Shown one piece after another: positions 1 through 64,000 of a stretch of 64,000 bases of DNA. Each line of letters opens with the position of its first letter. Positions within the stretch are counted from its first letter, which is position 1. Source of the DNA: Dimorphilus gyrociliatus. Its lineage: Eukaryota > Animalia > Annelida. The translations under genes were made by a program, and so were the position numbers. The notes beneath the pieces were generated by a model. The model was given only the letters and a program-made list of their open reading frames with translations, did not search any database and had not been told where the DNA came from. The DNA is taken from positions 558,001 to 622,000 of the forward strand of contig CAJFCJ010000023.1 in assembly GCA_904063045.1 (NCBI GenBank), given 5' to 3'.

Positions 1-3000
1 AGATTCGACACTCTTTGCAATTGATTCAACTAGTGGGGCTCTTTCAACACTTCAATCGTTAGATTACGAAGCAACCGTTCAGACTTACACCTTGGTTTTG
101 AGAGTTTCAGATAACTATGGCAATACGGGAAATCTAAATGCTCAAATTACGTTTACAATCAATGTTCAAGATGAAAATGATAATTTTCCAACTTTCGCTC
201 AAACCGTCTACACATTAAATATTGACGAATCTTTTGCTGCTAATACACTAGTTCCGTCTGGTACAATTACTGCCACGGATGCAGATAGCGGTGCCAATGC
301 TGCTTTGACGTATTCTATTTACGGCGGAACCGGTCAGACTAGTTTTGTAATAAACGCTGCTACTGGCGCAATTTCGACTGCAGCCTCTCCCGGCTTGGAT
401 CATGAAAATAGACAGATTCACGCATTATTAATTCGAGCTGTGGATGGTGGTACTCCTGCTAAAACAGGTCAAACAGTCGTTAATATTAACGTGAACGATG
501 TTAATGACAATACACCCGAATTCTTACCGAACAACCTCCAAGCATCTGTAGATGAAAATTCAGCAGCTGTTACAGACATTGTTACGGTAACAACTTTTTC
601 TTTTGGAATTTTTTCTCTTTGAACTTTTTCTAATAATTTTTCTTTGAACTATTACCAGTTAACGCTAAGAGATTTGGATTTAACTGGGATAAATATTCAA
701 CAAGCCGTTTCTATAACAACAAATCCATCATCAAGATTTCAAATATCTTATACACCTTCTGCTGTACAAACTACTTATCCAATTTTACAAACAGCCGTTA
801 GCCTTAACAGAGAAGTACAATCAACGTAATAAAGACATATATATATATATATATATTCACATAATATACACTGTATGATCAAATTAAATTTGCTACTTTT
901 ACTTTAATATAGGTATGTTGTGGTTATAGAAGCAGTAGATACCGGAACTAATCCTTCAGCTTTAACTGGAACAGTATCCGTTACCGTAACGGTCAACGAT
1001 ATTAATGATAATACACCAGTGATTACTAGTACAGGTCATACTGTGAGCGTTTACGAAAATACAACTATTGGCTCTGTTATTATTGATGTGGACGCTACCG
1101 ATAGCGATACTGGAGATAATGCTGCATTGACCTACACAATAGCTTCCGGAGATGCTTTAGGGCATTTCATGATTGACGCCGGCACAGGAATATTAAGTTT
1201 AAAGACATCGCTAAATTACGAAGCAAATATAGTACACAATCCAGTAGTTGTTGTTTCCGATAGAGGAAGCCCATCGCTTTCAGTAACTGTAACTTTAACT
1301 GTAAGCGTTGTGGATAATAACGATAACTCACCACAAATACCCTCTACTTATACATTCAATATTGCCGAAAACGCTCCAATCGATACAAGGATCGGTCAAA
1401 TAGCAGCAACGGATGCTGACTCGAATAATAATGCAGCAATTCAATACCAAATCGTCTCAACTGTCTCAGGACCAGCTGACAGTTTTCGAATAGATATCTG
1501 TAAGGGACTTTTCATAGGAAATTCTCCTAAATCTTTATCTTTAATTACGACTAACAGCAAACTGTTAAAAGGGTTTTTTTTAATGTTTAAACAGCCAGCG
1601 GTGCCATATTCACAAAAACTATCAATTTGAATAGAGAAGGAGTTAGCACCTATAAATTATTGTGCAGAGCAACTGATGGTGGAAGTCCACCGCTTCATTC
1701 CGATACAATTGTTACTATCAACTTGCTGGATGAAAATGATAATAAGCCAGTATTTACGAAAAGCAATCACAAGGTCAATCTGGTAGAGCATACGAAACCG
1801 GGAGTGTTTCTAGTACAAATAGAAGCAACCGATTATGATCAAAGTGTAAATGCTAAACTAATTTTTTATATTGATCCGTTGAATAACGTTTCAAATTCAT
1901 TTTTCGAAATTGACGCCATTTCAGGTAAGTCTATGAATATTGAAATATCTATAAAATCTATATACGTCATATATTGATCGATATATAATATGCATAATGT
2001 ATACAAACTCTATATACGTATAGTATATTTATATAGATATGTATATTTGTTTGTTTATTTATTCATTTTAATATTTGAATAACTTGAAATACTTTTAAGA
2101 TAAACGTTTCAACAGGAAATGTTACATTAAAAAAGGAAATTGATCGGGAAACCGACGGAGATCAATTCAATTTTAAAGTTTACGCTAAAGATTCTGGTCT
2201 TTCGCCTCTTTTCAATTGGGTTTGGGTTACTGTTAATATTGTCGATATCAATGACCATACACCGACCTTTAGTGCCGCAAATTACTCAACTGAAGTTGCT
2301 TATAATGAAGCGTCAAATTATACGATTCTCCAGTTGACCGTTACCGACAAGGATAAGGGTTTCAATTCCGACTTGGTCTTTACTCAAAATGGAGCAAAAA
2401 ATATATTCAATATGGATATTAAAAAGGGAAAATTTTCCCTAGTCTCTGGAGTAACCTTACCAATTTCAACCAAATACACTTTTAGTGTAGACGTTACCGA
2501 TTTGGGTACTCCTAAGAGAGGATCTCAAACCTACGTAAGAATTGATTCATTCAATCCAGATTCGGTTATAGTGAGAATCGAATTGAATCTTGAAGTTGAC
2601 GAATATAAATCGAAAAGAGCAGGTCTGATTAATGAATTGACAACGGCTTGTAAGACCAAATACCCTACTTGCCAAGTAAAACATTGGAAATATTCAAAGA
2701 GAAGAGCCCAAAATATACTATTAAGTAATAGAAGAAGGCTATTGCAAGTAACGACAACAAATCTAGAGTAATAAATAATAGAATATGACCATTATTCATG
2801 ATGAAGAAAAACTCTTTATCTTTTCAGATTGGAATATATCAACGAATATATTTATGCAGTACTAGACGATGGTACAGGGTCCAATGATGCCAAAAAAATA
2901 TTAGCCAAAAATGAATTATTAAGTATGTTTAGAAGCAATGCTAATACAGGAACTCCGTCTACTTTAATTCAAGGTTTAATAATCTCTTTATTTCCTCTCT

Positions 3001-4020
3001 CCTCCTCTCTTCCTTCATAACCTATAAATAATAGAGAAGGAGAGATTAGTTTATAAAAGATAAACTCATCTAAACTTCCGATTGTATACAGGGTCTAATT
3101 TCGATACTTATAAAATCAACGCGGTCCATCCGTACAAGGAAGATTCAACTACTACACCCTGGATTGAAACAACTACTGGAATTGCGGTTGTTGCAACTTG
3201 TGCGGGAGTTGGCCTCATACTTATTATTGCCCTTATCGTATTCCTCATTTACTGGTGTTGCATTCGAGAGAGGTTTTTACTTTAACTATTCAATTGATAT
3301 ATCTTATAAACTAATGATTTTTCCCCCTCGTAAAAGGCTTTTTATACCAGAAAACCGCCCTGTTACAGCTGTAAGGCGTCCTAAACCTAAAACGAATATG
3401 TTTCGCGGTAAGTGGAAACCATTACATAACTGGATATTAAAAAATAGAACCAATAACAATTAACCCGTCTATCATTATACTTAACTAATCAATAGAAAAT
3501 GGACGACCAACAACACCAATAGTAGTGGTTCCTGCGAAGGTAAACACGATAACAGTATTGTTATTTTATTACGTAATATATAATGGGTTTTTTTAAATTG
3601 TAATTGTTATCTTAAAGGACAACAACGGAAAGAAATCTATACCTCCTACAGACACTTCGTTTGAAAAGGTATAATAGATTCTTATCAGTCCTTCTTTAAT
3701 GATTACAAAATTTCTATTTTCCTCCTTTAAAGTCAAAAGCAACGAATGAAATATATTCGAAATCCTCGTGGGGAAACAGAGGTTCGAGATCAATAACACC
3801 AGTTTTAACCCCAGAAGCAAATTATGATAAACAGGCCGTGGATCCAAGTAATAAATAACTGAATATCGAACATAGATATACATTTTTTCTATTGATATCT
3901 TCTCTTTTTCTTTAACTAGCAACTGGAAAAATGTACGAATATAATTCAAAGACAGGAGAGAGACGATGGCTTCAAGATCGGGATGGAAATTCAGTAATGA
4001 AGAAAGGAATGAACTTTTAA
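1..4020 (+). CDS. 3' part of a multi-exon single-pass cadherin-repeat protein (Fat/protocadherin-like, 5' end outside the window)
   Basis: At least 6 cadherin repeats with Ca-binding motifs (DENDNFP, DVNDNTP, DINDNTP, DNNDNSP, DENDNKP, DINDHTP; LDYE/LDHE/LNRE/IDRE). In-frame GT-AG exons: <1-586, 659-825, 913-1499, 1595-1924, 2116-2767, 2828-2973, 3092-3272 (TM helix GIAVVATCAGVGLILIIALIVFLIYWCC), 3337-3407, 3496-3539, 3618-3668, 3733-3847, 3920-4020 (stop TAA). Cytoplasmic exons are less certain than the extracellular ones. Confidence 0.9.
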
Positions 4021-6923
4021 ATATCTGCAATAAGATATATAGAAAAAAGTGATTAACAAACAAGCAAACATGAATTCTTTCCACACGAAAAGAATACCAA
4101 AAAAGATAACTTGAATACTGTTAAACAGCATTTCTATTAGTTGTTTTTTGTTTAATTTCTATGTTCTACCTTATGGCTCTCTCTCTCTCTCCCTCTCTCT
4201 GTTTTTTTTTGTATTTGTTTATCAGCCTACATGGAATCTCTCTTCAGATACTCAACTTGAAAAGCATATTTATTTTACGACCGTAAAAGATAAAAAAAAT
4301 TATAATGCTATTATTATTTCGTACGAATAAAAAAGTCTATGGTGTGCCGTGTTCAAAGGAAAAAAAAAACAGGGAAAGTTTTGATAATTATCTATATTGA
4401 AGCTTGATTGAACCGTGTTATGAACAGTTTACACATCAATCTCTATTTAATAATAGCTCACTTCTATCTTTCTTCTTTTAATTGTGAAAACAAATAATGT
4501 ATACATCTCTTAAATTGTCGGAAACTAGAATAAGGAAATTGTTAAGTGTTATTGTACGAATTTTAATTGAAATAAGATTAATGGATTGATTACAAATGGT
4601 CAATTTAGAGTTATAAATATAGAGTAAGTGTAGGAGAAGGAGGACGACGAAGGGAAAGAACTAATTTATATAATTTATCTTTTGTAAAGAAATATAATAG
4701 ATATTTCTATTAATGATATTCGATCAAATAGCCAAAGTGTCATTATTAATGATATAGTTTTTCTTGATAATTATAGTTATAGTACAAGTAAACCAATGTA
4801 AACATTTCATATCGTCACTATGTGCAGTATTATAAAATTCTGTACCGAGAAAAAAAATACGACAACTGGAAAAGTCTGGCCTAAATCATTAAAGGCCTAT
4901 GTCAGACAGTAATTAGTCAATCAAACTTTGGCTATAATATTCGTTTTACCAATATTAATATTAACAAACAGTCTACAAACATAAAGTATTGCATAAAATG
5001 AGACTCTTACGAGAAGTAGACATTACTTTTATCTACTAGCTCGTTATATATTTTTCCATTCACGTTTTACCAGTTTTTTCTCATTGTTCTTTATATACGG
5101 TAATCCCTTATCCGCAATTCCTTCCCTTTCTCTCTTTTAATAGACATTCTTGTGTCTGTTTGCTAATAAATTTCATTTGTCGTATGCAGGATCTTACCTC
5201 TTTACTTTATCCTTCCTTTTTTCTACATATCCCTTTTAACCTATTTTTACAGTTTTTGTTCCAATTCTTCTTCTGTTTAGTGGTTATCAATTTGCAATTA
5301 TCTTATCGAATGGAAAAGCTATCTAAATGTCAACAACTAGAAGCAGATAAACGTTAGGTCGGTTCTTCTTCCCCTTAACTTCTTGAATAGCATATTTCAC
5401 TCTGGTGAGATGTAAACAAGTCAACAAAAATTATCATGAAATAGCAAAGCGAGTTATGATGGAGGAGAGAATGAATTAATACTATTTATAAGTATTACTA
5501 AGTGAATGAGAGTTTTTTCTCCAAGTTATCCTCCAACTAATAAACATCCAGGTAATGTTAAAATAATGTATTATGCGAGCGTGTGAGCGGGGTGAGCGTG
5601 ATCGTACGGCTAGCTGGCAGTAAGAGAGTTTTCATCTATTCTAAATTCATTTAATTTAACGAAAAACATCTAGTTATCAATCTAGATGATTCTCTTCTCT
5701 AGCCGACAAGAAGTGAGATATGATTCTTCATTCTAAGTGAATTCGTTGAAATTTATCTTCATCCGTCTGTCTACTTAAGAGATAAAATTTCATAGAAATT
5801 TCACGATCAACACATTTCTTACAATTTAAAGAGGAAAACAAAATCTGAACTAATTAAGATAAATGTAAAAATTGAAACAATATGTTTAGCTTATTTACTT
5901 GTTTATTCTATTCTATTTTTTTTGTATACACTTATATATTATTTATAAACAACTGCTGAACTAGTTTTAAACCATTAGAAAAAGATTTCTATTCCTTTTA
6001 TCAGTATTAATACAGTATTTATCATCTCTGAATAAAGGAGATAGGCAGACAGATAGACAAAGGAAGAGAACAAAATGCGAAGAAAAAAGAATTTTCTTTC
6101 CTACCTTCCTATTTTCTCTTCCAGTTTTCTGGTCTTTTCTAACCCTACTAAATGAGGTTAACCGAAAAGTCTCTAATGCATAAGGAATTATGCGTTTTAC
6201 GTGTTGTCTTAAAAAGGAGAAAATTGCTTTTCTACGAATTTCTCTACTTTTCTTTTAAAATAAAGTGTAAGAGAAGAAAGTGTTTTGATAAGATTTCCAA
6301 CCAAGATTAAGAAGATCGTATAGTCTTTTGTACCCTACGAAGAAGAATGAGGATAGAGAAAAGGGAGAAGATGGAGAAACTTTCCAAGAAAAGCGAATAA
6401 CCTCTTCATTAATAATATACAGAATTTCAATATGATCATTATAGACGTAATAGTTAAGTGGTTGATTATGCATCGCTTGTTCGTTGAATAACTTTCCTTC
6501 AGATTACTTAATATGAAAATACAACTAATGAGAAAGTAAGCAGTTCCTTTCCTATTATGTAATATTCAGGTTGGAAATTTGATAAGACGTCGGTCACCAG
6601 TTCAATTAGAGGGCTTTTATTTCCCTTAAATAAGTCATATAACCTTTAATATTTTTCTCTATTTCTCTTTCATTTCACCCTGGTTTTTTCTTTTTTCTTT
6701 CCTACGTTGTTTATTCGATAGAACGAAAAACAACTAGATGAGCTCGGTAAGACCTCCGACGTGAAGAATCCTATACTCGTTGTCTAACAACATTCGTGCG
6801 GTTGCAATTATTTTCTAATAAACTATCTGTTGACACTCGAAGATTCCATTTATTCAATACGAGACTTTTTAGCTGCAACTAAGCGTTTACGACTGGAATG
6901 CTTTTCTACAAGTAACCTTATAA

Positions 6924-6974
6924 ATGATGAAAATCGGTCTAGACGTCACTTCTAAGCGAACGAAAAATGAAAAG
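6924..6974 (+). CDS. Candidate upstream first coding exon of the PDZRN gene (MMKIGLDVTSKRTKNEK)
   Basis: ATG at 6924, 17 codons, strong donor AAG|GTAAGT at 6975. Phase 0 matches acceptor AG at 7867-7868 (exon start 7869), in frame with ATG 7878. Inferred from splice signals only. Confidence 0.45.
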
Positions 6975-7394
6975 GTAAGTATATAAAAAATACTAAAGAA
7001 TAAGACAGAAGTAAACCAACCAAAACTATACATTTTCTAATAGATTTTCTTTATAAATTTAATAAAGGAGATATTCCATTTTCTCCCTTTTGTATTGTCG
7101 AAACCTCTTTAATATCCTTCTCCTAGAAAGTAAGTAGTCTCTTATTGTATAATTTTATAAAATCTAAAAAAAAACCCCTTTTCATGGGCCGAATTATGAA
7201 TTTACTACTCTTTTTTTATCTATGCAATCTACTTGTTTTTTCTTTTTTGTCCCTCTTCTTTTCTTATTATTATTGGCCGTATTATTAATATATGTAATAA
7301 TTGTAGTAATTGTAAGAAAGGGAAAGGGTTTCGTCGAGTGGAAATCTTCCATGTCTTCATTTTATAATAGATTATTATTACCTTTTTAAGTTTA

Positions 7395-7751
7395 CCGCCA
7401 GATGGCAGCTTTCGGTTTGCTAAGTGGGATAGGGAAGGTTTATACCAAAATGCAATTAATATATTATTACAAAAATTAGTGTATAATATATTGAATAAAT
7501 AGCTTCTCTAGGCTAATACTTGAAGGATAATGTCTGTTGACACTCTCGTTTCTATAGTTACTGTATTCCTCTTTTAGCATCTCATTGCTGTAAAAAAAAA
7601 TATAGGATTTTCATTACTTCTTGAAGGTAATTAACTTACGAACACCAATCGGACTGGAAATATGTCTTACCAATAGGGCTTATGGGATAGCCTGTCCAGG
7701 GAATTGGCCAGTAGCATATTCCGAATAAAATCTGGTCCCGCCAGATGGTGC
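7395..7751 (+). promoter_or_regulatory. Pair of CTCF-like motifs upstream of the PDZRN RING exon
   Basis: CCGCCAGATGGCAG (about 7395-7408) and CCGCCAGATGGTGC (about 7738-7751) fit the CTCF core CCASYAGRKGGCRS. Motif match only. Confidence 0.5.
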
Positions 7752-7877
7752 TCCGGTTCAAGAGAAATATCTTCCTCTTCCAATAGGCCACGAGCAGGCC
7801 GAGTTGACAGAACGTGCCTCGGAAGATTTCTCACAATATATTATCAATACTATCTTTTTGCTAATTAGCAACTAATT

Positions 7878-10800
7878 ATGGGATTGCTTAACGATATCTG
7901 CTTGATTTGTTCGAATGTTTCGGAAATATCTGTTAGGACTCCGTGCGGAAGAAAGTTCTGCAAAAGTTGCTTGTTACCATACGTCGCAAGGAAATTTTCT
8001 TGCCCAAATCGTTGCTGCCGGATAAAGCTGTCGGATCTAGAACAGTTGAAGATCCCCAAGGAAAAAGAAGTCGTTAAAGTCAGATGCAAATATTCATCTT
8101 TTGGCTGTCCTGCTGCTGTTCCACTCAGAGAAATGGATAGTCATGTGATTGACTGTAAATTCCGAACGGTGAAATGCGATTGCGGTCGAACAATGACCGC
8201 TTCGCAGTTGGATGATCATTGGAAAATTTGCAGATGGAACTTGTGCGGAAAGTGTCATCAGTCTGTGCCAAAAGATTCCAACGGCAATTTTGAGCACGAC
8301 TGCGTAGAAAGTTTGAAAAAGAAATTGGAAGAGTTCCAATTAGATTTAAAAGCTTCTCAGGTGATAGAAATTTAAATATTTCATTAGTACGTTTCAAAAT
8401 GTAACGAAAAATGCCTAATTAGTCTTGTTTTTTTGTCAAAATGAGCAGCTACAATAGGGAATTTATTCCATATATCTTCATGGATTTTTATCAATTTCGT
8501 ACAATATTTGAGACGCATTTCCGATAGTATCGTTCGTTCATTTAGAAAGAGGAATGAGGGTGAGGGGGCGGTGAAGAAAACGATAAAGAGACAGAAACAG
8601 AAAGATGTGGGGCAGGGTTGAAGGACACGGATGAAAAATAGTAAATGAGAGTGCAAAGTCATTTTGACCTTGAGACATTTTATAAACTTGCTTCTAAAAT
8701 GTGAATTATTCGCTTCAATAATTCCAATTAAATTAATTAACTACTTCTATACAATTCTTTTTTAATCTGTAGCTTTATTTTATCTTTTTTCTTTAAAAAA
8801 AAAACTCTACCAAGGTTTTTTTTTCTAGTTTTTAATTTAAGTAAAAGCACACACTTTTCGTTAATTGAACAAGAATGATGCAAAATTGGTATAAATTTAA
8901 CTAATAACATAGCTCTAGATCGGGAATAATTCACGACTAGTAGCGTGTTTGGTTTTGTTTTTAAGTGTATAGCGTTACACTATGTTTTTATACAAATATT
9001 AATAAAGTAGTCTTCAAGATAAAGTACTAAATATACGAAATATTTTGTATAATAATATTAAAGGTGCGTAAGATAAGCATACCTATTCTGTGCATAATAT
9101 ATAGTATATGAACATATGATAGATGAGAGAGATAGGGGGGAGTAGGATGAGGAGGCAGGGAAAGGAAGTGAAAGAATTGTATTCGTATAAAAGTACAGTA
9201 TATAAACACTATATATGAATTATATACAACTATATATGTTTAGAAACTATATAGATATATTTATTTATTTATTAAGAACATAGCCAGAAGGGGAAAATGA
9301 AGATAATATTAGTATAGATATAAATTCTCTATTCGCTCTTTTATATTCTTTTTTATATTAAAAATATGTGTCTATTTCGTTACATTTGGCTCTTTGATTA
9401 AAATTTTGCAGCTCTTCCCCGCTTTAGATCACAAAAAATTATATATGACGTGTCTTTTTTTTATGTTTCCAACTGCAATACAACTGGAAGTAAATTATTA
9501 GAAATTAGGTTCTTCCGTTGTTTTACCAATGAATGGCAGGAAATTAGCTGAAATATTCTACAGATTCCCCCTTTCCCCCTCTCTTTCTCCCCTCTCTCTT
9601 TATAATAAACCATAAAAATAATAGTCTCTCTCTTTCTCTCTCTCTCTCTATGCAGAAAAAAGAAAAATCCTTAGTGGAAAAGATGTCAAAAATGCATGAT
9701 GAAGAAGTGCTATTAGTGAAAAATTTTGCCTCAAAAATTCGCAAGTATCGAACCTTACTAATTGGATTAAGGGCTAGAAAACTCGGACGGGAGGTAGGTC
9801 GATAAGTGGTTTCCTTTTACTCTCCTTTTCCCTTACAAATAAGCGAAACAATTCACAAAAACCATAAATAATAACAGTAATAATAATAATAACAATAATA
9901 ATATAGAATTGCCGTTTACTTGATGCATTTCATTATGATCTCAAAGCGATAGTATTGATCGTCTAGACGGAAGTTAATGAATATTAATTAGTTCAACACT
10001 TTTCTGCAGGGTAACAACGTTAACCGAAGAGAGGAAGTTGTTGAGGTATGTAAATGAAACATAGATTAGACTGAAGAAGTCACATGTCAGTTTTATGCAA
10101 ATGTTTTTTGTGTTTGGGAAAGGGGAAAGTAGGAATTTGGAAAGGGAAAGTGAAGAAAACATAGTTAGTTTGTCCGTTTCTGGTAGATTTACTTTTCTTG
10201 TAGAAAATGGAAGCAAACTATATTAAGAATTTATAAATTTTGGGGTTAGATATTCGACGCTTGGGCTTTAACCATAAGTCAAAATGCAAATCGAGGAATC
10301 TAGAATTGGATTCCTTTGCTTACAAGTGAGAATCATAGGGCGATTAAAGTAAATTGTATGTGTAATCTATGTATTTGTTTATCAGTGGAAAAAAAGTCAG
10401 AGTATATGCATATATATTAGTAAATACTATTATTGTTCCAAAGTAAGAAAATGACCAATTGTTCTATAGAATTCCTTTAAAGAATAGCTAGAAAATTATA
10501 TTCTACTAATAATAATTGCTAGTACTCTTTAAAGTAAATTAAATTTATACAAACAATATGCAAATCACGGACCTTTGTGTTTACTGTATCGAGTTACTGA
10601 CGACGTTGAACATCGTAACAACTTTATTGTTGATAAATCAGCGTAAAAAAAATCCAACATATAATCCGTATCAGTATAGTCTTATACAGAATATACAATG
10701 TAATACTCGACATTCCGCTTATGTAAATTATATGCAAATTAGGAAATCACATGCAAATTAAGATGAATTGGCGCGATGCAGCGTAAAACGAACGTCGTAA

Positions 10801-13800
10801 TTCCCGAAGAGAACATCGAGTGTATTCAGATTACGCTAATCCCCAAGAGATAATCGCTTCTAAATCCAAAGTCACGTGGTGTCAGCAGCTTTTACTGCTA
10901 CCGAAAATTGACAGGGCTTAAATGTTTAGCTACTCTAATCCGATTTTGAATAAGATCACGTGATGAAACAAACTAATTTTGCGTTAGTAAGAGAGAAAGT
11001 GCCCTCTCCGACTTTCCAAAAAGTACAAACGATCAATTCTAGCGGAGAGAAGAAACACAAGAAAACGAAAATGCCTTCTGGTTCTTTTAATGAGAAATGC
11101 TGTAAAAACTTCCCATGTTGCCTAGTCTTCGAGTAGAAAGGCAAACAAAAAAATAAACAAGTATTTGCCAAGTAAGCCAAAAGCTGGAGATAAATTAATC
11201 ACGTGACAACTGACAAACTACTCGCCTTCCAGTTCAACAAGTCAAACGTTTCATTCTAAACGGAACTAAATGTCAATAAGAGTTTCTTATACGATCTACC
11301 CTTACATGAAATATCTCTTTCCAGCTTTCTTCTCTTTCTTCCTTCCTCCAAATGCATTATAGTGCGTTGTTCGGTCAACAAATGGCCCCAAAAATTAAAT
11401 TTGCATAAATAAAACTCTCTTTCCAGACTTATTCTAGTCACGTGACGTAATTAAGGCAAACAAAGAGATACTCAACCTTTTAAGAGCTCTAATCCGCTCT
11501 TGAACAAGCGGTCATTCGGTCAAATGATGCTGGAAATAAGAGACTTGGAGAGAGAAATTAGCGATTATTTCTCTACTTACTAATGAATGTTGTGCAATTC
11601 ACTATAATTTCAAACAAGGAGAGTTCGATAAAACTTTCCAATTAACTAATTAATTGGATAAGTTCCTACCAAAACCATCAGTTATTGCGTTGCCCACTAA
11701 AAATACGACAAACAAATCACGGATAAATGTATATAACGAGTCATTGACGTCTTTAATGATCTTTTCTTGACTCGATTCTCATGTGAATTTAACAAACTGA
11801 CAAACTCAGCTGCCTGCAAAAACATAACCTATAAAAAGATACAAAGTTAACTTTATCATCTTTTTAAATACAATAGACTTAGCGAAAAGGAAAATAGAAT
11901 AAATCAACCAAAAAATAAAACACACTTAACAACAAACAACCAAGCTAAAACCTGCTTAATAAAATATTTAGTTACTGTTTTAAAAGCGGAATGAGATGAT
12001 ACGACAATTTTTTTTTTGCAACCAATCAAGAGAATCACGTGATTTGTTAAGTTTGTAGTTATTGTAAACAAGTCACGTAGAAGTATTTGACAACGTTGAC
12101 GACCGTAATCTAATCTTGAATGCAGTCATATGACAAACTGACAGAGTTAGTTTTTGGTTTTTTCTCTCATTAGACTAATTAATAAGAAAAGAAGAGAGGA
12201 AAAGAAACAAAAGATAAAGATGAATATTATAATAGTTTAATTAAATTATTGAAGAGATGATATCCGTAGAGTAAATGTATAATAATTTATAATAAATAGT
12301 TCATAATGATGTATACAACACTACTGTAAATATCCGTTCCTACGTATTACATATCTATATAATATATCCTCAGTCTACACCTATACATAACTATATACTC
12401 TATCTATATGTATTCTCTACTGAACAACTGTTTTAACAGTATTGCATAGACAAATACACTCGTACACAGTTGGCCAGTATTTTCTTTTTCTTTTTCTTTT
12501 TACTTTGTACGATGTAAACTAAGTTTGTTAATTATATACTTTACAAGTTTCGCAGTTCGATAGGCCTATCTATATATTTTACTTATTAGAGAAGTAGACT
12601 TATGCGTTTGAGTTAATGATGTTTGAATGAATTTATTTATTAAAATACTATAAATCTACTGAGATCGTCGTTTCCTCTTTTTTTTACCGTATATAAAAAA
12701 AATTAAGAATAATGAGACAAACTATAAAACCAATTTCTCAAAAAGCTTCCCACGTGATGTATTTTAGTGCAATTAACTCAAACAAAAACTGGCTTACTCC
12801 TCTATCAGCTGACAAGCTCGACAAACTCGACAAGGCGTCGATTAGGCGTCACTCAGGGCACCTGCGTAAATTTTTCACCCGACGACAAAAAACACCAATT
12901 TGCTACTCGCATCACGTTCGGTGCGAATATCAGGCGATTCCTGCAGCGCCGTTGTTTGTCATGCGAAAACCGTCTACAACAATTTCCTGCTTCTGCTCCT
13001 TAGCGGTTTCGGACCTTTCCCATTAATGGATGGTTGTCTTATTAAATTTACCGGCCTACTTGAGGCATTAATTACAAAAGAAATAGTCTTCATATTGACA
13101 AAATCGACAGATGGCGCAGTAGAACAGTTTAAAGCCATCTCTAAAGAGAATAAACTCCAGAAATAAGATTAGCTAGATAGGATTTAGGGAAAAGAAACGG
13201 AAAAACGAGGAAGAGTAGTCATTTTCTTCCTTTCTCCTTTATGATTCATTTGGCGGCAGAGAAGAAGAAAGAGAGGGGAAAAGGCACGCGAAAAAGAGAA
13301 GGTTATCGACAGAAATATGCAAATGACTATTATGCAAATACTCGCTAAGATCTCTATTGGTTCCATTTAAAAAGAAAATACTCGGCGGGAGATGGCGTTA
13401 GCGCAACCTTAGATGTCGGTAATGTTCAAAGCGAATTTTGCATCACGAAACGTAATTACTACAATAAACTCCTTGTAATAAAGTAAAGGGGAATTTTTAT
13501 GTGGATTATCTCGTCTATAAGTAGAAAGAACTTCAAAAGGATTCTTTGAACGACAACTTATTACTTTTTGCCTCAAATTCAATGAAGACTAGGCAAAAGA
13601 GGAGAATGAGAGGATAAAAAAAAAATTGAATTCTTAATTTTTCTACAGAAATTAATGAATCGTCTCTCTGTACATTCACTAATTCGCAATGAATATTCAT
13701 GAGCGTGTCACAACTATCAAAAACATCTATATGGCAACCACATATCTAGAAATTCCCTAGAAACACGATTATCCATCTCCGCTGACTCTTAAGTAATACT

Positions 13801-16800
13801 TCAGTTAAATATTAGCAAATAGTCAACAAACATTTACTCTTCTGACTTGAACTGCTGCGTCACCTGCATAAATTAGCGTCTTTATAGAGAAAAAAAAGGG
13901 AAAACGCTGCCGGTTTCGATTTAACAAAATGCGTGATTTGCCTCAGGCTAAACATCTTCGATGAAAAAATTGAATAAAACGCGTCCAGCTGTAACGATTC
14001 TAATTAGACGCTGTTCGAGACGCTCTTAAGACGGTCGAGGGGCGTCTCTTTTGAGCAGACGAAAATAGTGGTTTAATTGCAGCACGATCGAATTTGTCTT
14101 GCTCGGATGTGTAATTAAATGTAGGGCAGATGAAAGCATCGAATTCGATTAAATGTTGTTATCACCTTGCAACGTTAACTAGGCGTACAGATGGCGTCTG
14201 CTTCATTGTTTTAGGTTTCGTGAAGAAGGTCGTAAAATACCGATACACGAAACTATAAAAGAATTTTAAAGAGACGAATTTAAAGTATTGAACAAATAGA
14301 AAAGAAAATGTGAAGGATTGAAAAGTCTATAAATCGAAAGATATTTATTAAAATATGCAAAAAGAGAAGAGTTTAAAGTATAAAATAGCATAGAACGGCA
14401 ATAAAAAATCTGTTCAAAGTTGTCTACCTGACCGACTGACTGACTGACTATATTTTCTCTTTTGTAGTTTTCTTTTTATTACTATTAAAACACAATGTTT
14501 GTAGTTGAACACAACACCTTTAAATTTACTCGAGCGTTACTCTTTTATTACACTAAAATACAAAGGTAGACGGTCGTAATAGTTGTGTTTAAGTAACGAA
14601 ATTAGCTTAATTCTCACTCTCTTTCTCGTTCCACTCTTTTTACTTAGAATACAAAAAAAATTTTTGCAATAGAAAGGGAGCTTTCAATGAAAAAATGGCA
14701 GCTGTTAATTTTCTATTCTATCCTACGGAAGATTAATTTTAGCTTATCTCATAAATTAATAGTTTTTGACAGGTAATTGATACATTATATAATTTTAATC
14801 AGAGTGGCAGGTTGCACTGTACAAAACTCATTAATATTCATAATCACTGAAACATTTACAGCAGGAATAATGATAGGATAAACTCGATTGAAATGTATTT
14901 TGAACAATTCAAACAAAGAAAGAGAGAGAGAGAGAGAGAGAGGAAGGGGGGAAGGAGCATTTAGTTTAATTGTTGTTTTTTTCGTCTCTTTCTTGAACGC
15001 TTGAATATTGTTATAATCGATTGAGAAAGATTTGCTAATTATAGATTAGAATATGCCAATATTAGGAGTTAATTCATCATTCGTATATCTTAAACAAGAA
15101 ACTACATGTGTGCATACGCGAAGAATAGTACCAGCAGTTTGTCTACTGCAAACATCTGCAAGTGGCATTTGTTATTGATCTTTGCCATAATTAATTGCCG
15201 CTAAAAGATGTTAATAAGCACGAAATCCTTGAACACTAAAAATGGCTTCGTTAATATTCATTAAAAAATTTATGGGCAACATAATTACGAAGCTTTGCGG
15301 CTTTGTACTGCTGTCATTTGCATGTTGGGTTTATTATTCAGCGAAACGCTCCGATAAACTGGTAAATGCTATATTCATGAACTTTTTTTTTCAAATAAGC
15401 AACTTTTAACCTATGCTGACAGATGAAAAGGAAATATAATAGCGCAGCAACTGGATGGTCTTATAACCACTAAACTTTTTTGCTTTTCTTTCTACTATCA
15501 AAAGACAAACACAGCAAACAAACATTCCCCGTTTAATGACTAATCAATTTACGCTAAGCGTAATGTTTAATAAAGCGAACTATCTTAAAAAGCAGTGACT
15601 AGGAGAAGAGACACAAAGAAGGAGAATGTCCGGAAGGAAGAATTCTATTATTGAAGACAACATCTTTCTAAGGTGTCAACCAAAGACAATTTTAGCTCAT
15701 TTCGCCTGATTAAAAATAGAGTTTTATGAAGGGAAATATATTTGATTGAATATCGCTGCGGGCAAATCAACAAAAGCTAATATCGTTTTAAAAATAGACG
15801 CACTTATTGCTATGTACAATGACCAATAGACGCCACTTGCTATATGCGGCAATTCATGTAAATACATGGAAGAGATTTATAAACCGTATGAAGATAAATA
15901 GAGTGATAGCAGATTCCCTAGAAAATTCGATTAGCATCTGTAATAGCAGCAGCAACTTTTGGACGTCCATATAAACTCAGCAGTAGCAATTATTTCATAA
16001 TGTCTGCAGCGTTGACACAATCTTGTTATTGCTATTTACAACACTAATACCTCAGTATGTAGTGGTTTGACGCCTTTATCGTGTACTTTACATTGTTATG
16101 ACGCCATAATTTAAATTCATAAACTTGTCAAAGCAGCACTCGATCGAAGCGTCTCTGTTTCGCTAGACGCCATATTCATATGTGCACACGCTCCGAGCGT
16201 CATTTGGACGTCTACGCGCAATAAAGACGCTGCAGACGACATTTCCGTAAGTTTTGTTGTTTGTTGATTGTAGAAGAAGTGCCTGCGAATGTAAGATACT
16301 ATTGAGATTAGAGATTGAGAGACGTCTTATCGTCGCCGCGAATCTTTATAGATAAGATAAAAGATCAAAGGCCACACACGCCGCCAGACCGCCTCAGTAC
16401 GCCCAGATGATTCTTATCAAGGCCTCTCTCTCTCTCTCTCTCTCTCATTCGTTCCTAGCTTTTCCGGCTCTGTTGTCTATAAACTAGTTAAGGGTGGAGA
16501 AAACAAAAGAAATCTCGATGGCAGAATATCGTAATTCGATGTTTCTGAATGGAATATAGACGTCTCTTTAGGGATGTTGTATACGGAGATGTTTGTTTAA
16601 AATTAAATATGTACGATATGAGTAAAGTCTAAATAGACAAGATATAGAAACTTTGATATATAGAGTTTTACAGTATAATATGAAAAATATAGTTTTATAA
16701 CGGAAAGATAAATAAACGAAGTGTTAAAGAACATAGAAAATAGAGCTTAGTAACCTTTCTTCATCTTCATATCTAGCTGTAAATCAAAATAAACTTAATA

Positions 16801-17021
16801 TGATAGAGTTAGGTTGTGATTGCTGCTCTACGATTCGTTAAGATTGTAAAGATATTTTCTAGTAACATGGTTTTTGTAAATGAAAAAAAGATGGAGAAGA
16901 GAGAGAGAGTGAGAGAGAGTGCGGAAATGGGGGTGAGGGGAGAAAGATAGAAAAAATATTTTTAATAAACTATAAATTATGAACAGCCGAATATTGAATA
17001 CGTTAGAAATATGGTCGTAAA

Positions 17022-17055
<34 letters not shown>

Positions 17056-17861
17056 CTCATTTTTACGATATTTTCTTATTTCTTTATCATTTTTATCAAT
17101 TTTATGTGTACATAAAAAAATTTATATGTCATATGTTTTTATCTGGTGCAGCTTTTAGCAGTTTATTCTCTCTTTTATTTCTTGTTTTTTTCAACTTTTT
17201 CTTCTTTTTCTTCCTTTCTACGATTTGTTTATAGTTATATTCCAACAAACTTGCAAAATATTCTAATAAACTACTACTATCTTCCTCTTTTTTTCTTTTC
17301 AGACAAGAAAAATGAAGATAATTGAGGTAAGACGAGCGGAAATTTCTTACTATTATAGATAATAAGCGTCTAGATCAGAAGGGACGCCCAAATTCAGCGT
17401 CCTTTTTCTCTAAATGTCATTTTCCTGTCCGTGTGACTCATCCGAGTCCTTCGACAGCGTGACGCCCGGTTAATTAGCATGGAATTCGGTAGGTGGCGTT
17501 GTTTATGACTAATTAGTCAACGCTCTTAACGGCGATTCGACGCTACTTTAATCAAGTCTAATGACTGTAGCGAGATAATAAGCGTAAGACGAGCTACGAT
17601 ATCCCGCTGCGACGTCAAGGTGACGCCGTGAGTCTGCAAGCCGTCTCTTTGTTCAACTTTTTTTTTGTAGACGACGCATATGCTGTGCGATTGTTTCTCT
17701 TATTTTCTGGCGAGGAGAGATGAATTATGCCTTTGTTCACTTGTTTACTGTCTACAGACAGTAAGATTGTATCTTTTGTGTTTATCAAGACTATCGATTG
17801 CTTCCTTTTAAAAAAAATTGATGTTCTCCCTTGTAATAATCAAAGGTAGTCGGGAAAAGGA

Positions 17862-17898
<37 letters not shown>

Positions 17899-20800
17899 CG
17901 GAGACAAAATTAGTAGGAGATACAGTCTACGAACGCACGAACGAACGAATGATAGATAAATAGAATGAATGAACGAATGAATGAATGATTGTGAATAGAA
18001 TGAATAGAAATGTGTATACGTCTCGTATATGTTCGAGCGATTTAGGAATGGAAAGTTAACAAGTTCCCTCTACCGTAAGATGGCGTTGATTGAATAGAAA
18101 AGCTTGAAGAGTGATTGAATGGGGAAAAAAAACGATTTTCAAATCGATGAAATCGTCAAATTCGCTCTTTTCGAAATTGTTCAAAAGCCGATAGGGGTAA
18201 TTGCGAAAAATTGCTTTTCCGGCTCTATGAATGACGTTTCCGCGACTTTCGTCGAAATTATCGAACGCGTGAAAATTTCTTTTCGAAACAGCAAATATTT
18301 TTGTTTAATTTGTAGGAAGAAAGAGTTTCTTGTGCCGGTCTTCGAATAATAAGACAATTCGATTGTGAATATTTAAGAGATTAGCGTTTTGTCCCTATCG
18401 ATCAAACGTATTGGTCTTGAACAGGCAAAGTTTGTAAAGGAAATATTATGGTGAGCTGGGAAAAATAAAGGAAGGAAAATACCCATTTTATAGCCCTCTA
18501 ACTCACATACGATTCTAAATAACTAAAGCATATGATGACAGGAACCCCTACGTTGCTTAAAATCTGTTTTACAGGCTCGTAAAGTCAGTTTTCTTGCCGC
18601 GTGTATGCTGACCAGCAGTCATTCTAATCGTAATTAATTTTTTGAGTAATGGCTTTATAATTCAACTGATTCGCTTAATTTCGATTAAATATAATAAAGC
18701 CCATTAAGAGTTGTATCTTTGAATTTATCACAACAATAATTTCAATATACCAATTCACACGTTCAAATTCATATTGAAATGTCATGGATATTATTTATAG
18801 ATAATAATACCAGCATAATATGAAAATGTGAGGGAGAATGAATTAAATATGCTAATCTATTACCATTCTAATTGTAACTTTATGCATTTTTACGTTCAAT
18901 TCTTCAACTCTGAAAACGGCCAAGGTGCAAAAATCATTAAAAGGTAAAATGAGAGGAAAGTTTTCTCTTTACCTCAAATATTTGTTTGTAAATCTTTATT
19001 TAGTTGGTTAATTAATTAATTAGTTAATTACTTTTATTAGGCAAGTTTTATTAGGGAAGAAGAGTAAATTGCCTTCTTCTTCTTCGTCTCTAAGAACGAT
19101 TGTGATCTTTTGCAGTAGCAAATGAAACGGCAGTAATTTTCTAAGAAGACGATTCATTTAATCCTTCATTTCTTGAATAATTACAAGATAATTGCAGTAC
19201 AGTTTCTTTATAATCAACCAATTTCTGAATAATAATTAAACTCTTTTCATAATTCCTTTCGCACTTTTAACGGATCATATATCAAAAGATTTGTTTAGTT
19301 ACTCGACTAAGTTAATAAGACGAGATAATGGCCAAACAACGAACAGAATTTCGCTTAGTGATTCTTTTACGTAAGTCGGAATGCCCATTAGCGCATTCCA
19401 TAATTGTTAAAAAGTATCTTTTACCAATGGCTAAGTAATGTTGCGAAAGAGTAAACGAGGCCTAGTTAAACAACAACCATAATTAGCTAGGAGACGTTTG
19501 CTAAATAGAGGAGAAAGATTGGTTTTCTGTCACTTTTAATTGATCAACTCTACTATTTGATTTAATTACATAAATAATTTACTTTTATTACACGAGTCAA
19601 AGATTAATGAAAGGTGAGGTATTTTGTTGAAAAAAGACATCGAGTATATGGGTCTTTGCATGTGAAAAGAGTCGGGGAGGGGTGGGGGAGGGGAGAGAGG
19701 TAGGGTAAATTAAGAGAACGAGAGAAAGAAAACCGTCTCGCCAACTACTCATAAACTAAATTCATAGAGCAATAAAAAAGAGAGAAGAAGAGAAGAAGAG
19801 AAGATTTTGAGAAGAATAGAGGTGGACAGGTTAATCGTAAAAATTTGCAATTAATTGCGATATATAGACTTATTCGATTGAAGAAAAGAGAATAATTTAA
19901 TAAACAATAATGAAAAGATTAGGGTTATGTCGCTATTAATAAATCATTACGGACTTCCGCTTTAATTTACATTCTTTTGTGAAAACAATTCAAAAGCAAT
20001 GTAAAGTTCAGTTGGCAAACAAACAAGAATAAGCCAGGTGGAGGCCAACTGACCTTTTAGACGGTCGGTTAGAAGAAAAATACTCTTTTTCGCATATTTT
20101 TCTAATCTAATCGCATTTATTTATTTTTTTATATTATTTATTTACCGTTTATTTATCGTTTGATAAAAAACTTTTTTAAAAATTTGATTTACGGCGTCGT
20201 AACAATAATTCATTGTTTGTATAAAAAATACATTCGAGAATGAGAATGTAGCTAATACAATAACAGATGTTCAAAGTAACACGCGCCATCTAGTAGGCGG
20301 TTAACTCTTTAATGCCGCATTTCGTACTCGTGCTTCGTACGGCATACTCGATAAAGAAAGAAAGAAATAAAGAGATTGGCGGAGAAAGAAAACGTTATTT
20401 ATTCCCTTCATTTGTCTTTAACGGATTTTCTATACGAGCTAGAAGACCATTTAGCAACTGGGAAGAGCCGTTCTAGAGGAGATTCTTACCTAAGGAAATA
20501 CGCACACAATGCAAAGACGTTCTTTTCGGACGTCCAGTTAAATGGATTTCGTCCTACTTAAGGTGAGCTGAAGATAATTGATAGCTTAATCAGTGCAGGT
20601 GTTTTCTCTCCGATTTGATTTAATTAGTTAGAACGATGTACAGGTGGTTTCCTTCCCTGATCTTTTTCATATTTATAAAAATATTCTTTATTTTCTTTCA
20701 TACGTTATTTATTTAATAATGAGAAATTTATTCGGCCGATTGTCAACATTCAATTAGTAATCCATCTGCTTTGACTTTTGTACGTAGTACTTTTCCTTCA

Positions 20801-23800
20801 AACTCAATATACAGGAAAATTTTTCTCTTTTCTTCTTTCTATTCCTTCTTCCCCTATCAATCATATTGTCCTTGAAAGATTCAAATTAACGTTACGTCTA
20901 ATTAATCTGTTATGATACTGCATGATAGATTTCCCTGCTACGTAATTTTTTTCCATCATCTTAGAGATCGTTTCAAGTTTGGCACGTAATTAACAAAGGC
21001 AAGGTATTAGAGTCGCTCCCTTATGGGGCGCTTACTTAGAAGGTGTTGAGTTTGCTCTTCAACATTTCTGACAATATCCCTATTTGCCACTCTGACTATT
21101 CTGAAATAAGGAATAGAGAGAGAGAGAGAGAGAGTACAACAGTAGGTAGTTTGCAATTTAATATCTAGCAATAAGAAAGAGAAAAAAGAAAGTTTTCTAT
21201 TTCTGTATGCAAATGAAACAAATGTTAAAAGATGTGGGAGATTTTACTAGAAATGAGGCCTAAGTTTACTAATTAATAAGAAAGAAAGCATGTTATAGGA
21301 GAAGCCAACGAATGTAATGCTTATACATACATGTAATATATCCACAGTATATGCATAGTATATACTGTAATATAGTATATAGACTGCAGATATATCTGAA
21401 TATTATTGTACACCGTACATGTGTATAGGCGTATATACAGTATATATGTATATACATATACGTATTATTACTAATTTTTTACTTATGCATCTATATATGA
21501 CTGCTGCATATATACATGTTAATTGATGCATTGAGCGAGTAGATGAATTTATAAAATATATAAACTATACACAATATATAAACTGAATATGGACGTTTAA
21601 ACGCTATATTATTCATCTTAATTACTGTATGATGGAATTATAAAATAAATCATACTATACAAAAAATTACTGGCATAACTGTAAGAAAATTTGGAGAAAA
21701 CTGCGGGTTTTCATAGATTAAGCAACGATACTAATTATTTTGGCTTTGTTTCATATAATCCGTTATGGAGAAGGAAATACAAGTATCGAGAATATCGATT
21801 CTTATTTCCTTTTAATACCATTTGGTATCTTACCGGAGAATAAAAACTAAATGTTTACCTGTACAAATAACTTTCTTCTCTTAATCTAGTTATGATTTTT
21901 ATCACTTGTTGTCATTGTTATACTTATTTATTGCTTTAAATTACTTTTAAACTATAGCTGTTTAGCTATTTGACCTTTATTGCTTGCATAAAAAAATGGA
22001 GATGTAGTTAGTCGGTGTATAGGGAGAAAGATATTCACATCTTTCTTTCTCTTTCACTCACTCATTCACGCAAACGCAAACACATACATACACACGCACA
22101 CGCACGTTCTCCTTCTCTCTCTCTCTCTCTCTCTCTCTCTATTTCTCCTTCCTTGTTCTTAAACTTTGATTTCAATTGAACTGGATCGAACTTCAATAAG
22201 AGTATTCTTCATTTGCATAATTACGCCATAATTACCTACTGGCACCTGTCTTCTACGGGAATGTCAAAAGTTGCACTCTTTTTTAGCACTTTTCTAATCT
22301 AATGCAGATGGTGCACCTGATTTTTCACCGGCCGCTGCAGAGTGGGTTCGTTTTGCAGATTTTTGCAGCGCGGCCAACGGCGCTATATCGCTTTCAGGCT
22401 TCGCTGATAATATTTACGTTCGGCCGACGCTCAGCGAACAAAGAGGCTACCGATATTCATATAGTTCTTTGCTTTTGTATAATAAAACTGCAGGAGGCGT
22501 ATTTAGCAATCATTCTTGTTCGTTAATAAGTCGAGAGAACAAAGAAAATCACTGTTGTAAAAAAAAAAACAGTTGATTTCATCAGTAGAACATTCAAATA
22601 TACTATAATGGCAAGTAATTTCCATGCAATTCTAAGAAGGTATATTTAACGAAACCCAATTTTATCTTAAACCGGAAACGTCGCCCTAATGAATTCCTTC
22701 TGAAAGCAGCCCCGAATGAAATGGCTATTTTCGGTGGACTGCAGACATGAAAGAAGCCTGGTGACAGTCGAGAGTATAGAATTGTGGTCATAACAATTCT
22801 ATCTGTCTTGTAGATCTTGATGGGTTCGTTATAGATGATTAAGAAGTTTCGTGCGCATACGCCTTCCATTCAGTACAGGAAAGGAATGATTTCAATAGAG
22901 TTTAGTCGTTGATAGACAATACATTCTATTCATTCATTAGAGGCATTCCTGTTATTTTTTCGAGAGGAAAGGAATGTGTTTTACAACATTTTCGTCCTCT
23001 TTTAATTTCATTTAAGCGATTTTTTATGTTCTTTTGTATCCTAATTGGTTTTCTTTTTGTATATTATAAATTTTTTTTTTTTAAAAAGAAACATGACCAT
23101 TATAAAAACTTTCCCTCCGGCTGAATTTGATCCGTTCGTTCAAGTATGGCAACCTGACAAGCAGTCATTTTATTCTAAAGGATCAAATTATTCTTTCCTT
23201 TCAATTTTTCCACTGCTATTTCAAGGTCAACCAATGTTTTTCTTTACCCGTAAAAGGAGAGTTTTTCTACCACCTTCAACCTGGTGAAGCGTCTTTCATA
23301 GTCATTATGAATAGTTTACCTTTAGGAGGCCGAGTCGAAAAAGAAAAAGGAGAACCGCTCTTCTCTTTATTTCTTTCAACTCATTTATACGCATGGTATG
23401 GGATTTGTTTCCTTTTGAAATCGTCTAATAGACGACAGACAATACCGTATTTAACAGGTTGACAAGATTAGTAAAACTCCAACAGAGATACCGGAAGTAG
23501 TAGTTTAGTTAAAAAAGAATTTTCCCACACTTTTAAAGAGAGAAAAAATCTGTAGAGAATTGTTTATAAAAAATACGAGAGAGTTGTAAGTAAAGTGTAC
23601 AAAAAATAGACTTGTAAAGTGTAAAAACTGTCAAATCTGACAGGCGAAGAAAGAAAAAACAAAGTTAAATTGGTGAGAACCTAATAAATGTCAACCTTTT
23701 TCAAGGTTAATTGGTGAATAAGTTAAAAAAAACCTTATCCAATGCTAATAATAGCACAGGTAAGCAACTGGCAATTTCTCTTAGAGTATAGCGAACGTTC

Positions 23801-26800
23801 GATATGTGTGCATAGACTTATACCCTTCCCGTCTTTTTTTCATGTACACAGGCAGGAAGGAACTGAGTATTTTATAGGCCTATAAGTTTATTGAAGAGCT
23901 ATGTTTGCCAGCGTATCTGAGGGGAGAAAAGGCTTCCTAAGTCTATTTATAAATTGACAAATGTATAGTATATATATATATATATATATGGGTATTATCA
24001 TATATTAGTCTACTGTATGTAGTACAGCGGTTAGTTGTAATTAAGAATAATCTTTATTCTGTAGATTCTCATGTTCAAATGCAAAGAATTCTCACCTAGT
24101 TTGTTCTCTACATTCTTCTTCTGGCCTATCTGCTACTATCTGTCAGCTTTCATTTACCAAATTGAGATATTCTAGTAGAGTTGTACGAAATACCTTGACG
24201 TTGTTGTTGTTATGTTGTTTTTTTATTTTTTTTTCTCATTGTAAACCAATCGAATTGGACTCTTCCTGAAATCTTATAGACCTATTACTATTAGACCCCA
24301 CTCGCGTCTTATCGAATAGCCATTGGCATATTTTTCTCCAGCTATTTTAAAAACAATTTTCGCATTATCTACGCCAGCTGTTTATGCAAATGAGACGATT
24401 TTCGAGCGGCATTTCTACAATGCAAGAAACGTTTAGAAAACTCAACTCCCCCTCTTTCTATTATACTGACCAAAGGTCAATCGTATACCCTCGAGCCCCT
24501 AACCTGTTCTATTATTTGGGCCAGTAATTTTCCTCGTTTATATTTTCTCTCCCCTTTTTCAATCTAAATTTAGAACCTAAATAGACTAGGATCAAGAAAA
24601 ATTTCAAGTAGTCGTTCTAAACTTGAAATTCGACACTTGGATTGTTGTTTGCAGGACGGATTTTTTGCGTTCTGTTTCTCCGTTTTGTTTACAAGCCGGC
24701 GTATTTAAAAGCGAATAAATAAGAGAAAAAAACCTTTTCAGATAAGACTTAATCTCCGCTCTTATCGGTTTTTAGGCATTGTTTATTCGGCCATCGAACA
24801 ACAAGGCTATTTTTTTTTAGGTTTTCACGCAGCTTTTTTTATTTCCAACTAAATCATTTTATTTCAATTTAAAATTTTATATATATATACAGTATATACT
24901 GTATATTGCTTTTTGTCACGTGATCATGGATTTACCATTAAGTGTCAGACTTTAGTTATTTATTTTTCAAGTCCTCTTTTTGTGACTTATTGAAGAAGTA
25001 ATTTATTTATCGATATTTAAAGAAAGATTAAAAAGCTCGTCGATTTGAGATTATCAGATTTACGTCAATGCGACAGATGATCCATCCACTTGAACACTTT
25101 GAAATGTCTTTGATATCGTTTCCTATTGGCAGCATCGATTAAGGAGAGGAGAGGGGGGGGGGACGGTGGAGAAGGGGATAAGAGGAAATATTATACAACC
25201 GATTAATGGTTATACAGTATAAGATGGATAGATCAGAGAATAATTTAAGATTAAAAGGGAAGAAAATGAGAAAAGTTCAAGAAGACTAAAGCAGCTTATG
25301 CAGAAGAGTATCGATAACTTGGGCGAATGAGTAGATTTCGTGCTTTTATAATTGTTCGCAGTCATGAAAAGAATTAGCCAACAGTTTTTTACTTAAGTTG
25401 TCGAAAATCATTTTACTGTATCGGAGCATAAACATTAATGCCTCTCACCCCTAGGCTTTAATAAACACTTTCACTCAATATCCTTCAATAAAGAGGCTTA
25501 AAGCGTGAACTAATAAATAATAGGCCTAAATAATATAACAGGCGGAGAATTTTTTTAGTAGGGTATGATTTACGACTTTTGCAGTCCGCAGAGGGGGGCC
25601 GAAAAGGAGGAGGGTAAAGGGAATAAGGCAAGGGTCTGGAGAACTCGAAGCTAAACAGAGACACATTTAGAGACAGAGAGAAAAAGAAAAAGAGTGCGGG
25701 AGGGAGCGAACGAGGGGGATGTGTTTGTATGGCTAGGGGGGTAGGAGGGGGGGTTTTAGCATTATTGTAATTAATTATATAGGGCGAAGAAAAATGGCGG
25801 CTTTTACCAATATCGTTTTATCAGTGTTACTATGGTAGCAATCTCCGGTATTTCGCGCAGTAGAATGTTTGGAGCTCATCAACGTCGACTTTCCGATTGA
25901 TAGATGAGACGGAAGATGCGATTGGCTTGTATAGAAACGTTGCCTTCGTGCTCATGCCTTTTTATGATCACGAGTAGAATTTAATTGCTCCGTCATAATT
26001 TATTTAGTAAAACTTTCTTATTTTGTTTTTGATGGATTATTTCTTATAAAATAAGAAAAATTCCCCTTTCTTTTCTCCATTTCTTTACGTAATGAGAGCA
26101 TTTTATTGCGGGAAAGCCAATCTTTATATCAGATTATATCCGATAAAAAAATTTGGTTCTTCCTTTGGAATTAGCTAGAAGTCTTGTATTCATCGTGTTA
26201 CAGGTTGAAAGCCGTCGGTAAAGATTCTTTAGCCTTCCTCTTTTAGTTTTAAATTTCAAAATAGTTTTGGTTAGACCAGATGGTTTTTGTACTAAGTGGA
26301 TTAAAGACTTGTTATTTGTGTTTCCCACCCATAATAATAGCGCAATCTAAATGTGCGAATTGGAAATATTTCCTTCCGCAAATACCTTACTTTCGCCACA
26401 ATATGTACAATAAAGAAAAGATTAAAATGAATTATGATGCCTTTTCCTTCTCTTTACTCACTCCATCAAACAACACTACCATACGCAATGAGAAGAATAT
26501 AAAAGTTTTGTTTTTTGCAGTTTTCTTGCAAGTCTGTATTTTTTTAAGTGCGGCTATTTAATCCTCTTATATGAATCTAATGTTTCATCTGTAAATAATT
26601 GAATGGTATCGGACTTCTTAATTTGTACCTAGTAATAGTTTGTTGAAGAGTATTTCAAATAGAAAGAATAAGATAGAGAATTAAAGAACTAACTAAATAC
26701 TGTATAATGGTAATTATTCTAAACAACATACTTGTATTCTTATCGGAATAATCTATACAACTCAACTACGCTATACAAATGTCCAAAATCAATCTTCATA

Positions 26801-29800
26801 AAGCAATTATTATTTCAAAAATACTAAACATAGTACTCTGTTTCAGTAAGACCGCTCGGGATTTTTGTTAAGTATCTAGTAATTGGAACTTTTTAGTATA
26901 CTGCACGTATAAAGTACACAAAACATACGAGATATGCAAGTAGATCAATATAGAAATTTAAGGCTTTTTGGCCAAAAAAAACTGAAGAATAACATCACCA
27001 ACAAAGAAATCGTTCTTTGTATCAAACCGTTCGATGTTGGAAAGCGATAAGAATTGGCAAACGGGGAAAAAAAAAGAGCGATCTTGATAAGGGAAGGAAG
27101 TAAAAACAGACAAAATAGCTAAATTGTAGCAGGGCAGACGGTTTCAAATGTTTTCTCCCAGCGAGAACAAGGCTAATTTCTAATAGGCTCGTTGCAAAAA
27201 TTCCTTTCTGCAGATGGCGTACAGGAGAGTTTTTTTATCTATCTCTCTTTCTCGCTCACTCGCTCGTTCGTTCGCTCTCTCCCTCTCTCTCTCCTTCTTC
27301 CTCTTTCTTGCACACCCTTTATACCCCCTCGGGTGATTTTCAATTGCGATGGATAGCGTTTTAAAAGGCTTTTCATGTCATGTATGGGAATTGTTAAGAA
27401 CTTAGTCAGTGATATGTGTGATATATATTCAAGTAAGAGCAACTTCTTCTGACCCTCGCGTATCAATTTAAATCATATTTACCTTGACTATCTAGATTAA
27501 TTACAATTCGCCTAATGAAGAAGAGGAGAAACAAAAATTTCATCAGTTGAAAACTTCTGTTTTTTTCAACAGTTAAATAAACCAATAAAAGAAAATGACA
27601 AAGTAACATTATGGCTATTTAAATACTATTCAAACATATTCAAAAGGAGAATTACACAAGCTTCTTAATACGAATCAAGACATAAGATGGCGCTATTGGT
27701 TAGGCTTGTTAATTATCAAGGATATTTCAATATTTACTAAAGTCTGAGGATGAACAAGTGCTAGATCAAATATTTACTAAGATTTGTAAAGAATGTAGAA
27801 TTTAGACGTTCTGTACAAATGGCAATTAAATAATAAAATTTAGTTACATTTCTATTAGCAAATATGCTGGGAGGGAAGCGAAGTGGGTGCATACGTATGT
27901 GTGTATCTGAGCACTGTTTGCACGTATGCGGGAGGAAGAGAGGGGAGAGAGAGAAGAGAGGAAGGAACGAATAAATGACTAAATGAACGAATGAAAAGAA
28001 GGAAAAATGTTTATTTTTATAAAGTAATTAATCATGATGAAGAAAAAATCTCTCTTTCGTTTAAAAAAGGGAAAAAAAAGATAGAGAATTTGAGAATGAT
28101 TAATACATGATAGGCTTAGATATTACTTTTATCTCTTTCTACTTTCTTTTTAAGTCCCTTGACCGTTTTTCATGGCTATTAAACTTCTCTGCTTCCGTTT
28201 GTGACACATGTTTATCATTTTTAGTAAATTGCTTCCATTTTCCACACTACTTTTTTAATCCGATTTTCTATGTGAAGAAGTGATGTGTTACCCCTGGAGA
28301 AGTGTGAAGCGGATAAGGAAATATGTGACCGTGATGATATAAAATATCAAAATGGCTTTTTGTATCACTTATATTCTGTTTAGACTGCCCTTGGGCGATC
28401 CCCAAACATAGAATCCTGCTTTTATAAATGTTTTTCCTCATATTTGTTTGTTAGCTTGGAAAACGTGAATAATTAACTAGACTCGACGTCGACCGTAGAG
28501 GGCGCTTATAGCGGCAGGTAGCTTTTAGATTTTAAAATTTTCCCATTCCACTCTCTGACATGGAGGAGACATTTAGTCGGATGAAAGAGGTAGGGCGTCT
28601 AAAAGGCGTTCTTTTTATTATTTTTATTTACTTTTCTATATTTACTTGACCGTTTCCATAGAAACGGGACGCGGCAGGTGCAAAAAGTATAGACTTGTTA
28701 AACGACGTCTCTTTTCTATCGAACGTCTTACGGTCTTTAATATCGAGTGGTCGTTTTAAATGACATTCGTTTAATAAATATTTAATTAATCAACAATTAA
28801 AAAGAAGGTCGATCGGTCGAATTATATAAGCAGTTCGATGGTGTAAACGTTTACAGCGTATGTTTGTTCGATTGTTTGTACAGCTGGAATGTAAGGGAAA
28901 AATATGGTGAATCATATAGAGTTAAAGATTTTAGGGTTTGAAAAAATATCAAATTAAAAACTAGACGCTATACAGTATATTCGTTTCTCTATTATTATTA
29001 AATAGATAAATTACTAATGAAAAGGAAGGAAGATAATCGAATTTATATTTGATTTCATTCTATTCCGTAGCTGTAATAAGAAGTAGACAGAGGAAAGAAT
29101 CCTTTTTTAGCAGTACACTGTTATATGTATATAAAATACAAACAACTTCCCCCTTCTACTTTCTTCTATGGACAAGGATTTTATTTTTGGAATATAGAGA
29201 GAAAAAAAAAGTGCAAGTATAAATGTGTGGAAACCTTTCTCTTTAATAACTCTGCTGCGTCTAAAGATTAAGAGCGAACTAAATGACGCTCGATATAAGC
29301 AGATTTAGCAGCGAGCTTTTCCTAGATGCTTTTGTTTGTCATAAAGTTTTTCATAAGAGTCTTTTAATGAAGAATTTCATTAACAGAATAGCGTCTCTTT
29401 CTTTCTCTTTCACTCTCTTCCACTCTCTTCCTCTCCCACAAATTCTCTCGTTTTTATTGTCTATATCGGTATCAACAACGTTATTCTGTAGCCTTAACAG
29501 ACCGATCACGACGGCTTGATGACTAAAAATAACAGTATTCTTTAATAATTTTGCTAATTTAGAGTATATTTCCCTTGTGAAAAGTTCTTTAAAGGTTACA
29601 GTTTTTCCATTGGACGGTCCATCTTGCGTCACAAAATAGCGTTATAGAGATATCCAATCGTTTAGCAGTTACCCATACAGTAAAACGGTTTAATTACATC
29701 ACTTCAATTACAGTTTATTTTTATAGTTAATATTTGCGCCCATTAACTAGTTGTCAGCACTTTGCGCAACATCTGCCAATGAAATATTGAATTAAGAGTA

Positions 29801-32800
29801 TTAATAGTAGAAGGTGCTTACTAATTTATCTGAATACGAACGAGTTATACTTATATAATAAAAGTAGAGAAAATTTATCTTCGTATGATTATGTTAAGTA
29901 CGAAAACTAATTACATTCTGCAAAGTTCTCCTTGTCAACACAAACATTATTGCCTTCCATATTATATTAATAGTCATAAATATAACGCAATATTAACTAC
30001 CTGCGTATGAATCTTGGTGCAGAAAGACCCTGATTTATGTTGAAACTTAATTATTTATAGAATTTATAGAATCAACCTGCCTATAAACAACATCTGTTAA
30101 TGATTGTTATGATTCACTAGTCTTACGATAGGTGCTATAATTCTTTCCCTCCCATTACTCGCCTATAGTACATTCTTTCCAGTTGGACTTGTTTGTCAAC
30201 GTTTGTCATAAAATTTCTAAGGCGCAGATCTCTAGACAGCTTTAATGAAAACTTATATCGCTTATAACGACGCAGGCGTCGTTTTACGACTGTTCTGATT
30301 TTTCCAGTTGGACGTCCCAAAGGTTTTCTAGTTTGTCATTATGATAGAGCGCTTATACAAGTTTCTTGTTCAATAGCGCGAATAAAATATCATTATTTAT
30401 ATCTCGGCAAAAAAATGATACGGCGCATCAGATTCTTTTATTGTATATGATTTCGTCGAATCCATTTTCACGAAAGAAGGCCTATAAGATCTTTGAAACA
30501 AGACGAGTTTGTCACGAGTGAACGTCACCAGAGATTTCCCCCCGCCATTAGATTTTCTAACGTTTTTAATAAGAGTATAACGCTTTTAGGAAGTGTTTAA
30601 TCTTTATCTCTTTTAAAAGTCTATGCTGTATATCGTGTAACTGGTGTTCGGTCGCTTGACTACTTACCTTCACAACTATTCGTTACTATTATAAAAGATG
30701 TAACGGTTTAGTATATTAATTAAAATAATCATTGACAATAACCCTCCTGCTGAGCGTCGAATTTGTAAAATTAACCTATAGAAGTGTAAGGTTACTTTTA
30801 ATAAAAAATTGCTTTTAAAACCTATCTCTTAAATCAAATACGAGCTACAAGTTCCACATAGAAAACGTCTCTTAACGACTCTTCCGATTTCGTTGCAAGG
30901 CGTTTGCAAACCGATCCGATTGTGTTTGTCATGGCGTAATGACGGGCACGTGCGGCGTCTGACGCTATCAGTAGAGTGCAGACGGCAAACTGCAATACTG
31001 CAATACCGCAATACGTTTAACGCTTGATAGGAAACGGGCGTCGATATCACGAGTCGTTGCATCCGCTCACCTTGACAAACAACCCTGATTAGCGTCGACT
31101 TCTATTCCGGGTTGCAAAATACTTCATACGATTGGCACCATCAGTCAGGCATCGAAATCCGACTGTAATTATTAGGAGCGTGATTAATGGAGAAAAGAAG
31201 CCAAAGAATGTATATATTCCCCTCTCTCCCTCTCAGCCTCAACCACTAACGCGGCAAATAAATCGTTTAATACGTTGACCTTTTTTTTTTCTTTTTTAAT
31301 ATGGAAAATAAGAAAAGAAAGAAGGAAAAAATCTCGAAACTAATCCAAAAGTTTATCGTTAATCAACACGTAAAACGATATTTTCCGTTCAATTTCTTCA
31401 TGACCTGCCAACTCGATCAGTAGTCACATGACGCAATCAAAAGTTACTTATAAAAAAGATATATGGACATTGTATGCTAATCAAATGCCTTTTAGCTCAT
31501 TCGAGAACCATTTGGTAAATTATTGTTTTATAGATGGTAAATAGACTGGTATCTGGCTTTCGGCCGAATGCATTTTAGCTAAGATAATTTATAAGTATAT
31601 CTAGAAATGACTGTCTATTTCAAAAGAGCGGTCTTTTCGCTGCTATAGGACATGCCACTAACATTAAACGGAATAGTTGATTAGACGCTTTTTGCTGCCG
31701 GCGTCACTCAGACTGCAAAAAAAATTTTTTCTAATTATTAGGCCTATGATGAATGACCAGTTGTCAGTCGATGACAAACAAAGGAATCCCACTCGTACAT
31801 ATATACAAAGTATAAGCATATATATTAATGTGTGTGCGTGCGAGTGTGTGTGTGTATATACAGTAGATATATGCCTATATATACTATTTATACGCTGTAT
31901 ATCTACCGTCTATGCAAGGGACAGATAGAGCTAGCTGAAGAGACGGTTATGAAAATTTCTATTGATTAAATGCATTAAAGTTCTGTAATGTATATATATA
32001 TATCTGCAGTAGGTCTAACGTTTTACCTATTAAGCGTCTACCTAAATGCATATGGATTCTCATCTCATCAGGATATATAAACATATAGAAATATATATAT
32101 ATGTACAGTATATATATATATATATAGCAATATATTTATGTATAGAGGGCAGTGTCATATGTTTACGTGTGTCGCGTGTATGCGCAAACAAAGGCGTCTA
32201 GTGACAAATAATAAACACATAAAACCATGCTAAAGATACATTGTAGGCGTCATTTATGGGTGAAATATGGTTGCTTTGTGTGCATTTTCATCACAAACGT
32301 GTTTAGTGAACTTATTATTTATAAGGGCTACAGTTAAAAAACACGGTGGTTGACTCGACGGCTCAACGCTCGATAGTAAAATGTATAAACATATTAATCA
32401 TTTAATAGATTATATTACTGCTTTTGTTGATAACGATAAAATTTCCCTTAAATAAACACTATTGACCAAAGCACACATATAGATAGTCGCTTATGAAATT
32501 TACTCCTATTCCGCCTGCTCAATAGTCAATGAGCCTATTTGAACGCTGTTATACCCAAGTTAACAATCCAACTTTGTGACATAGTTTTCGCTCTGAGCAA
32601 CTAAGATGCTTAGTAACATCAAAGAATTAAAGCAAACTGCAAAGCTGAGCGTGTTACAGGTGGCGTCATTCCATGTTTGTTTGTATGCACGCCTGCTATG
32701 TGTACACATACAAGCTGAAGACGAATCACGTGACCTAGTTTTTTTTGTCTTTCAGGTAAACGGACGCGATTTGACGTCTGCGAGTCACGAAGAGACTATT

Positions 32801-35800
32801 GAAGCTTTCCAGAACGCCTCGGAACCGATTTTGGTAGAAGTCCGACGAAAGTGCGAACTTGCCCAGATGAGACGTCTAACGTCGTCTAAATCGACGCAAA
32901 CCGACGAAAATTTACGGTTCGATTTAAGTCTTCTAGATGCAACCTATTCGAATGCGAAACCGTAAGTTGCCATTATATATATACTTGTATTAAAAAAGAA
33001 GAGGCAAGATATAAGAGATATCTTCTCGACTCTGTAATTTAAAGGGCGGCCAATCAAAGCTTCTAGCCTCTTTTATTTTCTTTTAGTCTAATTGTAGCTT
33101 TTGTAAATCAGACGAACGTAAATAGGAAGAAGGCCTTATTATCTATATATCATTTTATTTATACATACTTAAATGCGCAAAATTTGCTACCTATACAATT
33201 ATTTATCATTTGCCGCGTACGCACATCGCAGGCATATGGATGAGAAAGGTGTAGGAAGAAGAAGAGTCTATTCTTTCATGATTTCTATCTTTCTAATCTA
33301 TTCATGCAATATTCGCACGCGTGCACGTATTTAAATATATAAAAAAGTGAAGGAGACGCTAATAAACGACGCATCGTATCCTTGTGGGCGTCTCTCTGAC
33401 GTTTCTTCTTATTACGTTGTCAAAGGCGGACGGTGAGGAATCCTTTATAGTGTTGGAATCGAAAATAGATTTTCTTTGTTGGCCGCCCTTTTTGATCCCA
33501 CAACTCCGGTTGACCTTTGACCTTCTCCTTCGTGATGTCTCTTCCGAGTTCTCTTGACAGTACGAGGAACTATTGAAAGGCGTCTTTTTTTTATTAAAGA
33601 GGGGTATCATTCCTTAAACTTTGTTCATCTCAGTCCTCAACAAATGTAATAAAAAGCGTAGAGAAGGAAAAAGAAGAAGAAGAGAAGAAGAAAAAACAAA
33701 CAAGGCCAATGCAACAAACAAATAGCGATTATTATTATTTTCTTATGCTTCAGATCATTAATCTAAATTTATTCTCCTACTTATTTTTTATACTATTATC
33801 TAAATCTTTATGAATATTTTATTGCAAATATTAAGATTATGATTATTGTATTATTGACTTGGTTATCGTTAATAGCATAATAGGTCTCTCGAGATATAAA
33901 GGGAACCAGAAGAGATGTTTCTCTTCTCTCCTCTCTATTCATCCATCTATCTCTCTCTCTCTCTCTCTTATTTATTCTCCACTACACACTTGTATTTACC
34001 GCAACCTTTAACTTTATACTTTTATATTTCAAGTGTCTCTTAATTACTAAGTTTCTGCAAAATTTATTTTGCGGTCGCCCGCTCGTTTTAGTAGTCTTCC
34101 GTTTTATTGTACCGACCCATTTTATGCATTAGCGCTTACCCCATTACAGAAATGTCATAAAGAATGAAATCACGCTTGACAACGGTATAGAATGTCTGGA
34201 CGACCAACTGGACAACGTAGAATACGAGGTAGGTTCTATAAACTGAAATTTTTTCCAGTTGGGTAGTCGTTTTGTGATAGAAGAATCGTTAAAAGTCTTC
34301 CCGGAGTCACGAAAGCCGAGAGGGTAAACTAGAAAAAATTCTCTCTTCAGTCATCAATTTCAATCATGGTTAATCTTAGTCTGACATCTGCAAAGCCGTA
34401 CTGCAATTTTTGGTATACATCGCGTATTTCGGTTGCGTGCAATTTTCATTAGCAAAACGTCGACGCTTTACTTACGTTTTAATCGTGATAAATAGACGAA
34501 AGGGATAAGTTGACGAACGTGTTACAGCTATTTCAGTAGGCCTTACGACATTTTTTTTACTTTTATTGCTTTTAAAACACAGGAAGTAAGATTGAAGAGA
34601 ACAAGTAAAGAGGAAAAGATTGGTCTAACCTTATGCTACGGTTCTACTGATGAAGATGTAACAGATATCTATGTGGGCGAGGTAAACTCATTTCACCATA
34701 TATGTATTATATATATATATACAGTATATAATAGTCTACGGGGTACAATTCAGCAAAATAGTTTGTTTAAATCCCCCTCTCCTCTCTCTCCACAAAAAAG
34801 AGATAAAATATGAATATAAATATCAACAACAACAACAATAACAATAACAACAACAAAATACCAAGCACCGCTAAAATTTGTAGAAGGTGCGAGTAAGAAA
34901 AAAATCTAGTACATGCTACTTTTCTTTCACCTTTAAGGAAAATAACGACATTTTAATAACGAACCTTTGAATTACTAGCTCACTCTTTTATTATACTTTT
35001 TAGGCGTATATAAATAAAAAGAAAAGGAAATTGCGACATTTTTTTTTTATTTTACTAAAAAAAAGAAACAGGAAAAAGTGTAGAAAGTCTCCGTCAATGG
35101 AGACGTCCTCTTCGAAAAAGGCAATAGAAACAAAACAGATGGCGTTAGCATCCCTGTGAGACGTAACATGACAGTTTGGAAAGCATAGTAAAAAAATTCT
35201 TTTCTCTAGGCGGATAAGTATTGTTGGACTGCACGCAATTCTGGATAGAAGAGGGCGAAGTGGGAGAAGGGGGATTTAAACCTTATAAGAGGGCGGCTTA
35301 AAAAATGCGCATGGGTGGTCATGTCGCTGATCCTTGCAATAAATACGTATACTTTATTGTATAGTAGGGTAAAGCTTTGCTTGACACTTATACGGCCTGT
35401 AAATGTAAACAGTTTAAGTAAGGGATAAAAAATAATTAAATTCGAATAACCAATAAAAGTCGCCAAAAAAAAATACTTATTAATATTCATGAGGGGCGCT
35501 ATATTCGTAGCGCCAATTTTTTACATTTCATTCTCCCCTCGTTAATGCGGTTGTAATAGGCAAAGAGCAAAAGAGAAAGACTAAGATAAAGAGAGAAAAA
35601 TTTTTTTTGCTTATTTATAGATCGAAAAGGATTCAATTGCTGGACGAGACGGCCGAATAAAAGAGGGAGATCAAATCCTACAGGTATAATTCTTTTTCAC
35701 TGTCTCTTTTGAGCCAAACAAAAAATTAATTGAGGAAGTCGGCTAAAAAAAATCCATCCCCAAATGATGATAAACGACACAAATGTGATCACATGATTGG

Positions 35801-38800
35801 TCGAAAAGAGATAAAATCCCTTTAGACGGTCCAGACGTTTGAAAATTGATGAAGAGCAGCCTTCTTTAGGTCTCCAGTCGTTATACCTAGAACATTTTTA
35901 AATCGATTTTGGCGCGTCCTTTGACACTTTATAAAACGCAAGTTGAATAAGAAAAGGCGTCTAATAAATTTCTGCCTTCTTAGATAAACGGCGTAGACGT
36001 CCACAGTCGAGAAGAAGCTGTTAAGTTATTTGGACAGAGTAAAGCAGATATTTGTCTACTCCTTGCCAGAGGTTCTAATGTAAGTTTATTTTTTTCTATT
36101 TAATTAAAAACTATCCGAAAATCTCCTTTAAACGTTGTAACCTGCGACTGTTGTGAACTAAAGTATCCGAATCTCGATAATACTGCTGTCATTCAACAAG
36201 TTCATTGACGTTGACGTTTATTTAGACGTCTGCAAACAAAAGAAATTATAGAAATTTCCGCTACAATCAACTGTAATTCACACAAACGTCGATATCTTGA
36301 CGCATTTGTTACAAAGGATAAAGAGAAAATCAGTTAAAAAAAACTTGAGCAGCTGCCTTGAAGCTATTAATCTGAATAAAAAGATTCTTTCCTCCATTTC
36401 TGGCTCTCTCTCTCTCTCTGTGTCCAACTCAATAATTGTTTACTTTAATTTCATATTTGAAAGAATGAAAAAAAAACAAAAACAAAAATAAAAACAAAAA
36501 ATAAAGATGGATAAGATGAATTTAGGTCAGAGTTTAGGGGTTAACGAAACACGGATAAAGTTTGATTTGTATTATGGTTCATATGAGTTGAGATACTTAT
36601 ACCAGACATTCGACTGCTGGCATGCCATCTGCCGAAGTGAATCGGTGTACGTGAGAAACACAGTATAAATAAGTGAATGTGACAAAAACAATTAATGTAC
36701 AGTTTATACAGCCACATGTACATACGCCGTACACCAGTTTTTCAATTCCCGCCACCCCATCTGTCATTCCGAGCATACAAACAAATAGCACCTGTGTTTT
36801 CAATATAATACAGACGATTAACGGATAGATTCACGAGTAAGAATCTTTCAAAGATTATCCGACAAATAAACTGTACTTTAGTTATTTATTTTCTTATTTC
36901 CCTTCCTCTGATATTTCTATATGCTAAAGTTATGAATTATGGCCTATGCTATCAGGTCTTTCTTGATGAAAAGTACCCTGTGGAATTTAAATACCAACTA
37001 TATTAGTGTCAATCTATCTCTGCTCATTCCATAATGTTAAAGCATTGATAACCTTTTGCACTTTGCACATTCATAAAAATCACTCAAAATCGAACATATG
37101 GAAGATCAATTAGGGCAAACATCGTAAAACTTTAACATTATTAGACGTACGTGCCATATTATCTTTTACTAAATCATTCCATCCGTCCAAGTGTCAAAAT
37201 CTGATACGCTGCCATCCTAGTTCAGATTCGTTTAATGAAGTTGTGAAACTTTCCTATAATCTTAAGTAAACACAATGGAGATGGACAAATCCCGCTGCGC
37301 CATCTGTCATTTCAGACACGCGTAATGCGGAGAGAGAGATAGTATGATGAGTTTTTTAAGACGGCGATGACTTTCTAAAATCGGAAAGGCGCTTTCTAAT
37401 GAGTATGTTAATAATTTGCGAGATATTTTCCAACAACCTGTATAACGATAGCCATATGTTTTATTATAATTAATTACATTCTTCAACACTGCAGTCGGAA
37501 CGATTTATAGATAGGGATATAAAAGGGGTAAAAAAGAAAAGAAGAAAAACCCCTTTTTTAGTTTTATTCCTCCCTTTTCACTTTCTTCCCTTCTTCCCCC
37601 TATTCCATCAATCCCATCGTTTATCAGTCATTCTTATTCTCTTTATAGACTTTATATAAAAATTACGTTTTTCACAGATGGAAGAGACGATTCTGGAGAA
37701 TAGTGACTTTGAAAGCCTTCTTCAGAACAACGACTTGAGCGTTCTTCTCAGACAGGTGCCGTAGATTATCTCTTATATAACTAGGATTAGCGTCGCGATT
37801 CCTTACGTAATGACCAACACTTTTATCTGAGAATTCGAGCATGATTTAAGTTGATTTTGTATTACCCAATAAGAGTAACTGTAGTAGTAAGTTGGGCTTA
37901 ATCCTTTAAATAAATTAATGTCGAACCCGAACGAGTCGAAGGAGGAAAGGAAAGTCGTGAGAATTTTTCGGAAGCCAGAGGAATTTGACGAATTTCGTAC
38001 GGTGCTAAGTGTTGGCAAGTTTTGGCAGCTGGCGTCATGGCGGCCGACGGCGTTTGGTGTCGGAATGACACGAGAAAGGCGTGTTGATATTTTCTTGCCA
38101 TCGAGAAACTTCTTCCCCGAAGGAGAAACAATCGCATTCGGCTTCCCTTTCGTTTTCAACTTATATAAATTAAGGGGTGCTAACAATGATTTATGACCCA
38201 ATTACACGCTACTTAACCACTTGGGTCAAATGGTCAATATTACACCGGTAAAAGATTAGTGTATTTCACACCGAAAGTTCCCTGTTACTCTATACTCTGT
38301 AGTCCCATTTCCTATGATTCTCGGCCGAATATCGCGCTTCAAAATTTTTCTACGCCTTTTGCTCTTCTCTCTTTTTTCATTCGATAATGTCAATCAAATT
38401 GGGAAAAACTAATATTTCACAAATAGTATCGTCTATCCCAATGATTAAACGGAAGTTGATGTACGACCTAACCCCGCTGCGAAAGATAAAGATTGAATTA
38501 CGAGCGAATGCAATGCTTAAAAGAACCACTGCGCTCTGTAGAGTTTCTCCCGGCTCCAATAGAATCCCATGTGTCCAAACGCTGACCAATTAAACTCATA
38601 ATCTCCGGGTTGCTTCTGATAGGCTACCATTGGTCTATGCCAAGACGTGATTGGCTGGTCAAAGTAAAATACCTTTTATGCACTTGACACATGTCACTCG
38701 GCTATCACGTTCCGAGCATCCAGCAGCTGCCTGGGGGACGCTATGAACTGTCGTTGTTTGATTAGAACGAATCCGAGAGTTAGATATTGTAAAAGAATTT

Positions 38801-39710
38801 ATGAAAGGATTTATTCGTATTGTGAAGAGATAGTGAAAACTTACGAGCGGTGCGAGACGGCTTTTCTTAGGAACGTTTTTATGTGTTCACAGGCTGACGA
38901 CAGTACAACGGACACTGCAACTAAGGACAGCGGAGTTGGCAGAACTAATGACGAAAGTTCAGTAAGTATAAGAAACGTCCTTTCATTATCACAATTGTCC
39001 TTTATTGTATTGCCTTATTAGCAAAAAATTTGTTCTCTATCTACGTAGCCGCCAGCAGACCGGTTCAATACGCCTCAGGCGTGAAACCCAAATTGTTTTC
39101 ATCGAATGTTGACACCGAACTTATCAGACTATTACTAAGAATTCTTACGTAATCAATTTCCTGATTTCCGTTTCGATTTTAATTAGAATTTTAATGCGTT
39201 TCGCCTACGCCAAAGACGACTATTACTTTCTCTTTACTATCATTCTTTCCAATGACGCATTGTTTTCCTTTTGATGGAGGTGTTTATCAGTAAATCCGAT
39301 TATGATAAACATAATACTTTCAAATACGAACCGAGCCTAGATAATTATTAGGGTAGAATTAATTAGTTAAAATTAATAAACGCAACAAGTATTTGTTTGT
39401 CTATTTGTCTGATTTTTCTTTCTTTCTCTCTCTCCCTCTCCCTCTGTCTCTCTCTCTTACCCTTTTTCTTTCTCCTAGTCATTCTCTACTTATATGCATA
39501 TATGTATGTGTACGTATAGTGTTATCTTTGGAATCAATTAATTAAAAACATGTGCTGAAGATAAAAAGTTCATTAGAAGTTCGTTTGGAAGTTTCGCACG
39601 ATTTACCACGGAATTTTATTTTGTTTTCCTTCCGATTTCATTAAAAAAACAGTATATAAGAGGCCATGATTGTCTACTTACATACTAATACATATAAATA
39701 TATATATATA

Positions 39711-39754
<44 letters not shown>

Positions 39755-41155
39755 AAAAACCTACATCATCTTCTATTACTTTGCTCTTTTAACTGGAAAG
39801 GAAAACGTATCAATTACAAATTAATAATGAAATTTTACGCTGCCATCTTTTTCATTTCTTCTTTCTCTTCCTGTTAGATTTTGTTTGTTTGTTTTAAACA
39901 AAGTTAATTGTTTAACGAAAAGAGTCGTTCGTCTTTGTATTTATGTATTTTATATGTTGTTGTCTGTGTATGCAAGCATTTATTCCTTGTTTGTTTGCAA
40001 TTTTACTAAGAGGGGTAGAGAGAATAAAACTTCTAAATTACTTGACAATGAATTAGTATAATTATTTATCGTTCCATTTTATTTCCACTTCAGGAAACTG
40101 AGGAAAAAGCTTCTCCTCATCGTAAACCATCCATTGAACGAGAAATTGAAGCTTTAAATAAAGAAATGGCTGAAATCGAACTAGAATGCCAGGAAATAGT
40201 AGAAGCACACACCAAATCAAAATTAACTGCTAATACAAGTGCGCCACCTGTTGTTCGTTCTCCTCGCCTTGTTCCTCGTATGGGTACTAGACTAGACTAC
40301 AGCCAAAAGTCACCTCCTCAATTACAACTGAAAGATAATATACTTCGGTTGAAAGAAGATAAAGAAAAAGACACGGAGAATAATAATGAAAATCCCCTTC
40401 CCCTACCTCTTCCTCCTCCTACTCTTCCTAATCCTCCTCCTCCTCTGCCGCCGAGAAAGAAATTACCAAAGTCCAACTCTAGCAACTCTGTTCAATCTCA
40501 GACTCCTTTGGCGGCTGTAAATGATCATTATTCTTCGATTCTACCATTTACCGATGTTATGTATACAAATGAAGCAAATTTGTATCACACCATTGAACTT
40601 CAGCAAACACTATTCCAACAAAAGTTAGAGCGCCATCTGCCGAAAAAAATCGAAGCAACAACAACAACCACTACAACAACCGCAACCATAACAAAAGAAT
40701 ACAGTCCTATCCCAACGCCGCCTCCTCCAGCCCCAACTGACCAAATGGAATGGGTTGTAAAAATGCGGGCTGATGGCACAAGGTATATTGCCAGACGACC
40801 AGTTAGAAATAAAATCCTTAGGGAACGAGCTAAAAGATTAAATTTAGAGAGATCTGGTCTAACAACAGACGATGACGCCGTTTCAGAGTTAAAATTAGGC
40901 AGATTCTGGTCAAAAGAAGAGCGGAAGAGGCAATTAGAAAAGGCGAGAGAGCATAGAAGGAGGAAGCAGGAGGCGGCCGTTCATACGAGGAAAGAGACTG
41001 CAGAAATTGTTCATATGAGTCATAGGAAGATGCTTCGACATAAAGGAAAGAAAATTTTGGACGATTTTACAACAATTCAGGAGGTGTTGGCACACGGCGC
41101 CAGAACAACCGACGCTAGAACATATAATCCCCTTTTATCCGTTACAACTGTATAA
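7878..41155 (+). CDS. PDZRN3/PDZRN4: PDZ domain-containing RING finger protein (PDZRN3/PDZRN4, LNX family)
   Basis: Exons: 7869/7878-8360 (RING ...[11 protein letters not shown]...CPNRC plus TRAF-type Zn finger), 9656-9793 (coiled coil [10 protein letters not shown]), 10010-10045, 17303-17326, 32756-32961 ([32 protein letters not shown]-half of PDZ1), 34150-34228, 34583-34681 ([10 protein letters not shown]), 35621-35683 ([12 protein letters not shown]), 35984-36079 (INGVDV), 37678-37755, 38893-38961 ([14 protein letters not shown]), 40094-41155 ([30 protein letters not shown]-terminal LSVTTV). These motifs match the family as I recall it, and exon phases are compatible. The 10010 and 17303 micro-exons are the least certain. 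Confidence 0.92.
10871..12756. promoter_or_regulatory. Intronic cluster of CACGTG E-boxes (enhancer-like)
   Basis: CACGTG at 10873, 10957, 11200, 11439 (within GTCACGTGAC), 12036 and 12751, interspersed with repeated CTGACAAACT / TGACAAACTGAC. Confidence 0.4.
15242..15361 (+). CDS. Candidate alternative first exon of PDZRN encoding a hydrophobic N-terminal anchor
   Basis: [40 protein letters not shown], then donor CTG|GTAAAT at 15362. Phase 0 is compatible with the 17303 and 32756 exons. Not confirmed by homology. Confidence 0.35.
17866..18005. repeat. Compound microsatellite region: (GA)n, then (GAAC/GAAT)n
   Basis: Visible directly in the sequence. Confidence 0.8.
22071..22140. repeat. 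(CA)n-like tract, then (CT)n microsatellite
   Basis: Visible directly in the sequence. Confidence 0.8.
39699..39750. repeat. (TA)n microsatellite
   Basis: Visible directly in the sequence. Confidence 0.9.
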
Positions 41156-41288
41156 CTAACTATTTTTGGGTGACATGATGAAGTACTTTGATAAATCTCT
41201 TCTTCATATTCGAAACAAGAAAAATAACATTAGCCAATATAAATAACGCGATCTAAATCAGCTATAATGTGAAACTGGACAATTTTTA

Positions 41289-41302
41289 CCGCTAGATGGC
41301 AA
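41289..41302 (+). promoter_or_regulatory. CTCF-like motif just downstream of the PDZRN stop
   Basis: CCGCTAGATGGCAA lies between the convergent PDZRN and DSE genes. Motif match only. Confidence 0.4.
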
Positions 41303-41848
41303 TAGTTCAGCTTTCAATATTTCAGCATAGCTCTCATAGTGAAAATGATAAGAAGAAGAAGAAGAAGAAGAAGAAGAATAGAGGTGGAAAAAATAAACGA
41401 GCCAGCACATACGACTAAAAATTCAAAATGATATTACTAGTTAAAAAATTAGAATATAACAAAAGGGATAAATTTTAGATTTGAACGCAAGCGTTAAATT
41501 AATCAATAAATAAACAAAATGGTTGAATACTTCTTGGTTGAAAAATATCCAGAATTTTCACAGAACTGTTATACTTGATAGGAAAACAAAAAATATATGC
41601 TGCAATCATGGTATTTCATCAAAGAAAAAGAAAAAAAAATGAAAAAAAACAACTGTCACGTCTAATAAATTACAAAGTAATAATACGGCGTTATTTGTAC
41701 AGCTCAAAAAATTGTATTTAATATTTAATATAAAGGAATATTATTAAACAACAAATCAATGCTTTAGATGTGAAATAAAACTATTTTATATTACGAAAAT
41801 ATCGTTTTTATTCCTTAATTGATAGAAACTTTACGAAAAACTTATTAA

Positions 41849-44473
41849 TTATCGAAAATATATATTGAAATTAATTAAACATGATGCTCCTTCGGACGAG
41901 AGGTAAACCGTTACGAGAATACAAACCAACAGTATCGCAATTTTATATATTGTACATCTTCTCTTTAATTTACAATGGAAAGAAGAATAAAATCCTATTA
42001 AAACAGTAACGAGAAGTATCATTTTCGTATATCTCAGTAAGATGGAACATTTGGAAGACTTTATCGCTGCATTTGTAACATTTCTCTTTTTCAACCTCCT
42101 CTCTCTCCTTCTTTTCTTCTGTTGCCTTGACGCCAATCTCTTCGATAACTTCCACGCAATAGTCGTTGTTCGAACGTTAGATCTCCTCGTTACTCTCTGA
42201 TGTTTATTATTAGCACTTATGCTATGTTTCGGTGCAACTTTTTTAACATTGTTGTCTTTAATTGGCTTTGAAAAAAGTACAGTTGCGTTACCATATTTCG
42301 TTATTGCGCAATAATACTTTGTTCTCTGATAGTGAACTGGAATTTGAATTACGTACTTTCCAACATTACTCTCTATCTGTATTTTTATCTCGTTGATTCC
42401 TACGCGTATCTCACTTTTACTTATTGTAATACTTGGTCCTAAAAATCCGTACAAAACGTAGTTCGATAAATTGTTAATGCTAAAAGTTATATTAACATTC
42501 GAGAATGGCTTTCCATTTTCGTACGGAGATTTCCCTGTTCTGAAGGTAGGCATTGGAGATTGGCCATCGGATGAATGCCAATAAAATACATATTTATCCT
42601 TATTTTTCATATGTGCAGCATTGTAACGTAACACTCTTGAATGATAGAATGAATATTCGTAGTTGTTGAAAAACGCTGAAAAATGTTTGACTACTTTCGA
42701 ATTGACTATTCCAAGGTAATCCACTAAAAGTATAAGTTGCGGGTGAAGTGTTATCATTGACCGATAATAGCGTTTAATACCCAAACTTTTAGGATATGCT
42801 CCTGCAGCTTCTCCACTAGTAAATACGAAATTCTTCAACATTCGGCTAACAACTATAGACGCTTGTGAGAAAACAACGTCCTTTTCATTAAAATTAAAGA
42901 AATGACCGCATTCTCCCAATTGGCCAATCCACGGAAATGTACAACTGCGAGGAGGAAATTTTTTACTGCCTTTCTCATACTTGAAGACAAGAGTATTTTC
43001 GAAATATGTCAACTTATTTTGATGAAATCCTCCATGCGATATAAAAGTCTTATTATTCATAACGATCGCAAGACTATTCTGATTTGGATGTTCGTAAAGT
43101 GGACGAAAATGAGACCAGCCGCTCCACCAGTTTATTCGTCCATTTGCCAAACCACTCACTAAATGACCGTGTGGAGGAGACGCCTTGAAGGAGATGTGTG
43201 TAGCGTGTCTGTTAAAAAAGCTATGGGATCTGTAAGTCGATACTCCCCAATCTTGAAAGATGTGATGATTTGGTATTTGAGTTGAAACTCTTTTGCTTGT
43301 AAGAACTGGATCGAACCATAACAATTCGGTAAAAATTGTACCCAAACGATCTCGAAGGTAGCGGGAATGTGACCTCTCGCTTCTTATGAGACCGGCCATA
43401 AAAGTTCCCTGACCGTTCTTCATTGCAAAAGTATCGATAAAAAGGAGTTGAGCTTCGGGACCGTATAACCAAGATAATTGGGAATCTCCAATGCAAATAG
43501 TTCTATCTCTACTTGGTAGAGTTGTATGATAAAATAGATTCAGTTGATTACGTAGCCATCTATTTGTAAAATGATGCTTGAATTGAAAATGGCGATTAAT
43601 CAAAAAGATATACTGAGTGAGACTTTTTGTAAAAAGGCTATTAGACGAAACGCTCTCGCCATTTGTTCCATCGCCAATGCCTTCCAACAATTTTATAGAA
43701 TATTCCATCTTCTTCATACAATCCAGTCTCCATTGTCGGACAGAAGGTTTATGTTTCTCTAGAAAGAGGCTTGTCACGAATACAGAAACAATATTCGCTG
43801 TTGAGTTACTTTGTATTAGATCGTTTCCCCAGGGTTTTTTATTCATATTCACGTTTATTTCTTTGAGTGTATTGAATATTCTATTTATGTACACTGTTCT
43901 TTCGTCGGTCGTTAGCGAATTCCATAGGAAATCAACAGCCAAAGTAAAGCCCAGCATATTATTGGCAATTGGAAAATCGTTTGATAACTGCTTCGTATAT
44001 CTCCAAGAGGGAATGTTGTTCATCAGACGAATAAATGTTTTAGTGAACGCTATGGCTTTACCGTTTGGTTTCAAGAGGCAGTAGAAAGCTAAATCTATTA
44101 GATTATTTCCATAATCTTCGTTCCATTCGGAACCGAATTTTCTAATGTTGGCCGGAGGTAAATAAACTTTGCTGTTGTTGATTATTCTTTGTGCAGCCTT
44201 CTCTAACTTGTGAAAAATGACCTTATGGGTTGACTTTATAGACTTTTGAAGATGTCTTACGTCCGTTACATTAAAGAACAAGAACGGATGGTTTAAATGT
44301 CTACTAGACCTATTGAAACCTTTCATATATGTCTTAATATTAGTATGAAAATTATCTAGTAGTCTTGCATAAGGTTCTATGTTTGATTGATAAGCGTTTA
44401 GTTGACATTTTCCTTCTCTTAAATGAACATTAATAATTATATAGAAGCATAGAAAAGAGATGAAAGAATTCAT
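41849..44473 (-). CDS. DSE: Dermatan sulfate epimerase homologue, 874 aa, single coding exon, catalytic residues degenerate
   Basis: Uninterrupted ORF with true ATG at 44473 (the track starts at an upstream TTG). Signal peptide; DSE motifs HPFLFF, WNEDYGNNL, YGPEAQLLFID, TELLWFD, FQDWGVSTY, EHPNQNS, PWIGQ, GEAAGAY, LHPQLILLVD; two C-terminal hydrophobic segments as in DSE, with no sulfotransferase domain as in DSEL. Probable 5'UTR intron at about 44476-44545. Confidence 0.92.
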   Translation of the reverse strand: MNSFISFLCFYIIINVHLREGKCQLNAYQSNIEPYARLLDNFHTNIKTYMKGFNRSSRHLNHPFLFFNVTDVRHLQKSIKSTHKVIFHKLEKAAQRIINNSKVYLPPANIRKFGSEWNEDYGNNLIDLAFYCLLKPNGKAIAFTKTFIRLMNNIPSWRYTKQLSNDFPIANNMLGFTLAVDFLWNSLTTDERTVYINRIFNTLKEINVNMNKKPWGNDLIQSNSTANIVSVFVTSLFLEKHKPSVRQWRLDCMKKMEYSIKLLEGIGDGTNGESVSSNSLFTKSLTQYIFLINRHFQFKHHFTNRWLRNQLNLFYHTTLPSRDRTICIGDSQLSWLYGPEAQLLFIDTFAMKNGQGTFMAGLIRSERSHSRYLRDRLGTIFTELLWFDPVLTSKRVSTQIPNHHIFQDWGVSTYRSHSFFNRHATHISFKASPPHGHLVSGLANGRINWWSGWSHFRPLYEHPNQNSLAIVMNNKTFISHGGFHQNKLTYFENTLVFKYEKGSKKFPPRSCTFPWIGQLGECGHFFNFNEKDVVFSQASIVVSRMLKNFVFTSGEAAGAYPKSLGIKRYYRSMITLHPQLILLVDYLGIVNSKVVKHFSAFFNNYEYSFYHSRVLRYNAAHMKNKDKYVFYWHSSDGQSPMPTFRTGKSPYENGKPFSNVNITFSINNLSNYVLYGFLGPSITISKSEIRVGINEIKIQIESNVGKYVIQIPVHYQRTKYYCAITKYGNATVLFSKPIKDNNVKKVAPKHSISANNKHQRVTRRSNVRTTTIAWKLSKRLASRQQKKRRRERRLKKRNVTNAAIKSSKCSILLRYTKMILLVTVLIGFYSSFHCKLKRRCTIYKIAILLVCILVTVYLSSEGASCLINFNIYFR

Positions 44474-46208
44474 TTCTGTCAAAATAAAGAAACAAAAAGA
44501 TATTAATCTTAGAGTAAAGTAAAACTAACAGTAAATCATTTTACCTTGCACTGCTATGTGGCATAAAAGTAGTTTTTAAGGTTAAATAAAAGAATATTCA
44601 AGAATACAAAGAAAAGGGCCTATACTCAAAGAATCAATACGTCTTGATTGTTGAGAGGGAGACAGGGTTTTCATATTTTAGTTCGTCAGCTAATACTCTC
44701 AATCAATGGGGCATGTAGAGAGAGGAAAAGGCAACAAACTCAGAAGATTTTTAGGCCTAATCACTATCTTTTGTTTGAACATTTAAGGTTATAGACTCAT
44801 TCAGAGAATAATATTCTCTAGAATTTACATTAAATAGCGTTTCATGTTCAGAAATCTAGGAAATAGACTTTAAACAACTCCAAACACTTCAAATAATTGT
44901 ATTAAAACAATTATAAATGAATATAAAGTCTTTATAAAACTTTATACGAATTCAATTATTATAAAAGTAGTCAACATTAATGAAAAAAAAACTGTTTAAA
45001 ACATAAAATTCTTTATTTCCTTTATTTCTTTTACCATAAAATTAAATGGCTTGTAAAAAAAAATTCATATTTTTATATAATAAAGAATTATTCGAGAGAC
45101 TTTTGTTTTGTTTTTGATATTTTACAGTACATTGTTTATAATTTTTAATGATTAAGTTGAATTTCTGTTTGAGACCTTTGTTCAAAGGCAATTAATTCAC
45201 TTTTTGGAATCTTTTATACCTTCGAACAACAAAGATTCTTCTGCCAGAATAGTTGAAAGACCAAAAAATAAAAACGGAAAATGTTTTAGACTACGCAATT
45301 AAGAGATCAATAGTTTATTGGAAAAGAAAAACGGCGATCAAAAGACACCTCAATCTGCCACCAATTGATAAATAGATACTTGAAAGAGAGAGAAAGAGAG
45401 AACATATAACTATTTAATGAAAAAGTTGTATATGAACAACATATTAAAATTTAGTCTAAAATAAAATATTTCAATTTAATGTTTAAATTTTCAAAGAAAG
45501 GAAGAACTGTAATAAAAGTTAAATAAAGTATATTTCACAGAAAATTCTCGCATACAAAAAGAGCATAAAAAGAGAATTCTGAAGTGAATCGGTGAAGTGG
45601 GATTATTGGAGCACATTTATATATATATATATATATATATATGCATATTTATAACTGTTTTTTTTTATGTCCAAGTCGCAACCATTCCAATCAATATCTA
45701 CACATATGCTTTAACAATCGTCTACTGCACAGCCAAATCATAAGCCTTTATTATTTCAAAGTTTCGGTTGCAATTTTTTTTTTAATTTTTTTTTTTGGAA
45801 AAGTATACTTAATTACTGTTCAATTCTCTTTTATTGAATAAAACACTTTATATAGAACTTAAAAGGGTAAGTGATTTTATTATTTTATAATTTTACTTTA
45901 CTAACCCTAACCCTTCTACAATTACCTTTCCTTTTTTGATGCTTACAATCGCCGACAATTTTGACAAAACTAAAGAAATTCATATTAAAAGTCCAAAAAA
46001 TGTACTTTGCAATTTGAGTATGTGCTTACTGCTGTTTGTTACAGTTACTTCTTTTTTTTCGCCGCCATACTGTATGATATATACAGTGTGTAGAGTAATG
46101 TCAAGTCGTCATTTAATCAATAACAATTACTGTAAATTATTAGTTGTTTTGTTACTGAAACTATCATTTTTATTATTAAAAATAACAGAGGGAGATAAAG
46201 GACAATAA

Positions 46209-48381
46209 ATGTTTCGACCTATCAAATCGAAATTTGTTTACTGCTTGTCAGTTGTTGTTTGCCTGACATTGTTACTAGTTATTCTCAAAATTCGCAAATA
46301 TGACGTTACTGTAAATAATTTAATGATTAAATTTGAAGATAAATTACCTAATAGACTTACTAGGCAAATTATCCCACAAGATAAGAGCAACGAAACTGCT
46401 CTGCAGAGTAAGTAAAACTATTCTCACTCTTTTCTGCTGTAACAAATTCACTTTGAAAATAGAAAGTTCCTGGGATACGATAAATGAAGAAATCGCCAAA
46501 AAATATTATAATGACGTTTATTTGAAATTCTGCAATAAAATCGTGGACTCTTACGATATTTCCAGTAACGTTTGCGATTGCGATCCGGAAGAGAAAGGTA
46601 CGTCATCAATTTTTCTATAATACATAATTTATTCTTCCTTTTAGTACATTGTTTTTTACACTTTCTCCTTCTAATTGTGCGCAGAACATAGATGCAAAAT
46701 TGATTATAATGCAAAAAATGAGGATTGGTCCATTATTAATAAAAGACACGCAATTATTTCACATGGAGGAGAATTCAAGCCCACAAACTGTAATTCCATT
46801 CAGAAAGTTGCTATAGTGATCCCTTATAGAAATAGATTGGAACATTTAAAAATTCTCATCAATCATTTCCATAGAATATTATCGAAGCAAAATATTCATT
46901 ATAAAATTTTCATCGTTGAACAGGCTCATCCTTTTCTCTTCAATAGAGGTGCAATGATGGATGTAGGTTATTCTGAAGCGAAAGCCAACTTTGCCCCCGA
47001 TTGTATTATATTCCACGACGTTGATATGATACCAGAAGATGGAAGGCATATGTATAATTGCCTCCAATCACCAAGACATATGGGTGCTTACCTTAACAAA
47101 TACAAATATATTCAAATCTGTAATTAAGCAACATTAATCAAATTATCCAAACATATCACATCATTATAAAGTTTCTTTATAATTATTACATTAAGTAGAA
47201 ATCAATTAACTCGAACATTGCGTCTATTAAAGTTGATAACAATTGTTAATGTTGCTTATGATTGTGTAACAAAGACCAAACCCTTGGAGGAATTCTAGCT
47301 ATGAAAACTACCGACTTTGAAAGGGTCAATGGATTTCATACACTTATGTATGGTTGGGGTGATGAAGATGTAGATATGATGATTAGGTAATTAAATAATT
47401 ATACCAGTTATACTCTGCGTTTAATTATTATATATCAATTATTTGATTAAACTCTCACTCTCGCTCTATACTTTCTTTTTCAGATGCAAAAAAGCCAAAT
47501 ATACAGTTGTCAAGTGGCCAGTGCCTCTTTCTAGGTACATAATGATCAAACATGAAAGAGACGTAGGCAATCCACTTAATAACTTCAGGTTTATACTTGA
47601 ATTAATAATCTACCAGTTGTTTATACGATTAAATTCATCTTTTAGAAAGTCGTTCCTATCGCATTATTCTGGACGGCATAAGCTATCAAGTCAAGTGTAT
47701 GGTATATCATCGTTAAAGTACAATGTTAATTGGGTTAAACAGAATCCATTGTTTACACACATATCAATAAATTTAAGTATGTTGTAATTTAATTATTCTC
47801 TTAAAACATTCTTTATCTCTTGTTTTCCTTTCTCTATAGCTATATACATAAACTCTTTCTACAATAAAAAGAAAGCCTCTTGCAATATAAAGGAGGCGGG
47901 AGGCTCCTATAAAAACAATCTTTCAGACGAAGATTGTGCAATCACCTGTTTCAACGAAGCACTCTGCTATGGATTTCTTAGATTGGGTAACGTTTGTTAT
48001 ACATTTTCAAAGTTTTGTCCTCCTGAAAGCGACCAACCAACGGTTTTCTATTACGAAAGAAAGAAATCAGGTATAAGCATTTAATACTTTTCCTATAGTG
48101 ACCAAAATAGATTAAATAGTTTGTCTTTTATTCTTTTCTTTCTAGATTTTCAATCTTTAAACAAGTTCCGTAGAATTAAAGGAAGTTGTGTCCATAAGAA
48201 TTTTGGACAAGCTAGTCAATACACAATCTTTGTGTGTTCGGATTTATGCTTACACGATAAGCAATGCCAATCATTTACATACGAAGCGAAATCTGCTTAT
48301 CCTTGCCAAAGAAAGAAAGTTAAATGTTTGAAAAGCTCTATGAAAATGGTTACAGGAGCCATTACATTTGTTAAGAAATAG
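46209..48381 (+). CDS. GT7 beta-1,4-galactosyl/GalNAc-transferase-like protein, paralogue 1, with two C-terminal PAN/Apple domains (first PAN exon frameshifted)
   Basis: Type II TM N-terminus; VAIVIPYRNR, FNRG, FHDVD, SPRHM, GWGDED and MIKH motifs. Exons 46209-46407, 46463-46597, 46685-47119, 47275-47386, 47484-47588, 47646-47776, 47840-48070, 48146-48381. As assembled, a +1 shift gives a stop at 47911-47913. Confidence 0.88.
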
Positions 48382-48659
48382 ATAAAAGTTTAGATATATT
48401 GATAATTGAAACATATTTAATTACATTGAAGTATATTTAAAATTGTATAAAGCTTATCCATGAAATGTTATAACTTTGTTATAAGACTTTTCAATATGTC
48501 TTGCTTTACAAATACAATTCAGTAAATATGCATACTCGGTAGACAGTATAATTCATTCTTTATTCGATAGTTGAACCTTCACTGTTTGGGCCATAGTTAC
48601 CCATTTGACTGCAATAAATGTTTCATCTAGAGCATATGGAGGAGAGTAGGTGAATTGCC

Positions 48660-50751
48660 ATGCCTTTGATAAAGAAAACAGGATTATTACCTTGCTTTTC
48701 ACTGCTCTGTGTTACCCTTTTATTAATTAATTTATTTTATTATTATAAACATCAAAGATCACGTGATAGATTAACGCGAAAGGAAATGTTTAAAATTACT
48801 GGACAACCTAAAATATATCAATATCAAACTAATACATTGAAACATACGAACAAGAAAGGTACTTTATTGTCTAAATAATCTGTTTTTAATAATAACCTTT
48901 CCTGATACTCTCTATTTCTTTACAATATTAGTAATAGAGAAAAGATTTTGGTCAAAGGACGACGCAGAAGTTGCAATGGCATATTATAAAAATACATATT
49001 TAAAAACTTGTAATATATTCATGAAGAGATTGGCCAATAAAAGTAGTATATGTGATTGTGATCCAAAACTTAAAGGTATCTTTTCCATTTTTTTCATTTC
49101 TTTTAAATAATACTTTTAATCAATTAACATAATCATCTGCTGTATTATCGTTACTTTGTATTTAGGCCATAAAGCCATTGTTGATTATAATGTTAGAAAT
49201 TATGATTGGGTAAATATTGACAAGAAACATCTCAATATCCATCTTGGAGGAGAGTTTAAACCGAGCCATTGTAATGCAATTCAAAAAATTGCCATAGTCA
49301 TCCCTTATAGAGATAGAATGGAACATTTAAAGATACTTGTTAATCATTTACATAAAGTGTTACCGAAGCAAAATATTCACTATAAAATTTTTGTTATTGA
49401 ACAATCGGCTCCACTTCTGCTCAATAAGGGAGCAATCATGAATATTGGATATTTAGTCGCTCAACAATACTTCGTTCCTGATTGCATCATTTTCCACGAC
49501 GTTGATATGTTATTAGAAGATAAAAGGCATATGTACAATTGTATTCAATCACCTAGGCATATGGGTGCTCATGTCGACAAATTCAACTACACCCAATTAT
49601 GTAATTAAGTAGAATGTTTTGTTTAAAAGTCCATCGTACAATTGTTCTTTCTCAACATACTTTTTCTTCTAAAGATAAGAACGTTGGAGGAGTATTTGCA
49701 ATAAAACCGCATCAATTCAGAAAAGTCAATGGTTATCATATACTATTCTACGGTTGGGGTGATGAAGATATGGACATGCTACAGAGGTAAACTTTTCCAT
49801 TCTTGAAATATAACAATTTTTCAATTTTCTCCTTCTTCGTTACTAAAGACTCCTCATATCTCGATTGATACCAGTAAAGTGGCCTGTTCCCCTATCTAGA
49901 TATTCAATGATAAAACATTCGGCAGACGTTTTCTATCCAAAAAATCAATTTAGGTAAACAATTTTACAAGTGTTTGTTTGTTGTCTTTTTGATTTTAACA
50001 AACTTGATTATCTAGAAAATCATTTCTCATGCACGAATCAAATTATCATAAATTATCGTATCGAGATTACGGTCTCTCTAAACTCAAGTATGGCGTGAAC
50101 TGGATTAAAAAATGTAAACTTTTTACCCATCTCCTCGTCAATTTAAGTATATAAATTAATAACATTGAATAATTAATTTTGTTTGAATGAGTATCATTTT
50201 CCCAGCCATTTATCAGAATGTATTCTTCAATAAAAAGAAAGGATATTGTGATAACAGTCGAAAAAGGATAATATTTCACAAAGTGAAAACGCTTGAAGAT
50301 TGCTCGATCAAGTGTATCAATATTATATCATGCAATAGTATTGTCATGGGACCGAACAATACATGTTATTCATATACCAATTCATGTAATTCTTCTGGTA
50401 AAGTTCAAACAACATTTCTAGAAAGAAAGCCAGAGTGTAAATAATTTGATTTTTAACTTTAATCGTGAGAATAAAAATAATTCTACTGTCCTCTTTTCAG
50501 TCTTTAAAGCCCTAAATTCGTTCTACAAAGTGAAGGGAAGTTGCTTAAGACGTAGACAGGATAAAATTGGACAGTATTCGTTAATTGTTTGCGTCGATTT
50601 GTGTTTAGAAGATGAAAAGTGCAAAGGCTTTGTGTTTAACGCGCAAAACATAGGTCCCTGTCTAAGATTAATGAATAGAATATGCGATAAAGACAAACTA
50701 CAAGGAATTGATGATACTGTTATGTATATTAAAAAGAATCCTTTTTATTAA
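48660..50751 (+). CDS. GT7 beta-1,4-galactosyl/GalNAc-transferase-like protein, paralogue 2, with two C-terminal PAN/Apple domains
   Basis: Type II TM N-terminus; IAIVIPYRDR, LNKG, FHDVD, SPRHM, GWGDED and MIKH motifs. Exons 48660-48858, 48932-49075, 49166-49600, 49675-49786, 49849-49953, 50016-50146, 50206-50436, 50501-50751. Exon and phase structure is the same as paralogue 1, indicating a tandem duplication. Confidence 0.9.
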
Positions 50752-50891
50752 AAATCTCAATTAAACAAGAAACAATGTTATTCTTATTTCTCTGTATTTT
50801 ATAAAATAGTTTGTTATTTTTCAGTATTCCTCCTCCTTTTCGATATAAAATAAGTATTGATATTATCATATTTGTCTTTATAAGCGTTTGT

Positions 50892-53657
50892 CTACACTTC
50901 CGAATCAGTAATTATGGACTCGGACATAGCAACGTCTATAGATTCGGTTTGTACCGATTCCAGATCAATAGCTTTCTTATAATCCATAAATATTTTTTGA
51001 AACATGAGCATTCTCTCATCTTCTTCCCTTAAACGAGCCTTTATAGCTTGTTTCTTCTGCCTCTCGCGAATGAGCGTAACATTCGCCAAAACTTGATCAA
51101 TTCTCGAATCGGATCCTTCTTCATCAAAATTCGAAAGGCATAAAGCTCTGTCAAGAGGTAGGAAGTCGATAGAATCTGCTTTCAACTGTAGAATATATCA
51201 ATTAAATATGAAATAATAGATGGTATTGCGCAATAAACCTCTCTGAAAGCATACAAGTCCAACGCAAAATAATGTTTCGATCTGGTATCATTAAGATACA
51301 CGAAATATTGTATATAATCCCACATATTATGCTCTTTTCCAACGTGATATAAGAACCCCTATAAAAACGAATATTTCTCATAATTAATAACTACGAAACC
51401 ATTGAAACTGACTACTTCTAATTTCTTAATGAATTAATTGAATATTTAATTAATTAGTTTATTAATTTACTAACCGTTTTTGTTCGATCAAACTCAAAAC
51501 TATCCCGACTGCATAGAAAACAACTGTCCCTCATGTCTCTTTCAGCATCCCACTATAATTGAGTAACAAATAGACCATTTTGTAATTGTATAATTATTTT
51601 ACATATATCCAATTATAGAAGAGAATTTGATTAGAAGAGAAACTTAATCTTACAGACCTTTTTGTTTCGAATTTCGGAGAAAGTATCTACTATAATACCA
51701 AAGACAACATTCAATAGAATAACAGATACGAGAACGTTAAATGCTATCTGAAATGCTCCCAAAGCTGACCAATTGGCAAACGTCTTGTAGTTGTCGATTG
51801 TAGTAAATTTCTGTTATAGTAATAAGATAGCATTATATACGGTATGTAGTATATCTTTTATTTAAATTCTTCTTATCTATGGCTACTCTTACATCGTCGT
51901 AATTTCCAATTAACCCGTATCTGAATACGGCAATAGAGCACTCTAGCAGAGTTTCGCAGTACATCTCCTCGTCTCTATTAAACATCGTTCTAAAGAAGGC
52001 AAATCCAACTAGACTGAACAGGTAAATCATAATGAGGCCAAGTACTCCAACCCAAATTAAAGAAACACCTTTTGCATTTATAAAGAAATAATAGCATTTA
52101 TTCAATAATTTATCAAGAAAGGTATAGAAAAAATACCATTTTGAGTAACTGCCCTTATAATTCCGAGTAGTAGAGGATTTCCTTTAACTATTAATAGAAG
52201 ATGTGCAGCAAAAAAATATCCGTGAAATTTTGTACCAAGAATTGAAAGAGCAGTAAATGCAACGTAGAGGAAAGTTTGCGAACTAAAGATCCGAGCGACC
52301 AATTGGGATTTTTTCAGCGAACACGCCAGAGATGGAGCTTTATAAACGACCTTTTTGTCACTATACAAGATAAAAATATATGTACTGCATATGTAACGTA
52401 TAGTCGACTATAAACTGTACAAGCTAATTAATAATCTAATTTAATAATGCTTAATTGTCTAACCCTTCTAAAAAAGGGAGTAAAAATGAAGGAATATTCA
52501 AAACTGGATGGTCTATTATATAATAGGTTAAAAGCCATAAACCAGATACTATATTATGAGTTATAGCAAATGATAGAAATATCTTATCGTAGACGTTCTT
52601 ATCGATACTTATATCAGGTTTTGGTCTGTAAATAAATATATTATTTGAAAGCGATTTTCCTTATAATGTAAACTAACGATGATAGGCCTGAAGTAGTAAC
52701 GTTGATAGTAGATTGTTCTTGATCACCTCCTTTCGCTGATCTTTTAGAGTCTATGGATTGTGCCGGTTCTGAGCTGTCCATTTTCCAAGTAGCCATCATA
52801 AAAACATTTATGATTAGACTTAATACTATAATAAGGATATTCAAAAAATTTGGAGTTTTTGATATAAACCTGTAAATGAAAACAACAATAACAAGAGAAA
52901 GAGGATAAAGAAGAGAAAAACTGTATTTTCATTTGACTTGCCTAAATAGTTTTTTGTCCAAAAGTCTCTTTTGATGAGGTACAACGTTTAAAGTATCTTT
53001 TCCCCATTTTATCAAATCTCTTAATTTACTAGTTGCCGAAGATCTATCCGTATTCCATTTAATAACTTCTTTTACTTCTTCCCTAACTGCTCCTGCTGTT
53101 TTTATTCTAAAATGAACCTTTTGTAAACAATCGTCCTTTACTATTTCAATTGAACCACAATTCTTCTTGTAGTAATCCCATATGGCTTTATCCCTGGCTG
53201 TTGTGTAATACCGATCTTTCAACTTCTTATCAATATCTAAGAGACGAGCTGACAGTAAATAAAAGGAAAATCCACAATCGGCTGATAACCCATCCAGGTC
53301 AGATTGTCGTTTCGATGTAGCTTCTTGATTTTCTTCCTCTCCAATTAGTGAAAGGTAGTTTGGTTTACTGGCTTCCTTAATTTCGTAGCATTGTTGAATG
53401 ACTTTTTTCAACATAGAAAAGTCAAGGGTCGCCGCAACATCTTTGGCAAGTGCAATTGCTTCAGAGGAATTCTCTTCAACAAGAGCCCTTAAGAGATTAC
53501 TTATATTCAACCAAAGTTTTAAAACTTGTCTTGGCGTACATTGCTTGTATTCTTTCATTCTTAGCAGAAAATTTATAAAATCTATGACTTTATTGTTGAG
53601 AATAACCTGAAAAGAGAGAAGGAAGAATTGTAAATAAATTAACTAAAAACAGCTACT

Positions 53658-53719
<62 letters not shown>

Positions 53720-56527
53720 ATCTATCTTTTACTAAATAAGTAAAAGACAAATTTCCAATTAAACTTATCAGTAATTAACTAACCGAACGATTCTCATGGT
53801 ATCCCAAACATACTTCTTTTAAACAGTTGATCGTTTGAGATATTAGCTGAATTGTTTCGTTGTCCACATAACTATAAATTGTGGAAAGGAATATCGTAAT
53901 TTCTTGTACAATATTTACTTTTCTTAAATTATCATCTTGGCATCTTAAATAAAGTTGTAATGAAAGATATTGTCCGGAACATAATCCTCCAAGAACTCTT
54001 ATTATTAATTCTGTACTTCCGTCGGGAACAAACTCTTTTAGCTGCTGTTCAATAAATGTTGGATCTTTTTGCGTTTTCAACTCCTTTAGCTCGACAGACT
54101 GAAGGGAGTCGGAGAATCTATTATTGTTTCTTTGCAAAGGGAGCATTCTATTAGCCAGAACAGTTCTGGCCATCGTAATAAAAGCCAAACTTTTTCGCTG
54201 TCGGGCTAGAGCTACCCAGTTGCCACCTTTAGCTTTTCTTTCATTATTTGAAGTAGCAGTCTACAAAAATAATTCAAAAGAATCGTTTACAAGATTATTC
54301 ACAATAAGAGGAAAATAGTTTCCAGTACTTTTTACCTTAATGCTGCTGTTGTCATCTGTAGTATAGCCGGCAAGGCTTTTATTTTCAGGAGAATTTTTGT
54401 CTTTATTATAGTATTTAGTTGTTGATTTCTGCTGAATTTGAACTCGAAGAGATCTCCTGCAATGACATTAAAACAATTGATTTCTCATTGGAATGACTGT
54501 AATGTCAATCTTCCTTCCCACCCATCCCGGTTAGAAATAACAACCTTTCTTTACTCTCAATAGCTCCACGTTTGAGAAACGTTTCAAGGACCAAAAAGAA
54601 TATTTCCTCCTTTGTACTCTTACAATATTCCATTATTTTTACTTGAATATGATTCAAAGCGTTATATAGTAAACGATCAAAGAGAACCATAACTTTCTTG
54701 CGAATTGGATCGCTATCCCTTACTAGAATGTCCATTAAACAGGGAATAATACCATATTCAACAAACTGACATTGCCTCTGTCGAAGATAGCAGAGTTTTC
54801 TGAAAGATGCAACTTAAATATAAACTGATTAGCTGTTATGTATTTTTTACCTTTCTTCTTGAGAAGGAGAACTTTTTTCAACAGCAAGGATTCTATTATA
54901 CAATAAGGCGCTAAGTATATCCATACATTTCATCTCTAACTTTTCTTGAGCATCAGTTGCCACATTTCTGTTCTTTTTAGTTGAAATTTTTAAGAAATCA
55001 ATCAGTTTTGAACATAGAAAGTCATCGTCGAAAATGTTAACTAATTGTTGAAATTCTTCGTTAACTGGTATAAACATTATTTTATCCTCATGATTATATC
55101 CTAAAAGGATAAAGAAAGAGAAGATAGTCTAGTTGATGAGTCAAATATTTAATCAATATTTACGTACTCTGTTCGCTTTTTATATTCAAAACGTAAGATA
55201 GCGTATCTTTTCCTTGGATAATGATTTTGCAATTACTTACGAAATTCTTTAAACATCCTTTCAAGACTTTTTCTTGGCTATCGTAAATTTCTTCAACGTG
55301 ATCGCTTCTCTGTTCGATCGTTTCGACAAATGATGAGAAATTGTTTTGGCTGAAGAATTCAGAAATTTCCGACTGAGATTCTTTAGTTTTTAAAAGGAAC
55401 ATCTGAAAGCTTGTATAAACAATATGGCAGTGGTTTAAAGTTGTCATATTCTGAATAATACTCGGGAAGAATATCTAAATGGATAAGAGAAAATATTAAG
55501 ACGATTCGGCTAAGATACGATAACCACTGAAAGACGCTAACTTTGAGAAGGTTAATTAGCTTTCTAATAATAAATTCTTGTTCGTGAGACTGCTCTTCCG
55601 ATTTGTAATATTTTGAAAGATATACATTCAACATCTCCAATCCTCCATCTAGAAAATAAGTACACAATTCATCGATTCTTTCGTCTGATGCTACTCTATT
55701 TTCACTAATGAAGAGGAAAATATAGTTCTCTATTACTCGCTTCATTTAAGAATTAAACTTACCCATTTTCATCTATTGTTGAATTAACATTAACTTTCAA
55801 CTGAAGTCGATTTAATAGAGTTCGTAAAGCTTTTAAATGCTGCCAAAATTTAAAGTCGCTCGTGAATTGGTCAACGCCACTTTCAATTTCAGATCTAGCA
55901 GTTTTTAAGTATGCCCACGTAAGATATTTGGCAAAGATGCCCTTATTTCTCATATTTATATATCTATTATTAAGAATTGTTAATAACTCAGATGTTGAAA
56001 ATAAAGTTTGACAAAAATTTTCAATATATCGATTTTCTCCCTGGAAATTGAATTTCACTGAATTCCATTCAAACAATAATTAAACGCATATATTCAACTT
56101 ACTTCCGCGCATATTGCCAATAAACGTACAAGCTCTACAAGATAACTCTCATGTTCTTTTCCTTCGTGTCCAATTAGGATATTCATTCTAGACAATTCGT
56201 TATCAACATAAAGATTTTATTATTAATACTGGCGAAGAAAAAAAGAAAACTTTAAGGTAGATGCTCATTACCTTCTCCTGATTGTGTATGACAAACAATA
56301 AGCAATTTTTGGATAGTTTGTCATAATTTCTTGAACAACTAATAATTGATTTTTTTTTATCAATACTCCAGTTTGCCTTTCTCTAACAATCCCCGATAAA
56401 AGATGTAATAGTTCGGGCGCTCTTTGCTGGTGAACACCAACTAATCTTATAATTCTTCGCACGTGATTCTTTTTAATATTGAAGCAATTCATAACGTGTC
56501 CTCTAAAAACCTTTGTTACAGAGGAAT

Positions 56528-56566
<39 letters not shown>

Positions 56567-59500
56567 TATGAATGAATGAATGAATGACTAAATGTTGCTC
56601 TTCTATTTGCCTACCTCCATCATAGCTATAGCCAAACTGGAACCGCAATGTTTTATAGACATAAAATCGTCGAATCTGTCAAATACATATTTTTGAACGT
56701 GGGCATTTTTCCTTGTAAGATATTTAAGAAGTTTCAAAGAAGCCTTAAGAACTCTAATTTCAGCTGCGTCATCGTCCTATAAAATATTGAATTCAAGTAA
56801 TTGTAGTTTGGTTACTCAATGAGATAATAAGTATCTAGTATTTACTTACGTCTATTGATATGTTCAACGTTTTACTCTTAGAAATCATGTTGTAAATGAA
56901 TGCTAATACTTCGTTATTTATCATGATGTTTTGTCCCACTGTAAAAGTTACATTCTCGTCGTAGGCGGCATAACATAATCTAATAACGTGGAAGATGAAC
57001 AAAAACAACTGGTAGTGCATATATATCGAATGAATTAACTAAATTCTTACTCTGTATATTGTTCTAAAATCGTCAGAATATTTTGGCAATTATCTTGAGT
57101 TATCTTCCGAGTTACGCACTGCAATAACTTTGGCATAGAAGATAAAACTTGCCTATGAACTCTTATGGAACTTGTTGAACAAAGTATCTGCAGTACACAA
57201 TGTATTATATAAAATATTCATTTAAACTAAAGAGAATAGACTTACCTGACACTTTTCAACAACTTCGAATAGTCTATTATTATCGGAGGATATTATATCT
57301 AAAATCTCAATAACTTTGAATAGTATTTCCTCCGAACTATACCTCGTTAAATCCTTTAAAAATATAAATAACAGTTTAAACGTTAGAACATTTTAATTAT
57401 TTAATTAACCATTAAAATTTGAGGCAATACGGAAAATAGCGAATCGCTACTTCTCGATATATCCTTCAATAGTTTCTTAAGAACTCTTCGATATTTAACA
57501 TTGTTCCATAAATAAGACGGGCTGTGTACTTTCTCTAGGAATGTTCCTAGCGGATGATGTTGCTTTACCGGTAGTAGTTCTTTTTGGTCGATTTCTTTAA
57601 ATATTGATAGAATTTGCTATAAGGATCCAAAGGGAAAATATTCATATAGATATTGTTATTAGTAATAAATGTTCAACTGATTAAATTTATTAGTATTATT
57701 ATTATTACCTTAACTTTACGATTAAATTGATTAATCATCAATAATTCAATCAATTCAAGAGCTCTACTCGGAAATAGCAGATTTAATGGGTGTTTGTTTC
57801 ATATTGAATAGATGAATATACTCACTCTTTCTTTGCTAATAAAAGTTGATCGGTTTTTTCGCTCTTCTCGTATCTTCTGTATAGTTTATAATTATTCACG
57901 TCATGTCTCGCTTTGATCGAATAAGCTATTGAAATGAATTGAATGATTGCAATTCGTAAAACAGTCAACACTTTTTATTCTTCCTTACTCGATCCTTCAT
58001 CGGGAGAAGATGGTAGATCGTTAAAACCGGATAGGATACTTAGAACCAATGGTAGAAGAGCGTCAATATCATACGCTGAACCGATATATCCGAATTTTAT
58101 TAAATGTTTTATCATATTTAAAACCTGAAAAAGGTTTATTATAGAGAAAGTTTGATTTAAATTTATGAAACAAGATTACTACTAACACGGCCAATAAATT
58201 GATTTCTACCAATATTATTAGCAATTAACACTTTATGATCGGATAGAAATTCGAAAATCCAACATCTTAGATGGGGGAAATGAGCATTTATATCTCTAGC
58301 AACCTGATATCAAAGAGGAAGAAGGCACATAATGTATACAAATAAGCAATTTTAATCATTATAGATCTTACCCTTGAGGTATTAGACTTCTTTAAATCAG
58401 TTGTTACTTCTTCGTACAAGAAATTCAAAGAAGCCGTACGAATTACATCAGAATCACTTACGATATCGATAAATAGGCCTAAAGATCAATAGAGAGGTAA
58501 TTAATATATCGGTTTATCTACCTACTCACTTGTAATGATATCGCAAAATTTTGACCGAAACGAATAGGCTATCTGTTCTGATATCAGTCCAGCTAGAGCC
58601 GTTTCCCAGCTAAACAACTCGGCAGAAGTGGTGATAATATTTAGGGCATATTCATTTTGTCCCTAATTCGAAAAGTAATAGAAACATAATAGATTAAATT
58701 TCATCTTTTCTCTACTTTTTTTCAACTTACAAAACACATTTTTCCGTACAATTCCAGTTGTTTTTCGTAATATAAATACTGCAATGGGTTCTGTTTTCCT
58801 CCAGACTGAAATTTAGCAAGAGAAGAATGAATTGAATGAAAACATACGCAACAACTTACAGATACAAATCTGTGTAGAGGTTGCCATGTTTTTTGAGCAT
58901 CAGTCGATATGTATAGAATGTTTGATGAATCACTATCAACGCTACTGCCTTTTCTTAGCTTGAACATTATATCTGTCATATCGACAAATAGACTTTTGCA
59001 TATGAAATTCTGATTTTCAGTCATTGCTGTATTTTCGCAAACGCATAAACATCCCAAGAATTCAAGCATTTTATAATTCTATACAATGAATTATAGAGTA
59101 TAAAATACATTAATCAAACGTTCAATTTATTTTATAATAAACCATTACCGGATTGGTTTTGTGAAATTCAATAAAACCGGAAGTATTCGATAGAGAAATT
59201 CCATCAACAATTATCATCTTATCTTTTGTTATATTGATGAAAATTTTACATATTTCAATCCCGAGTCCCGACTATATTAAAGTAAGGCTTGAACGTTATA
59301 CGTTTTGTTCATATTTCTTTTATACAAGCTTACCTTCCCTTCGATATTCTTTCTGAAAAATTCCAGATACTTTGATATGTGTCTAGCATTCTTCCTACTC
59401 TTTCCCTCAGAATACGAAACGAACAGTTGGCAGAGGGTGCAAAATATCGAATTCAAGTATTTTTCGTCTAATTCATTACTAATAGGAAATGATAATAACT

Positions 59501-62017
59501 TGATAGAAATCTCCAGAATGTGCAAGTTCCGCAGTAATTTTTGCCTCTGTTTCAATATTTGTCCATCGATTTGGAGAAATTCCCGAAACTCTTTAAAAAT
59601 TTTACAAATTTCATTATCATCCCTTGTCTTCCAAACTGCTCCATTTGCCCTCTCCTCAACTAAACTTCTCAGATATGGTACCATTCCAGCCACGTAGTTA
59701 AAAGCCCAAAAATCTTCGTAAGCTACCTGCTGTATTGCCAAAACGTCTGGAAATTCTGATATAGGCGAAATGGTTACCTATAATTTTTTTTTATAAAAGA
59801 TATAAACGAAATTGGGATCAGTTTGAAATGATAAGAAAAGAGGAATACCTCCAGCAATTCCGAAGTATCGTTGTAGAGAGTACTCTTGTTCTTTTGCGTG
59901 TAGTAGTTATCTATAAAAAGAAAAGAGAGAAAAAGCTCATGTTATTTAGTGTTAGGTGCTTTCAATGCAAAGATAAAACACCCACTTCCCGATCCGTGTA
60001 CCCAAGATTTCGATATAACATGAAATATTCTAATATTTGAATTAATATCGATTTTTTCATCTCTAAAAGCCTGGAACATAATTACGGAACCGTATTAATA
60101 ATAAGATATAAAGTAAAAAGGCTACTTACTCCGGCAAGGGGATAAAATGTTAACAAAGTTCTTGGGTCATCAATGTTATCTACTAGAACAAATTTGTTCT
60201 CTGCGTTTAACGATAAAAACTTTCTCGTCGTCAAATGACGTAATCGTATTTGTTCCTTCCATAAAACAGCTTCTCCTGAAGTAACATCATCAACTTTCTC
60301 AATTTGCCAATATATGTTAGAAGACGTTGAAGGCTGAAGAGTACGAGTATCCGATTGATCGATTACTCTGACTCGGAAATGAACTGGAAAGAGATAATAG
60401 CATATACTATATTATAAATTTACAGTATACAGTATACAGTATAAGTAATCCCCTACCATCTTCTTCTATATCCTGACCAAATACTCCTACAGCACATAGA
60501 TAACTTTCTAGTTCTTTGTGAAAAAGTCTTAGAACAGTTCCACCCTAGTTTCATTCGAATAAATAAAAGAAATTACAAACAATTGATATGTTACATTGTA
60601 AACAATCTTTGTTAGTCACTAATAACAAACAAGATAAGTACTCTTAAAAAGTTTTCGGAATTATTTGTAGGCCTGTAATGTTTTTTCAAGGAAAAATAGG
60701 AATTGTCGTAATCGGCGCCAACGTTAACTTCCGATCTAATCAATTAATTAATGAAGAGAAGAAAGAAAGAATTAGAATTGTAGAAAAATACAAAGGAAGC
60801 CAGAATCTCTTACCCAGTCGTAATACTATCAATTTCGTAAAAAGGACTTATGTTTAGATATGATCCAGAAAATCTTACGCTTTCAAAAACAACCTCGTCT
60901 GAGTATTCAATCTATTCAAGGACACATATTATAGATATTTATAATGTAACCTTCAAGCATTGTCATTCTTTATTGTTCAATCATTCAATCAACCTTTCAT
61001 TCATCTTACTTTTTCTCCGCTAACTTTAATCTTTCCTCTAGGCAAAATACGAAACCAACTTCCTTTGTCGCTATAATCTTCGAGTTTAACTATAGACTTG
61101 TTTTTCATAATGTGACTTGTATCGGACGCGCTAACGTGGATGAACTTGTTCGTAAAAATGTGACGGAGCTATCAAGATAAAAAATGTATGGAGGAGACAG
61201 ATTTCTTGTTTAATTAAAAAAAAAGACGCCTACCTGTATTATTTCACCGTATCTTAACGCCTTACCGCGTAATCTTTCTTGATCTTTGATATTATCCTTC
61301 TTCTCCGCTTCAACTGTGACCTGTAAGGGAAAATAACGAATAGAAAAGGTTCAAATGCAACTATTTATCGTAATTATTATGTCTAATTACGTAAACATCT
61401 CGAAGAGACTTTTCCAGTTTTTCAATTTCATCCTTATTCAAAAATTCTCTACCGGCTTCGAATTCTTTCTTCAATTTCATATACTTCTTATTCAATTTAT
61501 ACCGATTTTGAACGCATATTTCGAATGTTATAGCTGTTTGTTTGGCATTTTTAAAAAAATAAAGGAAAGATAAGGAAGAAAAAAGAAGCTTTAATCGATC
61601 AGATTACTATCATAAAGTTCTTGCTTATAAAAGAGATACTATTATCAAAATTACTGTACCGCTTATCCCCGATATATTCGGCTGTTTCTTGTTCTGATTG
61701 TGCTTGATAAACAACTGGCATTTCGATCTCGTACTTGAATGTTTTGTTTTTTTGAGAAAAGGGCATCGTTTAATGATTTCAATGATTATTTTAACAAACT
61801 ACAATATAATATTAAATAAGGTTAACACACTCTTTAAATGTATACAAACGGGAATATGTTTGAAAAGCCTCTATTAATATAACATTTTTGCACGAATAGT
61901 ATTTACTACAATATGTAAGACATACCTTGTTCTATCCGAATAGATGTAGCCTTTAGTTAATTCGTGAAACATGCACATCTGATCTCCGTAAGCTAAGCAT
62001 TCTTCTCTATCCGTCTC
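50892..62017 (-). CDS. ITPR: Divergent inositol 1,4,5-trisphosphate receptor-like Ca2+ release channel (multi-exon; start exon not resolved upstream of 62017)
   Basis: Minus-strand exons give ITPR motifs in the expected order: CLAYGDQMCMF, ICVQNRY, LRYGEIIQLRH, GSWFRILP, GGTVLRLFHKE, STSSNIYWQIE, RQKLLRN, FLGCLCV, QLELYGKMC, LCSGQYLSLQLYLRCQ, CETLLEC, S6 ILLNVVFGIIVDTFSEIR, zinc motif CFLC...HVGKEHNMWDY, DFLPLDRAL. Stop TAG at 50892. Not every junction was checked. Confidence 0.93.
53667..53717. repeat. (CT)n microsatellite in an ITPR intron
   Basis: Visible directly in the sequence. Confidence 0.9.
56530..56587. repeat. (TTGA)n-(ATGA)n compound microsatellite in ITPR intron 56511-56614
   Basis: Visible directly in the sequence. 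Confidence 0.9.
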
Positions 62018-62878
62018 CTAAATTTCACACAATGACATTTCGAGAAAGGTAACATATTTTTAAAAAGAGGGAGCTATTTGCAGAAGATAATTGAATAAAA
62101 ACCTCTTGAATTTGATCCCTATCTATAGGGAAGAGAGTGGGCATGTTCCTCTCCTCTCTTTGAACAAAATATTACCAAAGCAAAAATATTCGATTCCTGT
62201 CGAAATCTGAACACGATCAAAACGCTAGGTGAAAAATGACCTTCTAGTCAGATGTATCAAACAGTATTTGTATCAAGAAATATTGTTAGTATTCACAAAT
62301 TTTTCTATTCAAAAAGCCTTTTCCTCCCACTCTTTTCTGCTCTCTCTCTCTCTCTCTCTGTTTCGGATGAATAGTTTTTTTCAATTCAGACCTTTAAAAG
62401 TGCGGTACACATTTTTTCATTATCCTATTATATGGATGCATATTTTATTGGTAAAAAGTGAAATCTGCCAATTTCAATACACAGAATGTCTAGATAACTA
62501 CAAACCGCAAAACTGGACAATGTACCAATGTTTTCAATATTTAAAATAACAAACAAAGCAATTATATTTTTGTTGATAGAAAGAAACCAGAACAATCCTA
62601 TCTATGTACATATTGAATATTCAAAAGAGCAACAAACGATTTAATAAATGTTCATTTTCTTGTATGTGTATCGAAGATAATAGCGAAAATATTAATATAA
62701 TATATTTTACTGCTCTTGCATGGCAAATTTATGAGTGTGCAAGTTACAACAGTACTGATTCTACTCGAACCTTCTTACAATTGTTTAACTTAAATGGTTT
62801 ATTCAAAGTAAAATACATAAGCAAGTAACAATATGAAAGTAGATGATAATACATGTATAAATATTAAATTTAGACCAA

Positions 62879-63462
62879 TCATTCAATGCAGCAGCGACCT
62901 CCCTGTGCCCAATGCTGCTCTGGAACGCCTAGAGTTCTCGCTATGATTTTATAAAGACTGAATCTGTTCTGGGCAAGTTGAAGATTTGCGCTATAACCAT
63001 GGCATTCCAGAAGCCCGTTTATAGCACAGGACTACACCAATCCGGGTCTTTTATGATATTCGTTCTCCAGAACCACAACGCACAACTCACGCTATTTTTA
63101 GCTGAAAGAACCAAGCTTGGATTGTCGAAAAAAGAATCTCCTAGTCCTTGACCATGTCCTGCTGCTCTATAATTGTAATGGTGGCTAATTTGGAGTATCC
63201 CCCTACCATGAAAACATTTACCATCATACATATAAGATTCATGTGCCACAGGATTACAGTTCATCTCCTCACAGTTCTCCAATCCACCTGATTCGTGAAA
63301 AACCTGAGCCAAAAAGATGGCTATTCTATTTCTAGTTGACAAATAATTTGCTGACTTTAATCCATTTACCAACTCTATACAAAGTTGTCGTGGAGCATGT
63401 CCTGTAAAACCACAGGCCAATCGGCATTCCTGTATGTTCTCTAATGTAATGTTCCCCGCCAT
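62879..63462 (-). pseudogene. GH19 chitinase/lysozyme-like gene, intronless, frameshifted near the C-terminus (pseudogene or assembly error)
   Basis: GH19 motifs FLAQVFHESGGL, FHGRGILQISHHYNYRAAG and ALWFW lie in ORF 63462-63019. The expected C-terminus AINGLLEC...NRFSLYKIIARTLGV is in another frame, ending at 62879. Confidence 0.75.
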
Positions 63463-64000
63463 TTTCTAAAAAATTAACTACATTAATGTTGTTTCAATAA
63501 GATAGTTTGGTAATCCAATCTGACGAAAGAAAAATGAATCATTGTAGGCAATTTTTAAATGTGTTATATTGCGATTGTTTAAATAGTAGTTATCTCGAAA
63601 AAAGGGTGTCGTTCAAAGTGTAGTCACTTTCTACTTTATTAAAACCTAGTTGTTAAACTACCCAACTTAAAAAGGAAATTGATATTTCATAATCGTAGCT
63701 CGAAATCATCATCAAAATAGTTAGATAAGGTTTGTCATTTAATAGCTACAAAACCTTAAGACGAGCTATCTTTAAATAAAATTTAAGTAACAATCAAACC
63801 AATATACCTTGTAGAAAGTAAAAGTCTTTTAGGTAGTAGCTTTATGAGAGATCCTATCCGTCCGTTTGTTTCGGATAAACTGATTCAGAGTTGAATCTTA
63901 GCCAACTCTTAATCATCAATGTAGAAGAAATCTAACACTGTCCAAGTGATTGAAAAAACTTCTAGTTTCTCACCAAACAATGTATTTAATTAATGTTTTC

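What the first reader, a model, noticed from the sequence alone, without database searches (positions are those of the whole stretch)
43094..43807. Full-length DSE homologue with all three catalytic residues replaced: candidate pseudo-epimerase
Seen: an intact 874-aa ORF with a signal peptide and DSE scaffold motifs. Established: human DSE catalysis uses His205, Tyr261 and His450 (motifs WGFQYLHNH, EGVAY, AGHEHPDQNS, recalled from memory). Here the aligned segments read WGNDLIQSN (His205>Asn, codon 43807-43805), ESVSS (Tyr261>Ser, 43645-43643) and PLYEHPNQNS (His450>Tyr, 43096-43094). The His of PLAHS also becomes Asn. Inference: the ORF is maintained but cannot do DSE chemistry, so it may be a non-catalytic glycan-binding or scaffold subunit in the Golgi, or have a new activity.
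Basis: partly seen in the sequence, partly recalled or inferred. Interest (0 to 1): 0.72.

Follow-up and report, generated by a model that had tools for sequence, protein, structure and literature searches.

The report
Catalytically dead dermatan-sulfate epimerase homologue
A small marine worm keeps an intact, selected gene for a protein that has the shape of the enzyme that makes dermatan sulfate but has lost every residue that does the chemistry, so it most likely now binds sugar chains rather than modifies them.

Summary
An intronless 874-codon ORF (41849-44473, minus strand) in Dimorphilus gyrociliatus (annelid) is a true homologue of human DS-epimerase 1 (6HZN, E 2e-100). Its model matches 6HZN at TM 0.86. 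His205, Tyr261 and His450 are Asn, Ser and Tyr at exactly the codons named. Tyr473, His153, His203 and two of the three Mn ligands (Glu470, Asn481) are also replaced. Trp98 and His452 are kept. These residues are invariant in 80 intact animal DSE/DSEL proteins and mostly conserved in bacterial relatives.

It is not decaying. The closest relative (P0003, 38% identity, from another very AT-rich genome) is also an intact intronless ORF. It lacks the same residues and shares 12 of 19 derived replacements. dN/dS is about 0.2, with dS saturated.

The scan noted the same thing twice on other contigs of this genome. I confirmed that two further D. gyrociliatus paralogues (P0065, P0081) are also catalytically dead. 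I found no intact copy, but the check was not exhaustive.

Best reading: a membrane-anchored pseudo-epimerase of the secretory pathway that is retained for a non-catalytic, probably glycan-binding, role. Expression and function are untested. No paper describing DSE pseudoenzymes was found.

The parts
44402..44473 (-). N-terminal hydrophobic stretch (residues 1-24), a likely signal peptide or signal anchor
   Evidence: sequence and hydropathy only; no signal-peptide predictor run; low pLDDT helix
42380..44305 (-). Epimerase-like domain (residues 57-698): alpha/alpha toroid followed by beta-sandwich, aligned to 6HZN residues 38-685
   Evidence: E 1.9e-100; pLDDT mostly >90 here; 6HZN E 5e-48, TM 0.86 by target
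44123..44125 (-). Trp117 = human Trp98 (substrate-stacking Trp), retained
43961..43963 (-). Asn171 at the position of human His153 (PLAHS motif; 100% His in intact homologues)
43805..43813 (-). Gln221-Ser222-Asn223 at the positions of human His203-Asn204-His205; His205 is catalytic
43643..43645 (-). Ser277 at the position of catalytic Tyr261
43088..43096 (-). Tyr460-Glu461-His462 at human His450-Glu451-His452: His450 replaced, Mn ligand His452 retained
42998..43036 (-). His480 at Mn ligand Glu470; Phe483 or His484 at catalytic Tyr473 (the alignment differs by one residue between HMMER and MAFFT, and neither gives Tyr); Glu492 at Mn ligand Asn481
   Evidence: residue roles from PMC8006597
42050..42256 (-). 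Basic, predicted-disordered linker (residues 740-808)
   Evidence: (pLDDT < 50)
41885..42028 (-). Two C-terminal hydrophobic helices (about residues 816-836 and 843-863), matching the two C-terminal transmembrane segments of human DS-epi1
   Evidence: Kyte-Doolittle; helices 805-833, 837-860; human topology from PMC8006597
41760..41799 (-). Short block in the 3' flank (71-110 nt after the stop) shared with the 3' flank of the orthologue-like gene in L002: 19 nt exact, 41 nt at 83%
   Evidence: function unknown, belongs to the gene only by position

Best explanation
The gene encodes a pseudo-epimerase: a descendant of an annelid dermatan-sulfate epimerase that keeps the whole architecture. That architecture is an N-terminal hydrophobic leader, a luminal alpha-toroid plus beta-sandwich domain, a basic linker and two C-terminal membrane helices. 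It has lost the machinery that abstracts and re-adds the C5 proton of glucuronic acid (His205, Tyr261, Tyr473, His450) and two of the three Mn ligands. It therefore cannot convert GlcA to IdoA. Purifying selection maintains it, which implies a non-catalytic job. I infer that it still docks chondroitin-type chains in the remodelled cleft, where the stacking Trp98 and many cleft-lining residues are kept or conservatively fixed. In the secretory pathway it would then act as a chain-binding or chain-shielding factor, or as a partner of other glycosaminoglycan enzymes, much as heparanase-2 relates to heparanase. Shown: homology, fold, loss of the residues, conservation of the losses in a second species, and constraint on the ORF. 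Inferred: membrane topology, compartment, glycan binding, and absence of any epimerase activity.
For: Homology to 6HZN at E 1.9e-100. AF2 model with mean pLDDT 83.5 and top structural hit 6HZN at E 5e-48, TM 0.86. Atlas neighbours are chordate DSE clusters. Replacements were read from the DNA and reproduced by two alignment methods. Roles of the residues: mutagenesis and structure in PMC8006597, and PMC5784981. His205, Tyr261, His450 and Tyr473 are 100% conserved, and His452 nearly so, in 80 intact animal homologues; they are largely conserved in bacterial DUF4962 relatives. The nearest relative P0003 (E 1.5e-177, 38% identity, full length) is an intact ORF in a different genome. It has Ser/Ser/Ile at 205/261/450, Trp98 and His452 kept, and 12 of the 19 invariant positions changed in both carry the same derived residue. 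P0001+P0003 form a clade with support 99-100 and a long stem of 1.4-1.5 changes per site. NG86 gives dN 0.61 and dS 2.77 over 846 codons. An 874-codon ORF in 36% GC DNA would not stay open without selection.
Against: No direct evidence of expression. The only public run holding the gene is of unknown kind, and contig depth cannot rank genes. No biochemical data. dS is saturated, so the ratio is rough. Twelve shared derived residues in the former active site could equally mark a new, conserved catalytic pocket. His452 and the EH..NQNS motif are retained. In this protein the metal site reads His/His/Glu, which could still bind a metal.
Confidence: 0.7

Rival explanations
1. Neo-functionalised enzyme: the cleft has been rebuilt for a different reaction on a polysaccharide (for example a lyase-like, hydrolase-like or other modifying activity), using new residues.
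For: The fold family is versatile, covering epimerases and PL8/12/15/17/21-type lyases. Twelve of the 19 invariant positions changed in both P0001 and P0003 share the same derived residue, for example Ser204, Ser258, Ser261, Arg447, Asn454, Met462, Asn464 and Tyr488. His452 is kept. In P0001 the metal triad reads His/His/Glu.
Against: The positions that would have to carry new acid/base chemistry are not conserved between the two orthologue-like proteins: 205 Asn/Ser, 450 Tyr/Ile, 473 His/Ser, 153 Asn/Lys, 264 Leu/Ala, 470 His/Pro-or-Gly, 481 Glu/Asp. The related lyases use the same His/Tyr set that is lost here. The two other paralogues of the genome have yet other residues there.
Confidence: 0.15
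2. Still an active DS-epimerase: the alignment is locally wrong, or neighbouring His/Tyr residues substitute.
For: There is a Tyr at the His450 position and a His at or next to the Tyr473 position, a possible swap. The one-residue ambiguity around 473 shows that local alignment is not perfect.
Against: Three methods (phmmer, MAFFT, hmmalign) agree at 205, 261 and 450, with conserved anchors on both sides (W-G before 205, D-G-S/T..E before 261, E-H-P..Q-N-S after 450). There is no His within the 203-205 block and no Tyr in the 257-264 block. The swap is absent in P0003. Mutating single residues of this set abolishes activity in the human enzyme.
Confidence: 0.04
3. A decaying retrocopy or pseudogene that happens still to be open.
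For: The gene is intronless and the clade sits on a long branch. All three catalytic changes are single-nucleotide changes from His/Tyr codons.
Against: An intact 863-codon counterpart exists in another genome at 38% identity with synonymous sites saturated and dN/dS about 0.22. 56 of 81 family-invariant scaffold residues are kept. The model is confident. Being intronless is normal here: P0065, P0003 and P0018 are intronless too.
Confidence: 0.02
4. Non-catalytic regulatory subunit that pairs with an active DSE paralogue (Fam20A/Fam20C style).
For: This is a general precedent for pseudoenzymes in the secretory pathway (PMC5865150, listed). The architecture, including the membrane anchors, is retained.
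Against: The two other DSE-family proteins of D. gyrociliatus also lack the catalytic residues. None of the intact annelid-clade representatives I could trace comes from this genome. That check is not exhaustive: about 30 representatives were not traced, and clustering at 50% could hide one.
Confidence: 0.08

Closest known systems
Human dermatan-sulfate epimerase 1 (DSE, DS-epi1; PDB 6HZN; EC 5.1.3.19) and DSEL/DS-epi2
   Same: Homologous over the whole epimerase domain (about 29-32% identity, E 2e-100). Same predicted fold (TM 0.86 by target). Same overall layout: leader, luminal domain, two C-terminal membrane helices. Trp98, His452 and 56 of 81 family-invariant residues are retained.
   Different: His153, His203, His205, Tyr261, Tyr264, His450, Glu470, Tyr473 and Asn481 are all replaced. 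There is no sulfotransferase domain, so it resembles DSE rather than DSEL. It sits on a long branch within an annelid-containing clade.
Intact annelid DSE homologues (Owenia fusiformis CAH1784677.1 = P0010 and P0179; Capitella teleta ELU04192.1 = P0005; Lamellibrachia satsuma P0199)
   Same: Same phylum, similar length (about 800-850 aa), same clade in the C20 tree (13-row set, support 97).
   Different: The Owenia proteins keep His205/Tyr261/His450/His452/Tyr473 in full. The Lamellibrachia fragment keeps His450/His452/Tyr473 in the part that aligns. Capitella keeps Tyr261/His450/His452/Tyr473, but its 203-205 block is ambiguous. The window protein is only 28-29% identical to them.
P0003 (863 aa; Logan assemblies of SRR23372228 and SRR23372229; organism not identified)
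   Same: Nearest relative (38% identity over the full length). Intronless. Same set of lost catalytic residues. Shares derived residues in the cleft. Has a short shared block in the 3' flank.
   Different: Different residues at 205, 450, 470, 473 and 481. Even more AT-rich DNA. Whether it is an orthologue or an old paralogue is not settled.
Heparanase-2 (HPSE2), the catalytically inactive homologue of heparanase
   Same: Works-like analogy only: a GAG-processing enzyme fold that has lost catalysis and is retained (PMC12406646 abstract). That it acts as a GAG-binding antagonist is my own knowledge.
   Different: Unrelated fold and family (GH79). Here no active partner enzyme was found in the same genome.
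Bacterial heparinase II/III, alginate lyase PL15/PL17 and DUF4962 proteins
   Same: Same two-domain fold (Foldseek E 1e-21 to 1e-13). The family-wide His/Tyr/His/His/Tyr set is shared between these and active DSEs.
   Different: 11-14% identity. They are lyases and keep the catalytic set that the window protein lacks.

Membership tests
DSE/DSEL protein family (homology) | Significant sequence similarity across the epimerase domain | tested here: met
   6HZN E 1.9e-100 over residues 57-698; 163 relatives at E<=1e-10
DSE/DSEL protein family (homology) | (alpha/alpha)6 toroid plus beta-supersandwich fold | tested here: met
   AF2 model pLDDT 83.5, pTM 0.79; 6HZN top hit, TM 0.73 by query and 0.86 by target; Atlas TM 0.74
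DSE/DSEL protein family (homology) | Leader peptide and two C-terminal membrane helices | tested here: inconclusive
   Hydropathy and model helices fit; no dedicated predictor was run
Chondroitin-glucuronate 5-epimerase (EC 5.1.3.19, the enzyme) | Catalytic His205, Tyr261, Tyr473 (and His450) | tested here: not met
   Asn, Ser, His or Phe, and Tyr at these positions; roles from PMC8006597
Chondroitin-glucuronate 5-epimerase (EC 5.1.3.19, the enzyme) | Mn2+ site His452/Glu470/Asn481 | tested here: not met
   His kept; Glu470>His; Asn481>Glu. A metal could still bind, but the site is not conserved in P0003
Chondroitin-glucuronate 5-epimerase (EC 5.1.3.19, the enzyme) | GlcA to IdoA conversion on chondroitin | not testable with these tools
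   Needs a tritium-release or disaccharide assay
Pseudoenzyme | Homologue of an active enzyme lacking residues essential for its catalysis | tested here: met
Pseudoenzyme | Maintained by purifying selection (not a pseudogene) | tested here: met
   Intact ORF in two genomes at 38% identity; dN 0.61, dS 2.77; 69% of invariant scaffold columns kept
Pseudoenzyme | Expressed as RNA and protein | tested here: inconclusive
   One run of unknown kind holds the gene. The contig over the gene has depth 80, against 17 for the upstream intergenic contig and 407 and 142 for the neighbouring genes. The tool warns that depth cannot rank genes
Pseudoenzyme | Non-catalytic function demonstrated | not testable with these tools
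   Needs binding assays and a knock-down

The most novel reading that the evidence does not exclude
In the dinophilid lineage the whole DS-epimerase family has been turned into non-catalytic proteins. D. gyrociliatus keeps three expressed, selected pseudo-epimerases (on contigs 23, 19 and 1) and no active one. The animal therefore makes no iduronic acid, yet retains the DSE fold as a small family of membrane-anchored chondroitin-binding proteins with a new regulatory role in matrix or GAG assembly.
Probability: 0.3. Interest if true: 0.65.

Novelty: new variant of a known kind. Interest (0 to 1): 0.52.

Why it matters
[quoted passage not shown] Their catalytic set is invariant in the intact animal homologues and largely kept in bacterial relatives. 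A conserved, catalytically dead branch shows that the fold has a selectable function beyond epimerisation. It also gives a natural 'all catalytic residues removed' variant for separating chain binding or complex formation from catalysis. The 2020 structure paper found DS-epimerase orthologues only in chordates, a hemichordate, echinoderms and cnidarians. Here intact homologues appear in annelids and a choanoflagellate, and dead ones in an annelid (and possibly a sponge), which widens the evolutionary picture. If D. gyrociliatus really has no active copy, it is a tractable small-genome animal in which to ask what dermatan-type modification is needed for.

Tried and rejected
- Pfam scan of the protein gave nothing at E<=1. 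This is uninformative, because the only relevant model (PF16332) barely detects even gar DSE at 32 bits.
- The three word-index protein searches were nearly useless for this divergent protein. The protein itself and an 8-sequence alignment each returned only P0001 and P0002. The search with P0003 returned only distant (<=31% identity) intact DSE/DSELs and no closer member of the dead clade.
- I first took the two equal-length 3.4-kb Logan contigs carrying P0003 for transcripts. Their ends are an A-run and a (TA)n repeat, so they are genomic contigs broken at simple repeats and give no evidence of expression.
- I tried to identify the organism behind SRR23372228/9 through the paper library and found no hit.
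- I tried to show expression from run X1. Its kind is unknown and only contigs are held. The uneven depth (407/80/17/142) hints at RNA but cannot be relied on.
- The FastTree placement of all four dead proteins at the base of animals is a likely long-branch artefact, so I rejected it. The C20 trees put P0001+P0003 among annelid sequences but do not resolve their relation to P0065 and P0081 (support 86-91, branches >4).
- P0050 (a 593-aa ENA fragment with Gly261/Lys450) looked like a member of the dead clade. It groups with intact P0014, so it is an independent case.
- Amino-acid composition (FYMINK/GARP) used to pick possible D. gyrociliatus proteins did not discriminate well.
- The His/Tyr 'swap' at positions 450/473 as a rescued active site was rejected because P0003 lacks it.
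Full report
**What is there.** The window is AT-rich eukaryotic DNA (GC 0.28-0.37). The finding lies in one long ORF on the minus strand. It runs from ATG 44473-44471 to TAA 41851-41849 and encodes 874 aa without introns. An exact-sequence look-up places the gene on contig CAJFCJ010000023.1 of assembly GCA_904063045.1. A genome paper names that assembly as Dimorphilus gyrociliatus, a miniature annelid (PMC10212961). Upstream are two GT7 glycosyltransferase genes. Downstream, tail to tail, is a PDZ-domain gene.

**Check of the observation.**
- phmmer against all PDB sequences returns a single hit: human dermatan-sulfate epimerase 1 (6HZN), E 1.9e-100, over residues 57-698.
- Chain index plus 22 gives human numbering. 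I verified this with gar DSE (P0165), whose HNH, GVAYG, GHEHPDQ, TEALYG and LNN motifs start at 203, 258, 449, 469 and 480.
- The printed alignment shows five replacements. His203 becomes Gln and His205 becomes Asn (LHNH against IQSN). Tyr261 becomes Ser (EGVAY against ESVSS). His450 becomes Tyr with His452 kept (GHEHP against LYEHP). His153 of PLAHS becomes Asn.
- MAFFT on 57 homologues and hmmalign to a profile of 18 intact DSEs give the same assignments.
- Contigs of one public run cover 41654-44973 without a single differing letter. That run may be the assembly's own sample.

The structure paper (PMC8006597) proposes His205/Tyr261/Tyr473 as the catalytic triad. It places His450 on the substrate carboxylate through a water, names His452/Glu470/Asn481 as Mn ligands, and identifies Trp98 as a stacking residue whose mutation removes about 90% of activity. 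In the window protein:
- Tyr473 is His or Phe. The two aligners differ by one residue, and neither gives Tyr.
- Glu470 is His and Asn481 is Glu.
- Trp98 and His452 are kept.

**Is this more than chance?** Among proteins from the exhaustive search, 80 intact animal DSE/DSELs define 81 columns that are at least 93% conserved.
- The window protein keeps 56 of these columns.
- The 25 it has lost fall in four blocks (147-155, 204-205, 254-264, 447-473). These are the active-site motifs and include every catalytic position.
- Scaffold residues (Trp139, Asp163, Trp197, Asp252-Gly253, Arg278-His279, Trp289, Trp318, Gly321-Pro322, Gln325-Leu326, Cys494, Gly500-Gln501, Tyr545, Arg556, Asp570, Asn648) are all retained.
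- The His/Tyr/His/His/Tyr set is also present in most bacterial DUF4962-type relatives in the list. Its loss here is therefore exceptional within a very old family.

**Fold and architecture.**
- An AlphaFold2 model built on a 46-sequence alignment has mean pLDDT 83.5, mostly above 90 from residue 60 to 735.
- Foldseek against the PDB puts 6HZN first (E 5e-48, TM 0.86 by target). Bacterial alginate lyases, heparinases and GAG lyases follow.
- The ESM Atlas neighbours are chordate DSE clusters.
- Residues 740-808 are basic and disordered.
- Two hydrophobic helices at about 816-836 and 843-863 match the two C-terminal membrane segments of human DS-epi1. The N-terminus has a short hydrophobic leader.
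- The topology is inferred. No signal-peptide or TM predictor was available.

**Relatives.**
- The exhaustive profile-free search found 354 relatives, 71 of them below 1e-30.
- By far the closest is P0003: 863 aa, 38% identity over the full length, E 1.5e-177.
- P0003 comes only from Logan assemblies of two runs, SRR23372228 and SRR23372229. The contigs end in an A-run and a (TA)n repeat, so they are genomic. The gene is intronless there too, and the DNA is still more AT-rich. I could not identify the organism.
- P0003 has Gln203, Ser205, Ser261, Ile450, His452, Pro or Gly at 470, Ser473, Asp481 and Trp98. It has lost the same machinery.
- Nineteen invariant columns are changed in both proteins. 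Twelve of them carry the same derived residue (Asn147, Ser204, Ser258, Ser261, Ser304, Arg447, Asn454, Ile460, Met462, Asn464, Tyr488, Ile566). The former catalytic positions themselves differ.
- The simplest reading is that inactivation happened once, on the long shared stem. The stem is 1.4-1.5 changes per site and the clade has support 99-100. Since then the remodelled cleft has been conserved, but not as an acid/base site.

**Selection.** A codon alignment of the two genes (846 codons) gives NG86 dN 0.61 and dS 2.77. Synonymous sites are saturated, so the ratio of about 0.22 is rough, but it is far from 1. Independently, two ORFs of more than 860 codons in DNA where about 7% of random codons are stops could not both stay open over that divergence without selection. 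The pseudogene reading is therefore rejected.

**The rest of the family in this genome.** The scan's index showed two other first-stage notes of 'DSE homologue lacking catalytic residues' on other contigs. I found the likely corresponding proteins among the search hits.
- P0065 (CAD5123653.1, 707 aa) is intronless and lies on contig CAJFCJ010000019.1.
- P0081 (CAD5110718.1, 1124 aa) lies on contig CAJFCJ010000001.1. Its gene model carries a C-terminal Ras domain, which is probably a merged neighbour.
- At the positions of His205/Tyr261/His450/His452, P0065 has Thr/Glu/Asp/Pro and P0081 has Arg/Met/Leu/Lys.
- Both sit on very long branches (>4). Their grouping with P0001+P0003 (support 86-91) may be real or may be long-branch attraction.
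- Other annelids have intact copies. These are Owenia P0010, P0179 and P0027, and the Lamellibrachia fragment P0199 in the part that aligns. Capitella P0005 is also intact except for an ambiguous 203-205 block.
- None of the intact annelid-clade representatives whose source I could trace comes from D. gyrociliatus.
- This is not exhaustive. About 30 representatives were not traced, clusters at 50% identity could hide a copy, and I could not search the whole assembly.

**Mechanism.**
- Shown: the protein is a DSE by descent and by fold, lacks all residues known to be needed for C5 epimerisation, and is under purifying selection.
- Inferred: it is a membrane-anchored luminal protein of the secretory pathway that no longer epimerises but still uses the cleft. 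Trp98 and the conserved derived residues suggest it binds chondroitin-type chains or partner enzymes.
- The nearest functional analogy is heparanase-2, the inactive relative of heparanase (PMC12406646).
- A rebuilt active site for a new reaction is possible but less likely, because the candidate acid/base positions are not conserved between P0001 and P0003.
- A role as partner of an active paralogue is weakened by the apparent absence of one.

**Expression.** Not established. The single public run that holds the gene is of unknown kind and is kept as contigs. The contig over the gene (41654-44973) has depth 80. The upstream intergenic contig has depth 17, and the flanking genes have 407 and 142. 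Such unevenness would be odd for plain DNA, but the tool warns against reading depth this way. The published annotation used transcript data and ab initio prediction.

**Novelty.** Full-text searches for DSE catalytic residues, DS-epimerase pseudoenzymes and invertebrate DS-epimerases found no description of catalytically dead DSE homologues. The 2020 survey listed DS-epimerase orthologues only in chordates, one hemichordate, echinoderms and cnidarians. Pseudoenzymes as a class are common, so this is a new variant of a known kind rather than a new category. The interesting extension is that a whole enzyme family may persist in one animal only as pseudoenzymes. That extension needs the whole-genome check listed under next steps.

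**Limits.** All three word-index searches and the one exhaustive search were used.

Noticed in passing
window 41760-41799 (-) and L002 3326-3365 (+): The 3' flanks of the window gene and of its nearest relative in another genome share a 19-nt exact match (TTATTTCACATCTAAAGCA) inside a 41-nt block at 83% identity, although synonymous sites of the coding regions are saturated. The motif is unique in the window and absent from the loci of the two other paralogues. It may be a conserved 3'-UTR element.
   Followed up: partly
D. gyrociliatus contigs CAJFCJ010000019.1:2731661-2733784 (L006 4001-6124) and CAJFCJ010000001.1 (L007 4001-8595): Two further DSE-family genes of the same genome (P0065, 707 aa, intronless; P0081, 1124 aa) also lack the catalytic residues. 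P0081's gene model ends in a Ras/Rab-type GTPase domain (residues 944-1097), probably a merged neighbouring gene.
   Followed up: partly
window about 46100-50800 (L001 3723-8265): Two tandem GT7 (beta-1,4-galactosyl/GalNAc-transferase type) genes lie directly upstream of the DSE-like gene, so three glycan-related genes sit within 9 kb. The scan already noted them as GT7 fused to PAN/Apple domains. Any functional link is untested.
   Followed up: no
proteins P0050 (ENA, 593 aa), P0079/P0084 (Sycon ciliatum), P0163/P0162 (Triplophysa DSEL), P0171 (Danionella), P0018 (Logan SRR32924703): Other DSE/DSEL homologues show partial or full loss of the catalytic set. P0050 has Gly261/Lys450/Ile473 and groups with an intact protein. 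The sponge proteins have odd residues at all positions, at low identity, so the alignment is uncertain. The loach DSELs have Phe261. P0018 has Gln452/Lys473. Loss of catalysis may have happened several times in this family.
   Followed up: partly
protein P0069 (Salpingoeca infusionum, eukprot): A choanoflagellate protein with the full His205/Tyr261/His450/His452/Tyr473 set appears among the hits. This bears on the question, raised in the 2020 structure paper, of where the animal enzyme came from.
   Followed up: no
window 40200-46100, run X1: Contig depths of one public run differ 25-fold between adjacent single-copy stretches (407, 348, 80, 17, 14, 142). That would fit an RNA library or uneven amplification. 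The run's kind is not on record.
   Followed up: no
window 43617-44084 (+): A 155-aa ORF antisense to the DSE-like gene. It has no support and is most likely a by-product of the long ORF opposite.
   Followed up: no
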